A stretch of 46,265 bases of DNA from Methylococcaceae bacterium (GTDB taxonomy: Bacteria > Pseudomonadota > Gammaproteobacteria > Methylococcales > Methylococcaceae): positions 1-46,265 of the forward strand of contig VEPB01000473.1 of the NCBI GenBank assembly GCA_012026715.1, given 5' to 3'. The notes under the pieces are model-generated. The model saw nothing but the letters and a program-made list of their open reading frames with translations, did no database searches and had not been told where the DNA came from. The first letter of the stretch is position 1. Each line of letters starts with the position of its first letter. The position numbers were made by a program, and so were the translations under genes. This document shows positions 1-46,265 of the stretch, piece after piece.

Positions 1-264
1 ACCTCGTCTACACTCATGATCGCTCCGGCCCGCGTAGATATCGGTATTAGCCCCACATTTTGCAGGAAAACGGCTACACTGACTGGCGTTCGCGGGGACA
101 TCTACGGATAGCCGACAGCGACTGGTACCGCAAAGCTTCTCCAACTTGACAAACCTGGGTAAGACAGAGTGGGTTCTTTACCTCTTGTGCCTATTGAATT
201 CGTCATTGCGACCGGCGAGGATGCCCCGTCCACCGATTCATCCGCCCCCATCGAATGGGGATTC

Positions 265-918
265 ATGATGGAGAATCTGAGGTCGGTGAATGTCGGCCCC
301 ATACTGGTATCCGATGACCTCACCGAATACTTTGCCCACCAAATCGCCCGTTCACCCAATAATCTGCTCCGCCATACCCAACGGATTTTCTTCCATTTCG
401 GTAGCGGCGACGAAGAAGGTCTCTATTCGGCCTTGTTGGATCTGTTCATGGCCTTGAAGGAGAAAGGCCGCGCACTGCGTTCCCGCCTCCTGGGCGGCAG
501 CAAGTCGCGACTTTCCACCGAACGTTTCGATGCTCTCGCCCGATTTGTTGCGGAACCGGTCAATGAAACCGAACTCCCACGAGGGACATTGTCAGTGCTA
601 TCGCAGGGACTGACCGGAATCCTTCCGATCGTCAGCGAAGAAAGGGGGCCGGCGGAAAGCAGCCGCGATGTCTTGGTCGAAGCCCGTGAGCACATCGAGT
701 ATTTCCAGCTGGACGAGGCGCGCACCCTATTGGAGAGCGCCTTGCTCGACGATCCGCAACGCGACGATCTGCAGCAGGAACTGCTCGCCCTCTACTTGGC
801 CACCAACGACATGGCCGGATTGCGCGCCACCCGTAACCAGCTCGCCCAATTGCTGGATCCCCTACCCGAGCATTGGCTGGCATTCGACGACCAGCAAGAC
901 GGAGCCGACAACCCATGA
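265..918 (+). CDS. hypothetical protein, first gene of the GTPase/roadblock operon (TPR-like C-terminal helices)
   Basis: Frame of ORF 169..918. ATG at 265 (MMENLRS...) follows GGGGA; GTG 169 is an alternative start. The stop TGA 916-918 overlaps ATG 915 of the next gene (ATGA). I recognise no family. Confidence 0.55.
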   Translation: MMENLRSVNVGPILVSDDLTEYFAHQIARSPNNLLRHTQRIFFHFGSGDEEGLYSALLDLFMALKEKGRALRSRLLGGSKSRLSTERFDALARFVAEPVNETELPRGTLSVLSQGLTGILPIVSEERGPAESSRDVLVEAREHIEYFQLDEARTLLESALLDDPQRDDLQQELLALYLATNDMAGLRATRNQLAQLLDPLPEHWLAFDDQQDGADNP

Positions 919-2129
919 GCCAGAAGCCGTCCGAATCACCCCTGCGCATCGCTGTTCTCGGGATGGATAGCCGTACGGAAAACCTCTTCAGGATGTTCTT
1001 CCGTGGACCCTGCCAGAACCGTGCGATGGTGGTCGGCAGCGAGACCCCGGAAGCGACCCTGATCGACCTGGATGTACCTCAGGGCGCCAAACTGTTCGAG
1101 CAGCACCGCTCCAGATATCCGCAGCAGCCGGTTATCCTGCTGTCCATCAATCCGCCCGCCGAAGCTGACGCGCACACCATACTGGTCAAGAAACCGGCCC
1201 AGGCCCAAGCGATGCTGGCGGCCATCACGCGGACCCAGGAACTGGTCGCCGCGGTGCGACAGCCCAGGTCGGCTGCCCAGGCAGAACCTTCAGCCGAACC
1301 CGAAGAAGCCAAACCCGCCATGAAGGTGGTGACCCGGCCAGTCGCCAACGAGGGCTCGGCACAACGTGCCGCCTCTCTGCTCAACGAGCAGGTTTTCAAG
1401 AGCTATCTGGGCCATCGCGACGATATTGATCCCCAGGATCCCAAGCAGCTGGCCACGCTGTTTTACAACCCCCGAGAATTCCTCCAAGGCCATGTGCATT
1501 CCGCCTGGGAGGTTGCGGTGACCCGCGACCTGCCGACCCGGCTGGAAACGCCCTGGCGATCCATTTCCTTTTTTCCGGACCAGCGGATGATCCACGTCGC
1601 GGCGGATGAGGCACAACTGCGGGCGGTGTGCGGAATACCATTCCGCAACATCGTCAGCATGGACGTCGGCATGGACGGGCGCCAGTCACTCTCCAACGTC
1701 AAGACCATTACCGCCGACGAAGCCAAAAGCTTGCTCGAATCGGAGCACTTGGTATCTCTGGAGTCTTTCCTCTGGAAGATTGCGCTGCTGACCTCCAAAG
1801 GTCGGATCCCCGACGCCGTCGACCCGCTCCGGCCAATCCAGCTCAAACGCTGGCCCAACATGACGCGGATTACCCTGCCGCCTCACGCGATGCGGATCGC
1901 CGCCCTGCTTCACGACAGCCCGATGACGCCGTTCCAGGCTGCGCAACGGCTGGGCATCCGTCAACAGTACGTGTTTGCCTTCTTCAGTGCCGCCTATGCC
2001 CTCGGACTGATCAGCCAACCGGCAGAGGGTGTCCGGCCCGCCACCGCATCGACACAGCCTGCAAACCCTGCAGCCGCCGAGAAAGTGTCGCTGTTCAAGA
2101 AAATCCTCAATCGCCTCAAAATGAGCTGA
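915..2129 (+). CDS. receiver (REC)-like domain protein with Pro/Ala/Glu-rich linker and helical C-terminal region
   Basis: Frame of ORF 873..2129; ATG 915 (MSQKPSE...) overlaps the upstream stop. The N-terminus reads like a CheY-type fold ('RIAVLGMD', 'ATLIDLDVP', 'ILVKKPAQAQAMLAAI'). A low-complexity linker follows ('AAQAEPSAEPEEAKPA'), and the C-terminus has 'MTPFQAAQRLGIRQQYV', a wHTH-like stretch. Confidence 0.7.
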   Translation: MSQKPSESPLRIAVLGMDSRTENLFRMFFRGPCQNRAMVVGSETPEATLIDLDVPQGAKLFEQHRSRYPQQPVILLSINPPAEADAHTILVKKPAQAQAMLAAITRTQELVAAVRQPRSAAQAEPSAEPEEAKPAMKVVTRPVANEGSAQRAASLLNEQVFKSYLGHRDDIDPQDPKQLATLFYNPREFLQGHVHSAWEVAVTRDLPTRLETPWRSISFFPDQRMIHVAADEAQLRAVCGIPFRNIVSMDVGMDGRQSLSNVKTITADEAKSLLESEHLVSLESFLWKIALLTSKGRIPDAVDPLRPIQLKRWPNMTRITLPPHAMRIAALLHDSPMTPFQAAQRLGIRQQYVFAFFSAAYALGLISQPAEGVRPATASTQPANPAAAEKVSLFKKILNRLKMS

Positions 2130-2150
2130 CCTCGAAGGACGCTGACGCCC

Positions 2151-2696
2151 ATGAGCCAGTACAACAAAATCATCTTCACCGGCCCCGTCGGGGCAGGCAA
2201 GACCACCGCTATTGCATCCCTCAGCGACTCGGCTCCCGTCAAGACCGACGCCCGCGCCTCCGATATGACCAAGGAACGCAAGGCGTCAACCACTGTAGCG
2301 CTGGATTACGGGATCATGAACCTGCCAGGAGGCGAGAAGATCCACTTGTACGGAACGCCGGGGCAGGAACGCTTTGATTTCATGTGGGACATTCTCACCA
2401 CCGGAGGGATCGGCCTGGTGCTACTGATGGACAACACCCGCACCGATCCTTTCCAGGACTTGAAGTTCTTCATCGGCAAGTTCCGCGAATTCATCGATCA
2501 GACCAATCTGGTGATCGGCGTCACTCAAATGGATCTGAGCCGTCATCCGCCCCTTGAAGCCTATCACAGCCAAGTGGAGGCACTGGGATTGAAATCGCCG
2601 ATTTTTGAGGTCGATGCGCGCAGCAGAGAGGATGTTTCGATCTTGATCCAGGCGCTGCTTTATTCGCTCGATCCCGAGCTCGAGGAGACCCCGTAA
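2151..2696 (+). CDS. MglA-like / COG2229-type small Ras-superfamily GTPase
   Basis: 181 aa. G1 P-loop 'GPVGAGKT'. G3 is 'LYGTPGQERF', with the Asp of DxxGQ replaced. G4-like 'GVTQMDL'. The size is typical of prokaryotic MglA/CvnD-type GTPases. Confidence 0.85.
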   Translation: MSQYNKIIFTGPVGAGKTTAIASLSDSAPVKTDARASDMTKERKASTTVALDYGIMNLPGGEKIHLYGTPGQERFDFMWDILTTGGIGLVLLMDNTRTDPFQDLKFFIGKFREFIDQTNLVIGVTQMDLSRHPPLEAYHSQVEALGLKSPIFEVDARSREDVSILIQALLYSLDPELEETP

Positions 2697-3325
2697 TGGG
2701 CTATACCCTGGTCGAAAATCTGTTCATTCAGCCTACGCCCGCCGGTTGCTACTACGCCCTGTCGACCCCGGCCAAGTCCCCGGAAAGGCTGCTGCTGCGG
2801 GCTCTGCTGCACCAGAACCCGACTCCGGCACTGGATCTTGATTCGCTTCGTTCGTGGTCGACCCTGGACGATCCCGAACAAGGGCTGTCGCTGCTGCATC
2901 GGGCGCAGTCCTTGCGCTGGGTGCAAGGCTTCCACGAGCCGCGCCAGTGCCCTGATCAACCCCTGGAAACCATCCTGCCACGATTGCTGCACAGTTTCAG
3001 CAATCAGGGCAAAGCCCTGCTCGCGGACCACCAGGGATTTTATCTGGCATCCAGCGGGTTTCCCCACGAAGTGGCAGAAGAGCTGTCCGCGTTGAGCGCC
3101 GATCTGGCCAATCTGCACGAGCGCCGCGTCGGTGTGCTGCAGCACAACATGGGCCTTAACAGCAGCGCCTTCGCCATCGTCGACGCTGCCGGCAACAGTC
3201 GACTGGGCTTTTGGCCACTTTATATCGGAGAACTGCGCTTCGTGCTGGTCATCAATGGCATGCCACATCTGAACCACCCCGATTTCGTCACGCTGACATG
3301 GCTGCTCAGCAGACGTTATACCTGA
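2696..3325 (+). CDS. hypothetical protein with roadblock/LC7-like C-terminal half
   Basis: ATG 2696 overlaps the TAA of the GTPase gene (TAATG). The C-terminal segment 'ALLADHQGFYLASSGFPHEVAEELSALSADLANLHER...AFAIVDAAGN' has the pattern of Robl/LC7 (MglB/MglC-like) domains. This is a by-eye assignment only. Confidence 0.6.
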   Translation: MGYTLVENLFIQPTPAGCYYALSTPAKSPERLLLRALLHQNPTPALDLDSLRSWSTLDDPEQGLSLLHRAQSLRWVQGFHEPRQCPDQPLETILPRLLHSFSNQGKALLADHQGFYLASSGFPHEVAEELSALSADLANLHERRVGVLQHNMGLNSSAFAIVDAAGNSRLGFWPLYIGELRFVLVINGMPHLNHPDFVTLTWLLSRRYT

Positions 3326-3442
3326 GTAGGCCGGCAACCCGGTCTTCGCCAGGCGTTTTTCCGGCACGGGCATCCCGCTCCGGGACCACCGGTGCCCAAC
3401 CCACTCTGCAAATCCACCAACCGAAGAACATGAGGATCTCCA

Positions 3443-3805
3443 ATGCGCGCTGACATGCTTACTTCCATCCTGAACGAACTCAACGGCACCTCCGCCGATA
3501 TTGAGGCCTCCGGCATCATCTCCACCGACGGCTTGATCATGGCCGCGGTTCTGCCGCAAGGGCTGGACGAAGACCGCTTGGGTGCCATGAGCGCCGCCAT
3601 GCTGTCTTTGGGTGACCGGACTTCCCAGGAACTGGCGCGAGGCGGACTGGAACAGGTACTGATCAAGGGCGCCAAGGGATACGTGCTGATGACCTACGCC
3701 GGCAACGAGGCCGTTTTGACCGTCATGGCGAAACCCAACGCCAAGCTTGGACTGATCTTTCTCGACGTCAAGCGGGCCGCCGAAAGCGTTGCCGCACTGA
3801 TTTGA
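3443..3805 (+). CDS. roadblock/LC7 domain protein (MglB/CvnB-like)
   Basis: 120 aa with a GAGGA RBS. 'ASGIISTDGLIMAAVLPQGLDEDRLGAMSAAMLSLGDRTSQEL...VLIKGAKGYVLMTYAGNEAVLTVMA' matches the classic Robl_LC7 pattern. Confidence 0.85.
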   Translation: MRADMLTSILNELNGTSADIEASGIISTDGLIMAAVLPQGLDEDRLGAMSAAMLSLGDRTSQELARGGLEQVLIKGAKGYVLMTYAGNEAVLTVMAKPNAKLGLIFLDVKRAAESVAALI

Positions 3806-3845
3806 CGTCCACGTTGCCAGCCCACCAACGAGACGGTCGACGACC

Positions 3846-4334
3846 ATGGTTATTCACGCCCTCCAAGACATGCTCCCTAGCGATGTAGCCGGGGCTTACC
3901 GCGAATACAACCTGACCTATTTCGACGGCGCTCAGCGGAAGGTATTGGTCGTCGATGAGGAAGTCCCCTACCCGGAAGGCCGTCTCATCGTGTCGCGGAC
4001 CGACCCACAGGGGATCATCACCCACGCCAACCAGTCTTTCGTGGACATGTCAGGATTTACCATGGACGAACTGATCGGCGCGCCCCATTATATCCTGAGG
4101 CATCCGGACATGCCGCCGGTTGCCTTCAAGGGCTTGTGGGACACCCTGGCCCGTGGTGAAACCTGGCAGGGCTACGTCAAAAATCTGCGGAGGGACGGGC
4201 GCTACTACTGGGTCAAGGCAACCGCGATCCCCAACGTCCGCAATGGCCAGGTGGTGGGCTACACCTCGGTACGCCGCAAGCCATCACGGCAGAAAATTGC
4301 CGAGTGCGAAAAGCTGTACCCGACCCTCTTCTAG
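3846..4334 (+). CDS. stand-alone Aer-type (FAD-binding-like) PAS domain protein
   Basis: 162 aa. 'RTDPQGIITHANQSFVDMSGFTMDELIGAPHYILRHPDMPPVAFKGLWDTLARGETWQGYVKNLRRDGRYYWVKATAIP' closely resembles the Aer/MCP N-terminal PAS (RHPDMP...W.G.VKNRRKNGD.YWV). No HAMP, MCP or kinase output domain follows. Confidence 0.85.
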   Translation: MVIHALQDMLPSDVAGAYREYNLTYFDGAQRKVLVVDEEVPYPEGRLIVSRTDPQGIITHANQSFVDMSGFTMDELIGAPHYILRHPDMPPVAFKGLWDTLARGETWQGYVKNLRRDGRYYWVKATAIPNVRNGQVVGYTSVRRKPSRQKIAECEKLYPTLF

Positions 4335-4352
4335 GCTGTCCGGAGCTTCCCC

Positions 4353-5099
4353 ATGACTTTCCAATTCACCGTGAGCCCGGACTTTACCCCGGATCACCTG
4401 TCGGGCTGGTACATCTTCAACACCTGGCTGCAGAAGGCGGTCGACCTGCACATCCACCTCCACATCTACGACGATTTCCATCAGCAGCGGGATGCCATTC
4501 AGAACGACAAGGTCGACCTGATCTATGCCAACCCCTTCGACGCCGCCATGCTGGTGCGCGAAAAGGGCTTCCGGGCACTGGCCCGACCCGCCGGCAAGGC
4601 CGATGAGGCCTTGGTCTGTGTCGGTGAATCCAGCCCCGTTCAAAAAGTTGAGGACCTGCAGCCTGGCACCCGCCTGGCCACCACCGACGATCCGGACGTC
4701 CATCTGATGGGCATGATCATGCTGGAACCCGCCAACCTCGGCAAAGAAAACATCACCATGGTTCCCTGCGACACCTATGTGCTGGTGGCCAAGGAGCTGA
4801 TCAAGGGAACCAGCGACGTGGGCATCTTCCTGCAGGAGGCCTATCACGACCTCAGCTCCATCATCCGCCGCCAGCTGCGGGTGCTGGTAAGCGGCCAGAT
4901 CCAACTGGTGCACCACTGTCTCATGGTTGGCCCCAACCTCCATCCCCATCGGGACAAGCTGCTTCAGGCCCTGCTCACCATGGGAGATGATCCCAAAGGC
5001 CCTGGCGTGCTGGAAGCTTTGAAGTTCCCTCACTGGGAAGCGGTCGACGAGGAGGAGATGGAGTTCATGATCGACCTGATGGATACCCTCAACACCTGA
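4353..5099 (+). CDS. PhnD/SsuA-like type-2 periplasmic-binding-protein-fold protein lacking a signal peptide
   Basis: 248 aa with a GGAG RBS 8 nt upstream. 'KVDLIYANPFDAAMLVREKGFRALARP' is typical of PhnD-like substrate-binding domains. The N-terminus 'MTFQFTVSPDF' has no hydrophobic leader. Confidence 0.7.
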   Translation: MTFQFTVSPDFTPDHLSGWYIFNTWLQKAVDLHIHLHIYDDFHQQRDAIQNDKVDLIYANPFDAAMLVREKGFRALARPAGKADEALVCVGESSPVQKVEDLQPGTRLATTDDPDVHLMGMIMLEPANLGKENITMVPCDTYVLVAKELIKGTSDVGIFLQEAYHDLSSIIRRQLRVLVSGQIQLVHHCLMVGPNLHPHRDKLLQALLTMGDDPKGPGVLEALKFPHWEAVDEEEMEFMIDLMDTLNT

Positions 5100-5191
5100 C
5101 GACGCGTTCCGCAGTCCCGTCGGAGCCGATGACAATGCCGCGTCTTCTATGACAGAATTGTCAGGTTAATTCAGCCACTCGGGAGAACTAG

Positions 5192-5836
<645 letters not shown>

Positions 5837-5904
5837 GCGAGCCGATCCAGCGCCTACCGGCCGATTTCACTGCAACGTCGTTACCTCCCACGGTCCCATC
5901 CCCA

Positions 5905-7308
5905 ATGACAGGCAAAACCCTCTACGACAAACTCTGGGAAGACCACCTGGTCGCCCAGGACCCCGACGGTTCCGCGCTGATTTACATCGACCGCCAACTG
6001 GTCCATGAAGTCACTTCGCCCCAAGCGTTCGAGGGACTGCGCCTATCCGGCCGCAAGCCCTGGCGCACCGCCGCCAACCTGGCGGTGGCCGATCACAACA
6101 TCCCCACCAAGGATCGCGACCAGGGTATTGCCGACCCCATCTCCCGGCTGCAGGTGCAAACCCTGGAGGACAATTGCAAGGAGTTCGGCATCACCGAATT
6201 CTCCATGAGCGACCCGCGCCAAGGCATTGTCCACGTGATGGGCCCCGAGCAGGGCGCCACCCTGCCCGGCATGACCATCGTCTGTGGCGACTCCCACACC
6301 TCGACCCACGGCGCGTTCGGGGCCCTCGCCTTCGGCATCGGCACCTCGGAGGTGGAACATGTTCTGGCAACCCAGTGCCTGGTCCAGCGCAAGGCCAGGA
6401 ACATGCTGATCCGGGTCGACGGCAAGGTCGGCCCCGGCATCACCGCCAAGGACATCGTGCTGGCCATCATCGGCAAGATCGGCACCGCCGGCGGTACCGG
6501 CTATGCGGTCGAATTTGCCGGCGACGCCATCGCCGCGCTGTCCATGGAAGGCCGCATGACGGTGTGCAACATGGCAATCGAGGCCGGCGCCCGATCCGGC
6601 CTGATCGCCGTCGACGAGACCACCATCGACTATCTGCGCGGCCGCCCCTATGCTCCGAAGGACGAGCTGTTCGAGACCGCCGCCGAAACCTGGCGCCGGC
6701 TGCGCAGCGACGTCGACGCCGCGTTCGACGCCGTAATCACGGTGGATGCCGCGAGCATCCGGCCCCAGGTGACCTGGGGCACCTCACCGGAGATGGTGTG
6801 CCCGGTGGACGGCAAGGTGCCCGATCCGACCCAGGAGTCCGATCCGGTCAAGCGCGAAAGCATCCAGCGGGCGCTCAGCTATATGGGCCTGGAACCGGGC
6901 ACACCGCTGACCGCCGTCAACGTCGACAAGGTCTTCATCGGTTCCTGCACCAACGCCCGCATCGAGGACCTGCGAGCCGCCGCCGAAGTGGTCAAGGGCA
7001 AGAGCGTTGCCGGCAGCATCAAGCTGGCTTTGGTGGTACCGGGTTCCGGCCTGGTCAAGCAGCAGGCCGAGGAAGAAGGGCTCGATCAGGTTTTCACCGA
7101 AGCGGGATTCGAATGGCGCGACCCCGGCTGCTCCATGTGCCTGGCCATGAACGCCGACCGCCTCGAACCCGGCGAGCGTTGCGCTTCCACCTCAAACCGC
7201 AACTTCGAGGGGCGCCAAGGCTACGGCTCGCGCACCCATCTGGTGAGCCCGGCCATGGCTGCTGCCGCAGCCATTTACGGACATTTCGTCGACATCCGTT
7301 CCATCTAA
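5905..7308 (+). CDS. leuC: 3-isopropylmalate dehydratase large subunit
   Basis: Aconitase-family motifs ('[12 protein letters not shown]', '[24 protein letters not shown]', 'GSCTN', 'CSMCLAMN'). I use ATG 5905 (MTGKTLYDK), which gives about 467 aa. The track start, TTG 5833, would add a non-conserved 24-aa extension overlapping the adk stop. Confidence 0.96.
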
Positions 7309-7321
7309 TCGATCGAGCACC

Positions 7322-7960
7322 ATGCGCGCCTTTCAAAAAATCACCTCGCGAGTCATCCCCGTCGACCGGTCCAACGTCGACACCGACGCCATCATCCCCA
7401 AGCAATTCCTCAAGTCGATCAAGCGCAGCGGCTTCGGCCCCTTTTTGTTCGACGAATGGCGCTATCTGGATCGGGGTGAACCCGACATGGATTGCAGCGG
7501 CCGCCCGCTCAACCCGGAATTCGTGTTGAACGTACCCTGTTACGCTGGCGGCGAGATCCTGCTGGCCCGGGAAAACTTCGGTTGCGGCTCCTCGCGGGAA
7601 CATGCGCCCTGGGCCATCGCCGACTACGGCATCCGGGTCATCATAGCCCCCAGCTTCGCCGACATTTTTTACAACAATTGCTTCAAGAACGGGCTGTTGC
7701 CCATCGTGCTGGATGCCACCATCGTCGACCGGCTATTCGCAGAATGCGGTCCCGGCTATGCCCTGACCGTGGATCTTAAGGAGCAGGTCATCCAGACCCG
7801 CTACGGCGAGTCCATCCATTTCGACATCGACCCGTCGCGGAAGCACCGGCTGCTCAACGGCCTCGACGACATCGCCCTGACCCTGCAACGGGCCGATGAA
7901 ATCCGCGCTTATGAAGCCCGGCGCGCGCAACAAGCGCCCTGGTTGTTTGCCACCCACTGA
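7322..7960 (+). CDS. leuD: 3-isopropylmalate dehydratase small subunit
   Basis: 212 aa. '[14 protein letters not shown]', '[17 protein letters not shown]' and '[18 protein letters not shown]'. Confidence 0.97.
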
Positions 7961-7982
7961 ATTGGCCCTCATCTAGCTCAAC

Positions 7983-9062
7983 ATGACCCAGAAAATCGCC
8001 GTCCTCGCGGGCGACGGCATCGGCCCGGAAATCGTCGCCGAAGCCCTCAAAGTTCTAGACACCCTTCGCGCCGACTTCGGCCTGGCCGTGGAGACCGAAG
8101 CAGGCCTCATCGGCGGTGCCGCCTATGACGCCACCGGCACCCCGTTCCCCGACACCACCCTCAAGCTGGCGCAGCAGGCCGACGCCGTGCTGCTGGGCGC
8201 GGTCGGCGGCCCCAAATGGGAGCCATTGGATTACTCGGTTCGTCCTGAGCGGGGGCTGCTGGGCCTGCGCTCGGAACTGGAACTTTTCGCCAACCTGCGC
8301 CCGGCCATCCTCTATCCCCAGCTGGTGCATGCCTCCACCCTGAAACCGGAGGTGGTTGCAGGACTCGACGTCATGATCATCCGCGAACTGACCGGAGGCA
8401 TCTATTTCGGCCAGCCACGCGGACGCCGCAACAATGCCCAGGGCGAGCGAGAAGGCTACAACACGCTGATCTATAGCGAATCGGAAATCCGCCGCATCGC
8501 CCACATCGCGTTCCAGGTGGCGCGCAAGCGCGATAAACGGCTGTGCTCCATCGACAAGGCCAATGTGCTGGAATGCACGGAATTGTGGCGGGAGGTGGTC
8601 GTCGAAACCGGCAAGGACTACCCCGAGGTGGAATTGAGCCACATGTACGTGGACAATGCAGCCATGCAGCTGGTGCGCAACCCCAAGCAGTTCGACGTGA
8701 TGCTGACCGACAACATGTTCGGCGACATTTTGTCCGATTGCGCCGCCATGCTCACCGGCTCCATCGGCATGCTGCCGTCCGCGTCGCTGGACAAGGCCGG
8801 CAAGGGCATGTACGAACCCATTCACGGCTCGGCGCCGGACATCACCGGCAAAGGCATCGCCAACCCGATCGCCACCATCCTGTCGGTCGCCATGATGCTG
8901 CGCTACACCTTGAACAACGAAGCCTTGGCAGACCGGGTCGAGCAAGCGATTCGCGCCACCCTGGACGAAGGCTATCGGACCCCAGACATCTATTCCGAAG
9001 GAACCGCCAAGGTCGGCACGGTGCAGATGGGCGACCTGATCGTCCGCAAACTGCGCGCATAG
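7983..9062 (+). CDS. leuB: 3-isopropylmalate dehydrogenase
   Basis: 359 aa. '[14 protein letters not shown]', 'NLRPA', '[12 protein letters not shown]' and 'NMFGDILSD...[11 protein letters not shown]' are isocitrate/isopropylmalate dehydrogenase signatures. Confidence 0.97.
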
Positions 9063-9082
9063 GCCTTCGGCGGAGCGAGACC

Positions 9083-10105
9083 ATGAGCAAGACTTACGAC
9101 GTGGCCATACTCGGTGCGACCGGGGCGGTCGGCGAAACCATGCTGGCCATCCTGGAGCAGCGCAACTTTCCGGTCGGCCGGCTCTACGCCCTGGCCAGCA
9201 ACCGCTCCGCCGGTGTCGAACTGGAGTTTCGCGGCGAGACCATCCGGGTGCAGGACGTGGAGCAATTCGACTGGAGCCACGTCCAAATCGGGCTGTTCTC
9301 CGCCGGCGCCTCGGTATCCGCCCGCTGGGCGCCCATCGCCGCCGCGGCCGGTTGCGTGGTGATCGACAACACCTCCTGCTTCCGCTACGAAGACGACATC
9401 CCGCTGGTGGTACCGGAAGTCAACCCGCAAGCCATCGCCCAGTACAGGAACCGCGGTATCATCGCCAATCCCAACTGCTCCACCATCCAGATGGTGGTGG
9501 CGCTCAAGCCCATCTACGACGCGGCCGGCATCGAGCGCATCAACGTCTGCACCTATCAGGCAGTATCCGGCACCGGCAAGAAAGCCATCGACGAGTTGGC
9601 CGGGCAAACCGCCAACCTACTCAATGCCAAGCCCATCGATGCCAAGGTGTACCCTAAGCAGATCGCGTTCAACGTCCTCCCCCAAATCGACATCTTCATG
9701 GACAACGGCTACACCAAGGAGGAAATGAAGATGGTCTGGGAAACCCGGAAGATCCTGGGCGACGACGGCATCCTGGTGAATCCCACCACGGTTCGGGTGC
9801 CGGTTTTCTACGGCCATTCCGAGGCGGTTCACATCGAGACCAAGACCAAGATCAGCGCCGACCAGGCCCGCGAGTTATTACGCGATGCTCCGGGAATCCG
9901 AGTGATCGATGAACGCCAGCCGGGCGGCTATCCGACCGCCGTGACAGAAGCGGCCGGGCGGGATGACGTGTTCGTCGGACGAATCCGTGAGGACCTGTCG
10001 CACCCGCGTGGTTTAAATCTATGGGTGGTCGCCGATAATGTACGCAAAGGAGCCGCTTTAAACAGCGTTCAAATCGCTGAAGAACTAGTCAAAACCCATA
10101 TCTAG
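9083..10105 (+). CDS. asd: aspartate-semialdehyde dehydrogenase
   Basis: ATG 9083 (MSKTYDVAILGATGAVGETML), 340 aa. Active-site region 'IIANPNCSTIQM'. The upstream 180 aa of the track ORF 8543..10105 is an out-of-frame overlap of leuB and is not part of the gene. Confidence 0.96.
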   Translation: MSKTYDVAILGATGAVGETMLAILEQRNFPVGRLYALASNRSAGVELEFRGETIRVQDVEQFDWSHVQIGLFSAGASVSARWAPIAAAAGCVVIDNTSCFRYEDDIPLVVPEVNPQAIAQYRNRGIIANPNCSTIQMVVALKPIYDAAGIERINVCTYQAVSGTGKKAIDELAGQTANLLNAKPIDAKVYPKQIAFNVLPQIDIFMDNGYTKEEMKMVWETRKILGDDGILVNPTTVRVPVFYGHSEAVHIETKTKISADQARELLRDAPGIRVIDERQPGGYPTAVTEAAGRDDVFVGRIREDLSHPRGLNLWVVADNVRKGAALNSVQIAEELVKTHI

Positions 10106-10185
10106 CGCTAGTCTTTCAACCTATTGAAAAAGTTCCGCAGCGAGTGCGGCGAACCTGAACGGATCTGAAGAAAGGAGCAGGTAAC

Positions 10186-12666
10186 GTGCGTAAGATTCCT
10201 AAATCCTTAGCGATAATGGGGCTTTTGACCCCGCTCGTTGCTCCCGTCAGCGCGGGCGCTTTAGGTATAGGAGATATCCGGCTACGGTCGAACCTGAACC
10301 AACCGCTCAACGCGGAAATTCCGCTCGTCACCTCCGGCTCCGACTCCCTCTCCGACATCAAGATTTCGTTGGCTCCGCCGGAGGCGTTCGCGAGAGCCGG
10401 CATCGAACGCCAGTATTTCCTCTCCAAGTTGAAATTTCAGGCCGTTCAAAAAGCCGACGGGTCTTACATCATACAGGTCACCTCGCAAGAGCCCATTACC
10501 GAACCGTTCCTCAACTTCCTGATGGAAGTCAATTGGCCCCAAGGCCATTTGCTCCGGGAATTTACCGCGTTGGTGGATCCGCCCGCGACCTATGAGGGTC
10601 GCACGGTCGTCAGCAACGACGCGCCCGAATTCGTCGCCCCTGCGAAACGCTTGGCCGCCGAGGAACCGCCGAAACCCGCTGCGGCGCGCCGCTCAGCAGC
10701 GGCTCCTCGCAGCAACGGCGCCGAAGCGCCCCTTCCAGCGGCAGGCAGCTATGGCCCAGTCAAGAAGGATGAAACGTTGTGGGGTATCGCCCGGTTACTG
10801 GCACGCGATACGGGCGTCGCCCCCGACCGAATGATGCAGGCGCTGTTCCAGGCCAACCCCCAGGCATTTTCACGAAACGACATCAACGCATTGAAGGCCG
10901 GCGCCACTCTTGCGATTCCCAGCAAGGACAGCATCGTCCAGGGAAGAGCGGTAAAACCGCTGGAGACCCCGCCGGAATCTACGGTTGCCTCTGCCCAGAA
11001 GCCCAAGACCAAACCACCTACACCAGCCGCTGCGCCAGAACAGGCACCCCGTGGTGAGCTGAAGCTGTATACGCCTTCGGAAACCAAGCCGGAATCGGGG
11101 ACGGGCTCGGCGCCGCCGGCGGCGACCGGAACTCCCACTGCTGGCACTCCGGCGGTCCCGGAGAAGGCTGCCGAAGCTCCCGCGGTCGACCCCCGCATTG
11201 CCGAATTGCAGCAAAAGCTGAATTCGCTGCAGGGCCAGCTGAGCATCAAGGACGAACAGATTGCGACACTGCAGGCACAACAACAGGCCAAGCAGGCTCA
11301 GCCGGTTCCGCCGCCGGTCCAGCCGCCGCCGGTGGTCGAAACGCCCGCGGCTACGCCGGCGCCATCGGCACCTCCGGTTGTTCAGGCCACGCCTGTTGTC
11401 GCACCCACAGCACCGCCGGTCGCGCAGGCGCCGCAACCACCCGTCACCCCTCCACCGGCACCGGCCAAGCAGCCGACCCCAGCGCCGGAGGCGGAAACCA
11501 ATTGGTTCAACTGGCTGCCGGACGCCTATTATCTGGAAGTCGCGGGGGCCGGAACCCTGCTGGTCGGGGCCTTGATCTGGGTTGCCGTTCGTCGTCGAGC
11601 CGCCATGCTAGACGATTTCGAAAGCATGTTTCCGCGCGATGCCCAGGAAAGCGCCTTCAGCGAAATCTATGCGCAAAAGCCGGCGGACTCCAAAATGCCC
11701 GCCCCGGAAGGCTCCAGCAGTTTCAAGAGTTCATTCCTGGTCGAATTCTCCGCCAGCGATTTCGACGCCCTGGATACCGAATCCGACGAACTGGATCCAA
11801 TCTCCGAAGCGGACGTATATCTGGCCTATGGTCGCTACAAACAAGCCGAGGAGCTGATCCGCAATGCCATCGTCCAGTTCCCGGAGCGCGACGAATGTAA
11901 GCTGAAGCTTCTGGAAATCCATTACGCCACCGAAAATCGGGAGGCATTTGAAAGCTATGCGAAGGAATTGCATGGCCTGAAGAAAGACAGCGACCCCGAG
12001 TTTTGGGGAAAAGTCATGGAAATGGGTCGGGAGCTGTGCCCCGACAGCGCGTTGTTTTATTCAAGCGACTCGTCGATTCTGCAGTTGGGGGGCAACGACT
12101 TATTCAGTCGTCCGGCCGAAGAAGCGAGATCCACCGAGTTCATTCCGCTGGGCACGGCAAGATCAACGTCTCCGGACGACGAAGAAGCAGAAATCTCAGT
12201 CGAACCGCCGCCGGTGCCAACGCCCGCCCCCCCTGCCAAACCGGATGCTGGGACGATGTTCGATTCTTTGGACTTCGGCGAGTCTGCCGAAGGACCGGAT
12301 GACTTCATCCTGGACTTTGAGGCGCCCACGGTTCCGGCCAAGACCGCAGAACCAGAGACTCCCAAGGCAAAAGAATCCGCCCCCTCCGGCAAAGCCCCGA
12401 TGGCGCTGGATTTCGACCTGGATTTCCTTTCGGCCCAGGACGAGGTGGAAGTCGAGCAAGAGACCGCACCCATCCTGGATTTCGGCGATCAGTCCTTCGA
12501 AGACCTCACAGACATGAACGAGTTGGAGACCAAGCTGGATCTTGCCAAGGCGTTCGTCGACATGGACGACGTCAGTTCCGCCCGTGAAATCCTTGAGGAG
12601 ATCGCCCAGGCAGGCAACGACGCACAAAAGAAGGAAGCACGGAGCCTGTTGGCCAAGATCGAATAA
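10186..12666 (+). CDS. fimV: FimV/HubP-family polar landmark protein (LysM, Pro-rich, TM, C-terminal FimV motif)
   Basis: GTG start with an AAAGGAG RBS. It has a signal-like N-terminus, a LysM region ('YGPVKKDETLWGIARLL...LKAGATLAIP') and a coiled coil plus P/A/V-rich tract. One TM helix ('LEVAGAGTLLVGALIWVAV'), an acidic region and a terminal 'LDLAKAFVDMDDVSSAREILEEIAQAGNDAQKKEARSLLAKI' follow. The leuB-asd-fimV synteny matches pseudomonads. Confidence 0.9.
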   Translation: MRKIPKSLAIMGLLTPLVAPVSAGALGIGDIRLRSNLNQPLNAEIPLVTSGSDSLSDIKISLAPPEAFARAGIERQYFLSKLKFQAVQKADGSYIIQVTSQEPITEPFLNFLMEVNWPQGHLLREFTALVDPPATYEGRTVVSNDAPEFVAPAKRLAAEEPPKPAAARRSAAAPRSNGAEAPLPAAGSYGPVKKDETLWGIARLLARDTGVAPDRMMQALFQANPQAFSRNDINALKAGATLAIPSKDSIVQGRAVKPLETPPESTVASAQKPKTKPPTPAAAPEQAPRGELKLYTPSETKPESGTGSAPPAATGTPTAGTPAVPEKAAEAPAVDPRIAELQQKLNSLQGQLSIKDEQIATLQAQQQAKQAQPVPPPVQPPPVVETPAATPAPSAPPVVQATPVVAPTAPPVAQAPQPPVTPPPAPAKQPTPAPEAETNWFNWLPDAYYLEVAGAGTLLVGALIWVAVRRRAAMLDDFESMFPRDAQESAFSEIYAQKPADSKMPAPEGSSSFKSSFLVEFSASDFDALDTESDELDPISEADVYLAYGRYKQAEELIRNAIVQFPERDECKLKLLEIHYATENREAFESYAKELHGLKKDSDPEFWGKVMEMGRELCPDSALFYSSDSSILQLGGNDLFSRPAEEARSTEFIPLGTARSTSPDDEEAEISVEPPPVPTPAPPAKPDAGTMFDSLDFGESAEGPDDFILDFEAPTVPAKTAEPETPKAKESAPSGKAPMALDFDLDFLSAQDEVEVEQETAPILDFGDQSFEDLTDMNELETKLDLAKAFVDMDDVSSAREILEEIAQAGNDAQKKEARSLLAKIE

Positions 12667-12679
12667 CTACTCGCCAAGA

Positions 12680-12710
12680 GGCCGGATACGGCGATTCGCC
12701 CTATCCGGCC
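12680..12710. repeat. REP-like palindrome / possible fimV terminator
   Basis: GGCCGGATA-13 nt-TATCCGGCC (9-bp perfect stem), 14 nt after the fimV stop. The sequence style (GCCGGATAcggcg...cgccCTATCCGGCC) resembles enterobacterial REP units. There is no U-tract. Confidence 0.4.
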
Positions 12711-12797
12711 GCCTTGGGAAGCAGCGCGATCCACCAATTACCTCCCCCTACCCTTGGGCGGCTCCTCGACGCAACCGCCCGACGCTCCCCGTCCCCG

Positions 12798-15575
12798 ATG
12801 CCGTCTAAACCTTTTCCGACGCCGCGCTTCCAGGTCGGCATCGATCTCGGGACCACGAATACGGTGGTCGCTTACAGTGAGCTGACTCCATCCCCGGTCA
12901 TCGAGCTTTTTCCGATCGAGCAGTTGGTTGGCCCAGGGCAAACGGCGGCCCGCCCTTCCCTTCCCTCCACCCGCTACCACCCGGCAGCTGACGAACTCCC
13001 GGAAAGCGACGTGTCCTTACCGTGGGAGCGCGGCGCGGGAGGAACGCAAACCGTGCTGGGGGAATACGCACGGGTTTTAGGCAGCAAGTCGCCGGCCCGG
13101 CAAGTCAACAGCGCCAAGAGTTGGCTGTGCCACCGCAACGTCGACCGGCTCGCGCCCATCCTGCCGTGGAATGCGCCGGAGGGAATTCCCAGGGTATCGC
13201 CAGTGGAAGCCTCGGCTTCCTATCTCGACCATGCCCGCCAAGCCTGGAACCAGCGCTATCCCGACGATCCGCTGGAACACCAGGACATCGTGTTGACCGT
13301 CCCCGCCTCCTTCGAAACCCTGGCGCGCCAGCGCACCGAGGAAGCCGCCAGGCGTGCCGGCCTCACCCGCATCCGCCTGCTGGAAGAACCGCAATCCGCT
13401 TGCTACCACTGGCTTTGGCAGCACCGCCGAACGATTGCGGAAGAACTGGCGGGGTGCCGTACCCTGCTGGTGATCGACATCGGCGGAGGCACCACGGACT
13501 TCTCCCTGGTGCAGATCCGCCACGAAGGGGCCGGGATTCACGAACTCAACCGGATCGCCGTCGGAGATCACCTGATGCTAGGCGGGGACAACATCGATCT
13601 CGCCCTCGCTCACCTGGCCGAAGGTCGACTGCAGGGCGAAGCGGCCTCCTTGTCGGCAGGACAGTTCGCCGAACTGCTAAGCCAATGCCGCACGGCCAAG
13701 GAAGCGCTGCTCCGAGCCGATGCTTCCGCAAGCCACCCGGTAACGCTGCTGGGAAGCGGCCATCGGCTGATCGGTGCCAGTCGCACGGTCCAACTCAGCG
13801 CCAAGGAAGTAGCCGAACTGGTGCTGGACGGCTTCTTCCCCAACATCACCCCGGAAGACCTACCAGCCCGCAAACGCAGCGCCGTCGTCGAATTCGGGCT
13901 GCCCTACGCCGCCGATCCCGCCATTACCAAACACATTGCCGCCTTTCTGAAGCAGCATCGCGAGACCATCGCCGGTTCCGGCGGCGGCAACCCGATCCCG
14001 GATGCGGTCCTGCTCAACGGCGGGCTGTTCCTTAGCTCGCTGTTGGCCGCTCGCGTGCTCGACATCCTCGCGCGCTGGCGCGGCCATCCGCTGAAACAGC
14101 TGCGCAACGACCATCCCGAGTTTGCCGTCGCCTTTGGCGCGGTAGCCTATGGATTGGCCCAGCGGGGATTGCTCGGGGAAAAAATCCGCAGCAGCGCCGC
14201 CCGCAGCTATTTCCTGCTGTTGGAACCCAATGCCGACGATGCCAAAGGCGTCTGCCTGCTCCCCAAGGGATCGGAGGCGGAATCCGAACAGGTACTGGCC
14301 GACCATGTGTTTGCGTTGAGTTTGGGACGGCCGGTCAGTTTCCGCCTCGTCAGCACCAACGATGAAACGGCTTATCGGCTGGGCCAGGTGGTCGCCGTCG
14401 ACCCTGAACGGTTCAGTCCGCTGCCGCCGCTGACCCTGGCCCTGCAGGCCACAGGCGACTGCGAAGCCACGGTGCGCCTGGCCGCCACGATCACCGAACT
14501 GGGCGACCTCAAGGTCCAGTGTATCGAACAGGCCGAACCCGCCCGGCATTGGGAACTGCTGTTCCAGCTGGAAACGGACTCCGTCGCCCCGCTTCCGAGT
14601 TCCGGCAGCCAACCGCTCGTCGACGAAGCCGCGGTCTTGATCGGGATGGTTTTCGGCAAAAAAAGCAAGACCGTTGATCCCAAGCGGGTGAAGAGCCTCC
14701 GCACCGATCTGGAAAAGCGGTTCGGCAAGCGCGCCGACTGGCCCCTGCCGGTGCTGCGGGGACAGTTTGATGCCTTGATGCAAGGAGCTGGATTCCGCCG
14801 GCGTTCCGCGGATCACGAAAAGCTCTGGCTCAATCTGGCCGGATATTGCCTGAGGCCCGGACATGGCGCCCCGCTGGACGAATGGCGCATCGATCAGCTT
14901 TGGCCGATTTACGCCCAAGGCATTCAACACGTGGGCGACGCCCAAGTCTGGTCCGAATGGTGGACCCTCTGGCGGCGCGCCGCCGCCGGACTGGATGCCG
15001 AAGCCCAACAGCGCCTGTTTGCCGATCTCGCCCCCTACATCGCCCCCAAGGCGGCCAAACGCGGCAAGACCGGAGAATTGGCCCGCAAGCGGGGCTACGA
15101 GGATATGCTGCGGCTGGCCGGCAGCCTGGAACGGCTACCGGCCGCGACCAAAACCGAGTTGGGCGACTGGCTGCTGCAACGGCTGGCCAAGCCCGGCGAA
15201 CCTGAGGTGTCCTGGTGGTCGCTGGGTCGCGTCGGTACCCGGATGCCGCTTTATGGCAGCGCCCATGAGGTGGTCGCGGCCGCGACCGCGGAACGATGGC
15301 TGCAGGATCTGCTGCCGCTGGATTGGAAAAAGACCGCCGCCGCCGGATTTGGCGCCGCCCTGATCGCCCGCATGTCGGGCGACCGCGCGCGCGACATCGA
15401 GGACAGCCTGCGGAAGGCGGTGATCGGGAAACTGCAGGACAGCAAATGCCCCCGCAGCTGGCTCGACATGGTGAACCGGGTGGCCGAACTGACCGAAACC
15501 GACGTCCGCCAGGCTTACGGCGAAGCCTTGCCGGCGGGACTTCGGCTGCTGCCTCCGCAATCCCGGCAAGCCTGA
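12798..15575 (+). CDS. large Hsp70/actin-fold ATPase family protein with ~500-aa non-canonical C-terminal extension
   Basis: ATG 12798 (MPSKPFPTPRFQVGIDLGTTNTVVAY), about 925 aa. Hsp70 phosphate-1 'GIDLGTTNT' and phosphate-2 'LVIDIGGGTTDFSLV' are present, plus 'AVLLNGGLF'. I could not find a canonical DnaK substrate-binding domain or an EEVD tail. Confidence 0.85.
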   Translation: MPSKPFPTPRFQVGIDLGTTNTVVAYSELTPSPVIELFPIEQLVGPGQTAARPSLPSTRYHPAADELPESDVSLPWERGAGGTQTVLGEYARVLGSKSPARQVNSAKSWLCHRNVDRLAPILPWNAPEGIPRVSPVEASASYLDHARQAWNQRYPDDPLEHQDIVLTVPASFETLARQRTEEAARRAGLTRIRLLEEPQSACYHWLWQHRRTIAEELAGCRTLLVIDIGGGTTDFSLVQIRHEGAGIHELNRIAVGDHLMLGGDNIDLALAHLAEGRLQGEAASLSAGQFAELLSQCRTAKEALLRADASASHPVTLLGSGHRLIGASRTVQLSAKEVAELVLDGFFPNITPEDLPARKRSAVVEFGLPYAADPAITKHIAAFLKQHRETIAGSGGGNPIPDAVLLNGGLFLSSLLAARVLDILARWRGHPLKQLRNDHPEFAVAFGAVAYGLAQRGLLGEKIRSSAARSYFLLLEPNADDAKGVCLLPKGSEAESEQVLADHVFALSLGRPVSFRLVSTNDETAYRLGQVVAVDPERFSPLPPLTLALQATGDCEATVRLAATITELGDLKVQCIEQAEPARHWELLFQLETDSVAPLPSSGSQPLVDEAAVLIGMVFGKKSKTVDPKRVKSLRTDLEKRFGKRADWPLPVLRGQFDALMQGAGFRRRSADHEKLWLNLAGYCLRPGHGAPLDEWRIDQLWPIYAQGIQHVGDAQVWSEWWTLWRRAAAGLDAEAQQRLFADLAPYIAPKAAKRGKTGELARKRGYEDMLRLAGSLERLPAATKTELGDWLLQRLAKPGEPEVSWWSLGRVGTRMPLYGSAHEVVAAATAERWLQDLLPLDWKKTAAAGFGAALIARMSGDRARDIEDSLRKAVIGKLQDSKCPRSWLDMVNRVAELTETDVRQAYGEALPAGLRLLPPQSRQA

Positions 15576-15598
15576 CCCACGATCAGCGCACTTCAGTG

Positions 15599-17548
15599 TC
15601 AGTGGGTGGAAGCCGTCTCCCCCACCCGGGCCGCGATGCCGTAGTGGGCGATCTTCTTGTACAGCGTGGAGCGGGTGATGCCGAGGATGCGGGCGGAGCG
15701 GGTGATGTTGCCGTTGCAGGCGGTCAGGGTCGCTTCAATCACCTCCGACTCCCATTCCGCGAGGGATCGCAAAGGCTCCGGTGCCGGCCGGCCCGAATCA
15801 GGTGGCGGCAGGCTGAACCGCGTTCCGGCAGGCATTGATTCCAACTCGTCAAAAAAATCCTGCGGCAGGTCCTCCAGCCGGATGTGGACCGCGTCCGTCA
15901 GCGGCAACGAACTACGGATGACGTTGGACAATTGCCTGACATTCCCTGGCCACGGATGCCGCAGAAACAGCTCCTTCACCTCATCGGCCAGCCGAATGCC
16001 GCTTGCCAGCCCGGCCGCTTCCAGCTCCCGCCGCAAGATGCCGTCGATGACATCCGCCTTGTCCTCGCGTTCCCGCAACGGCGGCAAGGTCAGCTGCGCC
16101 CCGTTGAGTCGGTAGTAGAGGTCGCGCCGGAACCGGCCCGCGCGGACCGCCTCCTGGATCGGCACGTTGGTGGCGGCGAAGATCTGTACGTCGACCTTCA
16201 CCGGACGGTTCGCGCCGATGGGGAAGAATTCCGAATTTTCCAGAACCCGAAGCAGGACGGCCTGCAAGTCCAGGCTCATATCGCCGATCTCGCCGAGGAA
16301 CAGGACCCCCTTGTCGGCCAGCAGAAATTTGCCCGGCTTGCCTTCCCGGCTGGCCCCGGTGAAGCTACCCCCGGCATAGCCGAACAACTCACTATCGATC
16401 AACTCGCGCGGCAGCGAGGCGCAGTTGAGGGCAATGAACGGACCGGACCGGCGTGGGCCGGCCTCGTAAGCCCGCCGAACCAGATATTCCTTGCCGGCGC
16501 CGGACTCGCCCATCACCAGGACTGGGATGCGGCGCTGCTGATAGCGTACCGCCCGTTCCAGCAACACCTCCGCGACCGCCGGCCGCTGAGCGCTCACCTG
16601 AACCTGACGCACATAGGCCACGCGCGACTGCCCCGCGAGCGCCGCCTGCGCCGAATTGCCCCCATCATCCTGTCCACGCGGCTCCAGCAGCGACGCCAGG
16701 GCAGCTGCACGTCCTCCCGGCGATTCGCCGGCATCGCGGGGCACGGCGAGCATGCGATGCTCCGCATCGCCCAGAAGAGGTCCGTCGCCTTGGCGGGCTG
16801 TCCCATCGTGACCGCAAGCCGAGCGCACTCGTACTGGCCGGGCTTGAGAGAAACCGCATTTGAGCAACCCCTCCTCGACGCGGGATCCCACCATGCACAT
16901 GAGGAACTTGAGCAAGCCTGGGCTGATCTCGCGGTCGCTGAGCAGACCGACCACGGCGATCAAACGGCCGTCCTCGGCGAAGACGGGATAGCCGGCGGTG
17001 GCGTAAGGATGCAGCAACGGCAAGTAGTGCTCTTCGCCACAGAAGGCGATGGGGGCGCCAGTTACGGCGGCGGAACCGACACCATTGTTACCGATCACCG
17101 CCTCGCTCCAATCGGCGTCGCCAGCGCGCAGCTGGAGCGCCGCCGGGCAGTGGCGCAGGGCTTCGCCCCGCCGACTCAGCAAGCGGCAACGGGCATCCGC
17201 AAGACATAGGGTGAGACCGGACGCGGGCGCCAGGTCGGCACCCACCTGATCGAGCAAAGTCTCTAAGCCATGCAGACGGGAGCGGTCATGATCCGGAGCG
17301 GCGAATACCAGCCGCCGTAACGCCGCCATTCGGTCCGCCAACTTAAATGACAGCGGGTAATCCTCCAGACAGCGTTGCCAGGAGGTTGCCACTTCGCCGC
17401 GCACCCAGTCGTCAGGCGCCGGCACCTGCAGCGTCTGGTGCATCCATTCCCACGCCTGGCGTGGACGGTAGAGCGGAGCAACGGTATCGTCGGAATCTCC
17501 CGGCAGGGTTGAGGCCGACCGAGGATCGGCTGAAACATCGGTAGTCAT
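15599..17548 (-). CDS. sigma-54-dependent transcriptional activator (AcoR-like: N-terminal domain + GAF-like + AAA+ + Fis HTH)
   Basis: ATG at 17548 (MTTDVSADPR). Walker A 'GESGAGKE', 'GSFTGA' (GAFTGA variant), 'GVLFLGEIGDM' and a C-terminal 'NITRSARILGITRSTLYKKI'. The GAF-like 'IGNNGVGSAAVTGAPIAFCGEEHY' is typical of AcoR-type regulators, not NifA. Confidence 0.9.
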   Translation of the reverse strand: MTTDVSADPRSASTLPGDSDDTVAPLYRPRQAWEWMHQTLQVPAPDDWVRGEVATSWQRCLEDYPLSFKLADRMAALRRLVFAAPDHDRSRLHGLETLLDQVGADLAPASGLTLCLADARCRLLSRRGEALRHCPAALQLRAGDADWSEAVIGNNGVGSAAVTGAPIAFCGEEHYLPLLHPYATAGYPVFAEDGRLIAVVGLLSDREISPGLLKFLMCMVGSRVEEGLLKCGFSQARPVRVRSACGHDGTARQGDGPLLGDAEHRMLAVPRDAGESPGGRAAALASLLEPRGQDDGGNSAQAALAGQSRVAYVRQVQVSAQRPAVAEVLLERAVRYQQRRIPVLVMGESGAGKEYLVRRAYEAGPRRSGPFIALNCASLPRELIDSELFGYAGGSFTGASREGKPGKFLLADKGVLFLGEIGDMSLDLQAVLLRVLENSEFFPIGANRPVKVDVQIFAATNVPIQEAVRAGRFRRDLYYRLNGAQLTLPPLREREDKADVIDGILRRELEAAGLASGIRLADEVKELFLRHPWPGNVRQLSNVIRSSLPLTDAVHIRLEDLPQDFFDELESMPAGTRFSLPPPDSGRPAPEPLRSLAEWESEVIEATLTACNGNITRSARILGITRSTLYKKIAHYGIAARVGETASTH

Positions 17549-17944
17549 CGGTATGGGAATTCCCTGATTGGCGCAGCATCGAGCCGCAGCATTCAAACGC
17601 CCATAACCTCTCATTCGCCGCCAGAGAGCCGCGGCTTGGTGGCCGAACACCGGGGACTCCGGTGGGCCTTATTGTGTCGGGAAAAGTTAGTTTTCGCGGG
17701 ATCTTAAGACAATGCGTCATATTGCCGCATAACCACTGCGGCTTCCGTAACTTGGTGCGGTTTTGCAATCCCTTGCGATTGGCTACAATGCTCGCCCGGA
17801 GCCGCGGAGCGTGACCCCACCCTCCCATCCGCAGGCCGCCTACCCGGCCTTCGCCAACGTGCCAGTCGTCCTCGGACGGCGCTGAAGCGCCGCTCCAGTA
17901 ATCGCCGGACCCACCGACACCCACAGTAAATCCTAAGGAGTTCC

Positions 17945-18460
17945 ATGAGCCGAGCTTTCGTCAAAGAAAACGACGCCGATACGGCAAGCATTGCACTACC
18001 GGAGCGGCCCCGCACCGCCCATACCAACTACGTGACCGCCGCTGGACTGGCCGCCTTGAAAGCCCAGTTCCTGACACTGCTGGACAGCCGCAGCGAACTC
18101 AGCGCGCGCGAGGATATGGAAAGCAGGCAGCAGAGCCAGACCGTGGAAAGGGATCTGCGTTACCTGCAGGACCGGCTGGAGTCGGCGATCCTGGTGAACC
18201 CGGACACCCAACCGGCCGACCGGGTTCATTTCGGCTCGACGGTCCACGTGGTGGACGAGGCTGACCGGCGCCATATCTTCCAGATCGTCGGCGAGGACGA
18301 AGCGGACGTGACACGGGGCAAGATCAGTTGGTTCTCTCCGCTGTCCAAGGCCTTGCTGGATGCCCAGGTGGGCGATGTGGTGACCTGGCGGCGACCGGCA
18401 GGCGACATGGAACTGGAAGTGGTCGCCATCATCAAGCAGGTCGCGTCTGCCGATGGCTGA
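17945..18460 (+). CDS. GreA/GreB-family transcription elongation factor-like protein
   Basis: 171 aa with an AAGGAG RBS. It has an N-terminal coiled coil. The C-terminal domain 'GKISWFSPLSKALLDAQVGDVVTW' matches the Gre C-terminal signature (IS..SP....LLG...GD.V). Confidence 0.8.
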   Translation: MSRAFVKENDADTASIALPERPRTAHTNYVTAAGLAALKAQFLTLLDSRSELSAREDMESRQQSQTVERDLRYLQDRLESAILVNPDTQPADRVHFGSTVHVVDEADRRHIFQIVGEDEADVTRGKISWFSPLSKALLDAQVGDVVTWRRPAGDMELEVVAIIKQVASADG

Positions 18461-19196
18461 CGCGGTCACCGGCATGGACGGCGGCACCGCCATCGACTAC
18501 CGCTTGCGGCGCAGCGGCCGGGCCAAGCGGGTACGGCTGGTGGTGAGGGCCAACGGCATCGAGCTCATCGTGCCGTCGGCGGTGTCCGAATCCGCCGCTC
18601 TAGCCTTCCTCCACCACCACCGCGACTGGGCCGAAACCAAGGTCTGCGAATTCCGCCGCAATCTGGCGGCGCTGCCACCTGCGCGGAGTTTCTGCGACTA
18701 CACCACCCTGCCTTGGCAAGGCCGCGAACTTCCGTTGCGAATTACCGAGCACTTTGGCCCCAGGGCCAAAGTGGCGGTGGGCGATACCGTCCACATCACG
18801 CTTCCGGAAGGCCTGAACACCCGGGACGAAGCGGCCCGCCGAGCGTTCCATCTGTGGGTCCGGCCCCGCCTTGCCGCCACGGTGGCCCAATTGACAGCCG
18901 ACCTGGCCCCGGCGCTCGGCGCCCGGCCACGCCAGATCAGGATCAAGACGATGAAGACCCGCTGGGGCAGCTGCGGCCCCCTCAACGACATCAACATCAA
19001 CTGGCTGTTGGCGCTGGCGCCCCAGGAAGTGTTGCGTTACGTGGTGATCCACGAACTCTGCCACATCCACCAGCGCAATCATTCCGCCGCATTCTGGGCA
19101 TTAGTGGCCCGCGGCTGTCCCGACTTCCGCAACCACCGGCAGTGGCTGCGCACCCATGGGCCGGAACTGATCCGGCGCTTCACGCCGACCACCTGA
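18453..19196 (+). CDS. M48-family / YgjP-like (DUF45) zinc metallopeptidase
   Basis: 'RWGSCGPLNDININWLL' and the HExxH site 'VIHELCHIHQRNHS'. ATG 18453 overlaps the upstream stop; ATG 18474 is an alternative start. Confidence 0.85.
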   Translation: MADAVTGMDGGTAIDYRLRRSGRAKRVRLVVRANGIELIVPSAVSESAALAFLHHHRDWAETKVCEFRRNLAALPPARSFCDYTTLPWQGRELPLRITEHFGPRAKVAVGDTVHITLPEGLNTRDEAARRAFHLWVRPRLAATVAQLTADLAPALGARPRQIRIKTMKTRWGSCGPLNDININWLLALAPQEVLRYVVIHELCHIHQRNHSAAFWALVARGCPDFRNHRQWLRTHGPELIRRFTPTT

Positions 19197-19687
19197 TGCC
19201 GCACCGGATTCGCCAACTGTTGCCATGGGCGGGGTTCCTGGCGGCGTATCTGGCACTGCAACTGTTTGTCGGCTACCGCGCTCCCGCGGGACCGCCGCCG
19301 TTACTGGCGGGTACCAGCCTGAGCGGGACGGCCATTGACTTGTCGCAGCTGCGAGGACGGCCCGCGCTGATCTACTTCTGGGCCAGCTGGTGCGGTATCT
19401 GCCGCGGCATGCAGCACAACATCGTGGCCGTTGCCCATGGACACCCGGTCATCACCGTCGCGATGCAGTCCGGAAACGTGATGGAGGTCGCCCGTTACCA
19501 GGACGAACACGACTTTCACCCCCCTACCCTGCTCGACGAAGCCGGAGACATCGCCTACCGCTATGGCGTCCACGGCGTTCCGGCGATCTTTGTGCTGGAC
19601 CCAAACGGCCAGATCCGTTTTTCGTCCAGCGGCTACCAGACCGAACTGGGCATGCGATTACGGCTCTGGCTTGCCGAAACGCTCTGA
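19196..19687 (+). CDS. TlpA/ResA-like thiol:disulfide oxidoreductase (membrane-anchored thioredoxin fold)
   Basis: ATG 19196 overlaps the upstream TGA (ATGA), 163 aa. An N-terminal TM helix is followed by the 'ALIYFWASWCGICRG' CxxC motif and 'GVPAIFVLDPNGQI'. The upstream part of track ORF 18713..19687 is spurious. Confidence 0.85.
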   Translation: MPHRIRQLLPWAGFLAAYLALQLFVGYRAPAGPPPLLAGTSLSGTAIDLSQLRGRPALIYFWASWCGICRGMQHNIVAVAHGHPVITVAMQSGNVMEVARYQDEHDFHPPTLLDEAGDIAYRYGVHGVPAIFVLDPNGQIRFSSSGYQTELGMRLRLWLAETL

Positions 19688-19732
19688 ACAGAACGACAAA
19701 CCAGCCACCCTCCCGCCGATGGGGAGGCGCAG

Positions 19733-20314
19733 TCAGGTCCGGTCGTTGACGCCGATGCCCTGGACGAGGCGCACGTTTCCGTCGGGACTGACCTCGGTAA
19801 TCCGAGCGTTGTTGGACGGACTCATCCCCCAATACATCGCCATATTGTCCTTGCTATTCCCCTGGACCCGTACCTGCCATAAATGAGCCAGCCGCCGCAT
19901 GATCTCCACGCCGGTACCATCGCCGTCGGCAACCCCGCAACCCCGCAGCTCCACCCGTGCATCCGGAGCGAAAAAGGGCTGCAATTGGGCCAGCTGGGTT
20001 GCTAGCAGCTGAATGGTGCGGGCGCCTTATGCATTGCGGGTTTCTACCGATTCACTGGTCCCCGCGACATACTGCAGCCCCAGGCCTTTGTGATTCGCAT
20101 CGACCGACCCGTGCCCCCAGAATGCCAAACACCGGATCGCACCGTATTGCCCCTCTGCGGCATTGATGACCAGATCGATCATCTTGAGTGTGGCATTGGA
20201 CATCCCGCCCATGCGGACGGTGACGGTATTGTGTCCGATCAGGTTGTCGCAGGTATTTATTCCGGCTTGGTCGGAACAGTCGACGATGTCGATGACATAG
20301 GGTTTTGGTTTCAT
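19733..20314 (-). pseudogene. DUF4347-like small protein gene interrupted by a single in-frame TAA (nonsense pseudogene or read-through candidate)
   Basis: ATG 20314 has a GGAG RBS 9 nt upstream (MKPKPYVIDIV...). ORFs 20027..20437 and 19733..19984 share one frame and are separated only by TAA at 20027-20029. The read-through text is ...SVETRNA*GARTIQLLATQLAQLQPFFAPDARVELRGCGVADGDG.... The motifs 'LAFWGHGS' and 'VELRGCGVADGDGTG...LAHLWQVRV' resemble the DUF4347 module. Confidence 0.6.
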
Positions 20315-20594
20315 GGTGAGTGACTCCGGTTGGTCCGAATCCAGGTCGCGGCGAATGCCGAATGTCTTGGTCGCGCTCAGGGCAAGGCAAACATTCGTCT
20401 TTCGGAATCTCTTCGGGATGGATTTTAGCCGGCTCATTCGTCCGCCGACCTCGAGGTCCCCGCCAGCCGCATTTTTTTGCCTGTAAATCGACTGGCCAAA
20501 TCCGCCCTTCGGCTACCCCCGCCCGACCGTATTCGCCCCTGCGCCGGACGGCAATTCTCGTGTAGAATTTCAGGGACTTCGGCCTGCCAACACC

Positions 20595-21350
20595 ATGCAC
20601 ATTCTCCTCAGTAACGACGACGGCTATTCCGCACCCGGCCTGATCACCCTGGCCAATGCCTTGAAAGAGCATGCAAACGTCACCGTGGTGGCCCCGGAAC
20701 GCAATCGCAGCGGGGCCAGCAACTCCCTCACCCTCGACCGCCCGTTACACGTCAGCCGGACCGACAACGGTTTTTTCAAGATCGACGGCACCCCCACCGA
20801 CTGCGTCCACCTGGCCATCACCGGCCTGTTGGAGCGCGAGCCCGACATGGTGTTCGCGGGGATCAACCACGGCGGTAATCTCGGCGACGACGTGATCTAT
20901 TCCGGAACCGTCGCCGCCGCTACCGAAGGCCGCTTCCTGGGGTTGCCGGCGGTGGCCATTTCCCTGGCCGGCATCGTCCCCACCCATTTCGACTCGGCCG
21001 CCCGCGTCGCCGTGGAGCTGATGAACCACATCCGCCGCCATCCCCTGCCGGCCGACACCATCCTCAATGTCAACGTACCCGACGTCCCCTTTACCGAACT
21101 GAAGGGTTTTCAGGCGACCCGGCTGGGCCAGCGCCACAAGGCCGAACCGGTGGTGCGCGGCAGCGATCCCCGCGGCCGGGAAATCTTCTGGATCGGCCTC
21201 GCCGGCCCCGAGCAAGATGCCGGCCCCGGCACCGACTTTCACGCCATCCGCCACCACTACGTGTCGGTGACCCCCTTGCAGATCGACCTGACCCGCTACG
21301 AGAGTCTCGAAACGCTGATGGACTGGCTGCCGGAAACCGCGCTGTCATGA
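20595..21350 (+). CDS. surE: 5'/3'-nucleotidase SurE
   Basis: 251 aa. '[15 protein letters not shown]', '[16 protein letters not shown]' and '[10 protein letters not shown]'. Confidence 0.96.
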
Positions 21351-21373
21351 ATCGCCGGCTGGAAGGTAGCGGC

Positions 21374-22018
21374 ATGACCTCGCGGCGCACCCGCGAGCGC
21401 ATGATCGCCCGCATCCGCGAACAGGGGGTGCGAAATCAGGCGGTGCTCGACGTGATGCTCAAGACCCCGCGCCACATCTTCGTGGAAGAGGCCTTCGCCA
21501 GCCGCGCCTACGAGGACATGCCGCTGCCCATCGGCTTCAATCAGACCATCTCCCAGCCCTATATCGTCGCCCGCATGACCGAACTGCTGCTGGAGAAGGG
21601 GCCGCGCGCCAAGGTGCTGGAGGTAGGCACCGGCTCCGGTTACCAGACGGCCGTCCTGTGCCAGCTGACCAAGCTGGTGTATTCGGTGGAACGCATCTAT
21701 CCGCTGCAGCAGCGGGCGCGCCGCTGCCTGCAGGACCTGCAGCTGCGCAACGTCCGTCTCAAGCACAGCGACGGCAACTGGGGCTGGGAGGATTACGCTC
21801 CCTACGACGGCATCCTGGTCACCGCGGCGCCGGCCGAGACGCCCCAGGCCCTGCTGGAGCAACTGGCGCCCGGTGGAGTGCTGGTAATGCCGGTAGGCGA
21901 TGGGCGCGACCAGATCCTGCAACGCATCACCCGCACCGAATCCAGCTTTGAGGTCGAAGAGCTGGAACCGGTGATCTTCGTTCCACTGCTGGGGGGCCTG
22001 GTGGACCGCTCCGCCTGA
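21374..22018 (+). CDS. pcm: protein-L-isoaspartate O-methyltransferase
   Basis: ATG 21374 ([11 protein letters not shown]) has a GGAAGG RBS; ATG 21347 is an alternative start overlapping the surE stop. '[22 protein letters not shown]' and '[15 protein letters not shown]'. Confidence 0.95.
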
Positions 22019-22064
22019 GCAAAACCCGCCAATATCATCCGGCTCTCCAACATCCGAGATTATC

Positions 22065-22670
22065 ATGCTCCACGAAGCGATCGTTTGGCTGGTCGACACG
22101 ATCAGTTCCTTAGGCTACACCGGCATCTTCCTGCTGATGGCGATGGAAAGCTCGGTGCTGCCGGTGCCCAGCGAACTGGTGATGCCGCCAGCCGGCTATC
22201 TGGTCCAACAAGGCCGCATGGACATGTTCCTGGTCATCCTGGCGGGCACCCTGGGCAGCTGGGTCGGCGCCTACGCCAACTATTTCGCCGCCCGGCTGCT
22301 GGGACGGCCGCTACTGCTGCGCTACGGCAAATACATCGGCCTGACCGAACACCATTTCGGCCGGGTCGAGCACTTCTTCCGCCAGCACGGCGAAATATCC
22401 ACCTTCATCGGCCGATTGCTGCCGGTGATTCGCCACCTGATCTCGCTACCGGCAGGGCTGGCCCGCATGAACCATCTGAGGTTTTCCCTCTACACCCTGG
22501 CGGGTTCCACCCTCTGGGTGTCGATCCTGGCCTGGATCGGCTATTTCATTGGCGAAAACCAGGAGCTGATCCTCAAATACTCCCATCAGGCCGTGATCGA
22601 CGTCATTGCCTTCAGCATCATCCTGGCAGCCGGCTATATCTGGCTGCACAAACGGCGCACGGCACGTTGA
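22065..22670 (+). CDS. DedA-family inner membrane protein
   Basis: 201 aa and multi-TM. 'GIFLLMAMESSVLPVPSELVMPPAGYL' and 'FIGRLLPVIRHLISLPAG' are DedA/SNARE-associated signatures. Confidence 0.9.
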   Translation: MLHEAIVWLVDTISSLGYTGIFLLMAMESSVLPVPSELVMPPAGYLVQQGRMDMFLVILAGTLGSWVGAYANYFAARLLGRPLLLRYGKYIGLTEHHFGRVEHFFRQHGEISTFIGRLLPVIRHLISLPAGLARMNHLRFSLYTLAGSTLWVSILAWIGYFIGENQELILKYSHQAVIDVIAFSIILAAGYIWLHKRRTAR

Positions 22671-22784
22671 GCGGCAGCCTGCGGCGCCTGGCAGGGGAGG
22701 GCCTTCCGAAGAATTCCGGACAGCTGCGGAATCGACCGCTGCTCGCGGATCTCGTTGCCGCGCCTCCGGATATCCGGACATTCT

Positions 22785-23321
22785 TCAGTCACTAAGCACG
22801 TCCAGGCACCAGGACTTCAGGTCGTCGTACGGAGCGCCAGGAAGCTCGGGGCGGGACTCCACCAGGTCCAGTTTGCGTGGGCGCCAACCGATGGGTGCGA
22901 AGCTCGGGTCCGTGGGCAGCCGGTGGGCGTGACGCGCGATGGTGAGGTGAGGCCGGTAAGGTCGCCGCTCGACAGCAAAACCTTCAGCCGCCAACTTTCG
23001 GCTCAGTTCGGCCACCAGCCCTCCCAACGGTTCCGGGGTCTCCCCCGTCAGGCACAACACCTGCGGCCGGGGCCACAGTTCCAGACGGTCAAACTGCACC
23101 GACAGCGGCTCAACGAGCCGCAGCGATTGACCGATCGCTTCCAGCACCGGGAATCGATCGAATGGGACGTCGCCCAGAAATGCCAGGGTCAGGTGCAGCT
23201 TCTCCGGCGCCATCCAGCGACAGCGCAGCGATGCCCGCCACGGTTGACTGAGGGCCACGATGCGGTCGCGCAGTCCCTGATCCAGCCCCAGCGCGAAAAA
23301 CAGCCGGGCGCAGTTAGCCAT
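22785..23321 (-). CDS. thpR: RNA 2',3'-cyclic phosphodiesterase (2H-phosphoesterase, LigT/ThpR)
   Basis: 178 aa with two HxT/S motifs: 'KLHLTLAFLG' and 'RPHLTIAR'. The start overlaps the stop of the upstream cinA-like gene by 8 nt. Confidence 0.85.
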   Translation of the reverse strand: MANCARLFFALGLDQGLRDRIVALSQPWRASLRCRWMAPEKLHLTLAFLGDVPFDRFPVLEAIGQSLRLVEPLSVQFDRLELWPRPQVLCLTGETPEPLGGLVAELSRKLAAEGFAVERRPYRPHLTIARHAHRLPTDPSFAPIGWRPRKLDLVESRPELPGAPYDDLKSWCLDVLSD

Positions 23322-23826
23322 AGAGATCCAGCACCCCGCCCAGGGCGATGGCCACCGCTTGGCGGCGCACGGCGCGGCGATCTCCGGTCAGGTTCCGGGT
23401 CAAGGTAACCGCTTCACCGATCCGTCGCTGCCAGGCAAAACAAACCGTCCCCACCGGCTTCTCGGCGGAACCGCCACCGGGACCCGCGATTCCGCTGACC
23501 GCGGCGGCGCAATCGGCCCCGCTGGCCCGCAGGGCGCCGGCCGCCATGGCCGCGACGGTCGCCTCGCTCACCGCGCCGGCGTGCTCCAGAATTTGCTGCG
23601 GCACCGCCAGCAACTGGCTCTTGGATTCGTTGCTGTAGGTCACGTAGCCGCGCTCGAACCACTGGGAACTGCCCGCCACGTCGGTGACGCACTGGGCGAT
23701 CCAGCCGCCGGTGCAGGATTCCGCCACAACCAGCCGCTCGGCTCGTGCCATCAGCACGAACCCGACCCGTGCCGCCAGGGCATAGAGATCATCGTCGCTC
23801 GGAATCGGTTCGTTGGCAGTCTGCAT
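23314..23826 (-). CDS. pncC: CinA C-terminal-domain protein / nicotinamide-nucleotide amidohydrolase PncC
   Basis: 170 aa. 'VVAESCTGGWIAQCVTDVAGSSQWFERGYVTYSNESK' and 'VSGIAGPGGG...KPVGTVCFAW' are typical of the CinA_C family. Confidence 0.9.
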   Translation of the reverse strand: MQTANEPIPSDDDLYALAARVGFVLMARAERLVVAESCTGGWIAQCVTDVAGSSQWFERGYVTYSNESKSQLLAVPQQILEHAGAVSEATVAAMAAGALRASGADCAAAVSGIAGPGGGSAEKPVGTVCFAWQRRIGEAVTLTRNLTGDRRAVRRQAVAIALGGVLDLYG

Positions 23827-23927
23827 GAGGGATAGGCTTAGGGCGCCTGGACATTAGGTTAACCGGCCGGCTCGCGTTATCATCGCCCGGTACCCGGCCG
23901 CGCCCGGCCCCCCGGCACGAGGAATCC

Positions 23928-24245
23928 ATGATACCGCCCATCCGCTCCATCGTCCCCGGCGTCCTGATCGCCGCGGCGATCGTCCCGCTGCCGGCGGCGG
24001 CCGCCCGGCCCGCCCCGGCCACCTTGGCGCTGGGATGTTCCGGTTGCCACGGCACCGGCGGAAAACCCCAGGGCATCACCCCCGTCCTGGCCGGCAAGCC
24101 CGAGGGCGAGTTGCTGCGGAGCCTGCGCGACTTCAAGTCCGGCCGCCGCAAGTCTTCCATCATGAACCGCATCGCCGCCGGCTACCAGGATTCCGACCTG
24201 GTGGAATTGGCTCACCATTTTGCCACCGGGGGTAGCGAGCCATGA
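23928..24245 (+). CDS. fccA: monohaem cytochrome c subunit of flavocytochrome c sulfide dehydrogenase (FccA/SoxE-like)
   Basis: 105 aa. It has a signal peptide and a single 'CSGCHG' haem-binding site. The stop overlaps the ATG of the flavoprotein gene (ATGA). Confidence 0.8.
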   Translation: MIPPIRSIVPGVLIAAAIVPLPAAAARPAPATLALGCSGCHGTGGKPQGITPVLAGKPEGELLRSLRDFKSGRRKSSIMNRIAAGYQDSDLVELAHHFATGGSEP

Positions 24246-25507
24246 TGGACCGGCGCCGATTTCTCGCAGGACTGGCCGCAGCCGGCGCCGGGACCCTGGC
24301 GGGCTGCTCCTTCAACCCGCTGAACTGGGGCAACGCCAAGGTGGTGGTGATCGGCGGCGGCTACGGCGGCGCGACGGCCGCCAAATACCTCAAGCTGCTC
24401 GATCCTTCGCTCGACGTGACCCTGGTCGACAAGCGCAACAGCCACCTGTCCTGCCCCGGTTCCAACGAGGTGCTGGCGGGCTGGCGCGAGCTGGAATCGC
24501 TGCACCGCGACTTCCGGCGGCTGCGCAAAGCCTATGATATCCGGGTGATCCAGGCCGAAGTGGAGGCCATCGACGGGGTCAAACGCCGGGTCCGGCTGAA
24601 CACCAAGGATAAGCTGGAGTATGACCGGCTGGTGATCTCGCCGGGCATCGATTTCCGCTGGAAGGCCATCGACGGCTACGGTCGCGCCGCCAGCCTCAAG
24701 GCGCCCCACGCCTGGATCGCGGGGGAGCAGACCAAGCTGCTGCACAAACAGCTGAAGGCCATGGACGACGGCGGCGTCGTCCTGATCACCGCGCCCGCCA
24801 ACCCTTATCGCTGTCCGCCGGGGCCCTACGAGCGCGCCTCTCTCATCGCCGCCTATTTGAAGCGCTACAAGCCGCGTTCCAAGGTCATCATCCTCGACGC
24901 CAAGACCCAGTTCTCCAAACAAAAGCTCTTCCTCAAAGGTTGGCAGGAACTTTATCCGGGCATGGTGGAATGGGTGTCGTCCGAAAAGGAAGGGCAGATC
25001 GATCACGTCGATGTGATCCGCAAGATCGTCCAAACCGAGTTCAACGAACACCGCGCCAACGTGCTCAACATCATTCCCCCGCAGCGGGCGGCATCGATCG
25101 CCAGCAAGGCCGGCCTGACCGATGCCAGCGGTTGGTGTCCGGTCGACCCCGCCAATTTTGCCTCCACCCGAGTGCCCCACATCCACGTGATCGGCGACGC
25201 CTGCATCGCCACGCCCATGCCCAAGTCCGCCTTCGCCGCCAACTCCCAAGCCAAAGTCTGCGCCCGCGCCATCGTGGAGGACTTGCAGGAGCGCGATCCT
25301 GGCCCGCCGTCACTGGTCAACCATTGCTACAGTTTTCTGGCGCCCGACTACGCCATTTCCATCAGCGGCATCTACGAACTGGGCCGCAAGGGCCACGAAC
25401 TGATGGCGACAGCGACCGGCGAGACCCCCTTGGACGCGGACCGCCGCCAGGAAGCCCGCTTCGCCCGGGATTGGCAGACCAACATCCGGGCGGATACCTT
25501 CGAGTAA
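24242..25507 (+). CDS. fccB: flavocytochrome c sulfide dehydrogenase flavoprotein subunit (FccB/SoxF-like)
   Basis: 421 aa. Tat leader 'MMDRRRFLAGLAAAGAG', FAD fold 'VVVIGGGYGGATAAKYLK', 'PYRCPPGPYERA' and 'IHVIGDA'. Confidence 0.9.
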   Translation: MMDRRRFLAGLAAAGAGTLAGCSFNPLNWGNAKVVVIGGGYGGATAAKYLKLLDPSLDVTLVDKRNSHLSCPGSNEVLAGWRELESLHRDFRRLRKAYDIRVIQAEVEAIDGVKRRVRLNTKDKLEYDRLVISPGIDFRWKAIDGYGRAASLKAPHAWIAGEQTKLLHKQLKAMDDGGVVLITAPANPYRCPPGPYERASLIAAYLKRYKPRSKVIILDAKTQFSKQKLFLKGWQELYPGMVEWVSSEKEGQIDHVDVIRKIVQTEFNEHRANVLNIIPPQRAASIASKAGLTDASGWCPVDPANFASTRVPHIHVIGDACIATPMPKSAFAANSQAKVCARAIVEDLQERDPGPPSLVNHCYSFLAPDYAISISGIYELGRKGHELMATATGETPLDADRRQEARFARDWQTNIRADTFE

Positions 25508-25535
25508 GGAAGCGCGCCATCCGGCGCCGGCGAAA

Positions 25536-25775
25536 TCAGCCGAAGATTTTCGCCTGCATCTGTTGTTTTTCCATGCCCGCCGCCAAAGCATCCGCCAACT
25601 CGGTCACCCGCTGCCGCTCCGACTTGTCGAGACGCCGGTAAATCCGCTGATAGAGCAGGTTAAAACGAACGATATCGGCAGGCCCGTAAGGTTCCGGCAA
25701 GCCTGAAATGAGATCGCGCAGTTCACCGAAGTACCTCGACGCGCTGCGCCGGGCACTGGAATCGGGGTGGCTCAT
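25536..25775 (-). CDS. hypothetical 79-aa protein behind a sigma-54 promoter (nif-regulon candidate)
   Basis: ATG 25775 with GAGG 7 nt upstream. A near-consensus -24/-12 promoter lies about 40 nt upstream on the same strand. The protein is predicted helical and basic/acidic; I recognise no family. Confidence 0.6.
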   Translation of the reverse strand: MSHPDSSARRSASRYFGELRDLISGLPEPYGPADIVRFNLLYQRIYRRLDKSERQRVTELADALAAGMEKQQMQAKIFG

Positions 25776-25811
25776 GGATTAACCTCAGTTGTGAAGTGGA
25801 CACTGCGGCGA

Positions 25812-25827
25812 TGCAATTTGGTTGCCA
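25812..25827 (-). promoter_or_regulatory. sigma-54 (-24/-12) promoter for the 79-aa gene
   Basis: The minus strand reads TGGCAA-ccaaa-TTGCA (consensus TGGCAC-N5-TTGCA) with correct GG/GC spacing. The -12 element is about 37 nt from ATG 25775. Confidence 0.65.
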
Positions 25828-25955
25828 TCGTCGCCAATGCACCATTTTCGCAATCCGCCCCGGGCCGCCCCGTCCCGTATGGCGCAACCCACTAATCCTG
25901 CGGGACTTCCAGTGCTCTGCCCTGGGGCGGACGGCGAGTGTGCGCCCCACGTCCC

Positions 25956-25971
25956 TGTCGCGTTCGCGACA
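25956..25971. promoter_or_regulatory. NifA-type upstream activator sequence (TGT-N10-ACA), palindromic, shared by divergent promoters
   Basis: TGTCGCGTTCGCGACA is a perfect palindrome, TGTCGCG-TT-CGCGACA. It lies about 130 bp from both the minus-strand -24 element (25827) and the plus-strand candidate (26101). Confidence 0.6.
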
Positions 25972-26093
25972 ATCCCCACCCGTCTTGCACGGGTTCGGAC
26001 ATTGAACCGCCGCCGACCCTTCCAACCATTTCCCGACGCCACCGCTTCAACCCTCAGAAGAACAGGGACATAAGGCTGAACGCCGCCCCTTGA

Positions 26094-26723
<630 letters not shown>

Positions 26724-26747
26724 CCGAAACCGGAGAACCTAGCAATT

Positions 26748-26966
26748 ATGGCGATTCAAACCATCAAGGCCTTCTCAGAAAAGGCCAAGACCGACGCCGA
26801 CCTGGGCGCCAAGCTGAAGGAGTGCCTGAAGATCCGCGAACTGCTCACCGTCGCCAGGGAGGCAGGCTTCGACATCGACGAAGTCGAGCTCTATCCGCCC
26901 AATGAGCCGCAATTCACCGAGGACCAGTTGTCCGAGAAATTGGTCAAGGCGTTGCTGCGCGCCTAA
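26748..26966 (+). CDS. Nif11-domain protein
   Basis: 72 aa. 'IKAFSEKAKTDADLGAKLKEC...LLTVAREAGFDIDEVEL' fits the Nif11 (PF07862-type) pattern. There is no Cys/Ser/Thr-rich core or GG cleavage motif, so this is not an obvious RiPP precursor. Confidence 0.8.
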   Translation: MAIQTIKAFSEKAKTDADLGAKLKECLKIRELLTVAREAGFDIDEVELYPPNEPQFTEDQLSEKLVKALLRA

Positions 26967-27024
26967 TCCTTGCGTCCGGGCCTGCGGCGCTGGCAGGCCC
27001 CTTCCTTGCCCACCCCATTGTCCC

Positions 27025-27327
27025 ATGTCCGAGATTTCCGGCGACTGCCGTTATTTCCTAACCTACACTGGCGTCAAGCTGCCGTTCAAGCTCTCTTCGC
27101 CGCTGCAACCTACCCAGATCGAAAACCGCAATACCTATTTCCGGGGCTACTTCGACGGCACCGACCGGCTGATCGCCCTGCAGAAGATGGTGTATGGCGA
27201 AATCGAACTGGAGCATCGCTACCGGTTTGATGATGCCGGAACCCTGCGGCGCGCGGAAATCACCGATTGTGACGGTGAACTGACGATTCTTGAGTTCGAC
27301 GAATCGGGCCAGCCGGTCTCCGGCTAA
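27025..27327 (+). CDS. hypothetical 100-aa protein (nif-cluster associated)
   Basis: ATG 27025 (MSEISGDCRYFLTYTG...) within track ORF 26902..27327. A strong terminator-like hairpin follows. I recognise no family. Confidence 0.55.
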   Translation: MSEISGDCRYFLTYTGVKLPFKLSSPLQPTQIENRNTYFRGYFDGTDRLIALQKMVYGEIELEHRYRFDDAGTLRRAEITDCDGELTILEFDESGQPVSG

Positions 27328-27340
27328 TTGCAACGGCAAG

Positions 27341-27367
27341 GGCTTGGGCCTATCGATGGCCCAAGCC
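27341..27367 (+). terminator. stem-loop terminator candidate ending the flavodoxin-Nif11-orf100 unit
   Basis: GGCTTGGGCC-tatcgat-GGCCCAAGCC, a perfect 10-bp stem 14 nt after the stop at 27327. The trailing sequence is only moderately T-rich. Confidence 0.5.
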
Positions 27368-27490
27368 GGCCCCGCGCTTCCTGTCTTACCAAATCGTACC
27401 TCTGTGTACCAATCGGTACGGTCGCTTCAGCCGCAGCGTCCAATCGAAGCAATTCCATCGCTACTTCAAGGTTTTAGAGCCCCGCCTGGG

Positions 27491-27506
27491 TGTCGGGCAG
27501 ACGACA
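27491..27506. promoter_or_regulatory. NifA-type UAS 1 upstream of nifB
   Basis: TGTCGGGCAGACGACA = TGT-N10-ACA, centred about 82 bp upstream of the -24 GG. Confidence 0.55.
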
Positions 27507-27519
27507 AAGCCGAAAGCGA

Positions 27520-27535
27520 TGTCACGTTTACAACA
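27520..27535. promoter_or_regulatory. NifA-type UAS 2 upstream of nifB
   Basis: TGTCACGTTTACAACA = TGT-N10-ACA, centred about 54 bp upstream of the -24 GG. Confidence 0.55.
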
Positions 27536-27579
27536 GCCCGACAACCAAGACTTCTTCGATAACTCAATACCTTATGGCG

Positions 27580-27595
27580 TGGCACACATGCTGCT
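27580..27595 (+). promoter_or_regulatory. sigma-54 (-24/-12) promoter of the nifB operon
   Basis: TGGCAC-acatg-CTGCT with canonical GG-N10-GC spacing, about 45 nt upstream of ATG 27639. Confidence 0.8.
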
Positions 27596-27638
27596 ATCCA
27601 GCACAGTGAGAAACCCAATACCAGCGAGGTTGCCCATC

Positions 27639-29129
27639 ATGGAATTGCCCGTCTTGAATGCCCATCAGCCCGCAGCGGCGAAAGGGGGCTGCAGCGCCTC
27701 CTCCTGCGGCTCCACCGACGACCAGGTCAACCAACTCCCGGACCACATCCGCGAGAAGGTGCAGAACCACCCCTGTTATTCCGAGGACGCCCACCACTAT
27801 TTTGCGCGGATGCACGTGGCGGTGGCCCCGGCCTGCAACATCCAGTGCCACTACTGCAACCGCAAATACGATTGCGCCAACGAATCCCGACCCGGCGTGG
27901 TTTCGGAACTGCTGACACCGGAACAGGCGGTGAAGAAGACCATGGCGGTGGCCGCCACCATCCCGCAGATGACCGTGCTGGGCATCGCCGGCCCCGGCGA
28001 CCCCCTCGCCAACCCGGAACGCACCTTCGCCACCTTCCGCATGCTCACCGAGCAGGCGCCCGACATCAAGCTGTGCGTGTCCACCAACGGCCTGTCCCTG
28101 CCCGAATCGGTGGAAGAGCTGTCCAAGGCCAACATCGACCACGTCACCATCACCATCAACACCGTGGACGCCGAGATCGGCGCCCAGATCTATCCCTGGA
28201 TCTTCTGGAAGAACCGCCGCATCAAGGGCAAGAAAGGCGCCCAGATCCTCATCGACCAGCAGCAGAAGGGGCTGGAGATGCTGGTGGCGAAGGGCATCCT
28301 GGTCAAGGTCAATTCCGTGATGATCCCCGGCATCAACGACCAGCACCTGGCGGAAGTCAGCAAGATCGTCAAGTCCAAGGGCGCCTTTCTGCACAACGTC
28401 ATGCCGCTGATCGCCGAAGCCGAGCACGGCACCTTCTACGGGGTCATGGGACAGCGCGGTCCCAGTCCGGACGAGTTGATGGACCTGCAGGAAGCTTGCT
28501 CCGGCGACATGAACATGATGCGCCACTGCCGCCAGTGCCGTGCCGACGCGGTGGGCCTTCTGGGCGAAGACCGCGGCTCCGAGTTCACCCTGGACAAGAT
28601 CGACGCCATGGAAATCGACTACGCCGCCGCCATGGAAATGCGCAAGCAGGTGCACGAAGGCATCCTCTCCGACATGGAGGAAAAGCGCGCAGCCCAGGCT
28701 GCCAAGTCCAAGCCCAAGGTTCCCGCGGGCACCCGCCCGGTGCTGATGGCCGTCGCCACCACCGGCCAGAGCCTGATCAACCAGCACTTTGGCCACGCCA
28801 AGGAGTTCCAGATCTACCAGGCGTCGCCGGAAGGCGTGAAGTTCATGAGCCATCGCAAGACCGATCAATACTGCTCCGGCGATTCCACCTGCGGCGAGGC
28901 TGAATCGGCGCTGGCGCGCACCATCCGCTCCCTGGAGGGCTGCGAGGCGGTGCTGTGTTCCAAGATCGGCTACGAGCCCTGGGACCTGCTGGAACAGGCC
29001 GGCATCATGCCCAATGGCGAGCACGCCATGGAGAACATCGAGGATGCTGTGATGGCGGTCTACCTGGAAATGCTGGCGGCCGGCAAGCTGGCCGAAGAGC
29101 CGGAAAAGAAACAGCGGGCAAATGCGTGA
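27639..29129 (+). CDS. nifB: nitrogenase FeMo-cofactor biosynthesis radical-SAM protein NifB
   Basis: ATG 27639 (MELPVLNAH...) with a GAGG RBS 9 nt upstream, 496 aa. Radical-SAM 'CNIQCHYCNRKYDC', 'GIAGPGDPLAN', 'HVTITINT' and a C-terminal NifX-like domain ('INQHFGHAKEFQIY'). The track start 27519 would place the promoter and UAS inside the CDS, so I reject it. Confidence 0.96.
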   Translation: MELPVLNAHQPAAAKGGCSASSCGSTDDQVNQLPDHIREKVQNHPCYSEDAHHYFARMHVAVAPACNIQCHYCNRKYDCANESRPGVVSELLTPEQAVKKTMAVAATIPQMTVLGIAGPGDPLANPERTFATFRMLTEQAPDIKLCVSTNGLSLPESVEELSKANIDHVTITINTVDAEIGAQIYPWIFWKNRRIKGKKGAQILIDQQQKGLEMLVAKGILVKVNSVMIPGINDQHLAEVSKIVKSKGAFLHNVMPLIAEAEHGTFYGVMGQRGPSPDELMDLQEACSGDMNMMRHCRQCRADAVGLLGEDRGSEFTLDKIDAMEIDYAAAMEMRKQVHEGILSDMEEKRAAQAAKSKPKVPAGTRPVLMAVATTGQSLINQHFGHAKEFQIYQASPEGVKFMSHRKTDQYCSGDSTCGEAESALARTIRSLEGCEAVLCSKIGYEPWDLLEQAGIMPNGEHAMENIEDAVMAVYLEMLAAGKLAEEPEKKQRANA

Positions 29130-29135
29130 CCGTAA

Positions 29136-29205
29136 GGCGGGTTCGGCGTCAGCCAACCCGCCAAACCAACGCCAAATGGTGGGTTACGGCTTCGCCTAAC
29201 CTACC
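29136..29205. repeat. two tandem related REP-like palindromic units between nifB and fdxN
   Basis: Unit 1 (29136-29162) is GGCGGGTT-11 nt-AACCCGCC. Unit 2 (29178-29205) is GGTGGGTTA-10 nt-TAACCTACC, with 8 of 9 pairs. The arms share the form GGYGGGTT/AACCYRCC. Confidence 0.45.
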
Positions 29206-29231
29206 CTACATTGTTTCGATAGGGTGTCCTT

Positions 29232-29510
29232 ATGGCTCTGAAAATCATCGAATCCTGCGTCAACTGCTGGGCCTGCCTGCCGGTGTGTCCCACCGAGGCG
29301 ATCTATGAGGCCAAGCCGCACTTTCTCATCGACGCCAAGAAGTGCACCGAATGCGAGGGCTCCTTCGCCGACTCCCAGTGCGCCAGCATCTGCCCCATCG
29401 AGGGTGCGATCCTGAACAGCCTGGGCGAGGCCATGAACCCGCCGGGCTCACTCACCGGCATCCCGCCGGAGCGGATGGCCCAGGCCATGGCGGAACTGGC
29501 CGCCCACTAG
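29232..29510 (+). CDS. fdxN: nif-specific 2x[4Fe-4S] ferredoxin (FdxN-like)
   Basis: 92 aa. 'CVNCWACLPVCP' and 'CTECEG...CASICP' cluster motifs. It sits immediately downstream of nifB. Confidence 0.88.
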   Translation: MALKIIESCVNCWACLPVCPTEAIYEAKPHFLIDAKKCTECEGSFADSQCASICPIEGAILNSLGEAMNPPGSLTGIPPERMAQAMAELAAH

Positions 29511-29513
29511 CCC

Positions 29514-29938
29514 ATGGCCGAAGTGGATTTCTGGGAAAAGCCCGGCTGCATCAACAACACGCGGCAAAAGCAGCTGCTGCGCGACGCCGGGCACGTTCTC
29601 CACGAACACGATCTGCTGACCGAATCCTGGGAAGCGGAGCGGCTGCGCTCATTCTTCGGCGAACTGCCGGTAGCCGACTGGTTCAATCGCAGCGCACCCG
29701 CCGTCAAGAACGGCAGCGTGATCCCGGAGCGGCTGACCGAAGCCGAAGCCCTGCGGCTGATGCTGCAAGATCCCCTGCTCGTCCGTCGCCCGCTGATGCA
29801 GGTGGGCAGTCAACGCCAGGTCGGATTCGAAGCGGCGGCGGTTGACCTCTGGATCGGGCTCACACCCAAGGCGGCATCGAGCGATGCCGACCTGGAATCC
29901 TGTCCGCGCTCGCACCAGGGCAAAGCGGCGACGGGAGG

Positions 29939-29948
<10 letters not shown>
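29514..29948 (+). CDS. ArsC/Spx-family nitrogenase-associated protein (NifO-like)
   Basis: 144 aa starting 4 nt after the fdxN stop. 'FWEKPGCINNTRQKQLLRDAGH...' and 'DPLLVRRPLMQVG' match the ArsC-fold pattern seen in nitrogenase-associated proteins. Confidence 0.8.
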
Positions 29949-31544
<1,596 letters not shown>

Positions 31545-31595
31545 CGAACTTAGATTGGGACGACGGTTCTTCCGTCAGCCCACCGTCACAAACAA

Positions 31596-31621
31596 GGCGG
31601 GTTGCCCTTAGGGCATCCGCC
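31596..31621 (+). other. intercistronic stem-loop between the two 2Fe-2S ferredoxin genes
   Basis: GGCGG-gtt-GCCC-tta-GGGC-at-CCGCC is a nested hairpin with no U-tract. It may be an mRNA processing or stability element rather than a terminator. Confidence 0.3.
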
Positions 31622-31648
31622 CCACGAGAAATCCACGGAGATTCAGCA

Positions 31649-31999
31649 ATGGCTTTAATCACTTTCAGCAATCCGGAGTACAAGGACAAAACCCTCTACG
31701 CAGTGGCCGGCAGCCACACCCAAACCCTGCTCAAGCTGGCCCTGGAAAACAAGATTCCGATCCAGTTCAATTGTCAGGACGGGGAGTGCGGCACCTGCGC
31801 GGTGCGGGTCAGCGGCCTCAATGACAAGAAGCAACGGATGGGCGGTGCCCTCACCGACAAGGAACGCATCGTGCTCACGGAGTTGGGAAAGATCTCCAAG
31901 GAAGAACTCGACAATGCCTACGTCAGCGATCTGCCGCCCCAATGGCGTCTGGCCTGCCAGATGATCGTGCGCGACGAAGACATCCTGGTCGAGTACTGA
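31649..31999 (+). CDS. FeSII (Shethna protein II)-like [2Fe-2S] ferredoxin
   Basis: 116 aa. 'FNCQDGECGTCAVRV', an inserted 'LTDKERIVLTELGKISKEEL' lid-like segment and 'WRLACQMIVRDEDILVEY'. From memory, this layout matches the Azotobacter nitrogenase-protective FeSII protein. Confidence 0.8.
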   Translation: MALITFSNPEYKDKTLYAVAGSHTQTLLKLALENKIPIQFNCQDGECGTCAVRVSGLNDKKQRMGGALTDKERIVLTELGKISKEELDNAYVSDLPPQWRLACQMIVRDEDILVEY

Positions 32000-32005
32000 T
32001 CCGCC

Positions 32006-32590
32006 ATGAACGCCGTGCTCAAGTCCTTCCAGCCGACCCGCGAACAGGTCTACCAGCGCCTGCGGGCGCTGGTGCCGGCGGACTCGCCCAACGGCGAATG
32101 GCTGGCTCGCCTGCTGGCGAGTTGGAGCTTGGGGTTAGGCGCCCTGCCGGACCATCTGGGGCTGGAACCCGCGGCTTTCGAATCCTTGCTGGCACACTGC
32201 TTCGCCGGCATCGGGCTCGACGGCCGCGCGCCCTCCGGCCGCACGGCGGACTTCAACCGCATGCTGGAAAAACAGGAGCTCACGGACTACCTGCTTCACC
32301 ACGCGGCCCGCCCGGATCACCCGGAAACCCCGTGGATCGCGGGCATCCTGGTTGCCGGCTGCCTGGGCGAGGACCACCTGTGGCAGGACCTGGGGCTGTG
32401 GGCCCGATCCGATCTCAGCGCCCTGATCGCCTGCAATTTTCCGTCCCTGGCCGCACGCAACGACCGGGACATGAAGTGGAAGAAATTCCTCTACAAACAG
32501 CTGTGCGAAGCGGAAGGCATCTATGTCTGCCGCGCGCCCTCCTGCGACGTGTGTATCGACTACCCCAAATGCTTCGGACCGGAGGATTAG
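32006..32590 (+). CDS. nifQ: nitrogen fixation protein NifQ (Mo processing for FeMo-co)
   Basis: 194 aa. 'DMKWKKFLYKQLCE' and a C-terminal Cys cluster 'VCRAPSCDVCIDYPKCFG' (Cx4Cx2Cx5C). Confidence 0.88.
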   Translation: MNAVLKSFQPTREQVYQRLRALVPADSPNGEWLARLLASWSLGLGALPDHLGLEPAAFESLLAHCFAGIGLDGRAPSGRTADFNRMLEKQELTDYLLHHAARPDHPETPWIAGILVAGCLGEDHLWQDLGLWARSDLSALIACNFPSLAARNDRDMKWKKFLYKQLCEAEGIYVCRAPSCDVCIDYPKCFGPED

Positions 32591-32592
32591 CC

Positions 32593-32742
32593 ATGTTCAT
32601 CGACACGATCGGATTGGAAATTTCCCTGCTGGCCGCCACGGGACTATTGGCCTCCGCACTGTTCCGGCTCTATCTGGCCGCCGGCGTCCAAGCGCGGCGG
32701 CAGCCGGTCCCCATTCACCTCAAGAGAAGTGCACGCTCATGA
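32593..32742 (+). CDS. 49-aa single-pass membrane peptide, translationally coupled between nifQ and the SIR2-like gene
   Basis: ATG 32593 lies 6 nt after a GGAGGA embedded in the last nifQ codons. It has one hydrophobic helix ('IGLEISLLAATGLLASALFRLYLAAG') and a basic tail. Its TGA overlaps the next ATG (ATGA at 32739-32742). Confidence 0.45.
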   Translation: MFIDTIGLEISLLAATGLLASALFRLYLAAGVQARRQPVPIHLKRSARS

Positions 32743-33596
32743 CCTTACTCAACGACCTGATTCAGGGCATTCGGGATCATCGCATCGTTCCCTATCTGGG
32801 ACCTTACGCCCTGGCCGGCGCACGCCACGCCGTCACCGGTGAAGCCATGCCGGCCGACAGCGACAGCCTGATCCTCGCCATGAACGGCGGCAAGCCCATG
32901 GCGCCCAAGCTGATGTACGAATTCCCGCGCGCCGCCATGAACCTGGAGCTCAAGCGCGGCCGCAGCTTCGTCGAGCAGTTCCTCACCAAGACCTACGGTG
33001 AGACCCGCTGGTCGCGGGCGCCCCTGCACGACTGGCTGGCCACCGTGAAACCCCGTTACGTCATCGACATCAACCGGGATACTCAGTTGCAGGACAGCTA
33101 CACCGGCACGCCCCATCTGCTGATCCGCGGCCTGGCCCGCATCGCCGGAACCGACTACCGCTTCGCCATTCACCACTTTGACGGCAACAGTTATCGCGAA
33201 ATCGCCCAGAATGACGCGGATCCCAGCCTGCCCATTCTGTTCAAGCCCATGGGGAGCCCCGTCCCGAAGCCCAATTTCATCGCTTCCGACGCCGACTACG
33301 TGGACTACATCACCGAGCTGATGGGTGGCTTTGCCATCCCCTCCTTCCTGAAGGAATACCGCAAGGACAAACAGTATCTGATGGTGGGTTTGCCGCTGAA
33401 CCGCGACTCCGAGCGCATGGTGATGACCGACATTACTTATGGCTCGGGCACGCCCCGGGGCTGGGTTCTCAACAAAGCTCCGACGGAAAAGGAAAAGCGC
33501 TTTTGTGCCCGCTTCAGCCTCGAAATCATCGACTACGACCTGAACGACCTGCTGGCTACCGCCGGCTGGGCGCTTGAAGAAAGAAAAACCGCCTGA
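32739..33596 (+). CDS. SIR2-like (SIR2_2/ThsA-N-type fold) protein, divergent active-site positions
   Basis: 285 aa. By-eye alignment to SIR2_2-type proteins gives 'IVPYLGPYAL' (vs FxGAGxS), 'YVIDINRDTQL' (vs TTNYDxL), 'LFKPMGS' (vs xKxHGS), 'IASDADYVDYI' (vs T.DDY) and 'YLMVGLPLNRDSERMV' (vs FxGYSxxDxD). No profile search has been run. Confidence 0.6.
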   Translation: MTLLNDLIQGIRDHRIVPYLGPYALAGARHAVTGEAMPADSDSLILAMNGGKPMAPKLMYEFPRAAMNLELKRGRSFVEQFLTKTYGETRWSRAPLHDWLATVKPRYVIDINRDTQLQDSYTGTPHLLIRGLARIAGTDYRFAIHHFDGNSYREIAQNDADPSLPILFKPMGSPVPKPNFIASDADYVDYITELMGGFAIPSFLKEYRKDKQYLMVGLPLNRDSERMVMTDITYGSGTPRGWVLNKAPTEKEKRFCARFSLEIIDYDLNDLLATAGWALEERKTA

Positions 33597-33837
33597 CGAA
33601 AAGAACGTTCGGTACCAAGCAGGAGTTCCCGGTTTCGGATGTGCGCTAGTCCGATTCCCGGCTTCAGACGCTACGCATCCGATCCGCCCAAACTCGCTGA
33701 CGTTTTCAAATAGGAACGCCTATCACGGGAGGCTCATCCTATGGCATGCTAACTCTGGCGCTTCGCCGCGCGCGAAACGCCAGAAGTACTTGTGCCCCAT
33801 GCCGACAACGACGAGACCGATCCCGGAGGGCGAGACC

Positions 33838-34068
33838 ATGTTCAAATTCGAAGGCTGGAATCGTTGGGAACTGCTGTTGCTTGGAATTCTGGCAGCGGCA
33901 GGTTTTACTGTCTTCATGAAAACTGTATTCGCGCCCGGCGGCGAAGATTGGGCGGAATTCAAGGAAAAGCATCACTGCCAAAGCCTGGCCAAAGTGCAGG
34001 GCAGCGACCTGTCCGGATGGTATTGCGACGACGGCAAAGTCCACCAACCCTGGCGCAACGTGCAATAG
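33838..34068 (+). CDS. 76-aa hypothetical membrane-anchored protein
   Basis: ATG 33838 with a GGAGGG RBS 7 nt upstream. One TM helix ('WELLLLGILAAAGFTVFM') and two Cys in the tail. The upstream part of track ORF 33574..34068 runs across REP-like sequence and is unlikely to be coding. Confidence 0.45.
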   Translation: MFKFEGWNRWELLLLGILAAAGFTVFMKTVFAPGGEDWAEFKEKHHCQSLAKVQGSDLSGWYCDDGKVHQPWRNVQ

Positions 34069-34114
34069 ATTTGGAGGGGTTACCAACGGATGCCGAGACG
34101 CCTATTTAGGATTT

Positions 34115-34403
34115 GGTCCAAAACAACTTCCCCGAATTCTCGCGGAAGGGCGTCAGAGCCCGTCGGGGCGAAATCTGGAACCCTCTCCCCGCGGGAAGGT
34201 CCGCGACTCAAGCGAACGTTTGCGATTGGAGGAGCGGCAGGGTGAGGGCCAAAGCGCCTGATGTTTCAGCGAGCTTGCCGCAAGCACAAAGCGCTCTGGC
34301 CCTCACCCCTCTCTCCCGCAGGGAGAGGGGCTTCAATGCGATCCCATCGGGACTGACTGCTCAGAATTTTCAGTCGGGAACTTTCGGGAAGTTATTGTCG
34401 GCC
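34115..34403. mobile_element. MITE/REP-composite-like non-coding element with imperfect terminal inverted repeats
   Basis: The left end is GGTCCAAAACAACTTCCCCGAA (34115-34136). The reverse complement of the right end (34383-34403) is GGCCGACAATAACTTCCCGAA. Inside is an 18-bp inverted repeat, GGGTGAGGGCCAAAGCGC (34240-57) against GCGCTCTGGCCCTCACCC (34291-308), and the palindrome CCCCTCTCTCCCGCAGGGAGAGGGG (34306-30). The 148-aa track ORF here reads like REP-derived pseudo-protein. Confidence 0.35.
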
Positions 34404-34555
34404 ACATCCTTAGTCCGGAACAAAACAGCCATCCTTGGTAACCCACCCACGAAAAACGATCCATCACCCCGTCGTCCGACGGAATGCTGCCTAATATTCG
34501 GTCTTCCGGCCTCGCCCGAACCTGGCTTCCGCACCACGGCCGGTGATGAACGCCT

Positions 34556-34804
34556 TTAGGCGGCCTTTTTCCGCTCTACAAAAGCGACCATTTTTTCCAC
34601 GGAATCCAGATTGTCAGGCACAATCTCTTTCGGATCGACTTTGATTGAAAAGCTGCCCTCGACAAACTCAACAAGCTCCATGATGCCGATAGAGTCGATG
34701 AGACCCTGGGCAATGAGCGATGCATTGTCTTGCAGCGCCGATTCATCATCCGTGAACAAAAAACTTTCCATAATGTGTTTGCGTATAATCTTATTAGTTT
34801 CCAT
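34556..34804 (-). CDS. acyl carrier protein-like (phosphopantetheine attachment site)
   Basis: 82 aa. 'LIAQGLIDSIGIMELVEFVE' contains the DS(L/I) Ser attachment motif. The start overlaps the asnB-like stop by 11 nt. Confidence 0.85.
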   Translation of the reverse strand: METNKIIRKHIMESFLFTDDESALQDNASLIAQGLIDSIGIMELVEFVEGSFSIKVDPKEIVPDNLDSVEKMVAFVERKKAA

Positions 34805-36752
34805 AATTTCCCATCTGATCTAACTGATTAAAGCGTTCAATGAAATTGTAATGGCATAACTGGGTGGACAATATCCCCACCAGCGCCATATTGTCCCGCG
34901 CCGACAAAGCCCCCCCTGCCCTGGCCTTCTTGACCAAAAACCCGACCTTTTTAGGATCGTAGTAACCATAGCACTTGAGCTTCGATTCGCTCAATAGCTC
35001 ATCCACATAACCGAGAGATTGAGACGAAAAAAAGGCAGGAACACCAGGGGCTCTGTACGGTTGCTTATGGCGCACTACGATCTGCTGCGGAAGATCCTTC
35101 GCCATCGCTTTCTTCAAAAGATATTTTTCGTTGAGTCCGCGCATTTTCAATCGCGGTGGTAGCCGATTGGCAAACTCGATCACCCGATGATCCAAATACG
35201 GGAAACGACCTTCTACCGAATTGGCCATCAACATGCGGTCTCCTTGCGAACATAGAAGATAGCCGCTCATCAGCGTCTTGGCCTCCAAATATTGCGCGCG
35301 GTTAAATGGGTGCCAACGCCGGAATGCATCGGGCAGATCCTGATAAAGTCGCGCGGCCGCATCCTCGCGCAGTGCCGCATTGAGCTCCGGCGAGAAAAAG
35401 ATTTTGCCGCCGGCCGTCGTGAACCATCGCGTTAGATGACTGAAACCGGGTTGATCCGGCTCGTTCAGCCCGATACCGTAGAAGTTCTGAATGTAAGTAT
35501 CGGATTGCCCCTTTGAAATATCGAGATAAGGATAAAGGGCCTTTAGCAACAGCGGCCGCCACTCGGACTGCGGACGGCGTGCCCAGAACTGCCGGATCTT
35601 CGCTTCCTTGAAGATATCATATCCCCCCAACACTTCATCAGCGCCCTCACCGGTTAACACCACCTTATAGCCTGAGGACCGCACTAAAGCGGACAACTGA
35701 GCCATGGGGGTGGGTGCCGTCCGAAGGATGGGAATCTCGGTATGCGCGATAGTGGCGGGAAACTGCTCCGAAATCGACTCGTTTTTACACAAAAAGCTGG
35801 TGTGATTCACGTTCAGATGTTCGACCATCTGTTGCTGGAACGCAGATTCATCAAAAGACCGATCGGCAAACCCTATGGAAAACGTTCTAAGCGGTATGGA
35901 TGCATCTTTGCTAATTAAAGCGACCAGCGCCGAGGAATCCAGCCCGCCCGAGAGATACGCGCCGACGGGCACATCTGCGCGCAGCCGAATTTGCGTGGCA
36001 TCCAATAACAGAGACCTGAGTTCATCAGCCAGACTATCATCGCTGCCGTCAAGATAAGCATTCCCTTCCGGAAACGACCAATCCCAATAGACCGATTCCC
36101 GCAGCGCTCCATTTTCCAGGACCAACATATGCCCAGGTGAAACCTCAAAAATCCCTTCAAACAGAGTATTAGGACTCCGCGGAACCCAAAACGTAAAAAT
36201 CTCATCCAAGGTCGCTGGAGAAATCTTGGGCGCCTCCGTCAACTGAGTAAGCAGCGACTTGATACCCGATGCAAAAACAAGACGGTCAGAAGTACGCGTG
36301 TAGAAAAGCGGAACGATTCCGACGCGGTCCCGGATCAGCAACAGTCGTTGCTTCCGACTGTCCCACAGCGCGATACTGAACTGTCCATTGAAGTGCTGAA
36401 CGAAGTCGTCCCCATATTCTTCGTAGGCATGCACAATGACTTCAGTGTCACAATGACTATAAAACTGATGCCCCGCCTTCAGAAGCGATGCCCTGAGCTC
36501 AACATAATTGAAAATTTCCCCGTTGAAAGATACCCATATCGTCCGATCCTCGTTGTGCATCGGCTGGGCACCCCCCTCCAGGTCAACAATACTCAAGCGA
36601 GTATGACCGAGACCGACTATCCCATGCGGATCCATATAAATGCCACTGCCGTCCGGCCCCCGATGATGCAAAGCCGGCAACATACGTGCAACCTCGTCCT
36701 TCCCAATAGTGCGCCCCGTCGACAATGCCGCGATACCAGCGATTCCGCACAT
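34794..36752 (-). CDS. asparagine synthetase B-type glutamine-hydrolysing amidotransferase
   Basis: ATG 36752 gives the obligatory N-terminal 'MCGIAG' nucleophile Cys. 'HRGPDG', 'FNGEIFNYVELR' and the PP-loop 'GAYLSGGLDSSALV' are present. About 652 aa, longer than housekeeping AsnB, as in polysaccharide-cluster paralogues. Confidence 0.92.
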   Translation of the reverse strand: MCGIAGIAALSTGRTIGKDEVARMLPALHHRGPDGSGIYMDPHGIVGLGHTRLSIVDLEGGAQPMHNEDRTIWVSFNGEIFNYVELRASLLKAGHQFYSHCDTEVIVHAYEEYGDDFVQHFNGQFSIALWDSRKQRLLLIRDRVGIVPLFYTRTSDRLVFASGIKSLLTQLTEAPKISPATLDEIFTFWVPRSPNTLFEGIFEVSPGHMLVLENGALRESVYWDWSFPEGNAYLDGSDDSLADELRSLLLDATQIRLRADVPVGAYLSGGLDSSALVALISKDASIPLRTFSIGFADRSFDESAFQQQMVEHLNVNHTSFLCKNESISEQFPATIAHTEIPILRTAPTPMAQLSALVRSSGYKVVLTGEGADEVLGGYDIFKEAKIRQFWARRPQSEWRPLLLKALYPYLDISKGQSDTYIQNFYGIGLNEPDQPGFSHLTRWFTTAGGKIFFSPELNAALREDAAARLYQDLPDAFRRWHPFNRAQYLEAKTLMSGYLLCSQGDRMLMANSVEGRFPYLDHRVIEFANRLPPRLKMRGLNEKYLLKKAMAKDLPQQIVVRHKQPYRAPGVPAFFSSQSLGYVDELLSESKLKCYGYYDPKKVGFLVKKARAGGALSARDNMALVGILSTQLCHYNFIERFNQLDQMGNYGN

Positions 36753-37849
36753 TAGCAAATCAACTCCTTAAACCAGATGGCGTAGACAAAAGCCTGACAG
36801 AAAATACTACATTCAACGAACAAAATTAAGATATCTCACACACTAACGCAACACATAAACCTCAAGCCCAATACGTGCGATGGCAGCGACTGATTCAGCG
36901 CCATCACGAAGCGATGACGCCGGAAACTGCGCCATCTTAAGAGGGGCTGCGCGTGAGCAATCCACATTCGGCGGCAGTGAGACATCGCCAATAAATTTTA
37001 ACCCTATCCAACTAATTGTTCTCACGGCGTTGCCGAAAGCGCTATCATCCGTCGGCAAGACGTCTCCGGTCGACTCATCCACGCGAGAGTCCAGGCGTCG
37101 CACCGACAGGCTCCAGACAGTTGGCACCGTTTTGCTCCACCTTGCAGGTTTCGACCTGGGAACCCGCGGCAACTGCAGCTAGCGATGAACAGGGAAAATC
37201 GCCGTCTGACGGAGACTAGCGCAACGCTTTCCAACACTGCATCATTGTTAATTGAAGCAAAGTCTGGCAGATCGGTCGCCAATTGCATAGCAACGCCAAA
37301 CAACGGCTACACCCATTGTTGGACTATGGGGAACAAATAGTCCGTTCATTCAATCAATTGGCGCTTACGCCAGACGAGAAGGTAGACGTGACATGATGTT
37401 TTGTCAAAACCCAGCCCCCGAGAATACAGCATTCAACAAAGTTACAAGGGATACAAAAGCCCCTGCGATACCTCAGATCAGATAAGGGCACTTCGAAAAA
37501 CTTAGGATTCCTGGCAAACCCCGCTCGCAACGCCTTGATTCGCCGTTAACGAATTTCTGAGAAGTGAGGCTTTTCCAGGTACCCTTCAGCGAACAGCGCA
37601 GCCCCCCCCCATTTTCCTGTAATAAAATAAAGCATGCGTTAACCGCCAGTCGCCAGTATGGCAGATAAGATGTCGTTCGACAGTCCATGATCCACGATAA
37701 TTAGAGACAAGTTGGTTAGCACTTTCTGATAAGATTTCGCAGGACCCACACCAAACTCCGCGGACTTTGGATTCAAGCATGAAATGTCGCTACAGCACAT
37801 CCAGCGGAACCAATCTCAAGATAGTTTTAGCACCCAAGAGAGACAAAAA

Positions 37850-38419
37850 ATGATTGCGAGCAAAGACGACCTGGCCATGTATCTCGAAATGGATAAGAAA
37901 GCCCTAAAGATAAGCAAGAACAGACCCTCCTGGTTTGGAGACGAAATTTGGCGCTACCAGATATTGCTCAGAAAATTTGAGTACTTACTCAATTGCGGGT
38001 CTGGAATCATCGCAAAGATCGAAAAAAAAATAACCTATCACCGTCTGCATTCCCTGGAGTTGAAGCTCGGCTTTTCTATTCCGCCTAATGTCTTTGGCCC
38101 TGGCTTGTCAATCGCACACTACGGCTGCATCGCCGTGAACCACAACACTAAAGTTGGTCGAAATTGCCGGATCCACGAAGGCGTTACCATCGGCGCCACC
38201 GGCGACAATTCGGACGCGCCGCAAATAGGAAATAACGTCTTTATCGGATCAGGGGCAAAAATTATTGGGAATGTCAAAATTGCTGATCGCGTAGCTATTG
38301 GCGCAAACGCAGTGGTGGTGAAATCCATCCTAGAGGAAAACATAACGGTGGCTGGAGTACCGGCTCGAAAAATCAGCGCGAACGGATCCAAAGAGTTTAT
38401 CGTATGGGACGTTGATTGA
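37850..38419 (+). CDS. left-handed beta-helix (hexapeptide-repeat) O-acetyltransferase, serine-acetyltransferase-like
   Basis: ATG 37850 (MIASKDDLAMYLE...), 189 aa. Hexapeptide repeats 'GRNCRIHEGVTIGATG...IGNNVFIGSGAKIIGNVKIADRVAIGANAVVV'. The gene is low in G+C. Confidence 0.85.
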   Translation: MIASKDDLAMYLEMDKKALKISKNRPSWFGDEIWRYQILLRKFEYLLNCGSGIIAKIEKKITYHRLHSLELKLGFSIPPNVFGPGLSIAHYGCIAVNHNTKVGRNCRIHEGVTIGATGDNSDAPQIGNNVFIGSGAKIIGNVKIADRVAIGANAVVVKSILEENITVAGVPARKISANGSKEFIVWDVD

Positions 38420-38573
38420 TCGATCGGCCAGATTCGCTTCGCAATCGCCGTTTCACGAGCATAGGCGCCGATTATTCCACAATCCGCACCAACTCTTGTT
38501 CCGTTCTGGCCTAAGACCTCGTATCGTATGGCGCGACATAAAAACGAGGGATATCATTGGTTGTTAACACTGA

Positions 38574-39509
38574 CTATCGCAACGAATCAACCTTAAACAA
38601 ACCTTTTGCAAATTTAACAAATCGATAGACGCCCGGACTATTGAACTCAACAAACCGTTGCGCGGAATATCTAATAACCAGAACCTTGTGCTTCAACCCC
38701 AAATACCTTCGATACCGAAAAATCGTCTTAACAAGACGGCTCAGATATATACTCCTATCCGGACTTGCTGTAAGCATCATCAACGGCAAATCAAATCCGT
38801 GGACGTAAATTATATTCGAGATATCTATTACATGCGTGATGGGGACTTTATTTTGAAAGTTCAAGATATCATCAATACTATCGAATATATCAAATCTTTT
38901 TTCTAAACTATACGATACGCTTTCGTTAGTCAGGATATAATTGTAAGCTGCCAGCTTAACCGCCCCCCTCCTTTTTGATACCATATCGACCTTCGCCGAG
39001 AACGCCAGATCCTCCCCCATGTGACTCGGCACAGGAAAGCGGATATCGTACATATCGACCAAATCTTTCCTTATTATTTTATTTGTAACATTAGGAGCCG
39101 AAGCCTCAGGCGACGGGAAGCTAATTTTAACCCCATCATCAAAAATCCTTCTGAAACCGGCTTCCACTACATCCAGGTCCCGGCTCTTCGCAGCCTCATA
39201 CATTTCGCTATACATATTGACTTCAATGTAGTCATCCGAATCTATGAAGCCCAGATACTGACCTTTCGCAGCACTTATGCCATCATTGCGCGCAGCAGAG
39301 CAGCCCTCATTAACCTTGTGAATAACCCGGACTCTGGCATCGTTAGCAGCATAGCTATCACATATTTTTCCGCTATTATCATCGGATCCGTCATCGACAA
39401 GTATCACCTCGATCTCTTTGAGAAATTGATTAAGAATTGAATCGATACATCGCCTAATAGTTGCCTCCGCATTGAACACTGGAACTATCACACTAACCTT
39501 CGGTTTCAT
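38574..39509 (-). CDS. family-2 glycosyltransferase
   Basis: 311 aa. 'VSVIVPVFNAEATIRRCIDSILNQ', 'EVILVDDGSDD' and 'FIDSDD' (DxD). This is the lowest G+C in the window; one hand-counted 60-nt line was 37%. Confidence 0.9.
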   Translation of the reverse strand: MKPKVSVIVPVFNAEATIRRCIDSILNQFLKEIEVILVDDGSDDNSGKICDSYAANDARVRVIHKVNEGCSAARNDGISAAKGQYLGFIDSDDYIEVNMYSEMYEAAKSRDLDVVEAGFRRIFDDGVKISFPSPEASAPNVTNKIIRKDLVDMYDIRFPVPSHMGEDLAFSAKVDMVSKRRGAVKLAAYNYILTNESVSYSLEKRFDIFDSIDDILNFQNKVPITHVIDISNIIYVHGFDLPLMMLTASPDRSIYLSRLVKTIFRYRRYLGLKHKVLVIRYSAQRFVEFNSPGVYRFVKFAKGLFKVDSLR

Positions 39510-40291
39510 ATTGAATCCAACTTGATGGTATATACTTAAAAAACGTAAGACCGAACGTTCTCAATTAATTGTTTTAAGAATGCAACGCCGCTCATTTATG
39601 CAATTTGGACAACGAATCGATTCCACGATATCGGTTGGCGCTAGCAGAAACGCCCGCACTCCACAGATTTGAGGATATCTCCGGATAAAATCCATTTCGA
39701 AACGTCTCCCCAACGGCAAGCCGCCTGATCGTTATACTGTAACAAGTCACAGAGGCTAACACCGCCGTCCGGTAACATGCGCAAAGGGATCCAGCTCACC
39801 CGTGAATCGGGTGTTCTTGTTTAGCAAGCCCAGGATCATGAGCCCATTGGGTAGATCCTGCATGTAGCGGTTGAAACTGCGGCTATCGGCAATCACCCGC
39901 CAGACCAATTCGCTTCCGGCTGAACCCAACGGCGTCCACGAGATCCGGAACGATTCTAGCCACCGCGATCATGCCAATTGGAGCAACACGCAAGTAGCCA
40001 GGTGACCGGGAATTATGCCAGAGAAACCCACAACCGGACGAGTCGACCTTTTTCCAATCCCATTGGATAATGCCCGCCGACGCCAGCCATCGAAACAGAC
40101 GCGACGTCGTGGAATCAGCTTTCACAACCATGAACGCCGAATGTGCGCAAGAGGAGGCTAGACGCCTAAGCAAAGCGCGGGGATGCCTTCCCGTAAGCCC
40201 CCCCGCCATAGGCTCGGCGCGTCGTCCGCCACAAAAGCGGCGCGACCCCTTTACGGATAACCATGACATCTCTGTTGAGCTACGATCATAT

Positions 40292-41887
40292 ATGTTTCTT
40301 AATCACCCATTTCTAATGCAACAATTCGTGGAATTCTCTGCAGAGAGAAATCCGGCGGCCCCGTTTCTGATTCAACTCGACAAGGTTTCCACATACGCGG
40401 AGATTGACGCCAACGCCAATCGCATGGCCCGCCTGCTGAGAGAAACGGGAGTTAAATCCGGCGACCGTGTCGCGATGTTGATCGCAAACTCACCCGTCTA
40501 CGCGGTCGCCTACTACGGCATACTCAAGGCGGGAGGAATCGTCGTTTCGCTGAACACCAGCGCCACTTCCGATCTTCTTGCCCACTATTTGCGCGATAGC
40601 GGCGCCGAAGTATTGGTGGTCGGCGCAAGAATGGAAAACCGTATTGCCGCTGTACTGCACGAAAGCCCTGGAGTTCGGGTGGTTTTAGCGGAACGTCCCG
40701 AGCAAATCGGAAAAGCCAAACCGGGAACTGACCTGGAGACTGTTCGGATACCCGGCAGCGTCAGGATCGAAAATATCGGCGCCGGATTAGCCGCACAATC
40801 GAGCGAAAGACCCGATCCCCATCGAATCAGCCTGGATCTGGCGGCCATCGTATATACCTCGGGCAGTACCGGACTGCCCCGCGGCGCGATGCTGTCCCAT
40901 GGAAACCTAATCGCAAACACCCAATCCATCGTGGAGTATTTGAGGCTTTCCAATACCGATCGAGTGATGGCCATACTCCCGTTTTACTATGTATACGGCA
41001 AAACACTCCTGAATACCCATGCCGCCGTTGGCGGTTCGGTCGTCATCGAAAACCGCTCGGTTTTTCCCAATGTCGTCCTCGACAGTCTGGAAACCAACGA
41101 ATGCTCGGGTTTCGCGGGGGTCCCATCCACCTACGCCATTTTAGTGAATCGTTCGGATCTTGCCGAACGCCCCCTTACGCACCTTCGTTATCTGACGCAA
41201 GCCGGCGCAGCCATGGCGCCCGAATTGACTCGACGCCTCATGGCTGCCGTCCCTGGAAAGCAGATTTTTGTGATGTATGGAGCCACTGAGGCATCGGCGC
41301 GACTGACTTACCTGCCCCCGGAAGAGCTCAGCCGCAAACTAGGGTCGATCGGCAAGGCGATCCCCAACGTGGAAATAACGATTCGAAAGGACGACGGCAG
41401 CGAAGCCGGGATTGACGACGTGGGTGAGATCGTCGCGCGTGGAAGCAACATCATGCGAGGATACTGGAACGACCCGGAGTCAACAGCTCGAGTTCTAGAT
41501 AGCCAAGGCGCTTATCATACGGGAGACTTGGGCCGCCGAGATTCCGAGGGGTTTCTGTTTGTCGTCGGCCGCAAGACTGACATGCTAAAAGTGGGTGGCC
41601 ACCGGATTGCAGCAAAAAGCATCGAGGAAGCCGTATCGGAACACCACGCTATCCACGAGACTGCGGTTATCGGAGTATCGGACGAACTGCTCGGCGAAGC
41701 CGTCTGTGTGTTTGCCGTACTGCGGGAGGGCCACGAGCTTGCGCAACTTGAACTCAGCCAATTCCTGCAGGATCGCCTACCGGAACATGCGATGCCCAAG
41801 TTTATCCATTTCCGGGATTCGCTTCCCAAAAACGAATCGGGGAAGATTATGAAACAAGCGTTGCGGGAAGAAATGACCGGTAAATAA
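40292..41887 (+). CDS. AMP-forming acyl-CoA/acyl-ACP ligase (ANL superfamily)
   Basis: ATG 40292 (MFLNHPFLMQQF...), 531 aa. AMP-binding 'IVYTSGSTGLPRGAMLSH', 'YGATE', 'YHTGDLG' and a C-terminal 'LPKNESGKI'. The upstream 74 aa of the track ORF are GC-rich and unlikely to be coding. Confidence 0.9.
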   Translation: MFLNHPFLMQQFVEFSAERNPAAPFLIQLDKVSTYAEIDANANRMARLLRETGVKSGDRVAMLIANSPVYAVAYYGILKAGGIVVSLNTSATSDLLAHYLRDSGAEVLVVGARMENRIAAVLHESPGVRVVLAERPEQIGKAKPGTDLETVRIPGSVRIENIGAGLAAQSSERPDPHRISLDLAAIVYTSGSTGLPRGAMLSHGNLIANTQSIVEYLRLSNTDRVMAILPFYYVYGKTLLNTHAAVGGSVVIENRSVFPNVVLDSLETNECSGFAGVPSTYAILVNRSDLAERPLTHLRYLTQAGAAMAPELTRRLMAAVPGKQIFVMYGATEASARLTYLPPEELSRKLGSIGKAIPNVEITIRKDDGSEAGIDDVGEIVARGSNIMRGYWNDPESTARVLDSQGAYHTGDLGRRDSEGFLFVVGRKTDMLKVGGHRIAAKSIEEAVSEHHAIHETAVIGVSDELLGEAVCVFAVLREGHELAQLELSQFLQDRLPEHAMPKFIHFRDSLPKNESGKIMKQALREEMTGK

Positions 41888-41924
41888 TTACCGCAGCAAC
41901 CACTAATACAGATGACCGTGTTCA

Positions 41925-41959
41925 TCGTCCTCTGCCCTTATGAGAGGCGCAGAGGACGA
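41925..41959. terminator. strong bidirectional hairpin between convergent ligase and secreted-protein genes
   Basis: TCGTCCTCTGC-13 nt-GCAGAGGACGA is a perfect 11-bp stem with 3 further pairs inside the loop. There is no clear U-tract on either strand. Confidence 0.5.
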
Positions 41960-41970
41960 CGAAATCGAGC

Positions 41971-42828
41971 TTACTTCTGAGCCTTCGCTCCAGTCAGAGA
42001 CCCCGAATCCCCCCGGCCCTCGATGACATCGACGATTCTCTGGGCGAATAAAGGCGCCACTTTGGCGCCGAACTCCGGCCGCGGGTGAGAGTCGACCGGC
42101 CCTGTCGCATACTCGGGCTTCAAATACGGTCCACCTTCCGTTTCGAGCTGATAGAAATCCCACAAAAAGATATTGTCACCTGGCTCGTCCCATTCGGTTT
42201 TGACCCAGTCAAAGAATTGCCGGGTGCGCTGGGACTCTTCCGGATTAGTATTCTTTTCAACAATGGCGGCCCCCGTCCAAACAATAAACTTCTTGTCGGG
42301 GAAGGATCGCATCTTTTCTTTCAACTTGAGGTATTGCAGCTTGTAGTTTTCAAGCCGCTTTTCCTCCGAATCCACATCGGCCTTGCCGGTATCGGGCAGG
42401 ATTTTCCCGACCGGATAACAATGCTTCCAGATGATGACATCATATTTCTTCGTCAGCATCTCGAGGGTCGGCTCATCCCGGTACGGAGCTTCACCGGCAT
42501 TTTTAACCCAAATATTGTAGTAATCGTAGGGATAATTCTTCCATTCGTAATTCTTCCCGGTCGGGAAGTAAATATGCTCGATATCGTAGCTTTTCTTGTT
42601 GGCCTTGTTGTAGTCGGCCATCCAACTTTTCACGTCGCTCTTGCCAAAGGCCTTGACCAGAAACTTTGGCGTCGTTCCAATCCACACGCTCTCCCCGGTG
42701 CTATGGTGAAGAAACGCGATCTTGACGGCCTTGGAAGAATCAGTTGTAGGCTGGCTGCCGGCGTTGGAAAATCCAGACATAAACAAGAACCCTATTAACA
42801 CACTCAAAACAGGAATAACTTTCTTCAT
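41971..42828 (-). CDS. secreted hypothetical protein (possible SGNH/esterase-like fold, unassigned)
   Basis: ATG 42828 gives the signal peptide 'MKKVIPVLSVLIGFLFMSGFSNA'. It is Trp/Tyr/Lys-rich, with 'IAFLHHSTGESVW', 'VIIWKHCYPVG' and 'FIVWTGAAIV'. I cannot name the family confidently. Confidence 0.75.
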   Translation of the reverse strand: MKKVIPVLSVLIGFLFMSGFSNAGSQPTTDSSKAVKIAFLHHSTGESVWIGTTPKFLVKAFGKSDVKSWMADYNKANKKSYDIEHIYFPTGKNYEWKNYPYDYYNIWVKNAGEAPYRDEPTLEMLTKKYDVIIWKHCYPVGKILPDTGKADVDSEEKRLENYKLQYLKLKEKMRSFPDKKFIVWTGAAIVEKNTNPEESQRTRQFFDWVKTEWDEPGDNIFLWDFYQLETEGGPYLKPEYATGPVDSHPRPEFGAKVAPLFAQRIVDVIEGRGDSGSLTGAKAQK

Positions 42829-42849
42829 GACTAAACCACTAACCAACTC

Positions 42850-43845
42850 TCAGTTGACGCCCGGCGGTGTCGTCTGCGGGCCACTGATCTTATCCATTAC
42901 AATTGCTGACCAATGCAGCGGCGCCGTCGCCTTCCGCTTGTCTTCGATATCCCGATAAATAAACTCGGCCATCGCCAGATCGATACCAAGCTCTTTGGCA
43001 AGATCCGCCGCCGGCACACCATGGTTGAGCGCATAGAGCGCAATATCCAACTTATCGTACGGAAGGACATAATAAAACTCGTCCTGTCCCTGCGGCAGAC
43101 TAAAGGTATCCGTGGTCGGAATGGAGTTGCAAATCGCCTCGGGCAGCTCAAGATAACGAGCCAACTGATAAACCTGGGTCTTATATAGGTGAGCAATCGG
43201 TTTGATATCTGCCGCGCCGTCACCGAGCTTCACAAAAAACCCTTGATCGTACTCCAATCGGTTCGGCGTGCCGACGACCGCATAATGAAGCCGGTCCGCG
43301 TGGAAATATTCCAGCGTCTTGCGTACTCGTTGCTTGAAATTGGTCGCGGCAACGATCTGCAGATAATCCTTGGCCTTGGGAATCGCCTCATGGACTTGTC
43401 CATCCGGTGACTGCACCACCAGCTTGAAATACCGTTTCCAACTCTGTGGGTCGCCGGCAATGACCAGCTTGTTCTTCCATTCCGAGGTATATGCCGGAAA
43501 GGTATTGCGGATCGCCTCATCACGCCATTGATAACAGCCCAACCCATCCAGGGCCGGGGTAATATTCACCTCCAGATGGGCAATTCCGTACTTCTTGACC
43601 ACTTCCAGCCCAAGATTCGAACTGGAGGATTTCGAATCACGTTCAGGCAGCAACAAACCAAACACCCGGTCCTTGCCCACCGCACGCACGGCAAGCCCGC
43701 AGGAAACGGCGCTGTCCACCCCGCCGGAGATGGCAACGACGAACCCGCGGCGATTGAGGCTGCCGGACAGCAGGGTACGCATACGTTCGGCAATGCGCTC
43801 CACTTCCTGGGCCGAGTCAAGATTGAGCTGGCTTGCAATGGTCAT
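42850..43845 (-). CDS. NAD+ synthetase (NadE)-like PP-loop ATP pyrophosphatase / amidotransferase
   Basis: ATG 43845 (MTIASQLNLD...) with an AAGGA RBS, 331 aa. PP-loop 'VVAISGGVDSAV' and 'LYKTQVYQLARYLELPEAI' are typical of NadE. It has no glutaminase domain. Confidence 0.85.
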   Translation of the reverse strand: MTIASQLNLDSAQEVERIAERMRTLLSGSLNRRGFVVAISGGVDSAVSCGLAVRAVGKDRVFGLLLPERDSKSSSSNLGLEVVKKYGIAHLEVNITPALDGLGCYQWRDEAIRNTFPAYTSEWKNKLVIAGDPQSWKRYFKLVVQSPDGQVHEAIPKAKDYLQIVAATNFKQRVRKTLEYFHADRLHYAVVGTPNRLEYDQGFFVKLGDGAADIKPIAHLYKTQVYQLARYLELPEAICNSIPTTDTFSLPQGQDEFYYVLPYDKLDIALYALNHGVPAADLAKELGIDLAMAEFIYRDIEDKRKATAPLHWSAIVMDKISGPQTTPPGVN

Positions 43846-44194
43846 GTTGTGATCCTTATATAAGCGGGGATTTATATGGCTGACTGTGCTGCCGATACGA
43901 TTCGGCAACGTCGGATAATGATATTACATATTTGGATGGTCATAAGATCGACCCGCTCATCGCCGCCAGTTCGGGGATCCATGCGCTAAACCGCTGAGAC
44001 CCCCTACCCTCCGGCAAGAACGGCTGTACCAGTCACCGCACTTTACCAAGATCGTGCCGGGTTTTACAGTTGGCGCCCGGATGGCTCGGTACACCGTGGC
44101 GCAATCGCAATAGCCCCGTTGCGTCCTATCCAGCGGCCTTGTGGCCGAACATACACCAACCGATTTGGCGACCGGCGACGGAGATAACCTTTAG

Positions 44195-44740
44195 ATGCGA
44201 AAACGTATGGAATTGCGGGCCCCGAAACCCCGGAATCCGGCCCTTCCCTGCGTAAGCCGGCTCAGCGGCACACTCAAGCCGAATGAACGCTCCGCGCCGC
44301 GAGCGGCAGGCGGTTTTGGCAGAAACACAGGATTTCGCCGGTCGGCAATTCGTTGCACCCTATTGCTCACGATCGCACTGGGACTGAGCGTGGTCGATGG
44401 CGTGGCTCTGGCGACGCCACTGCCTGCCGTCGCGCGGTCTGAAGTGCTCGCTCTGCTGGCGAAACTGGAATCGTCAGGCTGCGAGTTCAATCGCAACGGA
44501 ACCTGGCACACGGCGCGGGAGGCGGGTTCGCATCTGGCACGGAAACTCGACTATCTCGAGCGCAACGGCTCAGCGCAAAACGCCGAGCAATTCATCGATC
44601 TGGCCGGCACCAACAGCAGCCTGTCGGGAGACGCCTACCAAGTCCGTTGTCCCGGTGCCGCGCCGGTTCCCAGCTCGCTATGGTTGACTCGGGAACTTCA
44701 GGCGATTCGTGCCGCGGTCGCGGCGACTCCCAAACCGTAA
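44195..44740 (+). CDS. DUF5329-like exported protein
   Basis: It has a hydrophobic leader ('CTLLLTIALGLSVV'). 'EVLALLAKLESSGCEFNRNGTWHTAREAGSHLARKLDYLERNGSAQNAEQFIDLAGTNSSLSGDAYQVRC' fits my memory of DUF5329. The start is uncertain (ATG 44195 or 44207). Confidence 0.55.
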   Translation: MRKRMELRAPKPRNPALPCVSRLSGTLKPNERSAPRAAGGFGRNTGFRRSAIRCTLLLTIALGLSVVDGVALATPLPAVARSEVLALLAKLESSGCEFNRNGTWHTAREAGSHLARKLDYLERNGSAQNAEQFIDLAGTNSSLSGDAYQVRCPGAAPVPSSLWLTRELQAIRAAVAATPKP

Positions 44741-44778
44741 CCGGCCAGGAGCGCTGTAACGGAGACAGCCCTGGCCGG
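44741..44778 (+). terminator. hairpin directly after the DUF5329-like gene
   Basis: CCGGCCAGG-20 nt-CCTGGCCGG (9-bp stem) begins 1 nt after the TAA. The loop is large and there is no U-tract. Confidence 0.3.
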
Positions 44779-44949
44779 AACCCGATCTGGTCCTGCCTGG
44801 AAGGCGGGCAGCCAGGCTGAGGCGGCGGCTTTTGGCGCCCCCCGCCCGCTAACTGCGACGAGTCAACAATCGGCCGGAGAACCGCCTCCTCCTTGTGTCT
44901 GCATTCTCGGCCGGGTTTGCCCGGCCAAGAACGACGCCGAACAAGGCCA

Positions 44950-46265
44950 TCACCCCCCGCTGCCGCAATCTTCCTTGCCTTCCCGCACTTCGCTGGTGGT
45001 GCAACTGCCATAACCCACGACATCCGCGCTGAGAATCGCCACAGACGCCTGTCTGGCCCGCTCGGTGGCATCGGCGGTCTTCTGGTCGCCGCCCGGATCC
45101 ATTGAGGTCGCCGACTTGGTGGCGCTGGTGGCGGCGCTATCGGCACCGGCGGGAACCACCGGCGGCGCCACCGCAGTAGGCACGCCGATGGACGGCCCGC
45201 TGGTGGACTGGATGTTGGAAGCGCCGATGACGGCGGTCGCAGCGATCACCACTTGGCCACCAACGATGCCGGCCTCGCCGGCGTTGACCACACCGGCGGG
45301 TGCCGCCAGAATCACCTTCCCGGCCTTGCCGCCGCCCGAAGCGATGGCCTGGATGCCGCTGCCCGCCACCGCCGGGGGGAAATCGATCTTGACGTTGCCG
45401 TTGGCGTCGATGCTCGTGGTCGGGCTGGGGGCGGAAATGGCCGACTTGGCACCGCGGCCGGCGTCGATGTCGCCGTGGGAAGACCAGATCAGAATGTCGC
45501 CGCCCCCCATGGTGAACACCCGCGACTCGTTGACCAGGAAATTCCCGTCAGTCACCGCATTCAGCTTGCCGTCCCGCGCGACCACTACGCCAAGCTGATC
45601 AGCCTTCTTGGATCCGGCCACCGTTCCGGCCAGCCCGGCATTCACCAGACCGCCGGGTGCGGCCAGATTGATGTCGCCCCCTGCGGCAGTCTTGATCTGG
45701 CTGAAGAACATCTTGATGTCGCCCTTGGCCGCCTGGGTGTCGAACAGCGCCGCGATGGCGTCGTAACCCGGCTGGTAGTCCTCCTTGCGGCCGCTGCGTG
45801 CCGCCGCGTTGGCAGCTTTGGCCACTTCCCGGTACATGATGTCCAGCAGCGGTTTCAGCTGCTTGCGCTTATCCGTCAAGCCCGCCAGGTAGTCGACCGC
45901 TTCCTGGCCATTCATCTGAACCGATTGCCCGTCATCACCGGGGACGGTTATTCCGTACTTGCCAGACTCGATATAGGCCTTGATGAAGTCGTCCAACCCA
46001 CCGGTTTTCAGCTTGAATCCGGCCAGCACCGACACGTTGGCCCCCGGCAAGTCGCCGAAAGCCGAGTTGAGCAACCCGCCCAAGGTCCGCACGCCCTCCG
46101 AGGCCCCCAGATCGATATTGCGGCCGGCCAGCACCTGCAGTTCGCCGGGTCCGCCCAGCTCGATGGTCTGGCCCTGATTGTTCAGCGTACCGGTATCTTC
46201 CCTGCGGGACGTGGGGTAAACGATGTCCCGCCCGGCCTCGATCCGGGTCACGTCACTCTTGGCCA
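44950..46265 (-). CDS. C-terminal part of a filamentous-haemagglutinin-family (TpsA-type) exoprotein, partial (N-terminus off-window)
   Basis: The frame is open to the window edge (...AKSDVTRIEAGRDIVY...). It carries Gly/Ala/Asn-rich beta-helix-type repeats ('LQVLAGRNIDLGASEG', 'GGDINLAAPGGLVNAGLAG', 'GGDILIWSSHGDIDAGRGAKS', 'KVILAAPAGVVNAGEAGI') and ends '...GSCTTSEVREGKEDCGSGG'. Confidence 0.85.
   Translation of the reverse strand, partial: AKSDVTRIEAGRDIVYPTSRREDTGTLNNQGQTIELGGPGELQVLAGRNIDLGASEGVRTLGGLLNSAFGDLPGANVSVLAGFKLKTGGLDDFIKAYIESGKYGITVPGDDGQSVQMNGQEAVDYLAGLTDKRKQLKPLLDIMYREVAKAANAAARSGRKEDYQPGYDAIAALFDTQAAKGDIKMFFSQIKTAAGGDINLAAPGGLVNAGLAGTVAGSKKADQLGVVVARDGKLNAVTDGNFLVNESRVFTMGGGDILIWSSHGDIDAGRGAKSAISAPSPTTSIDANGNVKIDFPPAVAGSGIQAIASGGGKAGKVILAAPAGVVNAGEAGIVGGQVVIAATAVIGASNIQSTSGPSIGVPTAVAPPVVPAGADSAATSATKSATSMDPGGDQKTADATERARQASVAILSADVVGYGSCTTSEVREGKEDCGSGG

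Follow-up and report, generated by a model that had tools for sequence, protein, structure and literature searches.

A seven-gene cluster of a Methylococcaceae bacterium that probably joins a Group 3 MglA-family GTPase switch to a lineage-specific sensory add-on

The definition of Group 3 among the MglA systems comes solely from comparative genomics (Wuichet & Søgaard-Andersen, Genome Biol Evol 2014/2015; PMC4316618). Systems of this group occur in beta- and gammaproteobacteria, have the gene order DUF>MglA>MglB>MglB and include Neisseria NMB0476, Methylomicrobium alcaliphilum MEALZ_2464 and Methylomonas methanica Metme_1347; table S2 of that paper lists the latter two as 'MglA Group 3, DUF>MglA>MglB>MglB', their GTPases being 178 and 179 aa long. 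The 'DUF' is described there as a REC-like domain followed by a variable linker and a wHTH (PMC4316618). Two other GTPase and roadblock systems invite comparison: the Myxococcus xanthus module (MglA, the GAP MglB, MglC, RomR-RomX and RomY), with a Group 1 MglA, and the Group 2 conservons or mfp operon of Actinobacteria (CvnA-D; MfpB/C/D/E), in which MfpD acts as a GAP and MfpC as a GEF.

Here we analysed a window of 46,265 nucleotides. An ORF check recovered on its + strand, between 265 and 5099, the seven tightly packed genes (g1-g7) reported in a first-pass annotation, with the same limits and junctions. An ATGA overlap joins g1 (end 918) to g2 (start 915), and a TAATG overlap makes base 2696 common to g3 and g4. 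The remaining gaps measure 21, 117, 40 and 18 nt; that of 117 nt, between g4 and g5, is the widest. None of the intergenic gaps of the cluster holds a terminator-like site, the sole one on the + strand lying inside g3, and the sole promoter-like site is located in the interval from g7 to adk. The domain assignments initially made for all seven products were borne out by Pfam, PDB and structure-model matches.

The core of the cluster, g2-g5, is an already known entity, a Group 3 MglA system. It shares with the published group the taxonomic range, the order of g2-g5, a GTPase length of 178-181 aa and, in g3, the motif GTPGQ, a G2 Thr-Thr, a G4 without Lys and a G5 DAR. GTPase orthologues from Methylotuvimicrobium and Methylomonas have the sizes tabulated for MEALZ_2464 and Metme_1347, and these table entries appear to be methanotroph orthologues of the core. 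The first-pass annotation was correct in its GTPase-plus-roadblock logic; since Group 3 had already been defined with these apparent orthologues listed, however, the core is not an unrecognised system. The locus differs from the published description, which comprises the four core genes, in that the g1, g6 and g7 families are co-conserved with them, that the first 'MglB' (g4) has an additional N-terminal domain, and that the 'DUF' (g2) retains the receiver Asp, Ser and Lys-Pro and has a basic amphipathic helix at its C terminus. The extension of the core by g1, g6 and g7 appears to be undescribed. In our judgement the whole cluster is probably a Group 3 MglA-family small-GTPase switch with a lineage-specific sensory add-on.

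The Group 3 MglA-family protein is the 181-aa small GTPase g3 (2151..2696, + strand). Alignment places G1 (GPVGAGKT) at 2181-2204, G2 at T47-T48, G3 (GTPGQ) at 2352-2366, G4 (TQMD) at 2523-2534 and G5 (VDAR) at 2610-2621, all on the + strand, and the 150 nearest cluster representatives share this motif set. Its best Pfam family is PF03029 (2.5e-11), with Ras at 1e-7, and a GTPase-roadblock fusion (P0205) is present among near relatives. These motifs mark g3 as a Ras-like GTPase that bears the catalytic signature of Groups 2-5, with GTPGQ and the G2 Thr-Thr and without an intrinsic Arg finger, and also the Group 2/3 signature of base recognition, a G4 without Lys (TQMD) and a G5 DAR. It does not fall with the housekeeping families Era, EngB or SRP. 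The earlier label of an MglA-type GTPase is right as to the family and the GTPGQ motif, but not as to a Myxococcus-type enzyme: Gly occupies the position of Ras Asp57, where MglA has Thr.

Roadblock folds had been proposed for 2696-3325 and 3443-3805, and both are supported. The product of g4 (2696..3325, + strand; 209 aa), the first and divergent 'MglB' of Group 3, consists of an N-terminal b-4a-b domain (aa 10-79, 2723-2932, +), which looks winged-helix-like, and a C-terminal roadblock/LC7 domain (aa 90-208, 2963-3319, +) with the model order a-b-b-a-b-b-b-a. By sequence the roadblock half is marginal (Pfam E=0.067; CvnB5 E=0.44). AlphaFold2 nevertheless gave a confident model (pLDDT 90.5), whose top Foldseek matches are the Streptomyces roadblock protein 3kye (best), MglB (6hjm, 6izw, 1j3w), LAMTOR and LC7, so that structure prediction confirms the roadblock fold of the modelled protein. 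Where coupled MglB proteins have an Asp-Gly pair, g4 has D-x-Q-G. The second 'MglB', g5 (3443..3805, + strand), is a canonical roadblock/LC7 protein of 120 aa (Pfam Robl_LC7 4.6e-16; PDB 7f8m 2.5e-24, CvnB5 2e-10, MglB 1e-3). Its sequence STDGL contains the Asp-Gly pair that typifies the MglB proteins coupled to Groups 2-5, and it is the best-conserved gene of the cluster, with a median identity of 84% in 75 loci.

The 'DUF' of this Group 3 system, g2 (915..2129, + strand; 404 aa, identical to record P0415), has no Pfam match. It begins with a REC-like domain, continues through a disordered Pro/Ala/Glu linker and a middle domain to a wHTH, and closes with a basic amphipathic helix at the C terminus, in agreement with the published architecture (PMC4316618). 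In the AF2 model (pLDDT 84.9), residues 121-147 are disordered and the receiver-like domain (aa 10-115, 942..1259, +) has the order b1 a1 b2 b3 a3 b4 b5 a5. Foldseek matched this domain to the receiver domains of DrrB, MicA, KdpE and NtrC1 in the PDB (E from 2e-4, probability 1.0, TM about 0.6 on the target). Structure prediction thus confirms a receiver fold for the modelled domain, and the early reading of g2 as a REC-like protein with a Pro/Ala/Glu linker is upheld. Across 57 homologues, with identities down to 22%, D51, K93 and P94 never vary and S77 hardly does. The winged-helix-like region (about aa 308-367, 1836..2015, +; model helices 325-334, 339-346 and 350-362) matched DNA-binding families weakly among the 57 members (MarR_2 in eight, HTH_20 in six, HTH_29 in three), and its third helix is unusually hydrophobic. 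The terminal helix (…VSLFKKILNRLKM; 2085..2123, +; modelled helix 393-403) has a net charge of +3 and a hydrophobic moment of 0.70, the 98.7th percentile within the protein; the median over the 57 homologues is 0.67.

Upstream of this core lies g1 (265..918, + strand; start codon ambiguous between GTG 169, ATG 265 and ATG 268), which encodes a helical protein of 217 aa with a TPR-like repeat pair at the C terminus. No family model matched it, TPR_19 remaining sub-threshold (E=0.002); sub-threshold TPR_19/TPR_14 matches recur at the same C-terminal place in eight of ten orthologues, one of which exceeds Pfam's cutoff. The gene was found in 67 of the 80 related loci, at a median identity of 34%.

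The sensor-like genes close the cluster. A stand-alone Aer-type PAS protein of 162 aa with a 38-aa N-terminal extension is encoded by g6 (3846..4334, + strand; PAS_3 1e-16). Its residues 39-161 match the E. coli Aer PAS domain (8dik) at 8e-38, followed by the FAD-PAS domain of MmoS (3ewk, 2e-25) and the NifL PAS domain (4e-11). The segments RHPDMP and VKN…YWV are retained, and g6 probably binds FAD. It is homologous to the Aer PAS-FAD domain but lacks a HAMP or chemoreceptor module. The 248-aa product of g7 (4353..5099, + strand) has a leaderless, cytoplasmic PhnD-family binding-protein fold: the Phosphonate-bd match (4.5e-41) starts at residue 5 and covers all the rest of the protein, which leaves no space for a signal peptide. 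The g7 profile reaches PtxB (5.7e-6), ArrX (2.9e-4) and PhnD (6e-3) in the PDB. Its PhnD-family relative ArrX acts as a sensor; ArrX and AioX signal to histidine kinases. The g7 protein differs in being cytoplasmic and in having no Ser/Thr oxyanion segment; its conserved T111-D-D-P-D-V aligns with the Ser/Thr-rich segment of PtxB, and acidic residues stand in place of the oxyanion-binding segment.

A survey of 80 related loci with 7-kb flanks showed g1, g6 and g7 to be co-conserved with the Group 3 core. The seven genes are collinear in 58 of them (Methylococcales, Thiothrix/Thiolinea), which is far beyond chance and carries the gene order well past this genome. Two further orders hold the same seven families, g5-g6-g7-g1-g2-g3-g4 (L084) and g1-g4-g5-g6-g7-g2'-g2-g3 (Methylophagaceae), with the roadblock-PAS-PhnD genes (g5-g6-g7) contiguous in both. 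In principle the locus could be two unrelated units side by side, with g1-g4 or g1-g5 as a GTPase/roadblock operon and the PAS and phosphonate-binding proteins as a separate pair for sensing or uptake. This would fit the widest gap between g4 and g5, at which an additional 0.4-4 kb of DNA is present in five of the 58 collinear loci. In six loci whose flanks are long enough, g1-g5 occur with no g6/g7 nearby, so the sensors are either dispensable or encoded elsewhere, and Group 3 systems of other taxa are tabulated as DUF/MglA/MglB only (PMC4316618). We nevertheless consider such a division improbable: g6 and g7 stay attached to g5 and the rest in three gene orders, no conserved ABC permease or ATPase partner was found near g7 in the 80 loci, and g7 has no signal peptide and has acidic residues in place of its oxyanion-binding segment.

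A module that cooperates with polar FimV in positioning or regulating type IV pili, in the manner of Myxococcus MglA/MglB/RomR, had been suggested by the adjoining adk-leu-asd-fimV block. The fimV gene is genuine (FimV_N 2.5e-41) and starts 5 kb downstream of the cluster. Polarity and pili are under the control of Group 1 MglA; in the cluster, a TPR-like motif occurs in g1, and the terminal helix of g2 could bind the membrane. Like the Myxococcus module, the cluster has a Ras-like GTPase without the G3 Asp that is presumably regulated by roadblock proteins, a presumed partner with a receiver domain and a Pro-rich linker, and two different roadblock proteins in one system. The tie to the block did not survive, however: leuC is absent from the flanks of all 80 loci, adk occurs in one (L058, about 6 kb upstream of the GTPase and never adjacent downstream as in the window), and no flanking family recurs in more than 13. 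With no conserved gene in the flanks, the proximity to fimV is incidental and synteny does not support a type IV pilus link. Moreover, g1 has no detectable similarity to the FimV of the window, and a Group 1 identity was rejected for g3, which has GTPGQ and Thr-Thr where Myxococcus MglA has TVPGQ and an intrinsic Arg finger beside the G2 Thr; the PDB match of g3 to MglA (1.2e-4) is no better than those to Rab proteins. In Myxococcus the partners are encoded away from mglA, and PAS or binding-protein partners are absent; conversely, none of the seven genes here is evidently RomX- or RomY-like. Coupling to FimV is thus unlikely. A conservon-type system transplanted to a gammaproteobacterium, with PAS/PhnD replacing CvnA and g2 or the g4 N-domain replacing CvnC, is in our view very improbable, although both systems are operon-encoded GTPase, roadblock and sensor sets, the conservon GTPase, too, being of PF03029 type, with a G4 without Lys and a G5 DAR, and proposed as the output. 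Furthermore, g5 is nearer to CvnB5 than to MglB, and the best fold match of g4 is from Streptomyces. The Group 2 identity was rejected because no histidine-kinase-like gene (CvnA) lies within or beside the cluster, DUF742 (CvnC/MfpC) was found neither in any product nor in the 57 g2 homologues, and G4 is T[QHR]xD (TQMD in g3) rather than NxFD. MfpC has been reported as exclusive to Actinobacteria, the gene order differs, and both sensors here, a flavin-type PAS protein and a binding-protein fold, are soluble.

If the cluster is a Group 3 switch with a sensory add-on, g4 and g5 would bind g3 as a roadblock pair and determine how fast it hydrolyses GTP, since MglB and MfpD act as GAPs. The partner of g3 would be g2, either as exchange factor or scaffold (compare RomR-RomX) or as effector; an unlinked kinase may phosphorylate its conserved Asp51, and its amphipathic helix at the C terminus may tether it to the membrane. 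The PAS protein g6 would report the redox or energy state via its flavin, and g7 would bind a small ligand, probably not a phosphonate-type oxyanion. Because g6 and g7 always travel with g5, they probably act through it, and this input would replace the histidine-kinase-like sensor of actinobacterial conservons. A precedent for linking a gas or redox sensor to a roadblock domain is the globin-roadblock protein HGbRL of Methylacidiphilum (PMC4476040); g6 and g7 are not fused to their presumed partner. The co-conservation of g6/g7 with the core is what supports the early proposal that redox or ligand sensing may feed the switch. As to output, our first but tentative choice is that the switch controls surface behaviour dependent on type IV pili, or its expression; general transcriptional control via the g2 wHTH is slightly less likely. 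Mutation of a Group 3 orphan mglB in Snodgrassella altered soft-agar flares and gut colonisation (PMC11112851), a hint of pilus-dependent motility; by analogy with this distant betaproteobacterium, a link to type IV pili is possible.

In conclusion, we describe here a seven-gene cluster that is widely conserved in methane-oxidising bacteria. Its flavin-type redox sensor and ligand-binding protein may be the long-sought inputs of the Group 3 switch.

Seven open reading frames lie on the forward strand at positions 265-5099, as described in the first-pass annotation, and their coordinates bear out the junctions reported there. These are g1 (265-918, 217 aa), encoding a TPR-like protein; g2 (915-2129, 404 aa), encoding a protein with a receiver (REC)-like domain, a linker and a winged helix-turn-helix (wHTH)-like region; g3 (2151-2696, 181 aa), encoding a small GTPase; g4 (2696-3325, 209 aa) and g5 (3443-3805, 120 aa), encoding a putative wHTH-roadblock protein and a canonical roadblock protein; g6 (3846-4334, 162 aa), encoding a PAS protein; and g7 (4353-5099, 248 aa), encoding a PhnD-like protein. 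Genes g1 and g2 overlap by ATGA and g3 and g4 by TAATG, and the remaining gaps are 21 (g2/g3), 117 (g4/g5), 40 (g5/g6) and 18 nt (g6/g7). A consensus scan found no terminator-like site in the intergenic gaps of g1-g7, the sole one on the forward strand being inside g3, and the sole promoter-like site was positioned between g7 and adk.

The GTPase g3 matched PF03029 (2.5e-11) and Ras (1e-7) in Pfam. Its best PDB sequence matches were Rab proteins (5e-6), and Thermus MglA (1.2e-4) was a weaker match than Rab31. The motifs of g3 are GPVGAGKT (G1), T47-T48 (G2), YGTPGQ (G3), TQMD (G4) and VDAR (G5), and the same set is present in its 150 nearest cluster representatives. YGTPGQ, at amino acids 67-72, is invariant in 12 orthologues and occurs in 121 of the 175 sequences of a representative alignment. 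The G2 region reads S46-T47-T48-V49, with the TTV triplet kept in cluster representatives and no intrinsic Arg finger, and relatives of g3 have T[QHR]xD as G4 and [VI]DAR as G5. The window is a contig from an uncultured Methylococcales bacterium, and the nearest named relatives of g3, at 83-84% identity, are from Methylococcaceae and Candidatus Methylumidiphilus. We rejected a housekeeping GTPase, since family profiles gave no Era, EngB or FtsY signal; g3 does not group with the Era, EngB or SRP families. The JGI label "SRP receptor beta" reflects the generic small-GTPase fold.

Prokaryotic MglA homologues have been divided into five groups (Wuichet & Søgaard-Andersen, PMC4316618). In Group 1, G3 is TVPGQ, with Thr at the position of the canonical Asp, and G2 contains an intrinsic Arg finger, which is replaced by Thr in the GTPGQ-containing Groups 2-5. 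Groups 2 and 3 have a G4 without Lys and DAR as G5, and the G4 of Group 2, the conservons, is NxFD. Group 3 is nearly confined to beta- and gammaproteobacteria, many of which have it, among them Neisseria, Acinetobacter, Dichelobacter, Xanthomonas and Stenotrophomonas. Its published neighbourhood comprises four genes, in which the GTPase, followed by one or two MglB, is preceded by a DUF protein composed of an N-terminal REC-like domain, a variable linker and a C-terminal wHTH (PMC4316618). In g2-g5 we observed GTPGQ, Thr-Thr, a Lys-less G4 other than NxFD, DAR as G5, this gene order and, weakly, the wHTH. The same study lists MEALZ_2464 of Methylomicrobium alcaliphilum and Metme_1347 of Methylomonas methanica as "Group 3, DUF>MglA>MglB>MglB", their GTPases being 178 and 179 aa long. 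Their size, taxon and gene order suggest that these are orthologues of g3; Methylotuvimicrobium and Methylomonas orthologues are 72-77% identical to g3. Based on these motifs, the gene order and the methanotroph loci in the published table, we assign the core g2-g5 to the Group 3 MglA systems. The core has therefore already been catalogued and is not an unrecognized system.

Resemblance to the Myxococcus MglA module or to actinobacterial conservons, as initially proposed, had drawn on the pairing of a GTPase with roadblock proteins and on the missing canonical Asp in G3. The Asp is indeed missing, but the residue in its place is not MglA-like, because g3 has Gly68 where Myxococcus MglA has Thr. 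TVPGQ and the Arg finger are hallmarks of the Group 1 proteins, whereas g3 combines Gly68 with Thr-Thr. Conservons are distinguished by the kinase-like sensor CvnA, by CvnC (DUF742) and by NxFD, whereas the G4 of g3 is TQMD and neither a kinase nor a DUF742 profile matched any of the seven products or of 57 g2 homologues. Neither identity can thus be upheld. An assignment of g2 or of the N terminus of g4 to DUF742/CvnC was also dropped, given that there was no Pfam signal in 57 homologues and that MfpC has been reported only in Actinobacteria (2026 preprint).

Among long relatives of g3 we expected GTPase-g2 fusions and found instead Ser/Thr-kinase-GTPase and GTPase-roadblock fusions, the latter represented by the g3 relative P0205. 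In two proteins of 489-501 aa, P0123 and P0129, a GTPase domain 58% identical to g3 is fused behind a Pkinase domain (1e-35), an arrangement reminiscent of Roco/LRRK logic. In three loci from Crenothrix, Methylobacter and Methylomonas assemblies (L058, L068 and L070), the gene for a g3-like GTPase (67-70% identity) has no roadblock, PAS or PhnD gene beside it, and in two of these a g2-like gene lies upstream of the lone GTPase. They possibly represent a second, reduced paralogous system.

Roadblock folds had been proposed for both g4 and g5. For g5 this is confirmed by its profile match to Robl_LC7 (PF03259; 4.6e-16, 58.8 bits against a cutoff of 23). Against the PDB, g5 matched a Thorarchaeota roadblock protein (7f8m, 2.5e-24), CvnB5 (2e-10) and MglB (~1e-3). 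For g4, predicted structure and not the profile supports the proposal. The C-terminal half of g4 scored 13.4 bits against PF03259, below the cutoff of 23 (E=0.067), its orthologue profile matched CvnB5 alone among PDB sequences (E=0.44), and hhalign of the g4 and g5 profiles, both too shallow (Neff 2.7 and 1.7), returned nothing (Prob 0.25). An AlphaFold2 model of g4 built with 40 homologues (pLDDT 90.5) consists of a b-4a-b domain at the N terminus and, after it, an a-b-b-a-b-b-b-a domain (H90-99, E107-111, E116-120, H124-152, E159-162, E168-177, E180-187, H195-208). All 22 Foldseek matches of this model with E<=1e-3 were roadblock, MglB, LAMTOR/Rag-Ragulator or dynein LC7 proteins. According to the model, the C-terminal half of g4 is a roadblock fold.

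Prometheoarchaeum Roadblock3 (9jue) also matched g5, at 4e-18, and Asgard roadblocks rank far above MglB (~1e-3) and CvnB5 (2e-10). Among Group 3 systems there may thus be close bacterial relatives of the Asgard roadblocks, which are discussed as eukaryote-like. For Methylomonas methanica, table S2 of PMC4316618 also contains a second locus, Metme_2245, an orphan pair, "<MglB<MglB", without a GTPase. Additional roadblock pairs may thus exist in methanotrophs outside the main cluster, like the orphan mglB-3 of Snodgrassella.

The protein g2 had been described as REC-like. No Pfam or NCBIfam family matched g2, and the PF00072 receiver profile matched only two of 57 homologues (E ~0.04) and did not match g2 itself at E<=1. 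The receiver fold is borne out by predicted structure, but not by this profile. The g2 model (pLDDT 84.9) contains a compact a/b domain (residues 10-115), a disordered Pro/Ala/Glu linker (121-147), a middle domain, and a three-helix winged-helix-like region (~325-362) followed by a terminal helix. The top 20 Foldseek matches of residues 10-115 were all receiver domains (among them DrrB, MicA, KdpE and NtrC1), with probability 1.0. Across the 57 homologues, whose identities reach as low as 22%, no substitution occurs at D51, K93 or P94, and S77 is kept in at least 90%. Since D51, S77 and K93/P94 are positioned at the ends of b3, b4 and b5 (strands 47-51, 73-77 and 88-92), the phospho-acceptor geometry is retained in the g2 model. 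Helices a2 and a4 are missing, there is only one acidic residue (D18) after b1, and no cognate kinase is encoded nearby. Weak MarR_2, HTH_20 and HTH_29 matches recur in the C-terminal region of g2 homologues. The C-terminal 11-13 residues (VSLFKKILNRLKM) make up a conserved helix that is basic and strongly amphipathic (hydrophobic moment 0.70), and we consider it possible that this helix is a membrane- or partner-binding element. The most distant g2 homologue, P0510 (24% identity), is encoded beside an EamA transporter, with no GTPase within its 3-kb contigs. In a Methylophagaceae locus (L072, 2789-5202), tandem g2 paralogues of 399 and 387 aa, each ~26% identical to g2, precede the GTPase.

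The remaining genes, g1, g6 and g7, differ in how clearly their families can be recognized. In g1, TPR matches were sub-threshold, and in 8 of 10 orthologues they recurred at the equivalent place near the C terminus; a relationship of this motif to the cytoplasmic TPR of FimV was dropped after BLASTP against the FimV encoded in the window found nothing. By contrast, profile and PDB matches corroborate both an Aer-type PAS domain for g6 and a leaderless PhnD-like protein for g7. By sequence comparison, g6 is an Aer-type PAS protein and a close homologue of the PAS-FAD domain of E. coli Aer (8dik; 8e-38 over 123 residues), and it also matched the FAD-PAS domain of MmoS (2e-25). The segments RHPDMP, VKN and YWV, which we take to comprise the residues contacting FAD in Aer, are kept in the g6/Aer alignment, and flavin binding is predicted from this homology. 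g7 matched PF12974 over its full length with 141 bits, and since the match starts at residue 5 there is no signal peptide. The g7 orthologue profile matched PtxB (5.7e-6), ArrX (2.9e-4) and PhnD (6e-3) in the PDB, and g7 scored 26.6 against a cutoff of 112 for TIGR01098. No conserved ABC permease or ATPase was found in the flanks of the best 80 related loci. The Ser/Thr-rich, oxyanion-binding segment of PtxB (drAstsSshLi) aligns with tddP..dvrll of g7, where T-D-D-P-D-V (T111, P114 and V116 invariant; D113 and D115 at least 90% conserved) takes its place. This replacement argues against a phosph(on)ate-type ligand, which appears unlikely for g7.

A scan of one genome per species yielded at least 559 stretches with a gene for a g3 relative, of which the best 80 were kept. 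The gene order extends well beyond this genome: 58 of these 80 loci have the complete set g1-g7 in collinear order on a single strand, and contig ends cut a further 7. The 58 loci include Methylobacter, Methylomonas, Methylovulum, Methylocaldum, Methylotuvimicrobium and Crenothrix, and also mussel and snail endosymbionts, Thiothrix and Thiolinea. Six of the 80, including Thiodiazotropha and a Thiohalomonadales member, have g1-g5 without g6 or g7 nearby. Median identities over the 80 loci are 84% for g5, 72% for g3, 66% for g6, 61% for g7, 54% for g4, 34% for g1 and 33% for g2. Insertions into the canonical order fall exclusively between g4 and g5. On the metagenome contig L084 the order is g5-g6-g7-g1-g2-g3-g4, and Methylophagaceae have g1-g4-g5-g6-g7-g2'-g2-g3, with two g2 paralogues and the roadblock-PAS-PhnD block moved upstream. 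The co-conservation of g5, g6 and g7 and their contiguity in all three arrangements are the main evidence that the PAS protein and the PhnD-like protein are probably functional parts of the system, with a role close to the canonical roadblock g5. The gene following the rotated cluster of L084 (4640-5518) encodes a protein with GAF and HD domains that may be a cyclic-nucleotide phosphodiesterase, an arrangement seen once.

A position-based link to pili through fimV, which starts 5 kb downstream of the cluster and is confirmed by FimV_N (2.5e-41), finds no support in synteny. Clustering of the open reading frames of the 80 loci recovered only the g1-g7 families as conserved, with flanking families in no more than 13 loci. 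The proximity of the cluster to fimV is incidental, because the adk-leuCDB-asd block is adjacent to the cluster in none of the other related loci. Of the initial interpretation, a GTPase/roadblock switch with plausible sensor partners is retained, but the novelty of its core and its connection to pili by synteny are not. Directly downstream of fimV, 12714-15575 encodes a protein of 953 aa in which a partial Hsp70/actin-like ATPase region is combined with the "DnaK-related" domain DUF3731 (1e-100) at the C terminus; a divergently oriented gene for a sigma-54 activator follows (15599-17650). Further along, genes for a flavocytochrome c sulfide dehydrogenase flavoprotein (24242-25507), a NifB-like radical-SAM/FeMo-cofactor protein (27519-29129) and a flavodiiron-type protein (29939-31243) suggest that the host is a diazotrophic methanotroph able to handle sulfide.

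From the folds, motifs and co-conservation observed here, we infer how such a system might work. By analogy with MglB and MfpD, g4 and g5 would form a platform or a GAP for g3; the fusion protein P0205 agrees with a roadblock platform. The partner of the GTPase would be g2, either as an exchange factor or scaffold, by analogy with RomR-RomX, or as the effector, possibly phosphorylated on D51 by an unlinked kinase. Redox and ligand input would be supplied by g6 and g7 via g5, in place of the kinase-like sensor of conservons, and g1 would be an adaptor. As the output, pilus-related surface behaviour is our first, tentative guess, because Group 3 systems are found in twitching organisms and because of a result in Snodgrassella. 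Neisseria, Acinetobacter, Dichelobacter, Xanthomonas and Stenotrophomonas are known for twitching. In Snodgrassella, soft-agar colony flares and gut colonization differed in a point mutant of a third, orphan mglB, an effect that the authors of the study read as altered type IV pilus-dependent motility (PMC11112851); this was the only experimental work on a Group 3 system in the literature searched. Transcriptional control through the wHTH of g2, as suggested for Group 3 (PMC4316618), ranks second and is somewhat more doubtful. In a more far-reaching and rather improbable reading for the Methylococcales/Thiothrix-type systems, g3 would be switched directly by cellular redox state: g6 and g7 would dock on a heterodimeric g4:g5 GAP and gate hydrolysis by g3 without a histidine kinase, g2 being an exchange factor or effector attached to the membrane by its terminal helix. 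If true, a proteobacterial MglA-family switch would have its first defined input, and the sensing of nutrients and redox state on roadblock platforms (Ragulator-Rag) would have a counterpart in bacteria.

In conclusion, the methanotroph/Thiothrix version of the Group 3 systems contains candidate inputs inside the operon, namely a predicted flavin redox sensor and a ligand-binding protein, and the core component travelling with these is the canonical roadblock g5. Literature searched for the locus tags and for roadblock/PAS/methanotroph combinations did not describe the TPR-like, Aer-PAS and PhnD-like partners. Roadblock platforms couple sensors to small GTPases in eukaryotic Rag/Ragulator and in conservons, and the methanotroph/Thiothrix cluster extends this sensor-roadblock-GTPase theme. 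Candidate inputs for Group 3 are thereby open to experiment in the genetically tractable Methylotuvimicrobium and Methylomonas.
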